The notes below the pieces were generated by a model that saw only the letters and a program-made list of their open reading frames with translations, made no database searches and was not told the origin of the DNA. From NCBI RefSeq assembly GCF_009914755.1, contig NC_060930.1: a stretch of 64,000 nucleotides of DNA; one strand, 5' to 3'. Numbering within the stretch: the stretch's first letter is position 1; every line of letters begins with the position of its first letter. The translations under genes were made by a program, and so were the position numbers. Source of the stretch: the human T2T-CHM13v2.0 reference genome, Homo sapiens. Shown piece after piece: positions 1 through 64,000 of this stretch.

Positions 1-2315
<2,315 letters not shown>

Positions 2316-2378
2316 TATGATGTTAGCTGGTTATTTTGCTCGTTAGTTGATGCAGTTTCTTCCTAGTCTCGATGGTCT

Positions 2379-3395
2379 TTACATTTTGGCATGATTTTGC
2401 AGCTGCTGGTACCGGTTGTTCCTTTCCATATTTAGCACTTCCTTCAGAAGCTCTTTTAGGGCATGCCCTGTGGTGACAAAATCTCTCAGCATTTGCTTGT
2501 CTGTAAAGGATTTTATTTCTCCTTCACTTATGAAGCTTAGTTTGGCTGGATATGAAATTCTGGGTTGAAAATTCTTTTCTTTAAGAATGTTGAATATTGG
2601 CCTCCACTCTCTTCTGGCTTGTAGGGTTTCTGCCGAGAGATCCGCTGTTAGTCTGATGGGCTTCCCTTTGAGGGTAACCCGACCTTTCTCTCTGGCTGCC
2701 CTTAACATTTTTTCCTTCATTTCAACTTTGGTGAATCTGACAATTATGTGTCTTGGAGTTGCTCTTCTCTAGGAATATCTTTGTGGCGTTCTCTGTATTT
2801 CCTGAATCTGAACGTTGGCCTGCCTTGCTAGATTGGGGAAGTTCTCCTGGATAATATCCTGCAGCATGTTTTCCAACTTGGTTCCATTCTCCCCATCACT
2901 TTCAGGTACACAAATCAGACGTAGATTTGGTCTTTTCACATAGTCCCATATTTCTTGGAGGCTTTGCTCATTTCTTTTTATTCTTTTTTCTCTGAACTTC
3001 CCTTCTAGCTTCATTTCATTCATTTCATCTTCCATTGCTGATACCCTTTCTTCCAGTTGATCGCATTGGCTCCTGAGGCTTCTGCATTCTTCACGTAGTT
3101 CTCAAGCCTTGGTTTTCAACTCCATCAGCTCCTTTAAGCATTTCTCTGTATTGGTTATTCTAGTTATACATTCTTCTAAATTTTTTTTAAAGTTTTCAAC
3201 TTCTTTGCCTTTGGTTTGAATGTCCTCCCGTAGCTCAGAGTAATTTGATCGTCTGAAGCCTTCTTCTCTCAGCTCGTCAATGTCATTCTCCATCCAGCTT
3301 TGTTCCGTTAATGGTGAGGAACTGTGTTCCTTTGGAGGAGGAGAGGTGCTCTGCTTTTTAGAGTTTCCAGTTTTTCTGTTCTGTTTTTTCCCCAT
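2379..3395 (-). pseudogene. L1 ORF1p, full length (1017 nt) with two in-frame nonsense codons
   Basis: Track ORFs 3102-3491, 2769-3035 and 2379-2720 are all in one frame. Stops are at 3102-3104 (TGA, expected CGA) and 2769-2771 (TAG). Confidence 0.93.
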
Positions 3396-4300
3396 CTTTG
3401 TGGTTTTATCTACTTTTGGTCTTTGATGATGGTGATGTACAGATGGGTTTTTGGTGTGGATGTCCTTTCTGTTTGTTAGTTTTCCTTCCAACAGAGAGGA
3501 CCCTCAGCTGCAGGTCTGTTGGAATACCCTGCCGTGTGAGGTGTCGGTGTGCCCCTGCTGGGGGGTGCCTCCCAGTTAGGCTGCTCGGTGGTCAGGGGTC
3601 AGGGACCCACTTGAGGAGGCAGTCTGCCTGTTCTCAGATCTCCAGCTGCGTGCTGGGAGAACCACTGCTCTCTTCAAAGCTGTCAGACAGGGACATTTAA
3701 GTCTGCAGAAGTTACTGCTGTCTTTTTGTTTGTCTGTTCCCTGCCCCCAGAGGTGGAGCCTACAGAGGCAGGCAGGCCTCCTTGAGCTGTGGTGGGCTCC
3801 ACCAGTTTGAGCTTCCCCGCTGCTTTGTTTACCTAATCAATCCTGGGCAATGGCGGGCGCCCCTCCCCCAGCCTCGCTGCCGCCTTGCAGTTTGATCTCA
3901 GACTGCTGTGCTAGCAGTCAGCAAGACTCCGTGGGCGTAGGACCCTCCGAGCCAGGTGCGGGACATAATCTTGTGGTGCGCTGTTTTTTAAGCCCGTAGG
4001 AAAAGCGCAGTATTCGGGTGGGAGTGACCTGATTTTCCAGGCGCTGTCCGTCACCCCTTTCTTTGACTGGGAAAGGGAACTCCCTGACCCCTTGTGCTTC
4101 CCAAGTGAGGCAATGCGTCGCCCTGCTTCGGCTCGCACACGGTGCACACACCCACTGACCTGTGCCCACTGTCTGGCACTCCCTAGTGAGATGAACCCGG
4201 TACCTCAGATGGAAATGCAGAAATCACCTGTCTTCTGTGTCGCTCACGCTGGGAGCTGTAGACTGGAGCTGTTCCTATTCGGCCATCTTGGCTCCTCCCC
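3396..4300 (-). promoter_or_regulatory. L1 5'UTR internal sense promoter and antisense promoter, YY1 site intact
   Basis: CAAGATGGC YY1 motif at 4282-4290 (reverse strand); many CpGs retained; canonical L1PA 5'UTR sequence. Confidence 0.85.
3850..3999 (+). pseudogene. L1 ORF0 (antisense ORF), truncated to 49 aa by a premature TAG
   Basis: ATG GCG GGC GCC CCT CCC CCA... translates to MAGAPPPASLPPCSLISDCCASSQQDSVGVGPSEPGAGHNLVVRCFLSP*, matching the N-terminus of the known 71-aa ORF0. Confidence 0.85.
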
Positions 4301-5110
4301 AATTCACCCTTTTAAAGTGTATGATTTAATGGCTTTTAGTATATTCTCAGAGTTGCACATTCATCATCACAATTTTAGAAGATTTTCATTACTCCAAAAG
4401 GAACTTCATGCTCCCACACCTCTTAACTGTCATCTCCTTTAGGTCAAATCCTGACCCTAGGCAACTGCTATCTATTTTCTGTCTCTATAGACTTGCCTGT
4501 TCTGAACATTTCATATAAATGGGATCATACAATATGGTCATTTGTAACTGGCCACTTTCCTTTAGCATAATGTGTCCAAGGTTCATCCATGTGATAGCAT
4601 GTATCAGTACTTCATTTCATTTTATTGCCCAATAATATTCCATGGCATGAATATACCACATTTTTTTTTTTTTTACCTATCCATCAGTTGATGGACATTT
4701 GAGTTTTTTACACTTTTTGGTTATTATAAATAATGCTGTTATGAATATTTATGAACCATTTTTTGGTGTATGCTTCCATTTCTCTTGGGTTTAAGTACCC
4801 AGGAATGGAATATACCTAGAAATGGAATGGCATGGTAACTGAATATTTAACCATCTAAGGAACTTACAGATTGGTTTCCAAAGTGGCTCTACCATTTTAC
4901 ATTCTCACCAGCAATCTATGAGGGTTTCAGTTTCTCCATATTCTCATCAACACTTGTTAGTCTCTGTCTTTTTTTAATTATAGCCATTCTAATGGGGATA
5001 AACTGCTATCTTGTCATGGTTTTTGTTTTCATTTCCCTGATGGCTAATGATGTTGAACAGTTTTCAAGTGCATATTGGCCATTTTAATATCTTATTTGGA
5101 GAAATGTCTA
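4301..5110 (-). mobile_element. Old L1 (L1MB-type) 3' end fragment; the young L1 sits in its 3' terminus
   Basis: AATTCACCCTTTTAAAGTGT..., CCATCAGTTGATGGACATTT and TTTCCCTGATGGCTAATGATGTTGA are typical reverse L1MB 3'UTR/ORF2-end motifs. Confidence 0.8.
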
Positions 5111-5199
5111 AAATGTTATAATTTTAACTCTATATTCATGATGCATCCCCATCAACTTCCATTTTAGGAAATAAGTTTGAGCTGGTGACTTGAGAATTA

Positions 5200-5525
5200 A
5201 GGAAAAATCCAGTTACAAAAAGCTACATGTTATGTAATTTCATTGATATAAAATGTTTGGAATAGCAAATCCATGGAGACAGAGATTATTGGTTACTTAG
5301 GGCTTTGGAAGGGGAGGAATGGAGAATTACCACTAATGGTTGAAAGGTTTCCTTTTGGAGTGATGAAAATGTTCTAAAATTAAATCGTGGTAATGGTTAT
5401 ACAACTCTGTAGATATACTAAAAATGATTTAATTGCATACTTTAAATAGGTGAATTTTATTATATATAAATTATATCTCAATACAGCTGTTTCAAAAAGA
5501 GTAAAAAGAAACAAAAACAAAAACA
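5200..5525 (+). mobile_element. Old L1 (L1MB-type) 3' end fragment with A-rich tail
   Basis: GTTTCCTTTTGGAGTGATGAAAATGTTCTAAAATT...AATTATATCTCAATACAGCTGTT followed by an A-rich tail. Confidence 0.8.
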
Positions 5526-6219
5526 AGAAGTAGGCAGCTAGTTCTTTTGGGTATCTATCTGTTGAACTCACAATATTATACTTTCTTCTTGATAGTTTGC
5601 ATAGCTCCTAAGCGATGCTTAGTTAGAATAGAGAACAAATAATATGACATGCACATTTGTTAACCTCTTTATTCCAAAACCAGGTGTCATTTAGTTCTAT
5701 AACAGAGTATTTATCTTTTCTTTCTATTTCAGAGTAATAATTCAGATAAAGTTAACATTTCCAATAAAAATTTGGGTTTTTCATTTTCGATGTATTCTAT
5801 TTTAAGCTAATAACAATGAAAACTTCAAAGTATAGTAAATTAATGCCTTCCTCATTTGGCACTTTTTCAAATAACTTTTACTGAGAGGCTGCCATATGAC
5901 AAACATTGTGATAGACAATTTTACATGTTGTTTTATTAACTCCACTTTATAGTTGAAAAGACTGGGGTTTCTGTGTTTATTTCATTTAATAGCATAATTA
6001 GAATAGCATACTTTTGACTGTGCTGATAGGCAGAGCAATTCTGCATTAATGTCATTTCCCTTGGAATATCTTCAGAATATAATAGTTATAGGCATTCTGG
6101 TTCAAAGGAGAGTAGAAGATAAGAAGGGAAAAAAGTCACTGGTTCTAAGCAATTGTGAAATCCAGCCAAGCATGTTTCCATAAGTAATGCTTAGATTCCT
6201 TTATTAGAAAAATAATCTG

Positions 6220-6538
6220 GGCTAGGCGCAGTGGTTCATGCTCATAATGCCAGCACTTTCAGAGGCTGAGGTGGGTGGATTACCTGAGGTCAGGAGTTCG
6301 AGACCAGCCTGACCAACATGGTGAAACCCTGTCTGTACTAAAAATACAAAAAAATTTAGCTGGGTGTGGTGGCAGGTGCCTATAATCCCAGCTACTTGGG
6401 AGCTACTTGGGAGGCTGAGGCAAGAGAATTGCTTGAACCTGTGAGGCGGAAGTCGTGGTGAGGTGAGCTGAGATTGTGCCACTGCACTCCAGCCTGGGTA
6501 ACAGAGCGAGACTCTGTCTAAAAAAAGAAAAAGAAAAA
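6220..6538 (+). mobile_element. AluS, full length
   Basis: Dimeric Alu with perfect TSD AGAAAAATAATCTG (6206-6219 / 6539-6552) and an internal 11-bp tandem duplication AGCTACTTGGG (6390-6411). Confidence 0.96.
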
Positions 6539-6879
6539 AGAAAAATAATCTGCCTTCTTGTTAAAGTATTTGATAAAACAAAATCCACATGGATTCCGAA
6601 AGTGACTAAATAGCCAAATATATATATATATTTGTTTTTTTTTTGAGAATGGGAAAAAATTGGAAATCAATTCTTAGTTTGAAAATTATCCAGAAAACTT
6701 GACCTGGAATTTTTTTTTAGTTAAAAGGTTTTCTCATCAAGGTAGATTATTTTAATCCACATTTGAAATAAATGAGAATTTTTAACTAGAGTCTAATTCT
6801 TTAGACTTCTCTATCCAGTGAAATTATATTCCAAAAATTAAGAAAAATTTCTGCCAAAAGATGCCAAGAGAATTCATTG

Positions 6880-7780
6880 CTTTCAGAACTGCATTAAAAT
6901 AAGAGAGTTCTTCAGGCAGAAGGGAAGTGATATCAGGTAAAATTTAGACCCTTCTTATCTTTACCAATCTTTTATCATTTCTGGCACTCTTCATTCTTTT
7001 GACTAAAAGAATTAAAAAACATCTTTAAAAGATACTTCATTGCTTAAGGCCAAAATAATTAGAATTGATTGTGGGGTTTATAACATGTGTAGAAGTAAAA
7101 TGCATGACAATAATAGTATAAAGGATAGGAGAGGGAAATGGAGGTGTGCTGTTGTAAACTTTTTTATAGCTTATGTAATGACATATCACTTGAAGTTAGC
7201 ATGAGATACGTTAAAGATGTATGTTGTAAACCCTGAGCAATCACTAAAAAGGTAAAACAAAGAGGTATGGCAAATAAGACAATAGTGAAGATAAAATGGG
7301 ATACAAAAATACTTAATCCAAAACTAGCCAGGAGAAGAGGAACAAGGTGCAAAGAACAGATGGAGCATTGAGCACTATTAGAAAGATGATAGATTTTCAA
7401 CCATACCATATTAATAATTATATGTTGATAAATACATAAATAGGCAATTATATTACACATAAAATGCAAATTGTTAGACTAAATAAAAAGCAAGACCCAT
7501 CTTTGTCCTGTTTATAAGAGATCCACTTTGAATATAAAGTCACAGGTGAGTTAAAGTAAAAGAATGGAAAACACAATATTAAGCAAACACTAGTCAAAAG
7601 TAGCCAGAAGATGCTATATTAGTGTCAAACTGGACTTTAGAACAAAGAATATTACCAGGAATAAAGATATTACATATTAATAATGGGATCAATCTACTAT
7701 GAGGACATAAACAGTTCTAAATGTTTATACAACTAACATCTCAGCTTCAAAATACTTGAGGAAAAACTGACACAACTGAA
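6880..7780 (+). mobile_element. Ancient L1M (L1MC/ME-type) fragment: ORF1 end, inter-ORF region and degenerate endonuclease start
   Basis: GTTCTTCAGGCAGAAGG; GTGGGGTTTATAACATGTGTAGAAGTAAAATGCATGACAA; AAGCAAGACCCATC...TTTATAAGAGATCCAC (degenerate QDP..CLQETH region). Confidence 0.7.
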
Positions 7781-8099
7781 TCCTTTTCTTTGTTAGAAAC
7801 TTTTAAGCTCTTCAATAGCAATTCTATTAACTATTAGAATTTTTAAGATCTAAATCCCATGGATGAGATTTTTAGATGTTTGATACAGCAGCATCCTACT
7901 ACCAATTACCAAAATCTGTATTAGTTCTACAGGTCTTTCCTAGATAAACCAATCTCTATTTTTGCCTTCAGCTCAGATGGATAAGAAGGAATTAATGTAT
8001 GACATCTAAACAATTAATATAAACACTGTTTTTGTGAAGACAAAATTCTAACTCCAACATGGGCACCTTAAGCATATTAATTAAAATGTTTACTATATT

Positions 8100-8230
8100 G
8101 CACATAAGGAAACTGGGCCTTAATGAGATTGTGTACCTGCTCAAGGTCACACAGGAAAGGGCAGAGCTGAGATTTGAACTCAGATCTGTTTGTTGTTTAT
8201 TGTTGAGTCTGTGATCTTCCTACCATATCA
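8100..8230 (-). mobile_element. MIR fragment
   Basis: GGAAACTGGGCC...TCAAGGTCACACAG...GATTTGAACTCAG is the reverse MIR core. Confidence 0.7.
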
Positions 8231-9379
8231 CATTCTTTCTCTCAAAAACACATAATTACTTGAAATAAAATAAAAAAACTTGAACTGGAATTTGGGTGTG
8301 AATGTAAATGACAGTCATTCTCTGAATCATCAAAGAGATTGGAAAAGAAGGGAATGCCATTTGTTGGTTAACTGCTTTTGTTCTAGAGAACTACTAAACA
8401 TAATTGCAGTTAGTTTAGGTAGAGACTCCCTTCTATAGGAGCCACACATACTAGTATAGTCTAAAGGCTGATAAGAAACCATGCAAAATTTGCAGTAATG
8501 TATACGCTGTAATTTCACAAATCTATATACAGCACTGCTACATTAATATTTGTTGAATGACTGAATGGATAGATATATTTCTGCAGTCAAATTATAATAT
8601 CATGAGGTTTTAGTGTTATTAATTCACCAGTTTAAAAAGCATGTGGACCAAAGTAGTGGGATTTATAGAAACTGTTATTTTTCTGAAATTGATAAAATCT
8701 TCCTATTGCAATATTTCCATGATCTTATTAATTAACCAAGTCTTGCAAACTTGTTTTAGCAAAGGAAGTAGAACTGAATCAAGATACAGAGAAAGCGAAC
8801 TGGTTGAAGAAATAAAAGGTGGAATTAAAAAATATCTTCTTCTGATTGCTACCACAATTTACAAACTATTTTGGAGATTCAAAATATCACAATCTATGAC
8901 AATTGTCTTCATATTCACAGCTTGGACATGTTCACTACCTACATCTCATGTAACAGACAGTCAGCAGAATCAATGTGTTGCTAAGGAAACACATCTAGCA
9001 CAAACATAAAAGACATAACAGGTTCAAAGGGCTCCAGGGAATTATTATAAAGCCATATAACCTGCCAAATAATTGGAACAATAAAAGTGGAAAATTAATT
9101 TCAAGCAAGACTAAACATTTCAACTGACTGCTGACAGGCTTTTAAAGAGTATATACATAGACAAGGAAAGAGGTGAGGACTTTTAAAGATCCAAGTGGCT
9201 AATTAATGGAGACTGAAGTCAAATGCAAGCATTGGGAGAATAGCAGAAAAAATTGGTTTCTGGTTTCACAAAAGAGGATTTACCTTAATCAAATTTATTA
9301 GTAAGAAGGATGAAGGTTCAGGGAACAGGCTCCTTGAAGCAGTTAAAAAATGGACCAATATTCTAAGCGTTGCAATTTG

Positions 9380-9720
9380 ATGTGTTTCTTGGTCCAAGTA
9401 AAATATAACTAGGGTGTTAAAGGAAGTAGAGACAGAAATAGGAGACCTTTTTATGAATAGTTTTACAAGTGCACTTAGTTCTGGAGAGACCCCCTAGGAT
9501 TAGCCAATGTGATGGAATTATTTTTAAAAGGTCTGGGAATGTACCAAGTGACTTGCATGCCAGTTGACATCACTCATAAGAAAAGTGTTAAAAGGTGTTT
9601 TGAGGGTCAAATGAAGAAACACTTGGAAGCTTACTTGCTTGATGAAGGAATGCCAACTGATTTTTTCAGATGGGCGAGAAATGCTTCATTAATTTGTCAA
9701 AATGTCAGAAAGGTATTATT
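9380..9720 (+). mobile_element. Ancient CR1/L3-clade LINE, degenerate RT fragment
   Basis: Translation across frameshifts gives GPSKI / TRVLKEVETEIGDLFMNSFTSALSSGETP*D / ANVMELFLKG / LTS / KHLE / KCFINL. This follows the CR1 RT motif order GPDGIHPRVLKE..GEVPEDW..ANV.PIFKKG..LTS..HLE..SCLTNL. Confidence 0.7.
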
Positions 9721-10029
9721 TCTGCGGAAGAAAAGAGGTGTTGTAACATATCCTTAGCATTTCTATAGTGGGCAATTTACTGAAATGCTCCACTGGGGTT
9801 AAAACAATCTCCTCTCTTAAAAGTGGCATAATGAGAATATTGGTAGATTGAATTGAAACTTGCTAAATTGTAAGAAACAGATGTTATTTGGCAATTGAAT
9901 CATTGCTAGTTCAGAAAATCACCCTCCAGAGGACTTAATTTTGGCAGCCATGTGGATAGCTTCCTCTTTTTAGACAAAATCTATGTAAAATCCCCCCTTA
10001 GGCACTGTGTGCATAAAAAGTCATATAGT

Positions 10030-10580
10030 ACATGAGGTGTGACAAAATTATTTTTTAATAAAACTTATTTTGAAATAAAACTTAAAAACTTACACACTAA
10101 GGAAAAGTTAGTTCCATCAAAGTCATCAGCTTGGCAGGCTTCATACTCATTTCAGGGATGCCGCCTTTGGACAACTCATTCTTGGAATTTCTCTTGTGGA
10201 ATTGTCCCACAAGACCATGCAAACTTTGAAAATTGTATTTCACAGTAAAAATTTTTCATGCTTTGAGCAAAAATATTGTATTTGGGAAAGGTCCAAAGAA
10301 ATCAGAGGCTCATCTGGTAAAGAAAGTGAGTGATTAAACCGTTATTAATTTTTTTTAAAAATGAGGTGTAACTATTAAGTAAAGAAAGTGATATTATTTT
10401 GTGGCTTGTAACCTGATTTTCAAAGTAACTCCTAAAACATTTTAAACATGTTTTGATCAGTCAGTTATGCTTGTAATGGTACTAAAGATTTTCAAGGTGA
10501 CTGCTTTGAAGGACAGTTTTAGAATTGGTAGCTGGTATGCTGATTAGAAAGCCAGTCTCATGGTGTTTTAACTTATAAAG
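10030..10580. mobile_element. Mariner-type non-autonomous DNA transposon (MARNA-like)
   Basis: ATGAGGTGTGAC / ATGAGGTGTAACTATTAAGT termini-like motifs and CAAGGTGACTGCTTTGAAGGACA, which resembles the mariner transposase end. Confidence 0.55.
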
Positions 10581-10699
10581 AGAGAGAAGTAGAAATATAT
10601 TGATGTCTAGTAAAAATTCCTTGGTGATTTTAAGAAATGAGAGCAATATATTTTAACGTTTTTATAGAAAAGGGAAAAGTCAAATTTCTGTTGTGGTTT

Positions 10700-10940
10700 G
10701 CTGTGGTGAGAAGAGCATGGTACCTACCGGAAGTCCAGAAGTGAAGCTATGTGAATTTGGGTAAGTCACTTTGACATCTTTTAGTATCTGCTTTTGTCTT
10801 AAAAATTGGATTATTTTTACTTTTGGACAATGACCGAAATATTATTGTCCCATTTGAAAAACATATGCACACACACCCGTTAAAGGGTGATTGTGAAGTT
10901 CAAATGTGATACTGTATGAAAATTCATTTTGAGAATGCTA
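10700..10940 (+). mobile_element. MIR/MIR3 fragment
   Basis: GTGGTGAGAAGAGCATGG...TGTGAATTTGGGTAAGTCACTT...GATTGTGAAGTTCAAATG. Confidence 0.55.
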
Positions 10941-12999
10941 ATACACAGTATATATAATGTATTGTAATTTCAGAGAAAATATTGAGCAAAAATTAGAAGC
11001 GTATAATGATATCAGACTTTGTTCTGCATCCTGACTTCCTTCCATCATTAAGCTGTTGCTTTCATTTTTGCATAAACAGAGGCATGGACTTTGTCACAGC
11101 TTTTTCATACATAAAAGAAAGAGAGATGATACTTGCCTTTGAGTCATCACATTTAAATATAATGGAGTATTAGTAGAAACACTTGGAAATAAAGGCCTTG
11201 TATAAGTGTAAATTTACATTGCTAAGTGAAATGACTTGGCAAGTGCCTGGCACACAGTCAGTTTACAATACATTCTATTTATTATCGATATTCTTAGGCT
11301 TCATGGACAATGGTTTGTCATTGAATGTCATACTTTTGAATTTACATATCCAGAACTCAGATTTGAGCAGATTTTCTAGTAAAAGTACTGATATTTTATT
11401 TTTTTAATGCCTTAATTGTAGTCCAAGAGATCCTAGAGATAGGAAAAATAAAGTTCCCTTTAGCAGTAGAAAAATTCACCACGTCATGGAAAATTTGACT
11501 TGAATAACAAGAATTACTGTGGACACAAAAGATTGAGAACAAAAGACCTTAGTTTAGCTTCAGCTTCAGATTTCTAAATTACATTTTAAAATTGGGCATA
11601 TAATAATAGAAACATCATGCAAAATGCTTGGAACTTGAGATATTTTGCATTTGGCATGAAAAAAATCATTGAGACCTCTGAAATAATGAAATTTTGTCAT
11701 TATTCTCTCTTTTCTACTAGTGGTCCAGGCTGATATGTGTTGTAAATGATCCCTTTATGCCCAGGAAAAGATATTGAATAGTCTTGATGTAGTGAGGAAA
11801 ACAGCAATAATACAACTTCTTAGACAAGAAGTCATCCCTTTCTCCAGTGTTCTCCACTGTGCATACAATAATTCTCTGAGCTTGATTTTGCCATGTGAAA
11901 ATTCAAGCTCTGAGATACAGTGAGAAAGAAAGTGAGAGAATGTTTGGGACACAGGGTGATACCTCAGTACAGCTATTATACTTTTGTTTAACAAACTCTG
12001 AAATCTATCTTGGCTTCAGCACATCAAGGAGCTAGATATACTATATCACATGTTAGGAGTTCTTCCTCTACCTCATGAAATGTTTCAAAAATGAGTCCAT
12101 GTTTTCTGAATCTAGTGGTAAAGAATGGGAATGATTGTTTTATGGGCTGAGAGCTCATACCTCATTTCACAGACGTTTCATGAAGTGCCCAGCTAGTTAT
12201 CATAAGACCCAAACTCTACTTCTTGCTCCAGGTAGAGATATTGTGAATGGACATATATAAGAGAAATAGCTTTATCTAGGTATAGAATTTGGGGAGGGAG
12301 GAGATATTTACTATATGCAACAAAATTAGGGAAATTTTTTTAGGTAGAATTCAATCCATCAAGATACCAGTGTGAAACCATAAACAGCGGTCTTTGAATT
12401 TGGGATTAATGAAGTGATTTATTTAATATGCCTAAATCTTAAAAAAGACTAATACCTATGTTAGTTTCATTATAAATTAATTTAAACACACAATTAAAAA
12501 AATAGATACTTCTTCATGGACTAATGATATTGCTAGGTACTGGAGATAAGACTAGAGGGGCCAAGAAGGAGGCTTTTCTGATCAGTTGGGACTCTCATTT
12601 TTTGTGTTATCACTGTTCTTCCTTTTTTTTTTTCCTGGCAATCCCATAGAAATCTTGGAATTGTCTCTTTTCAGTTTCAGGTCTTTATTCTAATTTTTTA
12701 ATGCACTTGATCAAATTATAGTCTTTATCAATTAATTTATACAATCACTTTGCTTCACCCTTATATACTCTGCAGAAATCCTGACTGCTCAACCTGATAA
12801 ATCATTTTAGTGTGTTTAATTGACCCGGTAGCTCTCTGAACAATTTTTTATCTATGTATCTATGTCAACATATTTTCTGCTGTCTACTTTCTCTGGTTCA
12901 CTATGTGAAGGTAGGGTTTATAATTCATTTTCTTTAGCGGGAAAGTGATTTGTGTTTGAGATCCATGCAGAAAACAGATGCTCAATAAATAAAAAAGAC

Positions 13000-13410
13000 T
13001 GCTTTGACTACAGGTAACAGAAAACTAAGGATGTCTTAAACCATTAGGATGTTCAAGTTGATGAATAGGAAGCCCAGAAGTAGGCTGTATGGGAATACTT
13101 AATTAGCTTGGTGATGCCAGCGAAGAATCCAGACATTTTCAGCCTCTGTCAGGATGCTGGCCTTGTCCTTTGGCTCAAGTGCAGTCACAGAGGACTGCTG
13201 CAGCTCCTGACATTAGTCCCAGTGTGATGGCATCTAGAGAAAAAAGAAAGAGCAGGGGTTAAATGGGATCACTCAACGTGTATATCTCTTTTTTTAAGGC
13301 TGGAATATTTTCCAGAAGCAATCAGATATTTTCTACATAGTAATTTCCAGAATCATGTCTCATGGCCCCCTGAGCTACAAAAATGGCTGGAAAAAAATTT
13401 CTATTATTCC
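13000..13410. mobile_element. Old MaLR LTR (MLT1J/K-like)
   Basis: GCTTTGACTACAGGTAACAGAAAAC...GGACTGCTGCAGCTCC...CATGGCCCCCTGAGCTACAAAAATGGCTGG. Confidence 0.5.
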
Positions 13411-13477
13411 TAGACTCCCTGAACTAAGAGCAGGTTTAGGCTATTGAATGGGTAACTAAGGATTCATATCAATTACA

Positions 13478-13625
13478 GGCCAGGCACAGTGGCTGATGCC
13501 TGTAATCCTAGCACTTTGTGAAGCCAAGGTGGGCGAATCACTTGAGGCCAGGATTTTGAGACCAGCCTGGCCAACATGGCAAAAACCCATCTCTCAAAGA
13601 AATAAAAAAGTTAAAAAAAAGAATT
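13478..13625 (+). mobile_element. Free left Alu monomer (FLAM-like) with its own A-tail and TSD
   Basis: GGCCAGGCACAGTGG...CCCATCTC plus A-rich tail; TSD core ATATCAATTACA at 13466-13477 and 13626-13637. Confidence 0.85.
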
Positions 13626-14099
13626 ATATCAATTACAATAATTGTGTTTTAATTTCCTGTTATACATAAATGTCCCCCTTCCCGCCACAGCAGGACACTT
13701 CTAATATCTTTTAATATCACAAGAGCTACATATACCCTTGCCTCTGTTCTCTATTCATTTCTAAACTGTGTCATAAATAACAATAACAATTCTTAATTTC
13801 ACAGTTATGTGGATAAACATAAATTTTCATATACTAGAAATGGGTGTTTTGCTGTATCTCACATATACATAATGTGTGCTGAATAAATATTTTAAAAAAT
13901 TAAGAGCAGAAACTGATCCAACACTAGAATTTCTCTGAATATCACTGGATATATGTTCATTGCTACAATTAAAGCAAAAATTAAAGTCTACACTTGATTA
14001 ATGTAGAAACAAAAATGTTCTATTAATAAAAATAGCTATTGCAGTAATATATGTAAAATATATATAAAATAATATATATATAAAAGTAATAATATAATA

Positions 14100-14400
14100 A
14101 ATAATGAATTAATTCAGGAACTGTTCAAGGAAATGAAGACACAGGAATGAACAAAACAGGTAAGATTTCATAGACCTTGTATTCTGTAGGTGAAACAGAC
14201 AATAAACAGATAAGTAAATACACAGTATGTCAGGTGATGTTAGGTGCTTGTGAAGAAAAATAGCAGAGAATGCTGCTTTGGGTGGGTGGGTGTGTGAGGA
14301 CTGTTGCTATTTTATACAAGGTGATCATAAAAGCGCTCATAGGTGAGATTCCTCACAGATAAATATTCTGAAGGAAGTGAGGGAACACGGGAACAAAGGG
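14100..14400 (-). mobile_element. L2 3' region fragment
   Basis: GAAGACACAGGAATGAACAAAACAG...AGACAATAAACAGATAAG...GGTGCTTGTGAAGAAAAATA. Confidence 0.6.
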
Positions 14401-14592
14401 AAGTGACAAAGACAGAAGTCAAGAGACAACTTGGCCTTTTTAACACACAGGAATACATAGTAACTTCAAAAACTTTGCTGAATGGAGTGTTGCATAAATG
14501 AATGAACATATATAAATAATACTTAGGTATGCTTGCCTATTGGTCTGTTGTTAAACACCAATTCTTCATTATAAGGGCACTGGTGAAATGAA

Positions 14593-14983
14593 TTTTTTTT
14601 TTAAGTTTTTTTTTAGATTCAAGGGATTTGTATGTAGGTTTATTACATGGATAAATTGCATGATGCTGAGGTTTGGGCTTCTAAAAGATCCTGTTGCCTG
14701 AGTAATTAATGTAGTACCTGATAGGTGGTTTTCCAACCCATTTCCCTGCTCCCTTTTCCCTCCTCTTTAGGAATCTTCAGTGTTTATTTTTCCTATCTTT
14801 GTATCCATGTGTACCCAGTGTTTAGCTCCCACTTACAAGTGAGAACATGTAATATTTGGTTTTCTGCTTTCAGCATGAATTCACTTAGGATAATGGTTTC
14901 CAGCTACATCCATGTTGCTGCAAAGAACATGATTGTGTTTTTTTATGGATGCATAGTATTCCATGGCATGTATGTACCACAGT
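14593..14983 (-). mobile_element. 5'-truncated L1 3' end (L1PA15/16-like)
   Basis: Poly-T, then TTTAGCTCCCACTTACAAGTGAGAACATG and CATCCATGTTGCTGCAAAGAACATGATT; similar flanks TGAAATGAATTTTT / TGAAGTGGAATTTTT. Confidence 0.85.
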
Positions 14984-15439
14984 TTGAAGTGGAATTTTTA
15001 AGGGAAAGTCTGTCCTCATTCAATCTAGGTCATTTTCTTTGCCTGTAGACCCAATTCTTTGTTACCTACTGGTTTTCTTATTGTAACAGTTACTATGTTG
15101 AGTACTTACTATGTGTTAGATAGAGTGTAAAATGGTTAAGACACAAATCTTACTTAATAATTTTCTCAGTCTTACAGGGTGAGATACATCAAGATTAACT
15201 TTTCCAATTTCAAAGCCAATGAGTGGCTAAAACAGAATTAGAACTTTGTTCTTAAATGATACCACATTTCAAACTAATTCACTAAAACTCAGAATGAACT
15301 TATAATTTTCTTGTACTTTGTATCACATGCAAATTGAAAAAGGTATCTCCATGTCTGTAGCTGTTAAATATTTAGAATTTAGGTAAACATTAATTTCTCT
15401 AGGTACATGATTTTAAAATTATATTACTTGGAGCACTAT

Positions 15440-15690
15440 TGCAAAAGGTATTAATACTTTTTATATGAAAAAGTAGTTCCATGGTCAAATAATTTTTTAA
15501 GAACACCAGATTATAGAAAGGTAAACAGGCTACTTGAATATAGGGCTTCCCAAAGCCTTTACAATGCTAGTGATATGAATGCTCCATGAAATGAACGTCT
15601 CCAAATTATTGGATTATGGAAGGGCTGTTTATGAAAGACCTCTAAGTGTCTGAATGAACTAGTTTATGTGGTACACAGTTCTTGAAATTA
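15440..15690. mobile_element. hAT-Charlie family MER remnant
   Basis: GTTCCATGGTCAAATAA...AAAGCCTTTACAATGCTA...CCAAATTATTGGATTATGGAA, with an inverted-repeat-like arrangement. Confidence 0.4.
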
Positions 15691-15756
15691 TACTTTGGTT
15701 ATGTCAGTTTCTATGAGATACTATTCAAGTCTATTCAATGCAGGAGGTTTACCATG

Positions 15757-18072
15757 TGATATGGTTTGGCTGTGCCCCACCCAAATCTCATCTTGAATTG
15801 TAGCTCCCATAATTCTCATGTGTCCTGAGAGGGACTCACTGGGTGATAGTTGAATCATGGGGGTGGGATTTTCCTGTGCTGTTCTTGTGATAGTGGTTGG
15901 TTTTATAAAGGGCAGTTCCCTGCACATGCTCTCTTGCCTGCTGCCATGTAAGACATGCCTTTCCTTCTCCTTTGCCTTCTGCCATGACTGTGAGGCCTCC
16001 CCAGCCATGTGGAATGTGAATCCTTTAAACCTCTTTTTCTGTGTAAATTACCCAGTCTCAAGTATTTCTTCATAGCAGTATGAAAATGGACTAATAGAGT
16101 AAATTGGTACCAGAATAATGGGGTGCTGCTCTAAAGATGCCCCAAAATATGGAAGCCACTTTGGAACTGGGTAACAGGCAGAGGTTGAAAGAGTTTAGAG
16201 GGCTCAGAAGAACATATAAAAATGTGGGAAAGTTTGGAACTTCCTAGAGACCTATTGAATTGCTTTGACCAAAATGCTGATGTGATATGGACAATAAAGT
16301 CCAGGCCAAGGTGGTCTGAGATGGAGATGAGTAACTTGTTGGGAAATGGAGTAAAGGTCACTCTTGCTATGCAAAGAGACTGGAGGCATTTTGTCTCTTC
16401 CCTAGAGATCTGTGGCACTTTGAAATTGAGAGAGATTATTTAGGGTATCTGGCAGAAGAAATTTCTAAATAGCATAGTATTCAAGAGGAGGCAGAGCATA
16501 AAAGTTTGAATTTTTTTTTTTTTTTTTTTTTGAGACAGAGTTTTGCTCTTGTTGCCCAGGCTGGAGTGCAATGGCACGATCTCAGCTCACTGCAAAACAT
16601 TGCAGCCTGATGATGCATTAAAACAGGAAAACCCATTTTCTGGAGAGAAATTCAAGCCAACTGCTGAAATTTGTATAAGTAACAAGGAGCCAAATGTTAA
16701 TCACTAAAACAATGGGGAAAATGTCTCCAGGGCATGTCAGAGATCTTCACAGCAGCCATCACAGACCTGGAGGCCTAGGAGGAAAAAATGGTTATGTGGG
16801 CTGGGCTCAGGGCCCCCCTACTGTGTGCAGCTTAGGGACTTGGTGCCCTGCATCCCAGCTGCTTCAGCCATGGCTAAAAGGGGCTAAGGTACAGCTTGGG
16901 CTGTGGCATCAGAGGGTGAAAGCCCCAAGTCTTGGCAGCTTTGTTGTGATGTTGAATCTGAGGATGCATAGAAGTTAAGAATTGAGGTTTGAGAACTTCC
17001 ACCTAGATTTCAGAGGATGCAGGGAAATGCCTGATGTCCAGGCAGAAGTTTGTTGCAGGGGCAGGGCCCTCATAGAGAAACTCTGCTAGGGCAGTGTGGA
17101 AGGGAAATGTGGGGTTGAAGCCTCCACACAGAGTCCTTGGGCACTGCCTAGAGGAGCTGTGAGAAGAAGGCCACTGTCCTCCAGACCCCAGAATGGTAGA
17201 TCCACTGACGGTTTGCACTGTGGGCCAGGAAAAGCTCAGACACTCAATGCTAGGCTGTGAAAGCAGCTGGGAGGGGGTCTGTACTCTGCAAAGCCATAGA
17301 GGTAGAGGTGCCCAAGGCCATTGGAGCCCACTTCTTGCATCAGTGTGACCTGGATGTGAGACATGGAGCCAAAGGAGATTATATTGGAGCTTTAAGTTTT
17401 GACTGCCTCACTGGATTTCAGACTTGCATGGGGCCTGTAGCTCCCTCATTTTAGCTGATTTCTCCCATTTGGAATAGGTGTATTTTTCCAATGCCTGTAA
17501 TCCCATTGTATGAAGGAAGTAACTAACTTGCTTTTGATTTTACAGGCTATTAGGTGGAAGGGACTTGCTTTGTCTCAGATGAGACTTTGAACTATGGACT
17601 TCTGAGTTAATGTGGGAATGAATTAAGACTTTTGGGGACTGTTGAGAAGGCATGCTTGGTTTCGAAAGGTGAGGACATGAGTGAGATTTGGGAGGGGCCA
17701 GGGGCATAATGATATGGTTTGGCTGTGTCCCTACCCAAATCTCATCTTGAATTGTGGCTCCCATAATCCCCTTGTGTCGTAGGTGAGTTCTGGTGGAAGG
17801 TAATTGAATCATGGAGTGAGTTTTCGCCATGCTGTTCTTGTGATAGTGAATATGTCTCATGAGATCTGACAGTTTTATAAAGGGCAGTTCCCTTGCTCGT
17901 GCTCTTTTGCCTGCCACCATGTAAAATGTGCCTTTGCTCCTCCTTCACCTTCTGCCATGATTGTGAGGGCTCCCCAGCCATGTGAAAGTGTGAGTCCATT
18001 AATCCTCTTTTTCTGTATAAATTACCCAGTCTCAGGTATTTCTTCCTAGTAGTATAAAAATGGAAAAATATG
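15757..18072 (+). mobile_element. Complete THE1 (MaLR) element: 5' LTR 15757-16098, internal region, 3' LTR 17710-18072
   Basis: Both LTRs start TGATATGGTTTGGCTGTG. The internal region starts GTAAATTGGTACCAG. A polypurine tract GGGAGGGGCCAGGGGC precedes the 3' LTR. 5-bp TSD CCATG / CTATG. Confidence 0.95.
16511..16595 (-). mobile_element. Alu 3' fragment (AluSp/Sq-like) nested in the THE1 internal region
   Basis: T21 followed by GAGACAGAGTTTTGCTCTTGTTGCCCAGGCTGGAGTGCAATGG...CACTGCAA. Confidence 0.9.
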
Positions 18073-19964
18073 CTATGCTTCAGTCAGAATGCATTCTAGC
18101 TATTGCTTATATAAAAAAACTTTCTTGCCCTTCCTTAATTTGGAAGAGCTCCTATAACTTGAATTTAGATGGTAAAATAATTACATCAAAGATGAGTATC
18201 ATCTAGAAGCTTTCCCCCCTTAAGCACTGATTTGTAAGTTACATTTAGAAATACCCATTTCTTTAATTCTTTCCTACCCATTTTCAGTTGTTTGGAATAA
18301 AGAGGAGATAAAGATCTGTCCACTTTATCCTTTTTTATAGGTTGCTGTTTAACTGTTTCTTGCCTATTTGTGTGCAGTTTAGGTCTTCTCCACCTGATAC
18401 AATAGTCTTTGGCCAGCTTCAAGTAGGGCTATTTTAATCCCACATGTAACATGTCACAATTTACTCTGAGAACAAATGCTTTCATATTATATTTGGCTTG
18501 TAAATGACACTTCTGTTCATTAGTGGTACCTGGTTGGGGCTTTGAGGAGTAGCTAATTTTGATGTAATTTATCAATGACAGAAAGGAATACACGGGTGAA
18601 ATTTCCAAAATTCAGCTACATCCTGACCTTGGGTTTCTATTTTCTGGAGGTACCAATTATCTTGGGAACTTTTAATTTCAAGAACATCTTTTCATCCTGC
18701 AGAGTTTCTTCAACCACAAGGTCAGCAGCAGAACATAAGATGTTGCCTTGAATCATTTCTCCATTTATTTTCATTCTGTTACATATTGTCTAGAAGTTAA
18801 AAGAGTTCCCTGGAATTAATACCATTTGTTGGAACAAGCAGGGGAAACTCCTACTTTTTTTTCCCCAGGCCCTTCTTTAGGAAATATGACAGCTTCTACC
18901 ACCCCTGGTTTTTCTGGCAGTACTGTGCCATGGTTGTCCAGTGATCCCCCATTGTGAAGAGAGCTCAGTGACACCTGGGCACAGCATCATGGGATCCCAG
19001 AGAGATTTTCACCAATTCATCTGTTTTCCCCTGCTCATATCTCCTGGGAGTGAAACCCATGAAGTTTACTCACAGGAAATTTCTGTTTATTTTCCTCAAA
19101 AAATATTTGCCAGAGCTGACGATGTGTTTTCTTCCACAGAGTTTAAGAGTAATTCACATTAAGGTGACAAAATCTGGATGCCACAGAGTCATAAGGTCAC
19201 CATAGGCTGACACCTTTCTAGAAATAGCAGCTGTTAGCAGGACCCAGCACAGGTTCCAAGCAGGAGTCCCTTTGGGAAGCCACTTCAGCCAGCATAGATG
19301 TGGACTTGGACTGTGGCAGCTGGTCCTGGGGATAAAAGCTCTTTTGGGTAGCAGCTTTCAGCATGTCAGCTAATAGCCAAGTCCTCTCAGTGGCCATGGA
19401 TCAAAGTGCCTACCAATTCTTTCACAAAAGTTCCTTCAAGAGCTCTGATAATTATATTGGCAAAACAAGTCTTTGCTAAATACTACACTCCTAGTCTCCA
19501 ACTCAATTCCTTTTCATTCATAAAACGATAGAACTTTTGAGTTAGAAAAACCATCTCTGAGCTCAGCCTCTTATTTTATACTTCTGAAATATTGGCCTCA
19601 GAGAGGTGCTCTGATTGTCTAATTCTGCATTAAAAAAAATCAGGGTTACACCAAGATTGGAAGTTTATACCATCCCCCGACCAAGTCCAAGGCTATTCTT
19701 ACAAGTTATATTGGTCTCAAAATGTTCTAAATGTGAGCCCTGCCACATCAAGTGAGTTTCTTGGCTCAAAGCAAAGGAAGCTGACTCCAACTTAAGCCAA
19801 TGGAAAAGGTATACACTAGAGATATAATGGGATGCCCAGAGAATTAAAGGAAGCTTGGAAAAATCAACCCTAGCAGAGATGAAACCTGGAAAGCTGCAAG
19901 CACTCCAACCCCAGAAAATTGGGATACAAATTTCTAGGTGCTGCTTCCTGCCCCTGTGAGCATC

Positions 19965-20152
19965 CTCTCTGTTGGCTGTACAGGCATGACACCAACATCT
20001 GCTTCTGGGGAGGCCTCAGGAAGCTTACAATCATGATGGAAGTCGAAGGGGGAGCAGGTGTGTCACATGGTGAGAGCAGTAGCAAGGGAGGTACCAGGCT
20101 CTTGAAACAATCAGATCTCACAGGAACTGATAGAGTGGGGACTCGCTTATTA
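19965..20152 (-). mobile_element. MST (MaLR) LTR fragment
   Basis: CATCTGCTTCTGGGGAGGCCTCAGGAAGCTTACAATCATG...CAGATCTCAC. Confidence 0.75.
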
Positions 20153-21009
20153 TTATTGACAGTTCTACCAGAACCACATGAAATAAGGGAGAATCAGTTT
20201 GCCCAGAAAAGGGATGGGGTGGGGTTCTTTAGCCTGATGCCTGATGCTCAAAGGAGAGGAAAAAATGCTGTACTTAGCTCGATAATCCTGAAGAAACCAA
20301 AGAAATGCTACAGACATGTAAATAAAATTGTAACACTGGATTTCTATTCACTAGAAAGAAATGAATAATTCTATTAATCTATAACTATTAAAAGTAAACC
20401 AGAGGGATGTTTTGGCCTTTGTTATTGAATTGTTGAGTAATCACCATTATTGTTTTACTAAAATACTATATACAGTGACCATAAGATAATCTTTTAATGT
20501 TGAATTCTTTATCTTAGTAAGATTTAGAAAAATCTAATGAAAGAGTCCTTTATAAAAATAAAATAAAGGAGGAAACTGGAGGGTCCTACTTAGAAAATAC
20601 TCAACTATAGGGACAATAGTGACCAAATATATTAGATCGATATAAAATTAGGCTGTAACTTTTCACCTTTCTAATCTGTTTTCTGAGACAGTATGTAATA
20701 TTAGAGGAAAAGTTTTCTCTCTGCTAAAAAGAATCTAAGAACCAATGGGGGAAGAATATTATCATGTAAGTAAAATGTTCAACTTAGTCTAAAATTCCTT
20801 TAAATACTTTATAAGGTTGTGTCAAATAGAATGTATTCATTTGGGAATTGAAGCATTTTGAAATATTCAGAAGAAATCCTCTTGGTCAGATCGAACAGTT
20901 CAACATTTATTCACTTTTTGAACACAATTAATTATCTGTGGGGGCATTCATTACACAGGAGACTTATAAAATAAAGCATGGAAACAAAATGCACATATAC
21001 TGGTTTCTT

Positions 21010-22155
21010 CTTTTTTATAAAGATAAAATTCACATGACATAAAAGTCACCATTTTAACCATTTTAAAGTGTACATTTCATGGCTTTCTTATGTTCACAAT
21101 GTTATGCTATCATTACCACTAATTCCAGAATAGTTCTATCACCACCCCCGCCAAAGAAACTCTATACCCAATTCTCCCATCCTCTATTTCCTGGCAACCA
21201 CAAATCAACTTTCTGTCTCTATACATGTGCCTACTTTGAAGATTTCATATAAATATGGTAATGGGATAATAAAAATATCATGTAATAGGCAGCCCTTTGG
21301 TCTGGATTTTTTCAATTAGCAAAATATTTTTAAGGTTTATCCATGTTGTAGCATGTATCAATATTTCATTCTTTTTTTATGGCTGAATAATATTTCATTT
21401 TATGTATCACATTTTGTTTTCTCATTCATCAGTTGATGGACATTTGGGTTATTGCCACTGTATTAGTCTGTTTTCACACTGCTATAAAGAACTACTTGAA
21501 AATGGATAATTTATAAAGAGAAGAGGTTTAATTTACTCACAGTTCCACAGGGCTGGAGGCCTCAGGGAACTTATCATGGTGGAAGGCAAAGGGGAAACAA
21601 GGCCCATCTTACATGGTGGCAGGAGAGAGCAAGAGCGAAGGAAGCCACAGACTTTTAAACCATCATATCTCATGAGAACTCACTCGTTACCACAAGGTCA
21701 GCATGGGGGATCTGTCCCCATAATCCAATTACCTCCCACCGTCCCTCTCCCTCGACACATGGGGATTACAATTTGAGATGAGATTTGGGTGGAGACACAG
21801 AGCCAAACCATATCAGCCACATTTTACTATTATGAGAAATGTTGCTACAAACATTAGTGCATGAGTGGTTGTGTAAACATGTTTTCAGTTCTCTTGGGTA
21901 TATACTTAGGAGTGGAATTGCTGGATCATATGGAAACCTTGTTTTTAACTTTTGGAGGAACTACTAAATTCCATAGTGGCTGCACTATTTTAAATTCCCA
22001 TTAGCAATGTATGAGGGTTCCAATTTCTTCATGATCTCACCAACATTTATTTTTCATTTTTAAATCTTGTAATCATTATAGTTATTCTGGAGGATATGAA
22101 GTAGTATGCTATTGTGGTTTCAATTTGCATTTCCCTTAATAACAATAATGTTGGA
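21010..22155 (-). mobile_element. L1MB-type 3' fragment interrupted by a solo LTR
   Basis: TTTTAAAGTGTACA..., TCATCAGTTGATGGACATTTGGGTT; resumes after 21820 with TCTCTTGGGTATATACTTAGGAGTGGAATTGCTGG. Confidence 0.8.
21459..21815 (-). mobile_element. Solo THE1D-like LTR
   Basis: TGTATTAGTC...CCAAACCATATCA termini; perfect 5-bp TSD GCCAC at 21454-21458 and 21816-21820. Confidence 0.93.
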
Positions 22156-24939
22156 TATACATTAATTTTCAACCTATATCATTATATTAAAAGAAGAACA
22201 GCAACAAATAATTGCACAAAAACTCAAGCAGTATATATAAATTAACCATCATGTCAATATGTGGCAATTTCTAATCTGTCAAATTCATGTGCATATTTTC
22301 TACAGACCTTCAATCACACAGATGTATAGGAATGTGTGAAAATAGTCTAATAGGAAATTCAGTTGACCATGAGACAGAACCTTCTTGAGACTTTTTTGAT
22401 GAGAAGAAATTGATCTTTCAAAGATTGTTATTATATCTGAATATTAAAGTGTCCTAGGTATAAAAAGTAAAATGGACAGTTGCCTTCAATAACTTCAACC
22501 TAAAAATCATGAACAATTTTTATCTTCTGTAGCATCCCATTTCTCCCTCTTTTCTTGAGATCCTCAAGCATAGAGTGTCCCTGGCTTTTCTAGCTTTTTC
22601 CTTTCTGAACTTACTCTCTTAAAAATATCCTATTGCTACTAGCTACATGCAAGTGTGGATGTAATTCAGTGTGTTACAATTGCAACAAGAACAAGAAAGT
22701 CAAGGTTAACGAAATAGTTTAGTTTGCTGCTTGAGCTGAGTGGACTCCATCTCTCATACTTGTATTCTTTGTGTTATTTTTATGGCTTTTCTCTCATTCC
22801 TTTATTCCTGACTGGTCATCGTCTGTCACCTGACTTTTTTTTTTCTGTTCTGAGTGTAACTCCAATTTCACATGTGGACTCTGAAGCCATATTCTAAAAA
22901 TCTGTTGAAAGGGTGTTTAAATAATAGTAGGCAGATGCTGAGTTGTTTCCTCTATAAGATAACTTCAGGGCGTTAGGAGATAGATTATGTGATGGCTGTT
23001 TTGTCTGTTTAGTTATTTTTCCCTTTCTGTTACTTGATTACTTTTGCATTATGTGATATCTGGTATTTGATGGCAAATATTCAATGACCTCAGTTTTTTG
23101 AAACATCCAAATTGTGTGAACTTTTGACGCTTAACACTTTTATGAAGCAGTCAATTTAGATGCTAAAACAGCAGAGTTTAACTATGCAAACTTTCAGACA
23201 AGCCTAAGTTGGTCTAATGTCCCAGCAAAGCATTTATTGTGCTGCAACATGGCTGATGTTAACATCTACTCTGTGTTTCATGGGCCTGGTGGTGTTAACT
23301 GTTTCTTTGAGCAGATGTTTGTCGACAGTTAATGTACTATACTTTGTTGCTACCTGTTCTTTTCAGAAGCAATTATAGACCTTGGATTGCACTCTTAAAT
23401 TAACAGCACGCTTGGCAGATCTAATAGAAGGGCTGTCCTCATCTTTTAACCACCTGCCCCGAAGAGATGCATCTGAGTTGTCAGAAATGCTACCTCTGGG
23501 CTTTAGAGTAATGTGCTTCTTATCTCTGCACTTATAACTACCATATTGAAATAGAGTACAACACCTTTTATCTTCTCCCACGCAGATGTACACCATTAAT
23601 TTATATAAGTACAACTGCTCATCTTGGTTATCTTTGCTATGGATAGTGTATGATATCTATAATGTCAGTTTTGAGGAAGTCCATTTGTTTTGAAAGGAAA
23701 AAAAAGGTGCTAATAATTGATTTAAAGAAAAATTTTAATTATCATTATTTGTAGTAAAGCTATTTTTTTTATCCTACACTATTGTCAGGCTAATACTGGC
23801 TGGTACTTTGTTTCTATCTCTTATTCTCTTATCCAGGAAACTACTTTTACTTTGATAAAAAGAAATGATAATGGCTGATTTGACTAATTCATTCTTTTTT
23901 ATTGAATTCAGATAAAAATTATGATTAGCCTAAATATATCACATCTGAAAAATTTAGAAAGTGTTATCTCCAAGGAAAATAAGGTAAAATTATTTGACAA
24001 TACTTTGCTGGTTTTGTTGAGACCTCACTATGAGTAACAGATTGACATGTAAAAATTTTATGTTCCCAAGAGTTGTGCCTCCTCCCAGATTTCTACACAT
24101 CTGTATCGTTCTCTCTCCAGTTTATTTGATCCCATGCACAGGTGTCAAAGTGTGTGTGGTTACTAAATCATGTTTGATCTTAAAGCATATTTCCAAACAT
24201 GGTCAAGGATTGATGGACATCTCAAAGATGAAGGGTCTAAACAAGGAGTGAGGATGACTTCAGAAGGCCTGGGAAACAATAAAGTCATGCAAAAATAGTG
24301 AACTCGAAATGAAGAATAGAAAGAAAGACAAAAGCATTGGATTGAAGAAATATTGTTACCAAGAAGAGAGAATGAAAAAACTAGGGGAATTGAGATGCAA
24401 ATATATTATTATACATGTATGGATATAGGTGAAAGATGAGAGAAAAAGTGGTTTTTCTTACCTGAGCTGCCTGTCCGTGGCCTAAACTGGTCCTTGGTCT
24501 TATTTAATAGTGAAGGTTTACTTCCTAAGGGATTTTTTTTTCGGTGTGTGATGTTTAGACTCTACAATCTATTTTTTTCTGGTCTTTTTATTTATCTTCT
24601 AAGTTCACGTAAAATTCATGACTAGGATGTGTTTTCTTCATAAAGGCTCTAAATCATTGGAAATAACATTTCCTTTTATAAGTTAGATATTAATACAAAA
24701 ATAAGTAATGAGACAAACTGTTTTAAGTCTTAGGAAGATAGTTTTTATAAAATATGAAAGTGTAATATTATAGAGGTAATATAAATAGATGTTTAATATA
24801 ACCCAGATATCATTTGTGATCTTTGATTTTACTGAAATGGTATCATTCGTAATATTGCCTTCTAAATTTACATCACGGATTATAAGTGCTAGAACTAAGA
24901 ATATCTATAAGGGTTTATTAATATTTTGGTAATGCAATA

Positions 24940-25200
24940 CAATATAGTGGTAAAAGCACATACTTTGGTATCAGACATGTTCAGTTCAAAATCTGACTCA
25001 GTGCAGTGGCATGACATCTACCAGGAATCAGAGACCTAGATTCAAGCCTTGATACTAACATCAGTCAAATCGTTTGAATCTTTCTGAGCCTCAATTTTCT
25101 AATAGGGAAATGGGGATAAAAATACTTGCTCTGCTTAATGTTTAGGCTGCTTAGGGAGCTTAATTGGGGTAACCTGTGCAGTGCGGATAGCTGTGAGACA
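24940..25200 (+). mobile_element. MIR fragment(s)
   Basis: ATAGTGGTAAAAGCACATACTTTGG; TCTGAGCCTCAATTTTCTAATAGGGAAATGGGGATAA. Confidence 0.65.
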
Positions 25201-26519
25201 TTGTTGTGAGTACAATTGTGAACTTGCTTTTTAACACCTGCATAATCCTGGCTCATGTACACTTAGTGGCCCTCAGATACTTTTTACTTATTCATCAATC
25301 TGATATTTTTTTATCCTGAATCTTTTACAGACAGGGCTCAAGGAGAAACTGCTATGAGGAAACTCAAAGAGCCATACCCTTAATTTTGGGCCTCTTACAT
25401 CCTCCCGAGGGGAATTTGAGGATTTCAAACATGATAATTGTATCAGGATGCAATTTCTACTCTGACATATGCTTTAACATTTAATAAAGAAGAAATGGAA
25501 TTTTAGTTTAAAAATTAAAATTCTTGACCAAATTGAATTTTTCAAAATGTAATATTTTTCACCTAAAAACGGGTTTTCCATTTGATTTTGTTTTTGGAGA
25601 GAAACTGGTTTTCTTATACAAAGGTGATAGAACTCTTTTTGTGTGGTTTGTCTTTTTAAAAAGTTTTTTGTTTAGTGAGGAAATTTCTCTGGAATGAGAC
25701 GATGTTACTAGAACAGGCATTTTTAACACGTGAGAAAATTATAGGACTATGTGAAATTACAGTTTTAAGATTTAGAGATGTCTGAAATTACATAATGTAT
25801 TCATATTATATGTTAAGGACTTGCTAATTAAGGTGGGCCTTTTAAAAATAATTAAGCACCGTGAGTGTTATTTAGCAGTGATTTAGTCATTTAAAAACAA
25901 CATAAGCAGTATATCTAAGTTGTGTGTAAGTTTTATTAGGGATCTTCAGAATTACAGTATTGGAGACCAAGGAATTGATATTCTTTTCAGGAATAGCACT
26001 AATTTCAATATAATTAATGATATGGTGGCATATAAGCACAAGAAAATTATATAGAATTTCTTATTTGTTGTGGCCAAGATATTAATATTTTGTTTATGAG
26101 ACTTTGTATCTGAACATATATAGAGAAATATTTTATTCAGTATTTGAAGCAAAAGACTTCTTCCCACATTTCTCTATGAATCAGTGTATATTTCATGTTC
26201 TGTTAAAACCAAACACCACTGTGAAAAAGTTTTCACTCTTTAAAAAAGTGTGACTATTTTATTTGTTTGTTAAATTCCTTAATATACTATAGGCAAATTT
26301 GGTGCTTGAAACATGACAGATAAGTTTTCTGTTATGGATGTGATTTCCTAATCAATAGTAAACTGAAAAAAATGTAGTAAATGTAGGCAGGTCATAAGGA
26401 AAGAAGGTATTACAAGGGATTGTCCTAGTGTCAGGCTGGCAGAGAACCACAGGGCAGTGTAGAGTGTGGTAAAGTGGGATCAAAGGGTTTGAACACTTCT
26501 ATCTGTTTACTTAATGTCA

Positions 26520-26790
26520 TTTTATTCAAAGCACCTAATCTGATCTCCCCCCATGTAAAATTATACACCCCAATGCTTCTAATTTTCCTTGTCGTGCTGT
26601 TTCCTTCTGGAGTGCTAATTACCTTCAAATGCACTATATATTTTAAAATATTTATTTGTTTTATTTTCTTCACCCTTCTCCCATCAACTGTAAACTTCAT
26701 AAAGTCAGAAGTTTTGTTTGCTTTATTAATGCTTGCAATATCATCTGATAGCCTGCAAATGCTGAATAAATCCTTGTTGAATGAATGCAT
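26520..26790 (+). mobile_element. L2 3' end
   Basis: CTGTAAACTTCATAAAGTCAG...ATGCTGAATAAATCCTTGTTGAATGAATG terminus. Confidence 0.65.
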
Positions 26791-27041
26791 AAATGCATCA
26801 ATATCTGCAGAAATAGATAAGTAGATTCAATGCACTGCATCAGCTTGTGCACCTGAAAGTGGTTCTAATTGATCATTTGGTTGTTTGTCTGAAGCCTGGA
26901 CTCATCAGTGGAATGTATCAAATGAAGTTGAAATGACAGAAATAAATTTGTATCTTGTAGAAAGATAAATCTAAAGAATTTAGGGAGACTGGGTATCCTC
27001 CAAGTTTATTCCTCAAGAGGATACTGAAAACACTTCCTTCA

Positions 27042-29944
27042 GGTAGCGTGATGCCTCCAGTTTTGTTCTTTTTGCTTAGAATTGACTTGGCTATTTATTA
27101 TTTTATTATTTTGCTTAGGATTGACGTGGCTATTGATTGGCTCTTTATGGTTCCATATGAATTTTAAAGTAGTTTTTTCTAATTCTGTGAATAATGTCAA
27201 TAGTAGTTTGAACGGGAATAGCATTGAATCTATAAATTACTTTGGTTAGTATGGCCATTTTCACAATATTGATTCTTTCTATCCATGAGGATAGGATGTT
27301 TTTCCATTTGTTAGTGTCCTCTCTTATTTCCTTGAGCAGTGGTTTGCAGTTCTCCTTGAAGAGATCCTTCATGTACCTTTTTAGCTGTATTTCTAGTTAT
27401 TTTACTGTAGGTATTTTATTCTGTTTGTAGCAATTGTGAATGAGAGTTCATTCATGGATTGTCTCTCTGCTTGTCTATTTCTGGTGTACAGGAATGCTTG
27501 TGATTTTTGCACATCGATTTTGTATCCTGAGACTTTGCCTAAGTTACTTATCAGCTTAAGGAACTTTTGGGCTGAGACGATGGGGTTTTCTAAATATAGG
27601 ATCATGTCGTCTGCAAACAGAGACAATATGACTTCCTCTCTTCCTATTGGAATACCCTTGCTTTCTTTCTCTTGCCTGATTGCCCTGGTCAGAACTTCCA
27701 ATACTGTGTTGAATAGGAGTGGTGAGAGAGGGCATCCTTGTCTTTTGCTGGTTTTTAAAGGGAATTCCAGCTTTTGCCCATTCAGTATGATATTGGCTGT
27801 GGGTTTGTCATAAATAGCTCTTATTATTTTTGAGATATGTTCCATCAATACCTGGTTTACTGAGAGTTTTTAACATGAAGGGATGTTGAATTTTATTGAG
27901 ACTTTTTCTGCATCTACTGAGATAATCATGTTGTTTTTGTCATTGGTTCTGTTTATGTGATGGATTACATTTATAGATATATGTAAGTTGAACCAGCCCT
28001 GCATCCCAGGGATGAAACAGATTTGATTGTGGTGGATAAGCTTTTTGATGTGCTGCTGGATTCAGTTTGCCAGTATTTTATTGAGGATTCTTGCATGGAT
28101 GTTCATCAGGATTATTGGCCTGAAGTTTTCTTTGTTTTGTCTGTGCCAGGTTTTGGTGTCAGGACGATGCTCGCTTCATAAAGTGAGTTAGGGAGGAGTT
28201 CCTCCTTTTTAATTGTTTGGAATAGTTTGAGAAGGAATGGTACCAGTTCCTCTTTTTACCTCTGGTAGAATTTGGCTGTGAATCTGTCTGGCCCTGGGCT
28301 TTTTCTTCTTTTCTTTTTTTGTTAGTAGGCTATTTATTCTGCCTCAATTTCAGAACTTGTTATTGGTCTATTCAAGGATTCGACTTCTTCCTGGTTTAGT
28401 CTTGGGAGGGTGTATGTGTTCAGGAATTTATCAATTTCTTCTAGATTTTCTAGTTTATTTGTGTAGAGGTGTTTATAGTATTGTCTGATGGTAGTTTCTA
28501 TTTCTGTGGGGTCAGTGGTTATATTCTACAAGGCTACAGTAACCAAAACAGCATGGTACTGGTACCAAAACAGACATATAGAACAATGAAACAGAATACA
28601 GACCTCAGAAATAAGACCACATATCTACAACCATGTGATCTTTGACAAACCTGACCAAAACAAGCAAGGGGGAAAGGATTCACTACTTAATAAATGGTGC
28701 TGGGAAGACTGGCTAACCATATGAAGAAAACTGAAACTGGACCCCTTCCTTACACTTTATACAAAAATTAACTCAAGATGGATTAAAGACTTAAACGTAA
28801 AACCCAAAACCATAAAAACCCTGGAAGAAAATATAGGCAATATCATTCAGGACATAGGCATGGACAAAGATTTTAGGATGAAATTGCCAAAAGCAATTGC
28901 AACAAAAGCTAAAATTGACAAATGAGATCTAATTAAACTAAAGAGCTTCTGCACAGCAAAAGAAACTCATCAGAGCAAGCAGGCAACTTAAAGAATGAGA
29001 GAAAATTTTTGCAATCTACCCATCTGACAAAGGTCTAGTATCCAGAATTTACAGGGAACTTAAAAAAATTTAAGTTCCCTTTAAGAAAAAAGCAATCCCA
29101 TCAAAAAGTGTGCAAACGATATGAACAGACTCTTCTCAAAAGAAGACATTTATATGGCCAAAAAACATGAAGTAAAGCTCAATATCACTCATCATTAGAG
29201 AAATGCAAATCGAAACCACAATGAGATACCATCTCATGACAGTCAGAATAGATTATTAAAAAGTCAAGAACAACAAATGCTGGTGAGGCTGTGGAGAAAT
29301 AGGAACACTTTTACACTGTTGGTGGGAATGTAAATTAGTTCAACTATTGTGGAAGACAGTGTGGTAATTACTCAAGGATCTAGAACTAGAAATACCTTTC
29401 ACCCAGCAATCCCATTATTGGGTATTATAAGGAATATAAATCATTCTATTATAAAGATACATGTACACATATGTTTATTGAAGTACTATTCACAATAGCA
29501 AAAACATGGAACCAACCCAAATGCCCATCAGTGATAGACTGAATAAGGAAAATGTGGTGCATATACACCATGGAATACTATGCAGCCATAAAAAGGAATG
29601 AGATCACATCCTTTGCAGGGACATGGATGAAGCTGGAAGCCATCATCCTCAGCAAACTAACAGGAACAGAAAACCAAACACCACATGTTCTCACTCATGA
29701 GTGGGAGCTGAACAATGAGAATACATGGACACAGGGAGGGGAACAACACACACTGGGGCCTGTCGGTGGGTGGGGAGGGAGAGCATCAGGATAAATAGCT
29801 AATTCATGCAGGGCTTAATACCTAGGTGATGGGTTGATAGGAGCAGCAAACCACCATTGCACATATTTACCTATGTAACAAACTTGCATGTTGTGCACAT
29901 ATATCCTGGAACTTAGAGTAAAATTTAAAAAATAAAAATAAAAA
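27042..29944 (+). mobile_element. 5'-inverted (twin-primed) L1, L1PA10-like: 27042-28525 inverted (minus), 28526-29944 sense with poly(A)
   Basis: An RT-region ORF (27402-27848, LFADD) lies on minus and the ORF2 C-terminus plus 3'UTR lie on plus. TSD GAAAACACTTCCTTCA (27026-27041) / GGAAACACTTTCTTCA (29945-29960). Confidence 0.93.
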
Positions 29945-30764
29945 GGAAACACTTTCTTCATTAGATATTAAGAAATTCATTGAGAAGGGGAGTGCAACAT
30001 TCTTGAAAAAGACTGCAGTGTTTGTTGTATCTTTGCTGGGATGATACCACCATATACAGTAGCATCCCATATTGACTGATGCCACACAGCAACACTTAAT
30101 TGGTCAAGCTGGGTGATGCGGTTTTCATAATAATCAACTGGGTGAGAGTGATGATAATAAAATTTGACATTGAGAAAACCTTTGGAAGTGACTAACTGAT
30201 CATGAGGATCCTAGAACTGAAACTGATAATAGCCCATTAAGGTCCCACTTAAAAACTTTCTAGGTTTGGCAGTGACTTGGGTGATGCACCACATTGGAAA
30301 TTCATGGTCCCTCCCAACTTGCCTGCCTGACCTAATCAAATAATAGACTCAGAGCTCCTTAAATAAAGGGAAAGATTTACATCATTGAGAAGGGCCCCAT
30401 AGTAATCTCTAGTATGTCTGTCTTCTAGTCTTCCTCTAGTATATTAGAGAGAGCATATTACTGGTTATTAAATTTATGTGATCCATAAATAGCAGGATAT
30501 CAGAACTAGCCTGTGATGGCACTAAATATAAAAGGACTGAATATTTCTCAGAGATAATTATGGTGACTGAATGTGGATATTCACTTTGAGGAAGAGGATG
30601 CATACATTTTCATTTGGAGTATAGATAATTTCATTATGTCAAGTTTGAGTATGCTGTCATTGCTATTGCTTTGTTTTGAAGTTATATGTATGAGTAGAAG
30701 GTGGTGTTGTGGGGAGAAGTCAAAAGGCAGATTCTTTATTTTAAAATAGTTGGCTGACTTCTCT

Positions 30765-33700
30765 TTTATTTTTATTTATTTTTAATTTTTGTGAGTACAT
30801 AGTAGGAGTATATGTTAGGTACATGAGCTATTTCAATACAGGCATACAGTGTGTAATAATCACATAAAAGTAAATGGAGTATTAATCATCTCAAGCTTTT
30901 ATCCCTTATTTGTGTTATGAACAATACAATTACACTCTTTTAGTATTTTACAATGTACAATAAATTATTGTTGACTGTAGTCACCCTGTTGTGCTGTCAA
31001 ATACCAGATTTTATTCATTCTAGCTACATATATTTCAGTACCCATTAACCATCCTACCTTCCCCACTACCCTAGGACTCTTCCCAGCCTCTGGTAACAAT
31101 CCTTCTACTCTCTGTCTCCATAAGTTCATTTGTTTTAATTTTCAGTTCCCACACATAAGTGAGAACATGCAAAGTTTGCCTTTCTGTGCCTTGCTTATTT
31201 TACTTAAAGACCTCCAGTTCCACCCGTGTTGTTGCAAATGACAGGATCTCATTCTTTTTATGTTTGAATAGTACTCTATTGTGTAAATGTGCCACATTTT
31301 CTTTATCCATTCGCCTGTTCATGGACACTTAAGTTGCTTTTAAATCTTGGGAATTGTGAATAGTGCTGCAATTAACACAAGAGTGCAGGTATCATTTTGA
31401 TATACTGTTTTCTCTTCTTTGGGTATATACCCAGCAGTGGGATTGCTGAATTATATAGTAGCTCTATTTTTAGTTTTTTGAAGAACTTTCAAACTGTTCT
31501 TCACAGTGGTTGTACCAATTTATATTCCCACAAACAGTGTAAGAGGGTTCTCTTTTCTCCACATCCTTGCCAGGATTTGTTATTACCTGTGTTTTGGATA
31601 AAAGTCATTTTAACTGGGGTGAGATGTCACATTGTAGTTTTGATGTGCATTTCTCTGATGATCAATGATGCTGAGCACCTTTTCATACAACTTCTTACTA
31701 TTTGCATGCCTTCTTTGAGAAATGTCTGTTCAAATCTTTTGCCCATTTTAATCAGATTATTAGATTTTTTTCCTAAACAGTTGTTTGAGCTCTTTATATA
31801 TTCTGGTTATTAAGCCCTGTCAGATGGGTAGTTTGCAAATATTTTCTCCCATTCTGTGGGTTGTCTCTTCACTTAGTTGATTGTATCCTTTGCTGTGAAG
31901 AAGGTTTTTAACTTGATGTGATCCCATTTGTCTATTTTTGCTTTGATTGCCTGTCCTTGTGTGGTCTCAAGAAATCTTTGCCAAGTCCAATGCCCTGTAG
32001 AATTTCCCCAATTTTTTTTTTGGAGAGTTTCATAGGCTAAGGTGTTAGACATGTCTTTAATCCATTTGGATTTGATCTTTGTGTATGACAAGAGATAGGA
32101 GTCCAGTTTCATCATTCTGCATATGGATATCCAGTTTTCCCAGCACCATCGGCACCATTTATTGAAGACACTGACCTTTCCCCAGTGTTCTTGGCATCTT
32201 TGTTGAAAATGAGTTCACTATAGATGTATGGATTGGCTTCTGGGTTGTCTATTTTATTCCATTGATTTATGTGTTTGTTTTCATGTGAATATCATGCTGT
32301 TTTGGTTACTATACCTCTGTGGTATAATTTGAAGTCAGGTAATATACCCCCAGTGTTGTTTATTTCTGCTCAGGAGAGCTTTGGTTATTGTGGGTCTTTT
32401 GTGGCTCCATATAAATTTAAGGATTTGTTTTTCTATTCCTGTGAAGAATGTCATTGATATTTTGGTAGAGATTGCATATAATCTGTGGATTGTTTTAGGT
32501 AGTGTAGACATTTTAACAATATTGATCCTTCCAATTCATGAACACGGAATGAATATGTTTCCATTTTTTAGTGTGTCTTCAATTTATTTCATCAGTGTTT
32601 TATAGTTTTCATTATAGAAATCTTTTATTTCTTTAATTAAATTAATTCGTTAATATTTTATTTTATTTGTAGCTATTGTAATTGGGATTACTTTTTTAAT
32701 TTCTTTTTTAGATTGTTTGCTGTTATCACATAGAAATGCTACTGATTTTTAGATATTGATTTTGTATCCTTCAACTTACTGAGTTTGTTTATTAGTTCTA
32801 ATAGTTTTTTTTTGGTGGAGTCTTTAGGTTTTTCCAAATATAAGATCATATCATCTGCAAATAAGGATAATTTGATTTCTTCCTTTTCAACTTGATTGTC
32901 TTTTGTTTCTTTCTCTTGTCTAATTGCTCAAGCTAGGGCTTCCAGTACTATGTCGAATAACAGTGGTGAAAATGGGCATTCTTTTCATCTTCCAGATATT
33001 AGAGGAAAGGCTTTCAGTTTTTTTTTTTTCCATTCAGTATGATACTGGGCCTGTTAAATATGGCTTCTATTGTGTTGAGGCATGTTTTTTTTATACCCAC
33101 TTTTTTGACGGTTTTGATCACGAAGGCATGTTGAACTTTATCAAATTCTTTTTCAGCATTAATTGAAATGATCATATGGGTTTTGTCCTTCATTCTGTTG
33201 ATACAATGTATCACATTGATTGACTTGCATATGGTGTACCATCCTTGCATCCCTGAGATAAATCCTACTTGATCACAATGAATCATCTTATAAATGTGTT
33301 GTTAAATTAGGTTTGCTAGTATTTTGTTGAGGATTTTTTCATCAATGTTTATCAAGAATGCTTGCCTGTAGTTGTCTTTTTAAAATTTGTCTTTGTTGGT
33401 TTTGCTATCAGGGTAATACTGGCCTCATAGAATGAGTTTGAAAATATTCCCTCCTCTTCTATTTTTTGAAATAATTTGAGTAGTACTGGTATTAATTCTT
33501 TTTTAAATGTTCGGTAAAATTCAGCAGTGAAACCCTTGGGTCCCGGGCTTTTCTCTGCTGGGATACTTCTTACTATGACTTCAATCTCATTAGTTGTTAT
33601 TGATCTCTTCAGGTTTGGGATTTCTTCATGGTTCAGTCTTGGCAGGTTGTATGTGTCTAGGAATTTGTCTATTTCTGCTAAGCTTTCCAGTTCATTGGGA

Positions 33701-35400
33701 TATAGTTGTTCATAATTGCCACTAACGATCCTTTGAATTTCTGTGGTGTCATTTGTAATGTCTCCTTATTCATCTCTGATTTTATTTAGATATTCTCCCT
33801 TTTTTCTTCATTGGTCTAACCAAAGTTTTGTTGACTTTAATTTTGCAAAAAACATTTTTTTTGTTTCTTTTATGTTTGTATTGTTTTCTTCATTTCAGTA
33901 TCATTTATTTATTCTGTGATATTTATTATTTCTTTTCTTTTACTAATTTTGGCTTCAGTTTGTTCTTGCTTTTCTGGTTAACATGAATCATTAGGTTATT
34001 TGATATTTTTCTACTTTTTTGATGAAGGTGCTTATAGCTATAAACTCCCCCTTAGTACTCCCTCTGCTGTATCCCACAGGTTTCAATATGTTGTGTTCCT
34101 ATTTTCATTTGTTCCAAGACATTTTTCAACTTTCTTCTGAATTTCTTCATTGACCCACTGGTTATTCAGGAGCATGTTTTTTAATTTCCATGTGTTTGTA
34201 TAGTTTCCAAAATTCCTCTTGTTGTTCATTTCTAGTTTTATTCCATTGTGGAAAGAGAAGATACTTGATGTAATTTCAATTTTTTGGAATGATTTAAGAC
34301 TTATTTTGTGACCTAACATATGGTCTATCCTTGAGAATGACCCATGTGCTGAGGAGATGAATATGTATTCTGCAGCTGTTGGATGAAATGTTCTGTAAAT
34401 ATCTATTAGGTTCATTTGGTCTAGGTGCAGATTAAGTCCCACGTTTCTTTGTGATTTTCTGTCTGGGAGGTCTGTCCAATGCTGAAAGAGGACTGTTGAA
34501 GTCTCTAGCTATTACTGTATTTAGGTCTATCTCTTACTTTATCTTTAATAACATTTGCTTTATATATCTGGCTGCTCCAATGTTGGGTGAATAAATACTT
34601 AAAATTGTTATATCCTCTTGCTGAATTGATCACTTTATCATTATATAATGACCTTTGTTTTCTTTTTTTGGAGTTTTGGCCTTAAAATCAATTTTGTCTG
34701 ATATAAGCATATCTACTCCTGTGCTTTTTTGCTTTCCATTGGAGTGGAATCTCTTTTTCTATCCATTTATTTTCAGTCTGTTTGTATTTGTAGGTGAAGC
34801 GTGTTTCTCGCAATCAACAGATCACTAAGTCTTTGTTAAAAAATCAATTTAGCCACTTGATCTCTTTACTGGATAATTTAGTCGATTTACGTTCAATGTT
34901 ATTATCGGTAAGTCAGGACTTCTGTTATTTGTAGTTTCCTGGTTGTTTTGTGGACTTTCTCTTTCTTCTTTCTTTCCTTCCTGTCTTCCTTTTAGTGAAG
35001 GTGGTTTTCTCTGGTGTTATGTTTTAATTTCTTGCTTTTTGTGTGTGTGTATCTGTTGTATGTTTTTTATTTGAGATTATCCTGAGGCTTGAAAATAATA
35101 TCTTATAACCCATTATTTTAAACTGATGACAACTTAACACTGATGGCATAAAGAAACAAGCATACTAACAAAAAGCAAAGAGAGAACTAATAACAATGCC
35201 ACACTTTAATTTTGTCCCTCTGCCTTTTAACTTTTTGATCTTTCTATTTATATCTGATTGTGCTGTCCCTGGTCTTGAAAAGCTCTTGTAGTTATTATTT
35301 TTGATTGACTCATCTTTTAGTCTTTCTGTTTAAGATACAAGTCATTTACACTCCACAGTTACAGTGTTTTTTTTTTATTTTTTTTTGTTTAATTACAGTG
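30765..35400 (-). mobile_element. 5'-truncated L1MA (L1MA1-3-like): inter-ORF region, degenerate ORF2 and 3'UTR
   Basis: T-rich tail at 30765-30790; minus-strand ORF2 fragments (33014-33286 [12 protein letters not shown]; 34083-34442 DIYRTFHP..SRIDH). Confidence 0.9.
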
Positions 35401-37699
35401 TTTTTTAAAACACAATATTCTGTATTTTAAATCAGCATATTATTGATCACACTGTATCTTGCTCCTTCAACAACTACTCCTATTGCTTTTGAGTTTGTGT
35501 TCTATAACAGTCATTTTTGAGTTTCAGCCCAACTCCTGCCTCTTGTTTATGAATTTTTTCAAATCTTTGAACATGCAGTTGATACCATACAATTTAGTCC
35601 TGAATTATATACTGCCTCTTTGTTGGGTAATATTATATACGTGTGTCTTTTTCTTCCTTGAGATCATATTACTTTAAGACGAGGATGTCATATGTTCCCT
35701 TCTGAGTCATGCTCAATAACTGTTGGACTGTTAATCTAATGGAACTTCCATATTCATGTTCTCCTATCTAGTCATTTATACTTCAAACAAGTAGAGATCC
35801 AACAACTCAATTACAGCATTAATCAACTAGAGAAGTCCTGATACCCAAATCCTTAAAGTCTGGGAAAAATTAAAATGTATTAGCATTTTTGAGGCTGATA
35901 ATGGGGCTGGCAAAAAGGAGAGTTCAAAGCACCCACTCTTCATTCTATGAAACCAACCAGCAGAGGGAGCAAAAGAGATATTAAAGTTTTTCTGTTTCTG
36001 CTTGCGGACCTTCCTTGATGGTTGCTGTCTAAAGCTAGGCTATACTTTAAAAATATATTCCTTTAATCCCAAGGTAGAAATTCTGCCATATAATTACCAT
36101 GTGTCTGTAAAACCAGTTCTAAAAGATTCTACGTGAAGGATTTCTTTCCCCAATTTTGAGTGGAAACCTTAAAATCTGCTGTTCAAAATCTAGGACTAAA
36201 ATTCTAGGCTTCTAGGTGGCTTAGGAAGTAAGGCAAAGAGATTTTGAATGAATAAAAAATTTAGCTTTCTAACTGTTGCTTAGGTAAATGATATTAATAA
36301 ATTTCTGCTATGTTTGGTGTTATCTGAAATCTTTCAAGAGATTTTTTCACACTATAATGGAGTTTTTACTACATTCAGAATCAATGTATATTTTCTATAC
36401 AATCAGGAATATCACAGAGATGGTCACTCGGAAAATAATGTTTTAAAATATATATACATGCAAGTATCTATGTGTACACATTTAACACATATACTATACA
36501 TAATATGTGTTCATATTTTCATATGAAATGTCTTTTAAAGATTATAGGTCAAAGGAGCTTCTCATTATCCTGGATATTTGGGCTTAGACAATTTTGTCAA
36601 ATATAATCATGATGATTGCCAAAGACTCATGTATGATTTACGGCACCCTTTGCAAAGCTTTAAGAATGTCATTTCTTGCATTCTTCAGATGAATTCAGTA
36701 TAAAGTTTTCTTGGATGTATCATATCTTGTTTCCAAAAGTGTCCCCTAAATTCAATAAAGTTATATTAAAGTATTGCCACAAGGGAAGTAAAGAAGCAAA
36801 AAATAATAAAAATATGTGATGATGCAAAGCTAATATGAGTTTAATATGAATCATTTTATTCCTCTGCTAAAGGATATCAAGAAAAAGAAGGATTTATAGC
36901 ATATTTCATTTTTAAAGAGAAGACAATTTTGTTTCTTTCGTGTTGGGCTTGTATAAATTGTTACACTAATGAAATATAACACAAACTCTGGGAATTTCCA
37001 GATATCATAGCACGGCGGGCATTCTCATCACTTGTAATTTCTAATATTAGGTAGAATTATATTAGATTTAGTTGTTTCAATTGATCATTAAAAACATGTC
37101 ATATGAAGAGTCCTTTGATTGAGACTATTAAAATTATTTTATGAGGAAGTAGATTGGACACATTGTGTGTGTCTGTATGACTGATCAACAATATAATATT
37201 TGCCTTCCCTAGGAAGAAACAATCTATCTGTCATAAAAATCGTTTCTTCTATTATCTATTTCTACTTTGTAGAAAATTTTTAACATAATGTGGTTATTCC
37301 TTGTGCCAAAGGCATAAATTCACAGAGTAACTGGAACTCTGTGTGGGACACCTTTTCTGTCCTCTGGCTGGGTGGTTGGATTATGCTGTGGAAAGAACAG
37401 CATTACAGCTTGGAGAAGAAAACGCTCCACCAAGTGTTTTGTAAGAACATCCAGAAGAGAAACAAATAAACCAATGTTGGCATTCATTTCATGAAAGACA
37501 CTAAAAAAGTAAAGTTTGAAAACTCAAAGTCTAAAAGCACCTTGTATTTTAAAAGAATTAAACCTTTAGGAAGATTTAACTGTCTCATGCTTCTTGGTAA
37601 TAGCAGTTTAAAGAAGTCCATTGTTTTAGATTTTTGGTTGTGTGAATATGGGTAATGTTTGAGTTTGTTGAAGTGATTCACGGATTGGGAGAAAGTGCT

Positions 37700-37900
37700 G
37701 AAGAGAAGGTGGAGTGGTGTGGTTCAGTGAGCTGGCTTGAATTAGCAGCCCAGACATGTCAGTTGTATAGACCCAACTTTATCATTCAGTAATTGCTTAT
37801 CCTTGGCCAGTTCAGCAAATTTTTTCTCATCTGCTCTTCTTATAGGGTCCAATAATCAAATGGAGAAACTGAAAAAGCCTGGCATGTTATAAAAATGTGG
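37700..37900 (+). mobile_element. MIR fragment
   Basis: GTGGTGTGGTTCAGTG...TCCTTGGCCAGTTC...CTCATCTG; degenerate. Confidence 0.45.
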
Positions 37901-40900
37901 ACTATCTTTATGAAAATTATTTGTTGGTATTAAAAATACTCAAGTAGATGATCATTATGGTAGTTTTGAATGATTTTTAAAATTATACTCTAGAATACAC
38001 AGCTTGGAAATAATAAATCTTAACTAAGAATAAGCCAAAGTGCCCTGATCTTTGGAAATCAGATGAAAATAATGCAGTATTCTTGAGGACATTCATGGTG
38101 ATTAGGGAGATGACCTTGACCGGTTATCAAATTCACAACCTCTTACAATGGACCAAACCTAAGCCAATTTGATTAAAAGAGATTTTCCATTGTTTATAAA
38201 GACTACCATGGCCAGCCAGCACTTCATTCCAATACAAGCAGTTTCAATATTATGCAATCCTTTCTTATGTAATTCTTGATTCTCAGGCCACACCAGCATG
38301 GGGATAAAAATAGAACATTATGATTGCTGCAAACTGGTATTTCTCTGGCCATGCTCCTATTCACCATGTGAGAACTCTGGATTACCCTTACATTTTTATT
38401 AAATAATTATAGCATTCTTAAGATGTATGTCATCTACAATCAGAAAATTTAGCCTTTTAACTACCCAGTGGCATCCTATGCTCGATTTTCTCTATCTTTT
38501 ATCATATGCCAGTGTAATATGTCTCCTGCCTTCTGGTATAAAAAACAGCAGCTTTGCTGCCAATGCCACCCTATGGAGATGATTCTAGAAGGAACAGTGT
38601 CTGTTCCCAGGCTGCTAGTGCTGACTGCCAAATGTGTCAACGAAGTCTTAGCATTAGTCACCAGTATCTCCTGCTGTGGGGGATGAGATTAACCCCAGCG
38701 CTGTAGTTGTCTTGTGTTCTGTATATCTGTGCTGGTCGCCCTTGGTTTTACTTGTTCTTCAGTCAATGCTATTCTGGTATTTGGTCAATACCATTCTGGT
38801 ATTTGGTCATGAATCTGCAAGCTCTGAAGTAAGGGGAATATGAGTGACTGACATTGTACTGCCCAATAATTTTGTCTTGCCTTTTATTTTGTAGTCCTTG
38901 AACCAAACCTGTGTGTCTCAATTCAATTTTGCTGTAGTTTTACCCAGGAGGAGTTTCAGTCTCTTCTCTAATACTCCCTAGCAGGCACACCTTATAGCCC
39001 TACCAATCACAGGTAGTTCTTTAGGCTTAAACTGATATACTATACCCCAAAATATTCCCTAATAAAATCTATATCATGATAACTTCGAGGCGTTTCCTTT
39101 AGTTGGGGTCTTAGAGGCCTCTCTCATTTTTATAGAAGTACTTCATATACTAACAGATCATAGACAGCCTTCCCAAATATCACTTCTGCAAAAAGAACCT
39201 CAATTTTTTTAAAGTAAGGGTGTTATTTTATAGACTATTTCTTGTCTTTTTGATTGTAGGCTTGAAGTTTTCTTCAACTTATTGAAAAACTGGGATACCT
39301 CATTCTAAAATATAACTCCTCTCTTTCACAGCATTCCTTTGTTTATCAAGCCTAAATGATGAGATGAAGCATCATTTATGGGGTCCTAACATAACCCCCA
39401 TTCTCAGTATGTCCAGTGTTATTGGAATCACACAAAGAGTGCATGCCTTTTAAATGACACATAAGAATGAAGTGTTATAGCAGGCTCCTGCTTTACCCTG
39501 GCTTGTAGTTTCCTGAGAGATGCCAGAATTGGCCAAGGGAATTCTTTTTGAAAAGATGGAAAAAGGTTCCATGGAAGACAAACATAGATCACTTTTAAAA
39601 AATCATTTTCTTCCATTTTTATTCCCCTCGTCAGTTCATAAATACTAAAGCCCACTTTCAAAAGGTACACATAACCTATTTGTGTTGGAATATAATTGGA
39701 GGGATTTTGAGAGCCATTTAGACATTTGACAAACGTCATTTTGAAAAAAATTTCATTATTGGCTGAATAAAATCTAAAGCAGATGTCACATTTGATTGTA
39801 TCTATTAAAGATATATGTCAATTAGTGCATATCAAAGAGCAAGTTGACATGTTTTTTCAATATATTCATTTCTCTAATTTATCTCAGGCAGTAAACAGTA
39901 TAGGGTTTTTTTGTTTTGTCTTTTTTTTGTTTGTTTGTTTTTTAACACTGATCCCCATAAAGTATTCTGGGAAAGAAAGTTTCCATGGTGAGTGAGTTTG
40001 GCTTTATACCTTGTTTTCAGAGGCCCTGCAGCAAAAAATTTTTGCTTAACTTATTTAACTGACCCATTTCCAAACTAACTTGACCACAATAACTACCCTT
40101 TCCCTTTTGTTTCAAACAGGGACACAGGAACACATTTAACTCTTGTGGAACACACTTTGGTAACTGCCCTGGTTTAAACTCTCTAGTACTTTTGACTTAA
40201 TGAGTAATTTATTTCAATTTTCCTCTCAATAAATATTTCAGGTATTGCGCTAGTTTTGTTGAGTCAACCAGGGTTTTTGATATGGCATACATATATAGCT
40301 TTATTCTACTCACAATTTTATATGCATTTTTTGAACATACTTGTTTGCCAAAATAATTGTTTGCATTAGGTTCTCATCATATGGTAAGGCAAATGCAAGA
40401 GGATCTAAACATGTATTTTTATTTTATTTCATTTTTTATTTTTAAATTTTTATCTTTTGCCTGGAGGCCACCCTAAGCATGTATTTTTAAAGTAAGGTCT
40501 AGGCAGTTTCTTAGGACCAGGATGGTGCTGAGCCTAGCTGTCTCCTGTTTGGGAAAATACCAAAGGTGCAGGACATTCAGTGAATGGGCAGACAGCTCAG
40601 AAATGCAATCAATTCAATAGCTGCAAGAGACCATAGATATCATGTAGTGTTAGCCTTTCATTTTGTGTTAGTAATCAGAGGCCCAGATTACCAATATGAC
40701 TGGCCTCAGATTAGGCAGCAGTTGTGGTATAGTTGCATTTAAACCTGGCCTTATAACTCTTAGTCCTCTAAGATTTCTGCTATACTTAGGGCTTCTGCTA
40801 TTTCTTATGACTCTGGTGGAATAGTCAGACCTTGCCTCAACTTCATTTCTACTATTTTCACCAAGATCACAAAGCCACAGCATTGAAAACATTGACCTTG

Positions 40901-41012
40901 GTTTTGAAAAGCACAGCTATAGAGCTGACAATGTATACCATGTGGAAAAAATGCCTTAAAATATTAAACTGCATCAATATATTTCTAAGTAAAAAAGTGA
41001 GTGTGGTGCCTC

Positions 41013-41080
41013 TGTGTGTGTGTGTGTGTGTGTGTGTGTAGGGTGATGGTGGTGGTGGTGATGGTGTGGGTGGGGAAGGG
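41013..41080 (+). repeat. (TG)13 microsatellite followed by a (GGT)n/G-rich tract
   Basis: Read directly from the sequence. Confidence 0.9.
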
Positions 41081-42181
41081 AAATGCACAATCTGCTTGAC
41101 TTACCTAGGCTAGAAAAAAATTATTGGCTTGGGGTTTCAGGAAAAAACAAAATAAAAGTAAAACTGTCATCCCATTAAAGTAATTGTTGAATATTTTTTC
41201 TTAATTTATTTTTTGAAGAGCTATTAAATAGGCTGTGACATTTGTTGGTGGTAAAAAATGAGCCAGTAGCAATTATTTCCCCATGTCCTTGTTGACTTGA
41301 ATAATACCAACTTTGCTTTGCTATGTACAACCTAACTGAAAATGCAGACCCAATGACTAATGTCTCGGGTGTGTCAAAATGGCATGCAGGCAGTGTTTAC
41401 AACTCATCTCTCTATTTAGCATTTCTCTCTGTTTCCAGATTAATGTTAGTTTCCTCTTAACTCATCAAGCTAAGTCCTTTCACAGGGGAATACAGATTCT
41501 ATTGCAATTACCTGGAAGAATCTCTACTCAAGTACTTGTTGGAAGTTCTTTGGGTGGAGTAGGGGTTTTAACAGGGAAATAAGCACTGCAAAATTATGTC
41601 CAGCTGTGTACAAATATTTATGGGAACAGCCACAGCAACTAAAATAATCGGTACAAAGAAAAACAATTACCAAACAAACATGACATTGTTTAGATGCAGC
41701 AGAATATTCCATGGCATCCCTCTCAATTCTCCATTATGGCTGTATTTATTAAATCTCAAAAAATTAGAAAAATTTCTGAAATTAGAAAGTAGTTGGCAAG
41801 AACTGGGTAGGCACTAATTATCATCATTTTCTAGAATAAGGACATTAATTAAAGAAAATATAAAGAAAGGGTTGTATTCTAGCCCAGGTACCAAAACATG
41901 ACTTAGAATACTTGGCAATTAAAAATATAAGTAATAATAAAAGGCTACATTTCAGAAATTTCTGTGTAAGAATTTGTAATTTATTGATCAGTGCAGCATT
42001 GACACAAATTAGAAAGAAAGTAGTAAAATATACAAGGGGAATCATATTGATTTTATTTAAAAATATAGGTTGGAGTTCATATAGATTTACATATCTCTTA
42101 GGATAAATCTACTTCTGAGAGACTCAGAGCCCAGTGTCTAAGAACAGTGGGTTTTAACATAAATACAATACTTCATGTAGC

Positions 42182-42478
42182 ACTCACTCAGGCTCAGCTC
42201 AGAACCACCTGCGTGTGCCCCTCCCACCAGCTTCAGGCTTCCCACAACCTTGCCCTGTGACAGCCATGCTGGGCACCCAGTGCATAGGCTTGCCCGTGGA
42301 GGTCGCCACGGAAGTCTGGACTGCTGAGGCATGTGGCTCATCTGCCGGCAGGTATTCTTTTGATGACAATGGATAGTGACTCTTCTCTTCTGCCTGAGAG
42401 TGGTTCAAAATTGAGTCTTCCAACTTCAAAATGACCAGGAAGCTTTCAGAGCCTGTTGAGGAACAGAAGAGTCCCCAG
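42182..42478 (+). other. Non-L1 leader fused to the 5' end of the L1 inside its apparent TSD (putative 5' transduction of host exon(s))
   Basis: Lies between the left TSD copy (42159-42181) and the start of L1 homology (42479). GC-rich and rich in TG/CA dinucleotides; ends in CAG at the L1 AATAG|GAACAG position. Confidence 0.7.
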
Positions 42479-45400
42479 GAAGAGCTCCAGTCTACAGCTG
42501 CCAACGAGATTGACACAGAAGATGGGTGATTTCTGCATTTCCAACTGAGGTACCTGGTTCATCTCACTGGGACTGGTTGGACAGTGGATGCAGCCCACAG
42601 AGGGTAGGGCATCGCCTCACTTGGGAAGCGCAAGGGGTCAGGGGATTTCCCTTTCCTAGCCAAGGGAAGCTGTGAGTGACTGTACCTGGAGGAGTGGTAC
42701 ACTCCTGCCCAAATACTGTGCTTTTCCCACAGTCTTCACAACTGCCAGACCAGGAGATCCCCTCCCATGCCTGGCTCAGTGGGTCCCATGCCCATGGAGC
42801 CTTGCTCACTGCTAGCGCAGCAGTCTGAGATTGACATGGGATGTGGGAGCTTAGCAGGTGAGGGGCGTCTGCCACTGCTGAGGCTTGAGCAGGTGGTTCT
42901 GTGGTCACAGTGTAAACAAAGTGGCAGGGAAGCTTGAACTAGGTGGAGCCCACCACAGCTCAGCAAGGTCTACTGCCGCACTAGATTCCACCTGTGGGGG
43001 CAGGGCACATATCAACAAAAGGCAGCAGACAGCATCTCCAGACTTAAACGTCCCTGCCTGACAGCTCTGAAGAGAGCTGTGGTTCTCCCAGCGTGGCGTT
43101 TGGCCTCCGATAAAGGACAGACTGCCTCCTCAAGTGGGTTCCTGACCCCGTGTAACCCAACTGGGAGACACCTCCCAGTAGGGGCCGACAGACTCCTTAT
43201 ACAGGCAGGTGCCCCTCTGGGATGAAGCTTCCAGAGGAAGGATCAGGCAGCAATATTTGCTATTCTGCAGCCTCCACTGGTGATACCTAAGCAAACAGGT
43301 TCTGGAGTGGACCTCCAGCAAACTCCAACAGACCTGCAGCTGAGGGACCTGTCTTTTAGAAGGAAAACTGACAAACAGAAAGGAATAGCATCAACATCAA
43401 CAAAAAGGACATTCACACCACAAAACCCCATCTGTAGGTCACCAACATCAAAGACCAAAGGTAGATAAAACTACAAAGTAGGGAGAAACCAGAGCAGAAA
43501 GTCTGAAAATTCCAAAAACCAGAATGCCTCTTTTCCTCTAAAGGATCACAACTCCTCACCAGCAATGAAACAAAACTGGACAGAGAATGAGTTTGACGAG
43601 TTGACAGAAGTAGGCTTCAGAAGGTGGTAATAAAAAACTTCTGTGAGCTAAAGGAGCATGTTCTAACCCATCACAAGGAAGCTAAAAGCCTTGAAAAAAA
43701 GGTTAGATGAATGGCTAACTAGAATAGTCAGTGTAGAGAAGAGCTTAAATGACCTGATGGAGCTGAAAACCACAGTATGAGAACTTCGTGAAGCATACAC
43801 AAGCTTCAATAGCCAATTTGATGAAGTGGAAGAAAGGATACCAGCGATTGAAGATCAAATTAATGAAATAAAGTGAGAAGACAAGATTAGAGAAAAAAGG
43901 GTGAAAAGAAATGAACAAAGCCTCCAAGAAATATGGCACTATGTGAAAAGACCAAATATACATTTCACTGGTGTACCTGAAAGGGATGGGGAGAATGGAA
44001 CCAAGTTAGAAAACACTCTTCAGGATATTATCCAGGAGAACTTCCCCAACCTAGCAAGGCAGGCCAATTTTCAAATACAGGAAATACAGAGAACACCACA
44101 AAAATACTCCTTGAGAAGAGCAACCCCAAGACTCATAAGTGTCAGATTCACCAAGGTTGAAATGAGGAAAAAATGTTAAGGGCGGCCAGAGAGAAAGGGA
44201 AGCCCATCAGATTAACAGCGGATCTCTCGGCAGAAACCCTACAAGCCAGAAAGGGTGGGGCCAATATTCAACATTCTTAAAGAAAAGAATTTACAACTCA
44301 GAATTTTATATCCAGCCAAACTAAGCTTCATAAGTGAAGGAGAAATAAAATCCTTTACAGACAAGCAAATGATGAGAGATTTTGTCACCACCAGGCCTGC
44401 CTTATAAGAGCTCCTGAAGGAAGCACTAAACATAAATAGGAACAACCACTACCAGTCACTGCAAAAACATGCTAAATTGTAAAGACCATCTACGTTATGA
44501 AGAAACTGCATCAATTAACAGGTGAAATAACCAGTTGGCATCATAATGACAGGATCAAATTTACACGTAACAATATTAACTTTAAATGTAAATGGGCTAA
44601 ATGCCCCAATTAAAAGACACAGACTGGCAAATCGAATAAAGAGTCAAGATCCATCAGTGGGCTGTATTGAGGAGACCCATCTCATGTGCAAAGACACACA
44701 TAGGCTCAAAATAAAGGGATGGAGGAAGATCTACCAAGCAAATGGAAATAAAAAAAAAAGCAGGGGTTGCAATCCTGGTCTCTTATAAAACAGACTTTAA
44801 ACCAACAAAGATCAAAAGAGACAAAGAAGGCCATTAAAAAATGGTAAAAGGATTAATTCAACAAGAAGAGCTAACTATCCTAAATATATATGCTCCCAAT
44901 ACAGGAGCACTCAGATTCATAAAGCAAGTTCTTAGAGACCTACAAAGAGACTTAGACTCCCACACAACAATAATGGGAGACTTTAACACACCACTGTCAA
45001 TATTAGACAGATCAATGAGACAGAAAATTAACAAGGATATCCAGGACTTGAACTCAGTTCTGGACCAAGAAGACCTAATAGATATCTACAGAACTCTCCA
45101 CCCCAAATCAACAGAATATACATTCTTCTCAGCACCACATCACACTTATTCTAAAATTGACCACGTAATTGGAAGTAAAGCACTCCTCAGCAAATATAAA
45201 AGAACAGAAATCACAACAAACTGTCTCTCAGACCACAGTGCAATCAAATTAGAACTCAGGATTAAGAATCTCACTCAAAACTGTACAACTACATGGAAAC
45301 TGAACAACCTGCTCCTGAATGACTACTGGGTAAATAAAGAAATGAAGGCAGAAATAAAGATGTTCTTTGAAACCAATGAGAACAAAGACACATTTAAAGC

Positions 45401-48400
45401 AGTGCGTAGAGGGAAATTTATAGCACTAAATGCCCACAAGAGAAAACAGGAGAGATCTAAAATCGACACCCTAACATCACAATTAAAAGAACTGGAGAAG
45501 CAAGAGCAAACACATTCTAGCAGAAGGCAAGAAATAACTAAAATCAGAGCAGAACTGAAGGAGATACAGCCACAAAAAACCGTTCAAAAAAATCAATGAA
45601 TCCAGGAGCTGGTTTTTTGAAAAGATCAACAAATTGATAGGCCACTAGCAAGACAAATAAAGAAGAAAAGAGAGGAGAATCAAATAACGCAATAAAAAAT
45701 GATAAAGGGGATATCACCACCAATCCCACAGAAATACAAACTACCATCAGAGAATACCATAAATACCTCTATGCAAATAAACTAGAAAATCTAGAAGAAA
45801 TGGATAAATTCCTCGACACATACACCCTCCCAAGACTAAACCAGGAAGAAGTTGAATCTCTGGATAGACCAAAAACAGGTTCTAAAATTGAGACAATAAT
45901 TAATAGCCTAACCAAAAAAAGTCCAGCACCAGATGGATTCACAGCCGAATTCTACCAGAGGTACAAAGAGGAGTTGGTACCATTCCTTCTGAAACTATTC
46001 CCATCAATAGAAAAAGAGGAAATCCTCTCTAACTCATTTTATGAGGCCAGTATCATCCTGATACCAAAGCCTGGCAGAGACACAACAACAACAAAAAAAT
46101 TTTAGGCCAATATCCCTGATGAACATTGATGCAAAAATCCTCAATAAAATACTGGCAAACCAAATCCAGCAGTACATTAAAAACCTTATCCACCATGATC
46201 AAGTGGGCTTCATCCCTGGGATGCAAGGCTGGTTCAACATACACAAATCAATAAACGTAATCTATCACATAAACAGAACCAATGACAAAAATCACATGAT
46301 TATCTTAACTGATGCAGAAATGGCCTTCGACAAAATCCAACAGCCCTTCATGCTAAAAACTCTCAATAAACTAGGTAACAGTGGAACGTATCTCAACATA
46401 ATAAGAGCTATTTATGACAAACCCACAGCCAATATCATATGGAATGGGCAAAAACGGGAAGCATTCTCTTTGAAAACCGGCACAACACAAGTATGCCCTC
46501 TCACATCACTCCTATTCAACATAGTATTGGAAGTCCTTGCCAGAGCAATCAGGCAAGAGCAGGAAATAAAGGGTATACAATTAGGAAAAGAGGAAGTCAA
46601 ATTGTCTCTGAGGATGACATGATTGTATATCTAGGAAACCCCATCATCTCAGCCCAAAATCTCCTTAAGCTGACAAACAACTTTAGCAAAGTCTCAGGAT
46701 ACAAAATCAACGTGCAAAAATCACAAGCATTCCTACACACCAATAACAGACAAACAGCCAAATCATGAGTGAACTCCCATTCACAATTGCTACAAAGAGA
46801 ATAAAATACCTAGGAATCCAACTTACAAGGTTTGTGAAGGACCTCTTCAAGGAGAACTACAAACCCCTGCTCAAGGAAATAAGAGAGGACACAAACAAAT
46901 AGATAAACGTTCCATGCTCATGGATAGGAAGAATCAATATTGTGAAAATGGCCTTACTGCCCAAAGTAATTTAGAGATTCAATGCTATCCCCATCAAGCT
47001 ACCACTGACTTTCTTCACAGAATTGGAAAAAACTACTTTAAACTTCATATGGAACCAAAAAAGAGCCCATGTAGTTAAGACAATCCTGGGCAAGAAGAAC
47101 AAAGCTGGAGGCATCACACTACCTTACTTCAGACTTTACTACAAGGCTACAGTAACCAAAACAGCATGGTACTGTTACCAAAACAGATATATAGACCAAT
47201 GGAACAGAATGGAAGCCTCAGAAATAACAATACACATCTATAACCATCTGATCTTTGACAAACCTGACACACACAAGCAATGGGGAAAAGATTCCCTATT
47301 TAATAAATGCTGTTGGGAAAATTGGCTAGCAATTGCAGAAAATTGAAACTGCACCCCTTCCTTACACCTCATACAAAAATCAATTCAAGTTGGATCAAAG
47401 AGTTAAACGTAAGACCTAGGACAATAAAAATCCTAGAAGAAAACCTGGGCAATACCATTCAGGACACAGGCATAGGCAAAGACTTCATGACTAAAACACC
47501 AAAAGCAATGGCAACAAAAGCCAAAATAGACAAATGGGATTTGATAAAACTAAAGAGCTTCTGCACAGAAAAATAAACTATCACCAGAGTGAACAGGCAA
47601 CCTACAGAATGGGAGAAAATTTTTGCAAGCTACCCATCTGACAAAGGGCTAATATCCAGAATCTACAAAGAACTTAAACAAATTTACTAGAAAAAAACAA
47701 CCCCATCAAAAAGTGGGTAAAGGATATGAACAGACACTTCTCAAAAAAGACGTCTGTGCAGCCAACAGACACATGAAAAAATGCTCCTCATCACTGGTCA
47801 TCAGAGAAATGCAAATCAAAACCACAATTAGATATCATCTCATGCCAGTTAGAATGGCAATCATTAAAAAGTCAGGAAACAACAGATGCTGGAGAGGATA
47901 TGAAGAAATAGGAATGCTTTTACACTGTTGGTGGGAGTGTAAATTGATTCAACCATTGTGGAAGACAGTGTGGAAATTCCTCAAGGATCTAGAACTAGAA
48001 TTACCATTTGACCTAGCAATCCCATTACTGGGTATATACCCAAAGGATTATAAATCATGCTACTATAAAGATGCATGCACATGTATGTTTATTGCAGCAC
48101 TATTAACAATAGCAAAGACTTGGAACCAATCCAAATATCCATCAATGATAGATTGGATTAAGAAAATGTGGCACATTTACACCATGGAATACTATGCAGC
48201 CATAAAAAAGGATGAGTTCGTGTCCTTTGCAGGAACATGGATGAAGCTGGAAACCATCATTCTTAGCAAAGTATCACAAGGACAGAAAACCAAACACCGC
48301 ATGTTCTCACTCATAGGGGGAATTGAACAATGAGATTACTTGGACACAGGGCAGGGAACATCACACACCAGGGCCTGTTGGGGGGTGGGCGGCTGGGGGA

Positions 48401-48545
48401 GGGATAGCATTAGGAGAAATACCTAATGTAAATGATGAGTTGATGGGTGCAGTAAACCAACATGGCACATGTATACCTATGTATCAAACCTGCACGTTGT
48501 GCACATGTACCCTAAAAGTTAAAGTATAATAATAATAAAAAAAAA
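42479..48545 (+). mobile_element. Near-full-length L1PA6-like element lacking its first ~26 nt; ORF1 and ORF2 disrupted
   Basis: 5'UTR from GAAGAGCTCCAGTCTACAGC. ORF1 ATG is mutated (ACAAAGTAGGGAG, ~43478) and ORF1 ends at ~44482. ORF2 (44546-48333) is in many fragments. 3'UTR and poly(A) present. Flanking direct repeat 42159-42181 / 48554-48576 (20/23 match). Confidence 0.95.
44546..48333 (+). pseudogene. L1 ORF2p, multiply frameshifted
   Basis: Track ORFs 44546, 44841, 45800, 46119, 46439, 47023, 47307 and 47713 tile the EN, RT and C-terminal CCHC regions in different frames. Confidence 0.93.
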
Positions 48546-48599
48546 TAACACTTATAAATACAGTACTTTAAGTAGCCTTCACTGGCTTTGTCACCTTAT

Positions 48600-49090
48600 C
48601 TTCCAGAAATCTATAGAATATCCTCATGATGAAAGCCACTTTAGATTTTTCCCTGCATTTCACTACCCCCAGCACTCCTACCACCACCACATGCCAGTCA
48701 ACTCTATCTCTTCAATGTCTCTCAAATCTGTTTTCTTTGGGGGGAGTGGGGTGTGTCATCTTTTCAGACCAGGATTACTACAATGACCCTCTTACTAGTT
48801 CCTCTTCCTCCATTCTTGATCTTTTTAAATCTGTATTTAAAACAGCTACCAGAGTAATATGTGTATAATAATAAAATGTATTGAGTGACTACTATATACC
48901 AGGCACTTTACATTGATAAGGCCATTTAATTCTCATGGTAATATCATTACTCTACTTTGTTTGATAAGGAAATTATGGCCGACAGAAGCCAAGTGGCCCA
49001 GGTGTCACATGGCAGTAAGAAGCAGAGCCAGGAGTTGAACCCTCAAGGTCTGAAACCCAGTTTGCTTTTCTATTACACTATGCTTCTTCT
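48600..49090. mobile_element. L2 fragment (plus, ~48600-48860) and MIR fragment (minus, ~48870-49090)
   Basis: CAGACCAGGATTACTACAATGACCCTCTTACTAG (L2); GATAAGGAAATTATGGCC...CCCAGGTGTCACATGG (MIR). Confidence 0.5.
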
Positions 49091-50199
49091 TCAAGTCAAT
49101 CAGATCATGCTGCTCTTTGTATTAATTTTGCTGTTCTGGTCATTTGTGAAATTGTCAGTTTGGGAAGGCAATTATTTTTCTTTGCGTGCTTTTGTTCTGC
49201 TGAGTAAATTGAAAAACTACATGATATTATTTTTATGTCTATTTTATGGTATTGTCTATCAATTAAACCTATCCATAACCAAAAGCGTTTCAATGATGCA
49301 GACCGACAATGAATGGATTGATTTGTAAGTCAGAGGTGCGCGAGTGTTAGAGAGATGTAGATCTTTAATTAACTGTGGTTGTTTAATTTGGGTGATTCAC
49401 ACACCATATGAATGAAATCACGTTCATGAATTCAGTTCTTGTGTGGGCCACATTATTTAGTCATGCTTGCACTCTTAACCTCAGCCAACCTCCTTACTAA
49501 TGCATATTATTAGCTGAAAGCACAGTGCAATGTGAGTGGAAAAGTGCAAATCCCTTCCCACACTTGGAAAAAATTACACAATATGTATGTCCTAATGCCA
49601 CTGGCAGAGAAACAGGGCACATTATTAAATCTTTGATTGTTTTTAGTTCTCCTGAAAAATTCATTATGTGACAAAGTGTTATGAATCATAAATAAATTTG
49701 AATCTCCTTAGAAGATTACTTTGACTGCATTTTAAACAAGTTAAACATTGAGATACAACAGATTTAGGTACAAATAGAAAAGAAAGTATAATGATACCCT
49801 CAGTTTTAAGAAAAACATTCACTTATCTACATAGGAATAGTTACTAGTCACTTGAGCATTTTTACCTGGGGTATTCACTTTTTTCTGTTTCATAATAAAT
49901 TCTTTTCATCTGAGTGAATGATGGTGATCTACGATACTACCTTCATTTTCATAGGCTTGAAATAGGCCTTCCAAAATTGTAGAAAAATATAGAAATTCCA
50001 ACTTAATATTTCTCAGATTCTTTATCTTCCTTTCTAATCAAAGCAATGAACAGCTGACATAAATGAACCACCATCACCTTTTAGGTGCTACAGCCTATTT
50101 AATTCCCATTTATAATACTATTGCTCTTATAGTGCAATCTTTTCAACTATCCTAAAATACTGATTCTTTTCTTTGTGTTACCTACTATAGAGGGATGAA

Positions 50200-51010
50200 T
50201 GTATTTATTTAATACATATTTATTGAGTTTTCACAAAATAAATTCATATTTTTTTAGCACTAGTCCTTGGAAATACATTTGTGAGCAAAAACAGTACATG
50301 GCCCTTTCCTCATGGAGGTTTAGAACATAGTGGGGATGAGAGACACTGATAAAATAATACCTTATTAAAATATTTATTAAATATTTCTATATAAAGAACT
50401 CAAAAATATCCCTGGCTGAGTTTATATTCCTATGAGAGGACAGAGTCTTAAACAAAATAAGAAACTAAAAATATATAATATTTCAGATGATAATAAATTA
50501 TATGCAGAAAAATAAAGCAGGTGTGGGGTGAGATATATGGGTACAATTTTAAATAAGGTGGTCAGCAAGGCACCATTGAAAAATGTGACATTGTAGCAAA
50601 GAACAAAACGAGGTGAGGGCAAGAGTCTCATGTGTATCTAGGGGAAGAGAACAAGGGCAAAGCTCTCAGACAGAAGAATACAGAGTGTGTTCTCAGAACA
50701 AGACCAGAAAGGCTGAGGAAGAATAAGCAAGGGTGCAACCAGTATGAGCTGAAGTCAAGGATGTAACAGGCGGCCAGGACAGGTAGGACCTTAGTGGGAC
50801 ACACAGAGAGGTAGGTGGGGAGCCATTGATGGTTTTTATTATCCTTTTTAGATCTTAATAACATCATTCTGACTGCTGTATTGAGAATAGACTGTAGAGG
50901 GGCAAGAGGGCAGTGGTGAGGCACATCTATGATTTAGACTAGAGGTGATGATAGATTCGACCAGGATGCCAGTGGTGAGATGGTGACAATTGGTTAGTTT
51001 CCACATATAT
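50200..51010 (-). mobile_element. L2 fragment(s)
   Basis: ATATTTATTGAG, CCTTTCCTCATGGAG, GGAGCCATTGATGGTTTT, CATTCTGACTGCTGTATTGAGAATAGACTG. Confidence 0.65.
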
Positions 51011-51251
51011 TCTATTATTTCTAATCAGTGGTACAGCATAATTGATTATATATAGGGGCAAAAATGTTAGGTTCATATACCATATCAAATATTTTCTAGT
51101 TTTCTTATATTTGAAATGTATAAAAAAGAATCTATAAAATTACCAGTAGATAATTTATATGTTATTACCCTTAACTGAAACTCACTCAACAGATTCTCAT
51201 TCTATTTAAATTCCAAACTTTACAATGACCAAAAAGGCCAACCTAATCTAC

Positions 51252-51332
51252 TGCTTTGCTGTCCAATATAGTAGCTACTAACCACATGTGGCTATTGAGC
51301 ATTTGGAAGAAGGCTAGTGCAAATGAGATGTG

Positions 51333-51364
<32 letters not shown>

Positions 51365-52900
51365 TATATATGTATACATATGTATACATGTATATATGTA
51401 TACATATGTATACGTATATATGTATACATATGTATACATATATACACGTATATATGTGTATGTATACATGCATACACATATGTGTATGTATACATGCATA
51501 CACATATGTGTATGTATACATGCATACACATATGTGTATGTATACATGCATACACATATGTGTATGTATACATGCATACACATATGTGTATGTATACATG
51601 CATACACATATGTGTATGTATACATGCATACACATATGTGTATGTATACATGCATACACATATGTAAACATGTGTATGTATACATGCATACACATATGTA
51701 AACATGTGTATGTATACATGCATACACATATGTAAACATGTGTATGTATACATGCATACACATATGTAAACATGTGTATGTATACATGCATACACATATG
51801 TAAACATGTGTATGTATACATGCATACACATATGTAAACATGTGTATGTATACATGCATACACATATGTAAACATGTGTATGTATACATGCATACATATA
51901 TACATATATGTATACATATATGTATGTGTATATATGTATACATATATGTATGTGTATATATGTATACATATATGTATGTGTATATATGTATACATATATG
52001 TATGTGTATATATGTATACATATATGTATGTGTATATATGTATACATATATGTATGTGTATATATGTATACATATATGTATGTGTATATATGTATACATA
52101 TATGTATGTGTATATATGTATACATATATGTATGTGTACATATATGTATACATATATGTATGTGTATATATGTATACATATATGTATGTGTACATATATG
52201 TATATATACACATATATTTATATGTATATATGTATACATATATGTATATGTATATATATGTATACATATATGTATATGTGTATATGTGTATATATGTATA
52301 TATGTATATATGTATATATGTATATGTATATATGTATATGTGTATACATGTATATGTATATATGTATATGTGTATACATGTATATGTATGTGTATATATG
52401 TATATATGTGTATATGTGTATATATGTATACATGTACACGTATATACATATATATACATGTACACGTATATACGTATATACATGTACACGTATATATATG
52501 TATATACATGTACACGTATATATATGTATATACATGTACACGTATATATATGTATATACGTGTATATGTATATACGTGTACATGTATATACATGTACACG
52601 TATATACATATATGTATATATTATATATATGTATATATAAATGTATGTGTATATATGTGTATGTATATATATGTATATATATGTATGTACATACACATAT
52701 GATAGAACTCAAAGCTTAGTAAAAAATGCAAAATATGCCATTAACATGCCATTAATAATAATTTTTCAAATAGTTTTTCCAGTTGAAAGGATAATACCTT
52801 TGATACATTTCTTCAAACAAAATATAGTTTTATTATTAGCTTCATGTATTTTTTACTTTGAAAAAATGTGGCTAGTAAGACATTTAAAATTAGACATTTC
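51252..52900. mobile_element. MER33-like hAT DNA transposon, split by a tandem-repeat expansion and cut at its right end by an L1
   Basis: GCTGTCCAATATAGTAGCTACTAACCACATGTGGCTATTGAGCA lies before the repeat; CTTAGTAAAAAATGCAAAATAT...AATGTGGCTAGTAAGACATTTAAAATTA lies after it. Confidence 0.75.
51328..52700. repeat. ~1.37-kb compound purine-pyrimidine (TA/TG/CA) tandem repeat with 26-, 34- and 26-bp higher-order units
   Basis: 8 x TATGTGTATGTATACATGCATACACA (51453-51660), 7 x 34-mer (51661-51898), ~10 x TATATGTATGTGTATATATGTATACA (51917-~52190), then degenerate TA-rich units. Confidence 0.97.
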
Positions 52901-52901
52901 T

Positions 52902-55900
52902 GGGAGTGGATCAAGATGGTAGAATAGAAGCCTGCACCATTAGTCTCCCCCACAGGAACACCACATATTAATAACTATCTGCACACAGAAAAGCACTATC
53001 ACAAGAACCAAAAATCAGGTGAGAAATAATCTGAAATCAAAAGTATGCGGTTTTAACTTCATGTCACTGAAAAAGACATTGAAGAGTGTAGGTACGAGAG
53101 AGAGTCTTGAATCACCAACACCACTTCCTTATCCCCCAGCAGTGGCTGCACTGCGCAGAGAGAGAATGTATCCTCCTGGGAGAGGGAGAGCACAATGACT
53201 GGGAGATTTTACGTTGAACTCAGTGCTGCCTTGTCACAGTGGAGAATAAAGCCATGCTGGGCTCAGCCAGCACCTGCTCATAGAGAGAGCATTTGGACCA
53301 GCCCTAGCCAGAAGGGAATTGCTCATCCCAATGGTCATAATTTGAGTTTCTCCACAAGCCTTGCCACTACAGGCCAAAGGGCTCTGTGGTCCTAGGTAAA
53401 CTTGAAAGGCAGCCTAGGACAAAAGGACTGCAATTCCTAGGCAACTCCTAGTGCTAGTCTGGGCTTCGAGCCAGTGGACTAGGCTGGCATGTGACCTAGA
53501 GGGATACTAGCTAGGGCAACTAAGGGAGTGATTATGCCATCCCTCCCCCAACCCTAGGCAGTACACCGTGCAGCAACTAAAGTAACTCCTTCCTTCTGCT
53601 TAAGGAGGGCAGAGCAAAGAGTAAAGAGGACTTTGTCTTGCATCTTGGACACCAGCTTAGCCACAGTAGGATAGGTCAGTGGGCAGAGTTTTGAGGACCC
53701 CATTCCAGGCCCTCACTCATGGATGAAATTTCTAGACGCACTCTGGATGAAAAGAAAACATGCTGCCTGGAAAGGAAAGACCCAGTCCTGGCAGGATTCA
53801 CCACCTGCTGACTAAAGAGTCCTTGGCCCCTGAATAACCAGCAGCAATACCCAGGGACTATGCTCTGGGCCTTGGGCTCTGAGACATGCTGACTTTGGGA
53901 GTGATCAGCACATTCCCAGCTGTTGTGGCTACAGGGAGACACTGTTTCTGTTTGAGAAAAGCAGAGGGAAAAGTAAAGGAGACTTTGTCTTGCACCTTAG
54001 GTACCAGCTTGGCCACAGTGGGGTAGAGCAACAATCAGGCTCTTGGGGTCCCCAAGTCCAAGCCTAGGCTCTTGGACCTGCCCTGGGGCAGAGGGGAGTC
54101 CACTACCCTAAAGAGTGAGTCCCAGGCCTCATAACATTCACCACAGCTGACTGAAGAGCCCTTGGGCTTTAAAGTAAACATCAGTGGTGGCCTGGCAGAA
54201 CCCTCCATGGGCAAGTGGTGGTGGAGGCCACAGGGAGAGTCTTCTCTGCCTGTGGAAAGGGATGGGAAGAGCAGGCAGTACTTTGTATTGTGGTTGAGTA
54301 CCAGCTTAATTGTAATAGAATAGAATGGCAGGCAAATTTCTAAGGTTTTTGACTGCAATCTATGGCTCTCAGATAGGATCTCTGAACCCACCTGTGACCT
54401 GGGGGAACTTACAGCCCTAAAGGGAAGGACACAAACCTGTTTGGCTTTACCACCTCCTGCTGATCATAGAGCCATAGGTCCTTGAGTGAACATAGATAGT
54501 AACCAAGTAGTGATTACAGTGAGCCCTGGGCAAGACAGAGTTCTATGCTGGGTTCAGGTCTGATCCAGCACAGTTCCAGTGGTGGTGGCCACAGGGGTGC
54601 TTGCATCACCACACTCCCAGTTCCAGGCAACTCAGCATAGAGGTAGAGACTCCCTTTGGGAGAAAGTAAGAAAAAGACAAGAGTCTCTGCTTCGTAATTT
54701 AGAGAATTCTGCAACTTATCCAGGACCACCAAAGAAGTACCTTTATGAGTCTGCAAAACCACATTGTTATTGGACTTGGGGTCCAAGTCCCTTTGAGTAC
54801 CTGGAATGTCTTCCCAAGAGGGATGGGCACAAACAAGCCTGGACTTTGAAGACTACAATAAATACCTAACTCTTCAATGCCCAGACACTGACAAATGTCT
54901 AAAAGCATCAAGACTATCCAGGAAAACATGACCTCACTAAGCAAACTAAATGAGGCACCAGAGATCAATCCTAGAGAAACAGAGATATGTGACCTTTCAG
55001 ACAGAGAATTCAAAATAGCTGTTTTGAGGAAACTCAAGGAAATTCAAAATAACACAGAGAAGGAATTCAGAATTCTATCAGATAAATTTAACAATGATAT
55101 GGAAATAATTAAAAAGAATCAAGCAGAAATTCTAGAGTTAAAAATGCAATTGACATACTGAAGAATGCATCAGAACCTCTTAATAGCAGAACTGGTCAAG
55201 CAAAGAAGTAATTAGTGAGTATCTCTGGACACACTTGGGGCCTGGGGGTACACGCAGCTCTGAAGGGAAGTGCACAAACATGGCTCTGAAGGGAAGCACA
55301 CAAACCTACTTGGCATTACCAGCTATTTGAGAAGACAGGCTATTTGAAAATACATGGTCAGTGGAGACAAAAGAAAAAGGAATAAAAAAGAGTGAAGCAC
55401 AACTACAAGATCTAGAAAATATCCTGCAAAGGACAAATGTAAGAGTTATTGGCCTTAAAAAGGAGGTAGAGAAAGAGAAAGTGGTAGAAAGTTTATTTAA
55501 AGAGATAATATCAGACAACTTCCTGAACCTAGAGAAAGATGTCAACATTCAAATAGAAGAACGTTATAGAACACCAAGCAGATTTGACCCAAAGAAGACT
55601 ACCTGAAAGCACTCAACAATCAAACTTTCAAAGCTTAAGGATGAAGAAGGGAAACTAAAAGCAGCAAGAGAAAAAAACAAATAATATGCAATGCAGTTTT
55701 ACTATGTCTGGCAGAATTTTCAATGGAAACTTTTCAGGCAAGGAGAGAGGGCATGATATATTTAAAGTGCTGAAAGAAAAATAATAAAGTCAGGGGATGG
55801 AGTTAAAGTGTAAGGTTTTTATCAGTTTTCTTTTTGTGTGTTTGTGGTCAGTGTTAAGTTATAATTAGTTTAAATAATAGGTTATAAGATAGTATTTTCA

Positions 55901-58900
55901 AGTCTCATGGTGACCTAGATTGAGCAACATATAATGGATACATATACAAAAAAATCCCAAGAAATTAAATCACACTACCCAAGAAAATTACCTTTACCAA
56001 AAGGAGGATAAGAAGGAAGGAAAGAAGAAAGAGAAGCCAAAAAATAAACAACCAGAAAACAAGACAATAAAGTGGCAGGAGTAATTTCCTACTTATCAAC
56101 AATAACATTGAATGTAAATAGATTAAACTCTTCGATAAAAACATATAAAGTGGTTGAATGGATGAAAAAACAAAACCCAATGATCTGTTGCCTACAAGAA
56201 ACACACTTCACCAATTGATACACATAGACTGAAAATAAAAGGATGGAAAAAGATTCCATGCCAATGGAAACCAAAAAAAAAAAAAAAAAAAAAAAGCAGG
56301 AGTAGCTATACTTATATCAGAAAAAATTGATTTCAAGACAAAAACTCTAAGAAGAGACAGAGAAGGTCATTATATTATGATAGATCAATTCACCAAGAGG
56401 ATATAACAATTTAAAATATATATTCACCCAAAATTGGACCACTCAGATATATAAAGCAAATATTGTTAGAATTAAAGAGAGATATGAACCTCAGTACAAA
56501 AATAGCTGGAGACTCCAACAGTCTACTTTCAGCATTGGACAGATAATCCAGACAGAAAGTCAACAAAGAAACGCTGGACTTAATCTTCACTATAAGCAAA
56601 ATGGACCTAATAAATATTTTATGGACCATTTCACTCAACGGCTGCTGAATACACATTCTTCTTTTAGCACATGGACCATTCTCAAGGATCGATCATATGT
56701 TAGGTCACAAAACAAGTCTTAAAACATTAAAAAAATTGAGGCTGGGTGCGGCGGCTCACACCTGTAATCCCAGCACTTTGGGAGGCTGAGGTGGGCGGAT
56801 CATGAGGTCAGGAGATTGAGACCATCCTGGCTAACATGGTGGCACCCCATCTCTATTAAAAATACAAAAAAATTAGCTGGGCATGGTGGTGTGTGCCTGT
56901 AGTTCCAGCTGCTGGGAGGCTGAGGCAGGAGAATTACATGAACCCAGGAGGCAGAGCTTACACTGAACTGAGATCATGCCACTGCACTCCAGCCTGGGTG
57001 ACAGAGGAAGACTCCATCTCAAAAAAAAAAAAAAAAAATTGAAATTACCTCAAGTATCTTCTCAACCACAGTGGAGTAAAACAGAAATGAGTAACAAGAG
57101 GAATTTTGGCAATGATCCAAACACATGGAAATTAAATAATATGGTCCTGAGTGACCAGTGGGTCAATGAAGAAAGAAGGAAATTGAAAAATTTCTTGAAA
57201 CATATTATAATGGAAACACAACATACCAAAACCTATGGGATACAGTGAAAACAGCACTGAAACAGAAATTCATAGCTACAAGTGCCTGTATCAAAAAGAA
57301 GAAAACTTCAAATCAATAACTTAATGATGCATCTTGAAGAGCCAGAAAAGCAAGAGCAAACCAATCCCAAAATTAGTGGAAGAAAAAAAAAATAGTAAAG
57401 AGCAGAGCAGAAGTTCATGAAATTGAAATGAAGAAAACATTACAAAAGATCAATGAAATAAAAAAGTTGCTTTTTTGAAAAAGTAAACAAACTTTACAAA
57501 CTCTTAGATTAATGAAGAAAAAAACGGAGAAGATCCAAATAAATAAGAGATGAAAAAGAAGACATTACAACTGATACTACAGAAATTCAAAGGATCATTA
57601 GTGGCTACTATGAACAGCTATATCCCAATACTGGGAAATCTAACAGAAATAGATAAATTCCTAGACACATATAACCAACCAAGATTAAACCATGAAGAAA
57701 TCTGAAACCTGAACAGACCAATCACAAGTAATGAGATCAAAGTAAAGACAACTTGGGACCTGAGGGCTTCACTGCTGAATTTTATCAAACATTTAAAGAA
57801 GAACCAATACCAATCCTACTCAAACTATTCCAAAAAATAGAGGAGGAGGTAATATTTCCAACTCATTCTGTGAGGCCAGTATTGCCCTGATACCAAAATC
57901 AGACAAAGACAAATTAAAAAAAAGACAACTAAAGACTAGTATTCTTGATAAACATTGATGCAAAAATCCTCAACAAAGTACTAGTAAACCTAATTTAACA
58001 ACACATTTAAAAGATAATTTATTATAACCAAGTAAGATTTATCCCAGGGATGCAAGGATGGTTCAAAATATGCAAGTCAATCAATATGATACATTATGTC
58101 AACAGAATAAAGGAAAAAAAAACACATGACAATTTCAATTAGTGCTAAAAAGTTTTTAGTTCAACATACCTTCATGATCAAAACTGTCAAAAAACTGGGT
58201 ATAGATCAAATGTACTCAACACAATAAAAGCCATATTTAACAGACCCACAGCCAGTATCATACTGAATGGGAAAAAAACTGAAAGTCTTTCCTCTAATAT
58301 CTGGAACATGAAAAGAATGCCTACTTTCACCACTGTTATTCAACATAGTCCTGGAAGCCCTAGCTATGGCAATTAGAAAAGAGAGGCATTTAGTTGGAAA
58401 GAAAGAAGTCAAATTATCCTTGCTTGCAGATGATATGATATTATATTTGGAAAAACCTAAAGACTCGACCAAAAAACTATTTAAACTGATAAACAAATTC
58501 AGTAAGTTGAAGGATACAAAATCAATATTTCAAAATCAGTAGCATTTCTGTATGATAACAGCAAATAATCTAAAAAAGAAATCAAGAAAGTAATCCCAAT
58601 TACAATAGCTACAAATAAAATAAAATAATTAGAAATTAACTTAATAAAGAAGTGAAGGATTTCTATAATGAAAACTATGCAATGCTGATGAAATAAATTG
58701 AAAAGGACACAAAAAATGAAAATACATTCCATGTTTATGAATCAGAAGTATAAATATTGTAAAATGTCTATACTACCTAAAGCAAGCCACAGATTAAATG
58801 CAATCTATATTAAAATATGACATTCTTCAAAGAAATAGAAAACACAATTCTTTTAATTTATATGGAGCCACAAAAGACCCAGAATAGCCAAAGCTGTCTT

Positions 58901-60898
58901 GAGCAAAAAAAGCAAAAATTAAAAAACAAACAAGGAAACAAAAAAACTGGAGGTATCACGTTATCTGACTTCAAAATATACTACAGAGCTATAGTAACCA
59001 AAATAGCATGGTACTCACATGAAAACAGACACATAGGCCAATGGAACGAATTAGATAACTCAGAAACAAATCCATATAACTACATTGAACTCATTTTCAA
59101 CAAAGATGCCAAGAACATATATTGGGGAAAAGTCAGTGTCTTCAGTAAATGGTGCTGGCAAAACTGGATATCCATGTGCAGAAGAATGAAACTAGACCCC
59201 TATCTTTTGTCATATACAAAGATAAAATCCAAATGTATTAAAGACTTAAGTCTAACACCTTAAACTATGAAACTACTACAAGAAAACATTGGGGAACCTC
59301 TACAGGACATTGGACTAGGCAAAGATTTCTTGAGTAATACCCCATAAGCACAGGCAACCAAAGCAAAAATGAACAAATTGGGATCACATCAAGTTAAAAA
59401 GATTATATACAGCAAAGGATACAATCAACAAAGTGAAGAGACAACCCACAGAATGGGAGAAAATATTTGCAAACTACCCGTCTGACAGGGCTTAATAACC
59501 AGAATATAGCTCAAACAACTCTATAAGAAAAAAGTATAATAATCTGATTAAAAATGGACAAAAGATTCCAATAGACATTTCTCAAAGAAGGCATACAAAT
59601 AGTAAGAAGTTATATGAAAAGGTGCTCAACATCATTGGTCATTAGGGAAATGCAAATTAAAACTACAATGTGATATCTCACCCCAGTTAAAATGGCTTTT
59701 ATCCAAAAGACAGGTAATAAATGCTGATGAAGACATGGAGAAAAGAGAAAAGAGCAAAGGAAACAACCAGCAAAATGAAAAGACAACCCACAAAATGGGA
59801 GAAAATATTTGCAAACTATCCATCAGAAAAGGGATTAATAACTAGAACATATAAAGAGTTCAAACAAATATATAGGGAAAAAAATCTAATAATCTGATTT
59901 AAAAATGGGCAAAAGATCTGAATAGACGTTTCTCAAAAGAGTACATACAAATGGCAAATAGCAATATGAAAAGGTACCAAACATCATTGATCATCAGAGA
60001 AATGCAAATCAAAACTACAATGAGGTATCATCTCACCCCAGCTAAAATGGCCTTTTATCAAAAGATAGATAATAACAAATGCTGGTGAGGATGTGGAAAA
60101 AGGGAACAGTTGTACATGGTTGGTGGGAATATAATTTAGTACAATCACTATGGAGAACAATTTGGAGGTTCCTCAAGAAACTAAAACCTGGAGCCACCAT
60201 ATGATCCAGAGTCTCACTACTGGTTATATACCCAAAGGAAAAGAAGTCAGTGTATGAAAGAGATATCTGCACTCCCATGTTTATTGCAGCACTGTTCACA
60301 GTAGCCAAGATTTGGAGGCAACCTGTGTGTCCATCGACATAAGAATGGATAAAGATAATGTGTTACTTACACACAATGGAAAACTATTCTTCCAGCAAAA
60401 AATAAGGTCCTGTCATTTGCAACAACATGGATGGAACTTGACATCATCATATTAAATGAAATAAGCCAGGTACAAAAGACAAACATTGCATGTTCTCACT
60501 TATTTGTCGGGTATAAAAATGAAAACAATTGAACTCATGGAGACAGAGAGTAGAAGGATTGTTACCAGAGGCTAGGAAGGGTAGTGGGGGTATAGAGGGG
60601 AAGTGGGGATGGTTAATAGGTACAAAAAAAAAAAGAATGAATGAATAAAACCCAATATATGATAGCACAACAGGGTGACTATAGTAAATAATAATTTAAT
60701 TGTAAATTTAAAAATAACTAAATGAGTGTAATTGGATAACTTGTATCACAAAGGATAAATGCTTGAGGGGATGAAGACCTTATTTTTCATGTTATGATTA
60801 TTACACACTGTATGCCTATATAAAAATATCTCATGTACCCCGTAAATATATACACTTACCATGTACCCACAAAAGTAAAAAATTAAAAATAAAAAAAA
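52902..60898 (+). mobile_element. Long L1MA1/2-type element with L1M1/L1PBa-type repeat-containing 5'UTR; ORFs degenerate
   Basis: GGGAGTGGATCAAGATGG start; repeated 5'UTR units (~53620 and ~53970); ORF1 fragments (54895, 55361); ORF2 fragments; L1MA 3'UTR and A-tail at 60870-60898. Confidence 0.88.
56740..57031 (+). mobile_element. AluY-like, full length, inserted in the L1 endonuclease region
   Basis: GATCATGAGGTCAGGAGATTGAGACCATCCTGGCTAAC diagnostics; TSD AAAAAAATTGA (56729-56739 / 57032-57042). Confidence 0.93.
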
Positions 60899-60989
60899 CC
60901 ATTTTTTTCCTGTTCTTAAAAAGTGTGATTAGAGGAGAAAATTAAGTGGATATACATTTCATCCTGTGCTGTACACTGCCTATGTGGTG

Positions 60990-61155
60990 CAGCACATATA
61001 GTAGACAGTATTGTCACTTTTCATGTTAGGGAACTGAGGTACAGCAAAGTTAAGAAACTCATGCAGTCATACATCTAGCAAGGGCAAAAGAAGAGGTTAC
61101 AGCACTGGATTGTCTGATTGTAAAACTATAACTGCAATATTTTATGCTGCCTCTA
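60990..61155 (-). mobile_element. MIR fragment
   Basis: GGAACTGAGGTACAGCAAAGTTAAGAAACT...GTCTGATTGTAAAAC...ATGCTGCCTC. Confidence 0.6.
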
Positions 61156-61227
61156 ACATCCACAAACTTAACATTTATGAAAAATATACTTACTAGATTT
61201 TGGAGTTTTGAATTGTTGGCTTTTCAA

Positions 61228-61620
61228 CAATCAGGGTATTTGGTTGCAAGCAACAGAAACAGCTATCTAAATAAAGTGAAAAAAGAATGTTGTTAGAAGT
61301 AAAGTGGGTAGCTCATGAAAGCAAGAGGACTTTGGAAATGGGTAGGCGCAAAGAAAGCCCATTAGCATGCAAGATCATTCCACAGCTATGCTCAGGACAA
61401 CACTGGTACTGTTGCATTGGAGTGCAGCTGTCATGACTGACTATCAATTCTGCCATTCCTGGATACTTGCTGCCATTTGGGTGTACTTTCAACTCTGCTA
61501 AACTTACAATGGATAACCTGTGCTTTTTCCTCAGGTTTTGGATCATGATCTCCACATCCCAAGTCTTAGGTGGCAACACCTGACTGGCTGAGCCTAGGCT
61601 TATGGACTAGTTGTCAGGGA
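61228..61620. mobile_element. Old MaLR LTR (MLT1-type)
   Basis: TCAGGGTATTTGGTTGCAAGCAACAGAAAC...CTGACTGGCTGAGCCTAGG. Confidence 0.5.
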
Positions 61621-62565
61621 TCTGAAAAAAAGCCTCTTTGGCTTCCATTTTGGAAACTGGAGTCTTGATTTCCATTTGTTTTAGGATTGACACCAGACAG
61701 AAAGAGTGTTGCTTTCTGGGCTTCGGAAATGAAAAATGTTTACCGCAGTCCAAATATTTGGCTTCCCCAAGCAACATAAACATTTTTATCTTACAGCATC
61801 TCTTGGCCATTCAAAAGCTTTCATCTAGCCTAATATAATTTGGGTCATATGGTCACAAATATCTCATGATCAAGTGTTCAGTCTTGACTAGCCCAGTTAA
61901 AAAGCATGAGCATTTTCTTAAAAGGAGAATAATATGTGTTAAGCAGTTCTCAAAATTGATGAGAACTCTAACGAACTAGACTAGGAAACTAGCCAGGAAT
62001 TAATGGACATAAAACTAGCCAAGGATGCGACCATAGGAGTAGCCTGTCTGTTATTTCAACACTGGTGCCATCACAAATGGCCACTTACTGCAGCCAACAC
62101 TGGACCTTGCTCCTCGTTATGGCACAGCACTTTCAATTCATCAGCAGGCACTAAAAATTATGTCAGACTGTGTTGAGGCTGTGGGTCACTAGCAGCAGAG
62201 TTGAAGTCCTAAGTTAGAGCACAAGACTTGCCAGGTCTAGGAGTTGAGAAAGAGAACGTCTATGCACTTTGGCTTGGCTTCTTTAGTCAGTTTGGAATTC
62301 TCTCAAATAAGAGAATAACCAGAAAACCCAAAATGACAAAGGTCAAGTATAGCATATTTTTTTCTTGCATCAATATATAAAGAGTTGTTATGTAAGTCAT
62401 TGTCTTTTTCTTGTATTTTATACCTTCTTGTTAAAAACAAAAGATCTCTGGACCTGTGAATCTATGAATTGAACTTTTTTTGTATTTAAGTAATATTTAT
62501 ACTATATTTGCTTATTGTTAATTTTCTTACTAGTAAATATTTTTCAAAGTAGACATTCAAAAGTG

Positions 62566-63496
62566 ATTTGCAAACTATGCATCTGACAAAGGTCTAATAT
62601 CCAGAATCTATAAGGAACTTTTAAGAAATTAACAAGCCAGAAACAAACAATCCTATTAAAAAGTGGGCAAAAGACATGAACAGACAATTTTCAGAAGAAG
62701 ACATACATATGGCCAACAAGCATATAAAAAATGCTCAATATCACTGATCATTAGAGAAATGCAAATCACAACCACAATGAGATACCATCTCACATCGGTC
62801 AGAATGGCTATGACTAAAAAGTCAAAAAATAGCAGATGCTGGCAAGATTGCAGAGAAAAGAGAATGTTTATGCATTAGTGATGGGAATGTAAACTACTTT
62901 AGCCATTGTGGAAACAGCATGGCGATTTCTCGAAGAATGTAAAACAGAATCACCTTTGGACCCAGTAATCCCATTACTGGGTATATACCCAAAGGAATAT
63001 AAATCATTCTACCATAAAGACACATGCACGTGTATGTTCATTGCCACACTATTCACAATAGCAAAGATATGGAAGCAATCTAAATGCCCATCAATAGTAG
63101 ACTGGATAAAGAAAATGTTGTACATAGACACCACGGTATAATATGCAGCCATAAAACAGAATTAAATAATGTCCTTTGCAGCAACATGGATGAAACTGGA
63201 GGCCATTATCCTAAACAAACTAATGCAGGAACAGAAAACCAAATACCACATGTTCTCACTTATAAGTGGGAGCTAAATATCGAGAACACATGGACAGAAA
63301 GAAGGGAGCAACAGACACTGGTGCCTACTTGAGGGTGGAGGGTGGGAGGAGGAAGAGAATCAAAAACTATCTGTTGGGTACTATGCTTATTAGCTGGGTG
63401 ATGAAATAATCTGTACTCCAACCCCCATGACATCAAATTTACCTAAATAACAAACCTGCACCTGTAACCCTCAGCCTAAAAGTTAGGGGAAAAAAC
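62566..63496 (+). mobile_element. 5'-truncated L1 3' end (L1PA13-16-like)
   Basis: ORF2 C-terminal fragments (62663-63141) and a 3'UTR with GAGGGTGGAGGGTGGGAGGAGG and CCCCCATGACA...AACAAACCTGCAC. Confidence 0.9.
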
Positions 63497-64000
63497 CCAA
63501 ACCCAACTGTTTATATGAAAAGATTTCTTCAAATATTTTGAGATAGTATTTTTTTGTAATATTCCTTTTCAACATTATGTTAAAAATTTGTAGTATAAAT
63601 GCATTTTTTTCTAAAACAAGCAACTACCAATAAGTAATCTTAGTGCTTAATAATTGCACTAATGAGTTAAATAAACTTTTAAGTGACTTTTGGTGCCTAA
63701 TTAAATTCTGGTGTAGCAATTTTGTGTTCAAATATAACATAGGGTTGTAATTTAGCATATAGCTTAGAAAATTAGATAAAATAATAATGATCCAATTTTT
63801 AAAGAAAGCATTTTTTACCATGTCAGATACACATTTTTTTACTCCTTATGCCTTCAAAAATGTAGTGAACAAATTTAAATTAACTAGTCTTTAAATGGTT
63901 TTATTGGAACACTTAATGTATTGGTTCATTGTAAGAATTAAATTTACATTTAATGGGAAAATATAGCTAGAAGTCCCAAATTCTATTTGGCTATTAGTGT

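What the first reader, a model, noticed from the sequence alone, without database searches (positions are those of the whole stretch)
42159..48576. L1PA6-like element carries a ~300-bp foreign, CpG-island-like leader inside its TSD: a candidate retrotransposed host-exon/L1 chimera
Seen in sequence: a 23-nt direct repeat ATAAATACA(A/G)TACTT(C/T)A(T/A)GTAGC (20/23 match) sits at 42159-42181 and just after the poly(A) at 48554-48576. L1 homology starts only at 42479. The first ~26 nt of L1 (GGGGAGGAGCCAAGATGGCCGAATAG, including the YY1 site, intact in the 1-4300 copy) are missing. The foreign sequence ends in ...CCCCAG exactly where L1 has AATAG|GAACAGCTCC. Established: TSDs bound everything copied by TPRT; 5' transductions arise from upstream promoters; SVA_F1 captured MAST2 exon 1 by splicing; L1 lineages have repeatedly recruited new 5' ends. 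Inference: a cellular promoter transcribed through an intronic L1, the RNA was spliced onto an AG at L1 position ~26, and the chimera retrotransposed. An RT template switch via AG microhomology is the alternative. If other copies share this leader, they would define an undescribed L1 sublineage driven by a host promoter.
Basis: partly seen in the sequence, partly recalled or inferred. Interest (0 to 1): 0.85.

Follow-up and report, generated by a model that had tools for sequence, protein, structure and literature searches.

The report
Host-exon/L1 spliced chimera, retrotransposed once
An old, dead L1 retrotransposon on chromosome 6 carries at its front three neatly spliced exons of a chromosome 3 non-coding gene, a fossil of a host-gene/L1 fusion RNA that was copied back into the genome once; this rare class was catalogued in 2026, but this copy is not in that catalogue.

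Summary
The 297-bp leader (42182-42478) has only three other matches in the genome. They are three collinear + strand pieces at CHM13 chr3:44.015-44.026 Mb, each bounded by canonical GT-AG splice sites. Piece 1 lies in a dense CpG island. 22 of the 42 leader/source differences are source CpG to TG/CA in the copy. The leader ends exactly at the exon-3 donor. L1 starts at nt 27 of a full-length L1, directly after an AG. A 20/23 TSD abuts both ends and there is one A-rich tail.

It is therefore a retrotransposed exon1-2-3/L1 spliced RNA. Non-CpG divergence suggests about 14-31 My. No + strand L1 lies in the 200 kb downstream of exon 3, so cis-splicing from a lost L1 and trans-splicing cannot be told apart. 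No other copy carries this leader, so there is no host-promoter-driven sublineage.

Law & Burns 2026 described this class with 17 hg38 cases. None of the 17 rows of their Table S5 is this element. It is a new member of a known kind.

The parts
42159..42181 (+). 5' target-site duplication. Core 23 nt; it may start at 42156 (AAC) if a 4-nt indel is allowed.
   Evidence: matches 48554-48576 at 20/23. The score was reached by 3 of 5000 random window pairs and 0 of 5000 shuffles.
42182..42351 (+). Leader part 1, a copy of exon 1 of a chr3 transcript (CHM13 chr3:~44014895-44015089, +). Its CpGs have decayed and it has a 25-nt gap relative to the source.
   Evidence: 135 identical of 170 aligned columns. 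21 of the 35 differences are source CpG to TG/CA. The source ends CGGCAG|GTGAGC.
42352..42411 (+). Leader part 2, a copy of exon 2 (chr3:44019184-44019243).
   Evidence: 58/60 identical. The source is flanked by TTACAG| and |GTAAGT.
42412..42478 (+). Leader part 3, a copy of exon 3 (chr3:44025881-44025947). It ends exactly at the exon-3 splice donor.
   Evidence: 62/67 identical. The source is flanked by TTATAG| and |GTGAGT.
42479..48527 (+). Near full-length old L1 (L1PA5-7-like by divergence; subfamily not tested). It starts at nt 27 of the L1 5'UTR, directly after the position of an AG, and its reading frames are broken.
   Evidence: query 1-731 aligns to young-L1 27-773, and 846-4344 to 778-4300; only short frames; 39 other genomic 5'UTR copies are 84-88% identical.
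48528..48553 (+). A-rich tail (pure A run 48537-48545), followed by T AAC ACTT, which is either degenerate tail or the start of an extended TSD.
   Evidence: read directly.
48554..48576 (+). 3' target-site duplication.

Best explanation
The unit 42182-48553 is a single L1-mediated (TPRT) insertion of a chimeric RNA. Transcription began at a CpG-island promoter on chr3 (CHM13 chr3:~44,014,895, + strand). Introns 1 (4,094 nt) and 2 (6,637 nt) were removed normally. The exon-3 donor was then spliced to a cryptic AG acceptor at nt 26/27 of an L1 5'UTR. The fusion RNA kept the whole L1 coding region, so it could be mobilised by its own proteins in cis. It inserted once on chr6.

Shown here: the spliced three-exon structure, the junction at donor and AG, the TSD and tail, that the leader is single-copy, and its CpG decay after insertion.

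Inferred: that the RNA was made by the spliceosome, most simply in cis from an L1 that then sat in the long intron after exon 3 and was later lost or never fixed; that the L1 was coding-competent at the time; and the age of roughly 14-31 My.

The copy was then methylated, decayed and left no descendants.
For:: the leader matches only itself and three collinear + strand chr3 pieces (query 2-172 at 70%, 168-230 at 97%, 231-297 at 93%).

all five exon boundaries have canonical sites: CAG|GTGAGC, TTACAG|, AAAAT|GTAAGT, TTATAG| and CCCCAG|GTGAGT.

255 of 297 aligned columns are identical. Of the 42 differences, 22 are source CpG to TG/CA in the copy and only 1 goes the other way. CpG count is 30 in the source exons and 5 in the copy. 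The source 1-kb region has GC 0.69 and CpG o/e 0.80.

L1 starts at nt 27, directly after AATAG.

the TSD is significant; there is one A-rich tail, at the L1 end only.

14 of 237 non-CpG columns differ (K2P 0.062). The two TSD copies differ at 3/23. Both fit an old insertion.

Precedent: Law & Burns 2026 (PMC13174262, section 13 read) report 17 such hg38 insertions. Six end precisely at splice donors, most carry near full-length L1, and most lack an identifiable intronic source L1.
Against: No + strand L1 of any kind lies in the 200 kb downstream of exon 3 in this genome. One search gave 7 HSPs, all on the minus strand and none covering the 5'UTR or ORF1. The cis-splicing source is therefore missing.

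The 26 nt upstream of the AG in L1 are purine-rich. Within L1 alone this would be a weak acceptor with no pyrimidine tract.

The junction carries a 3-nt ambiguity: AGG is shared by the exon-3 end plus the first intron base and by L1. A microhomology-guided template switch could also use this.

The orthologous empty site could not be examined, because no other primate genome is held. Neither the gene name nor the expression of the chr3 transcript could be checked.
Confidence: 0.88

Rival explanations
1. Trans-splicing variant. The exon 1-3 pre-mRNA, waiting to splice across a very long intron, was trans-spliced to a separate L1 RNA at the AG at nt 26/27, and the product retrotransposed. This is a sub-variant of the splicing model, not a rival to the statement that the element is a spliced chimera.
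For:: no + strand L1 in the 200 kb downstream of exon 3; the nearest landmark on the same strand, mir-138, is 104 kb downstream, so the following intron may be very long. Law & Burns (sections 13 and 20 read) favour trans-splicing because 15 of their 17 source loci lack an intronic L1, and the introns downstream of the captured exons are long (median 48 kb).
Against: Most new L1 insertions never fix, so a lost polymorphic source explains the absence just as well. Only 200 kb of one human genome was examined. Trans-splicing of L1 RNA in primates has not been shown directly in anything I read.
Confidence: 0.3
2. Template switch during reverse transcription. ORF2p copied L1 RNA up to nt 27 and then jumped, via AG/AGG microhomology, onto the chr3 transcript. 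This is the mechanism proposed for U6/L1-type chimeras.
For: A 2-3 nt microhomology is present at the junction. Template-switch chimeras do exist (Law & Burns Table S5 notes one such row).
Against: The switch point on the acceptor RNA would have to coincide, to within 1-3 nt, with the exon-3 donor. That point is internal to a spliced RNA, not a 3' end. At the same time the L1 break would have to fall right after an AG. Introns 1 and 2 are removed precisely, so the template was spliced RNA. Law & Burns (section 13) likewise do not favour template switching where a splice junction is present.
Confidence: 0.06
3. Two unrelated events or chance. Either the leader is older flanking DNA or a separate processed-pseudogene fragment, a 5'-truncated L1 landed next to it, and the 23-mer match is coincidence; or the arrangement arose by DNA-level rearrangement.
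For: The empty site was not examined. L1s truncated exactly at nt 27 next to ordinary flanks do exist (chr12 pair and chrX).
Against: There is no A-tail or second TSD between leader and L1. The TSD abuts the first leader base and the tail (3 of 5000 and 0 of 5000). The leader is intron-less and in sense orientation, and it stops exactly at a donor.
Confidence: 0.03

Closest known systems
L1 5'-transduction chimeras with mRNA/lncRNA exons (Law & Burns, Cell Genomics 2026, PMC13174262; sections 13, 14, 20, 22, 40 and all of Table S5 read)
   Same: First exons of a host transcript, in sense orientation, are fused to a near full-length L1 inside one TSD pair with one poly(A). The exon block ends at a splice donor. 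No source L1 is found in the host gene. The downstream intron is probably long.
   Different: This element is not among the 17 listed insertions; the listed chr6 entries are at 10.2 and 105.2 Mb, and a 19-nt leader motif is absent from all 4 supplementary files. The acceptor here is an AG at L1 nt 26/27. The L1-internal acceptors named in the paper are at 622/625 (L1PA5) and position 89 (L1PB1); the RAP1GDS1 case uses a cryptic site 15 bp upstream of the L1. Here three exons including a CpG-island exon are captured. Unlike RAP1GDS1-L1PA2 (four copies), this one left no progeny.
SVA_F1 (MAST2 exon 1) and chimpanzee pt_SVA_D6 (STK40 exon 1) (Damert 2018, PMC6139936, passages read; the 2009 papers seen only as references there)
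   Same: A GC-rich first exon of a host gene is spliced onto an AG acceptor near the 5' end of a non-LTR retrotransposon, and the product is retrotransposed.
   Different: Those chimeras became source elements (84 and 94 copies), and the exon works as an internal promoter. Here there is one copy and its CpGs have decayed. The carrier here is an autonomous L1, not SVA.
SpIREs, spliced integrated retrotransposed elements (Larson et al. 2018, PMC5860796; abstract and passages read)
   Same: These are retrotransposed products of spliced L1 RNA. They show that L1 RNA is a spliceosome substrate.
   Different: SpIREs are spliced within L1 (named forms SpIRE97/622 and SpIRE97/976) and lack an internal piece of the 5'UTR. 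Here the 5'UTR is collinear from nt 27 onward and the donor is in a host exon.
Template-switch chimeric retrogenes (U6/L1 type; Buzdin 2002, seen only as a reference in PMC5860796; otherwise recalled)
   Same: Bipartite structure inside one TSD, with the L1 part at the 3' side.
   Different: In those chimeras the 5' partner is usually a small RNA copied to its 3' end, the L1 part is usually a short 3' fragment, and there are no splice signals at the joint. Here the joint is a donor/AG pair and the L1 is nearly full length.

Membership tests
Spliced host-exon/L1 5'-transduction chimera (Law & Burns class) | Non-L1 sequence lies directly 5' of L1, in sense orientation, inside the same TSD pair, with one poly(A) at the L1 end. 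| tested here: met
   TSD 20/23 abutting both ends; A-rich tail only at 48528-48546.
Spliced host-exon/L1 5'-transduction chimera (Law & Burns class) | The non-L1 part maps to exons of a gene elsewhere, with introns removed. | tested here: met
   three chr3 pieces separated by 4,094 and 6,637 nt, all with GT-AG. That they are annotated exons could not be checked.
Spliced host-exon/L1 5'-transduction chimera (Law & Burns class) | The exon block ends at a splice donor, and L1 begins next to an acceptor AG. | tested here: met
   CCCCAG|GTGAGT in the source. L1 nt 27 follows AATAG.
Spliced host-exon/L1 5'-transduction chimera (Law & Burns class) | Leader and L1 arrive together in multi-species alignments. 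| not testable with these tools
   No other primate genome is held (one search states that the genome has no relatives here).
Spliced host-exon/L1 5'-transduction chimera (Law & Burns class) | L1 endonuclease-type target site. | tested here: inconclusive
   Read directly: AC/ATAA with the 23-nt core, or TT/AACA if the TSD is extended by AAC with a 4-nt indel.
Host-promoter-driven retrotransposon sublineage (SVA_F1-like, RAP1GDS1-L1PA2-like) | Several insertions at different sites share the same leader. | tested here: not met
   4 candidates, 4 scored, namely the element itself and the three source exons. The search detected a 70%-identical match, so copies of similar age should have been seen.
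Cis-spliced intronic L1 (RAP1GDS1 model) | A same-strand source L1 lies in the intron downstream of the last captured exon. | tested here: not met
   0 + strand L1 HSPs in chr3:44025948-44225947.
SpIRE | Internal 5'UTR deletion between an L1 donor (nt 97) and an L1 acceptor (622/976). | tested here: not met
   the 5'UTR aligns collinearly (1-731 to 27-773, then 846-4344 to 778-4300). The only discontinuity is about 110 nt extra in the chimera, not a deletion.
Template-switch chimera (U6/L1 type) | The junction is unrelated to splice sites and the 5' partner is copied to its 3' end. | tested here: not met
   the junction is at an internal exon donor; an AG is on the L1 side.

The most novel reading that the evidence does not exclude
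The captured exons belong to the primary or host transcript of miR-138-1, whose precursor lies 104 kb downstream on the same strand. They were joined to L1 RNA by trans-splicing at a previously unlisted cryptic acceptor at L1 nt 26/27. The element would then be a datable germline fossil showing that L1 RNA can be trans-spliced to pre-mRNAs stalled before very long introns. That route could let L1 swap its promoter-bearing 5' end for a host CpG-island exon.
Probability: 0.25. Interest if true: 0.6.

Novelty: new member of a known kind. Interest (0 to 1): 0.45.

Why it matters
L1 lineages have repeatedly replaced their 5'UTRs, and how they do this is an open question. Fossils in which a host first exon is spliced onto a coding-length L1 are the only direct record of a plausible route, and only 17 have been catalogued in hg38.

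This element is an especially clean additional case. It has three exons and five canonical splice boundaries. It has an exact donor-to-AG joint, with no untemplated bases, at a defined L1 position that removes the first 26 nt of the L1 5' end. It also shows a clear signature of CpG-island decay.

It is also a negative example. Capturing a CpG-island exon did not found a new lineage, and the copied exon was methylated and decayed. This is useful when judging how often such swaps succeed. Its absence from the published table suggests the catalogue is incomplete.

Tried and rejected
(1) Source L1. I ran blastn of the chimera's L1 against 200 kb downstream of chr3 exon 3. It gave only 7 minus-strand fragments.

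(2) Closest genomic relatives of the 5'UTR. Of 7653 candidates, 40 were scored and the best was 88% identical. The only chr3 hit is at 68.9 Mb on the minus strand. Nothing points to a source.

(3) Recurrent use of the nt-26/27 acceptor. An IUPAC pattern search looked for L1s that begin at nt 27 after four non-L1 bases plus AG. It gave 5 hits and 0 in the reversed-pattern control.
- Two hits (chr1, chr2) read ATGGAG before nt 27. From the 32-mers alone, they look like L1s with a 6-nt internal deletion.
- The chr12 pair has a repeated, AT-rich flank.
- The chrX flank is unique, with no second copy.
No further exon chimeras were found. The screen is insensitive: it needs an exact 27-nt L1 match and would pass only about a third of true cases.

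(4) Rejected readings. The leader is not a known repeat or flanking DNA, because it has only 4 genomic matches. The element is not a SpIRE.

(6) The chr3 gene could not be named, because no annotation for that region was available. Paper search gave 0 papers for its four terms.
Full report
**Observation.**

A 23-nt direct repeat lies at 42159-42181 and at 48554-48576 and matches at 20 of 23 positions. I scored the best ungapped local match between the 40 nt before the leader and the 40 nt after the tail. That score was reached by 3 of 5000 random pairs of 40-mers 6.4 kb apart in this window, and by 0 of 5000 shuffles. The test did not even require the match to abut both ends of the insert, which it does.

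Read directly, the repeat may extend by AAC (42156-42158 and 48547-48549) if a 4-nt indel (ACTT, 48550-48553) is allowed. The target would then read TT/AACA, close to the usual L1 endonuclease site. With the 23-nt core alone it reads AC/ATAA. I treat this point as inconclusive.

An A-rich tail (48528-48546, with a pure A run at 48537-48545) is present only at the 3' end.

L1 homology starts at 42479. In a blastn against the window's own full-length L1 5' end (reverse complement of 1-4300), L1 nt 1 of the chimera aligns to nt 27 of that copy. The rest is collinear: 1-731 aligns to 27-773 at 72% identity, and 846-4344 aligns to 778-4300 at 86.6%. The 26 nt that are missing are present in the other copy at 4300-4275 on the minus strand and end in ...AATAG. 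The leader ends in ...CCCCAG at 42478.

**What the leader is.**

The whole CHM13 genome was searched with the 297-bp leader. The first look returned 4 candidates and all 4 were scored. They are the leader itself and three + strand pieces on chr3:
- 44014896-44015091 (query 2-172, 70% identity)
- 44019181-44019243 (query 168-230, 97%)
- 44025881-44025947 (query 231-297, 93%)

The leader is therefore not a repeat, and no other L1 carries it.

Reading the chr3 flanks shows canonical splice signals at every boundary:
- Piece 1 ends CGGCAG|GTGAGC.
- Piece 2 is bounded by TTACAG| and AAAAT|GTAAGT.
- Piece 3 is bounded by TTATAG| and CCCCAG|GTGAGT.

After trimming the shared splice-site bases, the exons are about 44014895-44015089, 44019184-44019243 and 44025881-44025947. 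The introns removed are 4,094 and 6,637 nt long.

The direction of copying is unambiguous: chr3 has the introns and chr6 does not.

**CpG decay.**

Piece 1 lies in a CpG island; the surrounding 1-kb region has GC 0.69 and CpG o/e 0.80. Across the 297 aligned columns, 255 are identical and 42 differ:

| Type of difference | Count |
|---|---|
| Source CpG read as TG or CA in the chr6 copy | 22 |
| The reverse | 1 |
| Other transitions | 8 |
| Transversions | 11 |

There is also one 25-nt gap in the copy within exon 1. The source exons hold 30 CpG and the copy holds 5.

This is the pattern expected if an unmethylated island exon was copied into a methylated context. It also means the copied exon did not remain an active CpG-island promoter in the germline.

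**Age.**

Leaving out every column that is CpG in either sequence, 14 of 237 columns differ (K2P 0.062). With per-lineage rates of 1.0-2.2 x 10^-9 per year this gives about 14-31 My. The sample is small and the source exons may be constrained, so the estimate is rough.

The two TSD copies differ at 3 of 23 positions. The L1 frames are shattered: one search lists 22 stop-to-stop frames of at least 80 aa overlapping 42100-48600, and the longest on the + strand is 253 aa. The best of 39 other genomic 5'UTR copies scored is 88% identical (7653 candidates, 40 scored).

All of this fits an L1PA5-7-age element. The published ages of those subfamilies are recalled, not checked here. The subfamily label itself was not tested because no repeat library was available.

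**Mechanism.**

The leader stops exactly at a strong donor, and the L1 starts exactly after an AG. The simplest reading is that the spliceosome joined exon 3 to a cryptic acceptor at L1 nt 26/27. The resulting RNA (exons 1-3 followed by L1 from nt 27 to its poly(A)) was then inserted by target-primed reverse transcription. It kept both L1 reading frames, so L1 proteins translated from it could act on it in cis. That step is an inference from L1 biology.

A template switch by the reverse transcriptase is the main alternative. The junction has a 2-3 nt ambiguity (AG, or AGG if the first intron base is counted) that could serve as microhomology. However, the jump would have to land within 1-3 nt of an internal exon boundary of an already spliced RNA, while the L1 break falls right after an AG. 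I put this at about 6%.

Two independent insertions, or a chance TSD, are unlikely (about 3%). There is no tail or second TSD between leader and L1, and the TSD abuts the first leader base.

**Cis or trans?**

I fetched chr3:44025948-44225947 and compared it with the chimera's L1. There were 7 HSPs, all on the minus strand. None covered the 5'UTR or ORF1. No source L1 lies within 200 kb in this genome.

Within L1 the acceptor would be weak, because the 26 nt upstream of the AG are purine-rich.

Two readings remain. In the first, an L1 once sat in that intron as a polymorphism that was lost; I favour this because most insertions never fix. In the second, the two RNAs were trans-spliced (about 0.3). 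These tools cannot separate them.

In the same 200 kb, a mir-138 precursor was found on the + strand at chr3:44,129,793-44,129,863. This is 103,846 nt after exon 3 (82.4 bits against a gathering score of 50). The captured exons may therefore belong to the primary or host transcript of miR-138-1, and the intron after exon 3 may be very long. Both points are inferences.

**Comparison with what is known.**

Law & Burns (Cell Genomics 2026, PMC13174262; I read sections 13, 14, 20, 22 and 40 and all three parts of Table S5) describe this class:
- 17 hg38 L1 insertions carry mRNA or lncRNA sequence at the 5' end, and 15 of them are in sense orientation.
- Most have near full-length L1.
- Six end precisely at splice donors.
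- 15 source loci have no intronic L1.
- The downstream introns are long (median 48 kb).
- For one family (RAP1GDS1-L1PA2, four copies) the intronic source was found.

They discuss cis- and trans-splicing and do not favour template switching where a splice junction is present.

None of the 17 rows is this element. Their chr6 entries are at 10.2 Mb (RPL21) and 105.2 Mb (CREM). Their chr3 sources are at 18.7, 61.0-61.3 and 185.3 Mb. A 19-nt motif from the leader occurs in none of the four supplementary files. The table is in hg38 coordinates and the window in CHM13, but the shift cannot be tens of megabases.

The L1-internal acceptors named in that paper are at 622/625 (L1PA5) and at position 89 (L1PB1), and the RAP1GDS1 case uses a cryptic site 15 bp upstream of the L1. 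None is at nt 26/27.

SVA_F1 (MAST2 exon 1) and chimpanzee pt_SVA_D6 (STK40 exon 1) are the SVA counterparts (Damert 2018, PMC6139936, passages read). They expanded to 84 and 94 copies.

SpIREs (Larson 2018, PMC5860796, abstract and passages read) are spliced within L1. This element lacks their internal deletion.

**Is the acceptor used elsewhere?**

An IUPAC pattern search looked for L1s that begin at nt 27 after AG preceded by four non-L1 bases. It gave 5 hits, and 0 with the reversed control pattern.
- Two hits (chr1, chr2) read ATGGAG before nt 27. From the 32-mers alone they look like L1s with a 6-nt internal deletion.
- The chr12 pair has an AT-rich flank that is itself repeated.
- The chrX flank is unique, with no second genomic copy.

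No further exon chimera at this acceptor was found. The screen is narrow, because it needs an exact 27-nt L1 match.

**Verdict.**

Not shown: the intronic source L1 and the empty orthologous site.

Refuted for this genome: a sublineage sharing the leader.

This is a new, particularly clean member of a class published in 2026. It is not a new kind of element.

I put 0.88 on the spliced-chimera reading. Interest is moderate (0.45).

Noticed in passing
L015:3846-3916 (+), = CHM13 chr3:44,129,793-44,129,863: A mir-138 precursor (Rfam RF00671, 82.4 bits) lies 104 kb downstream of the captured exon 3, on the same strand. The captured exons may be the 5' exons of the miR-138-1 primary or host transcript.
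   Followed up: partly
L011:708-807 (+), = CHM13 chr3:44,086,655-44,086,754: A full-length U6 snRNA-like copy (RF00026, 62.5 bits) lies in the same chr3 interval. Whether it is a U6 pseudogene or a U6/L1-type chimera was not examined.
   Followed up: no
window 1-4300 (-): A younger L1 has an intact 5' end at 4300 and runs off the window start. The hub's RefSeq 'enhancer' features (3408-3978, 3979-4549) overlap its 5'UTR. Relative to the chimera's L1 it lacks about 110 nt of 5'UTR.
   Followed up: partly
G000:C1:190795281-190795312 (-) and G000:C2:235264552-235264583 (+): Two L1s at different loci read ATGGAG directly before nt 27. This looks like the same 6-nt deletion in the first 26 nt of the L1, the stretch said to hold the YY1 box. 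They could be a small deletion-bearing sublineage or parallel deletions. This is judged from the 32-mers only.
   Followed up: no
G000:C12:11246368-11246399 and C12:11285391-11285422 (+); G000:C23:27797542-27797573 (+): These L1s begin exactly at nt 27 next to ordinary AT-rich flanks ending in AG. The chr12 pair lies in a locally duplicated block (flank copies at 86-97% identity within chr12:11.15-11.29 Mb).
   Followed up: partly
window 42264/42265 versus chr3 exon 1: The chr6 copy lacks 25 nt that are present in the chr3 exon 1. This could be a deletion in the copy or a later insertion in the source; it was not resolved.
   Followed up: no
window 42369-42413: The captured exon 2 holds an ATG that opens a 14-codon frame closed by a TGA spanning the exon 2/3 joint (read). 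The source therefore looks non-coding, and the chimeric RNA would have carried a short upstream ORF ahead of ORF1.
   Followed up: no
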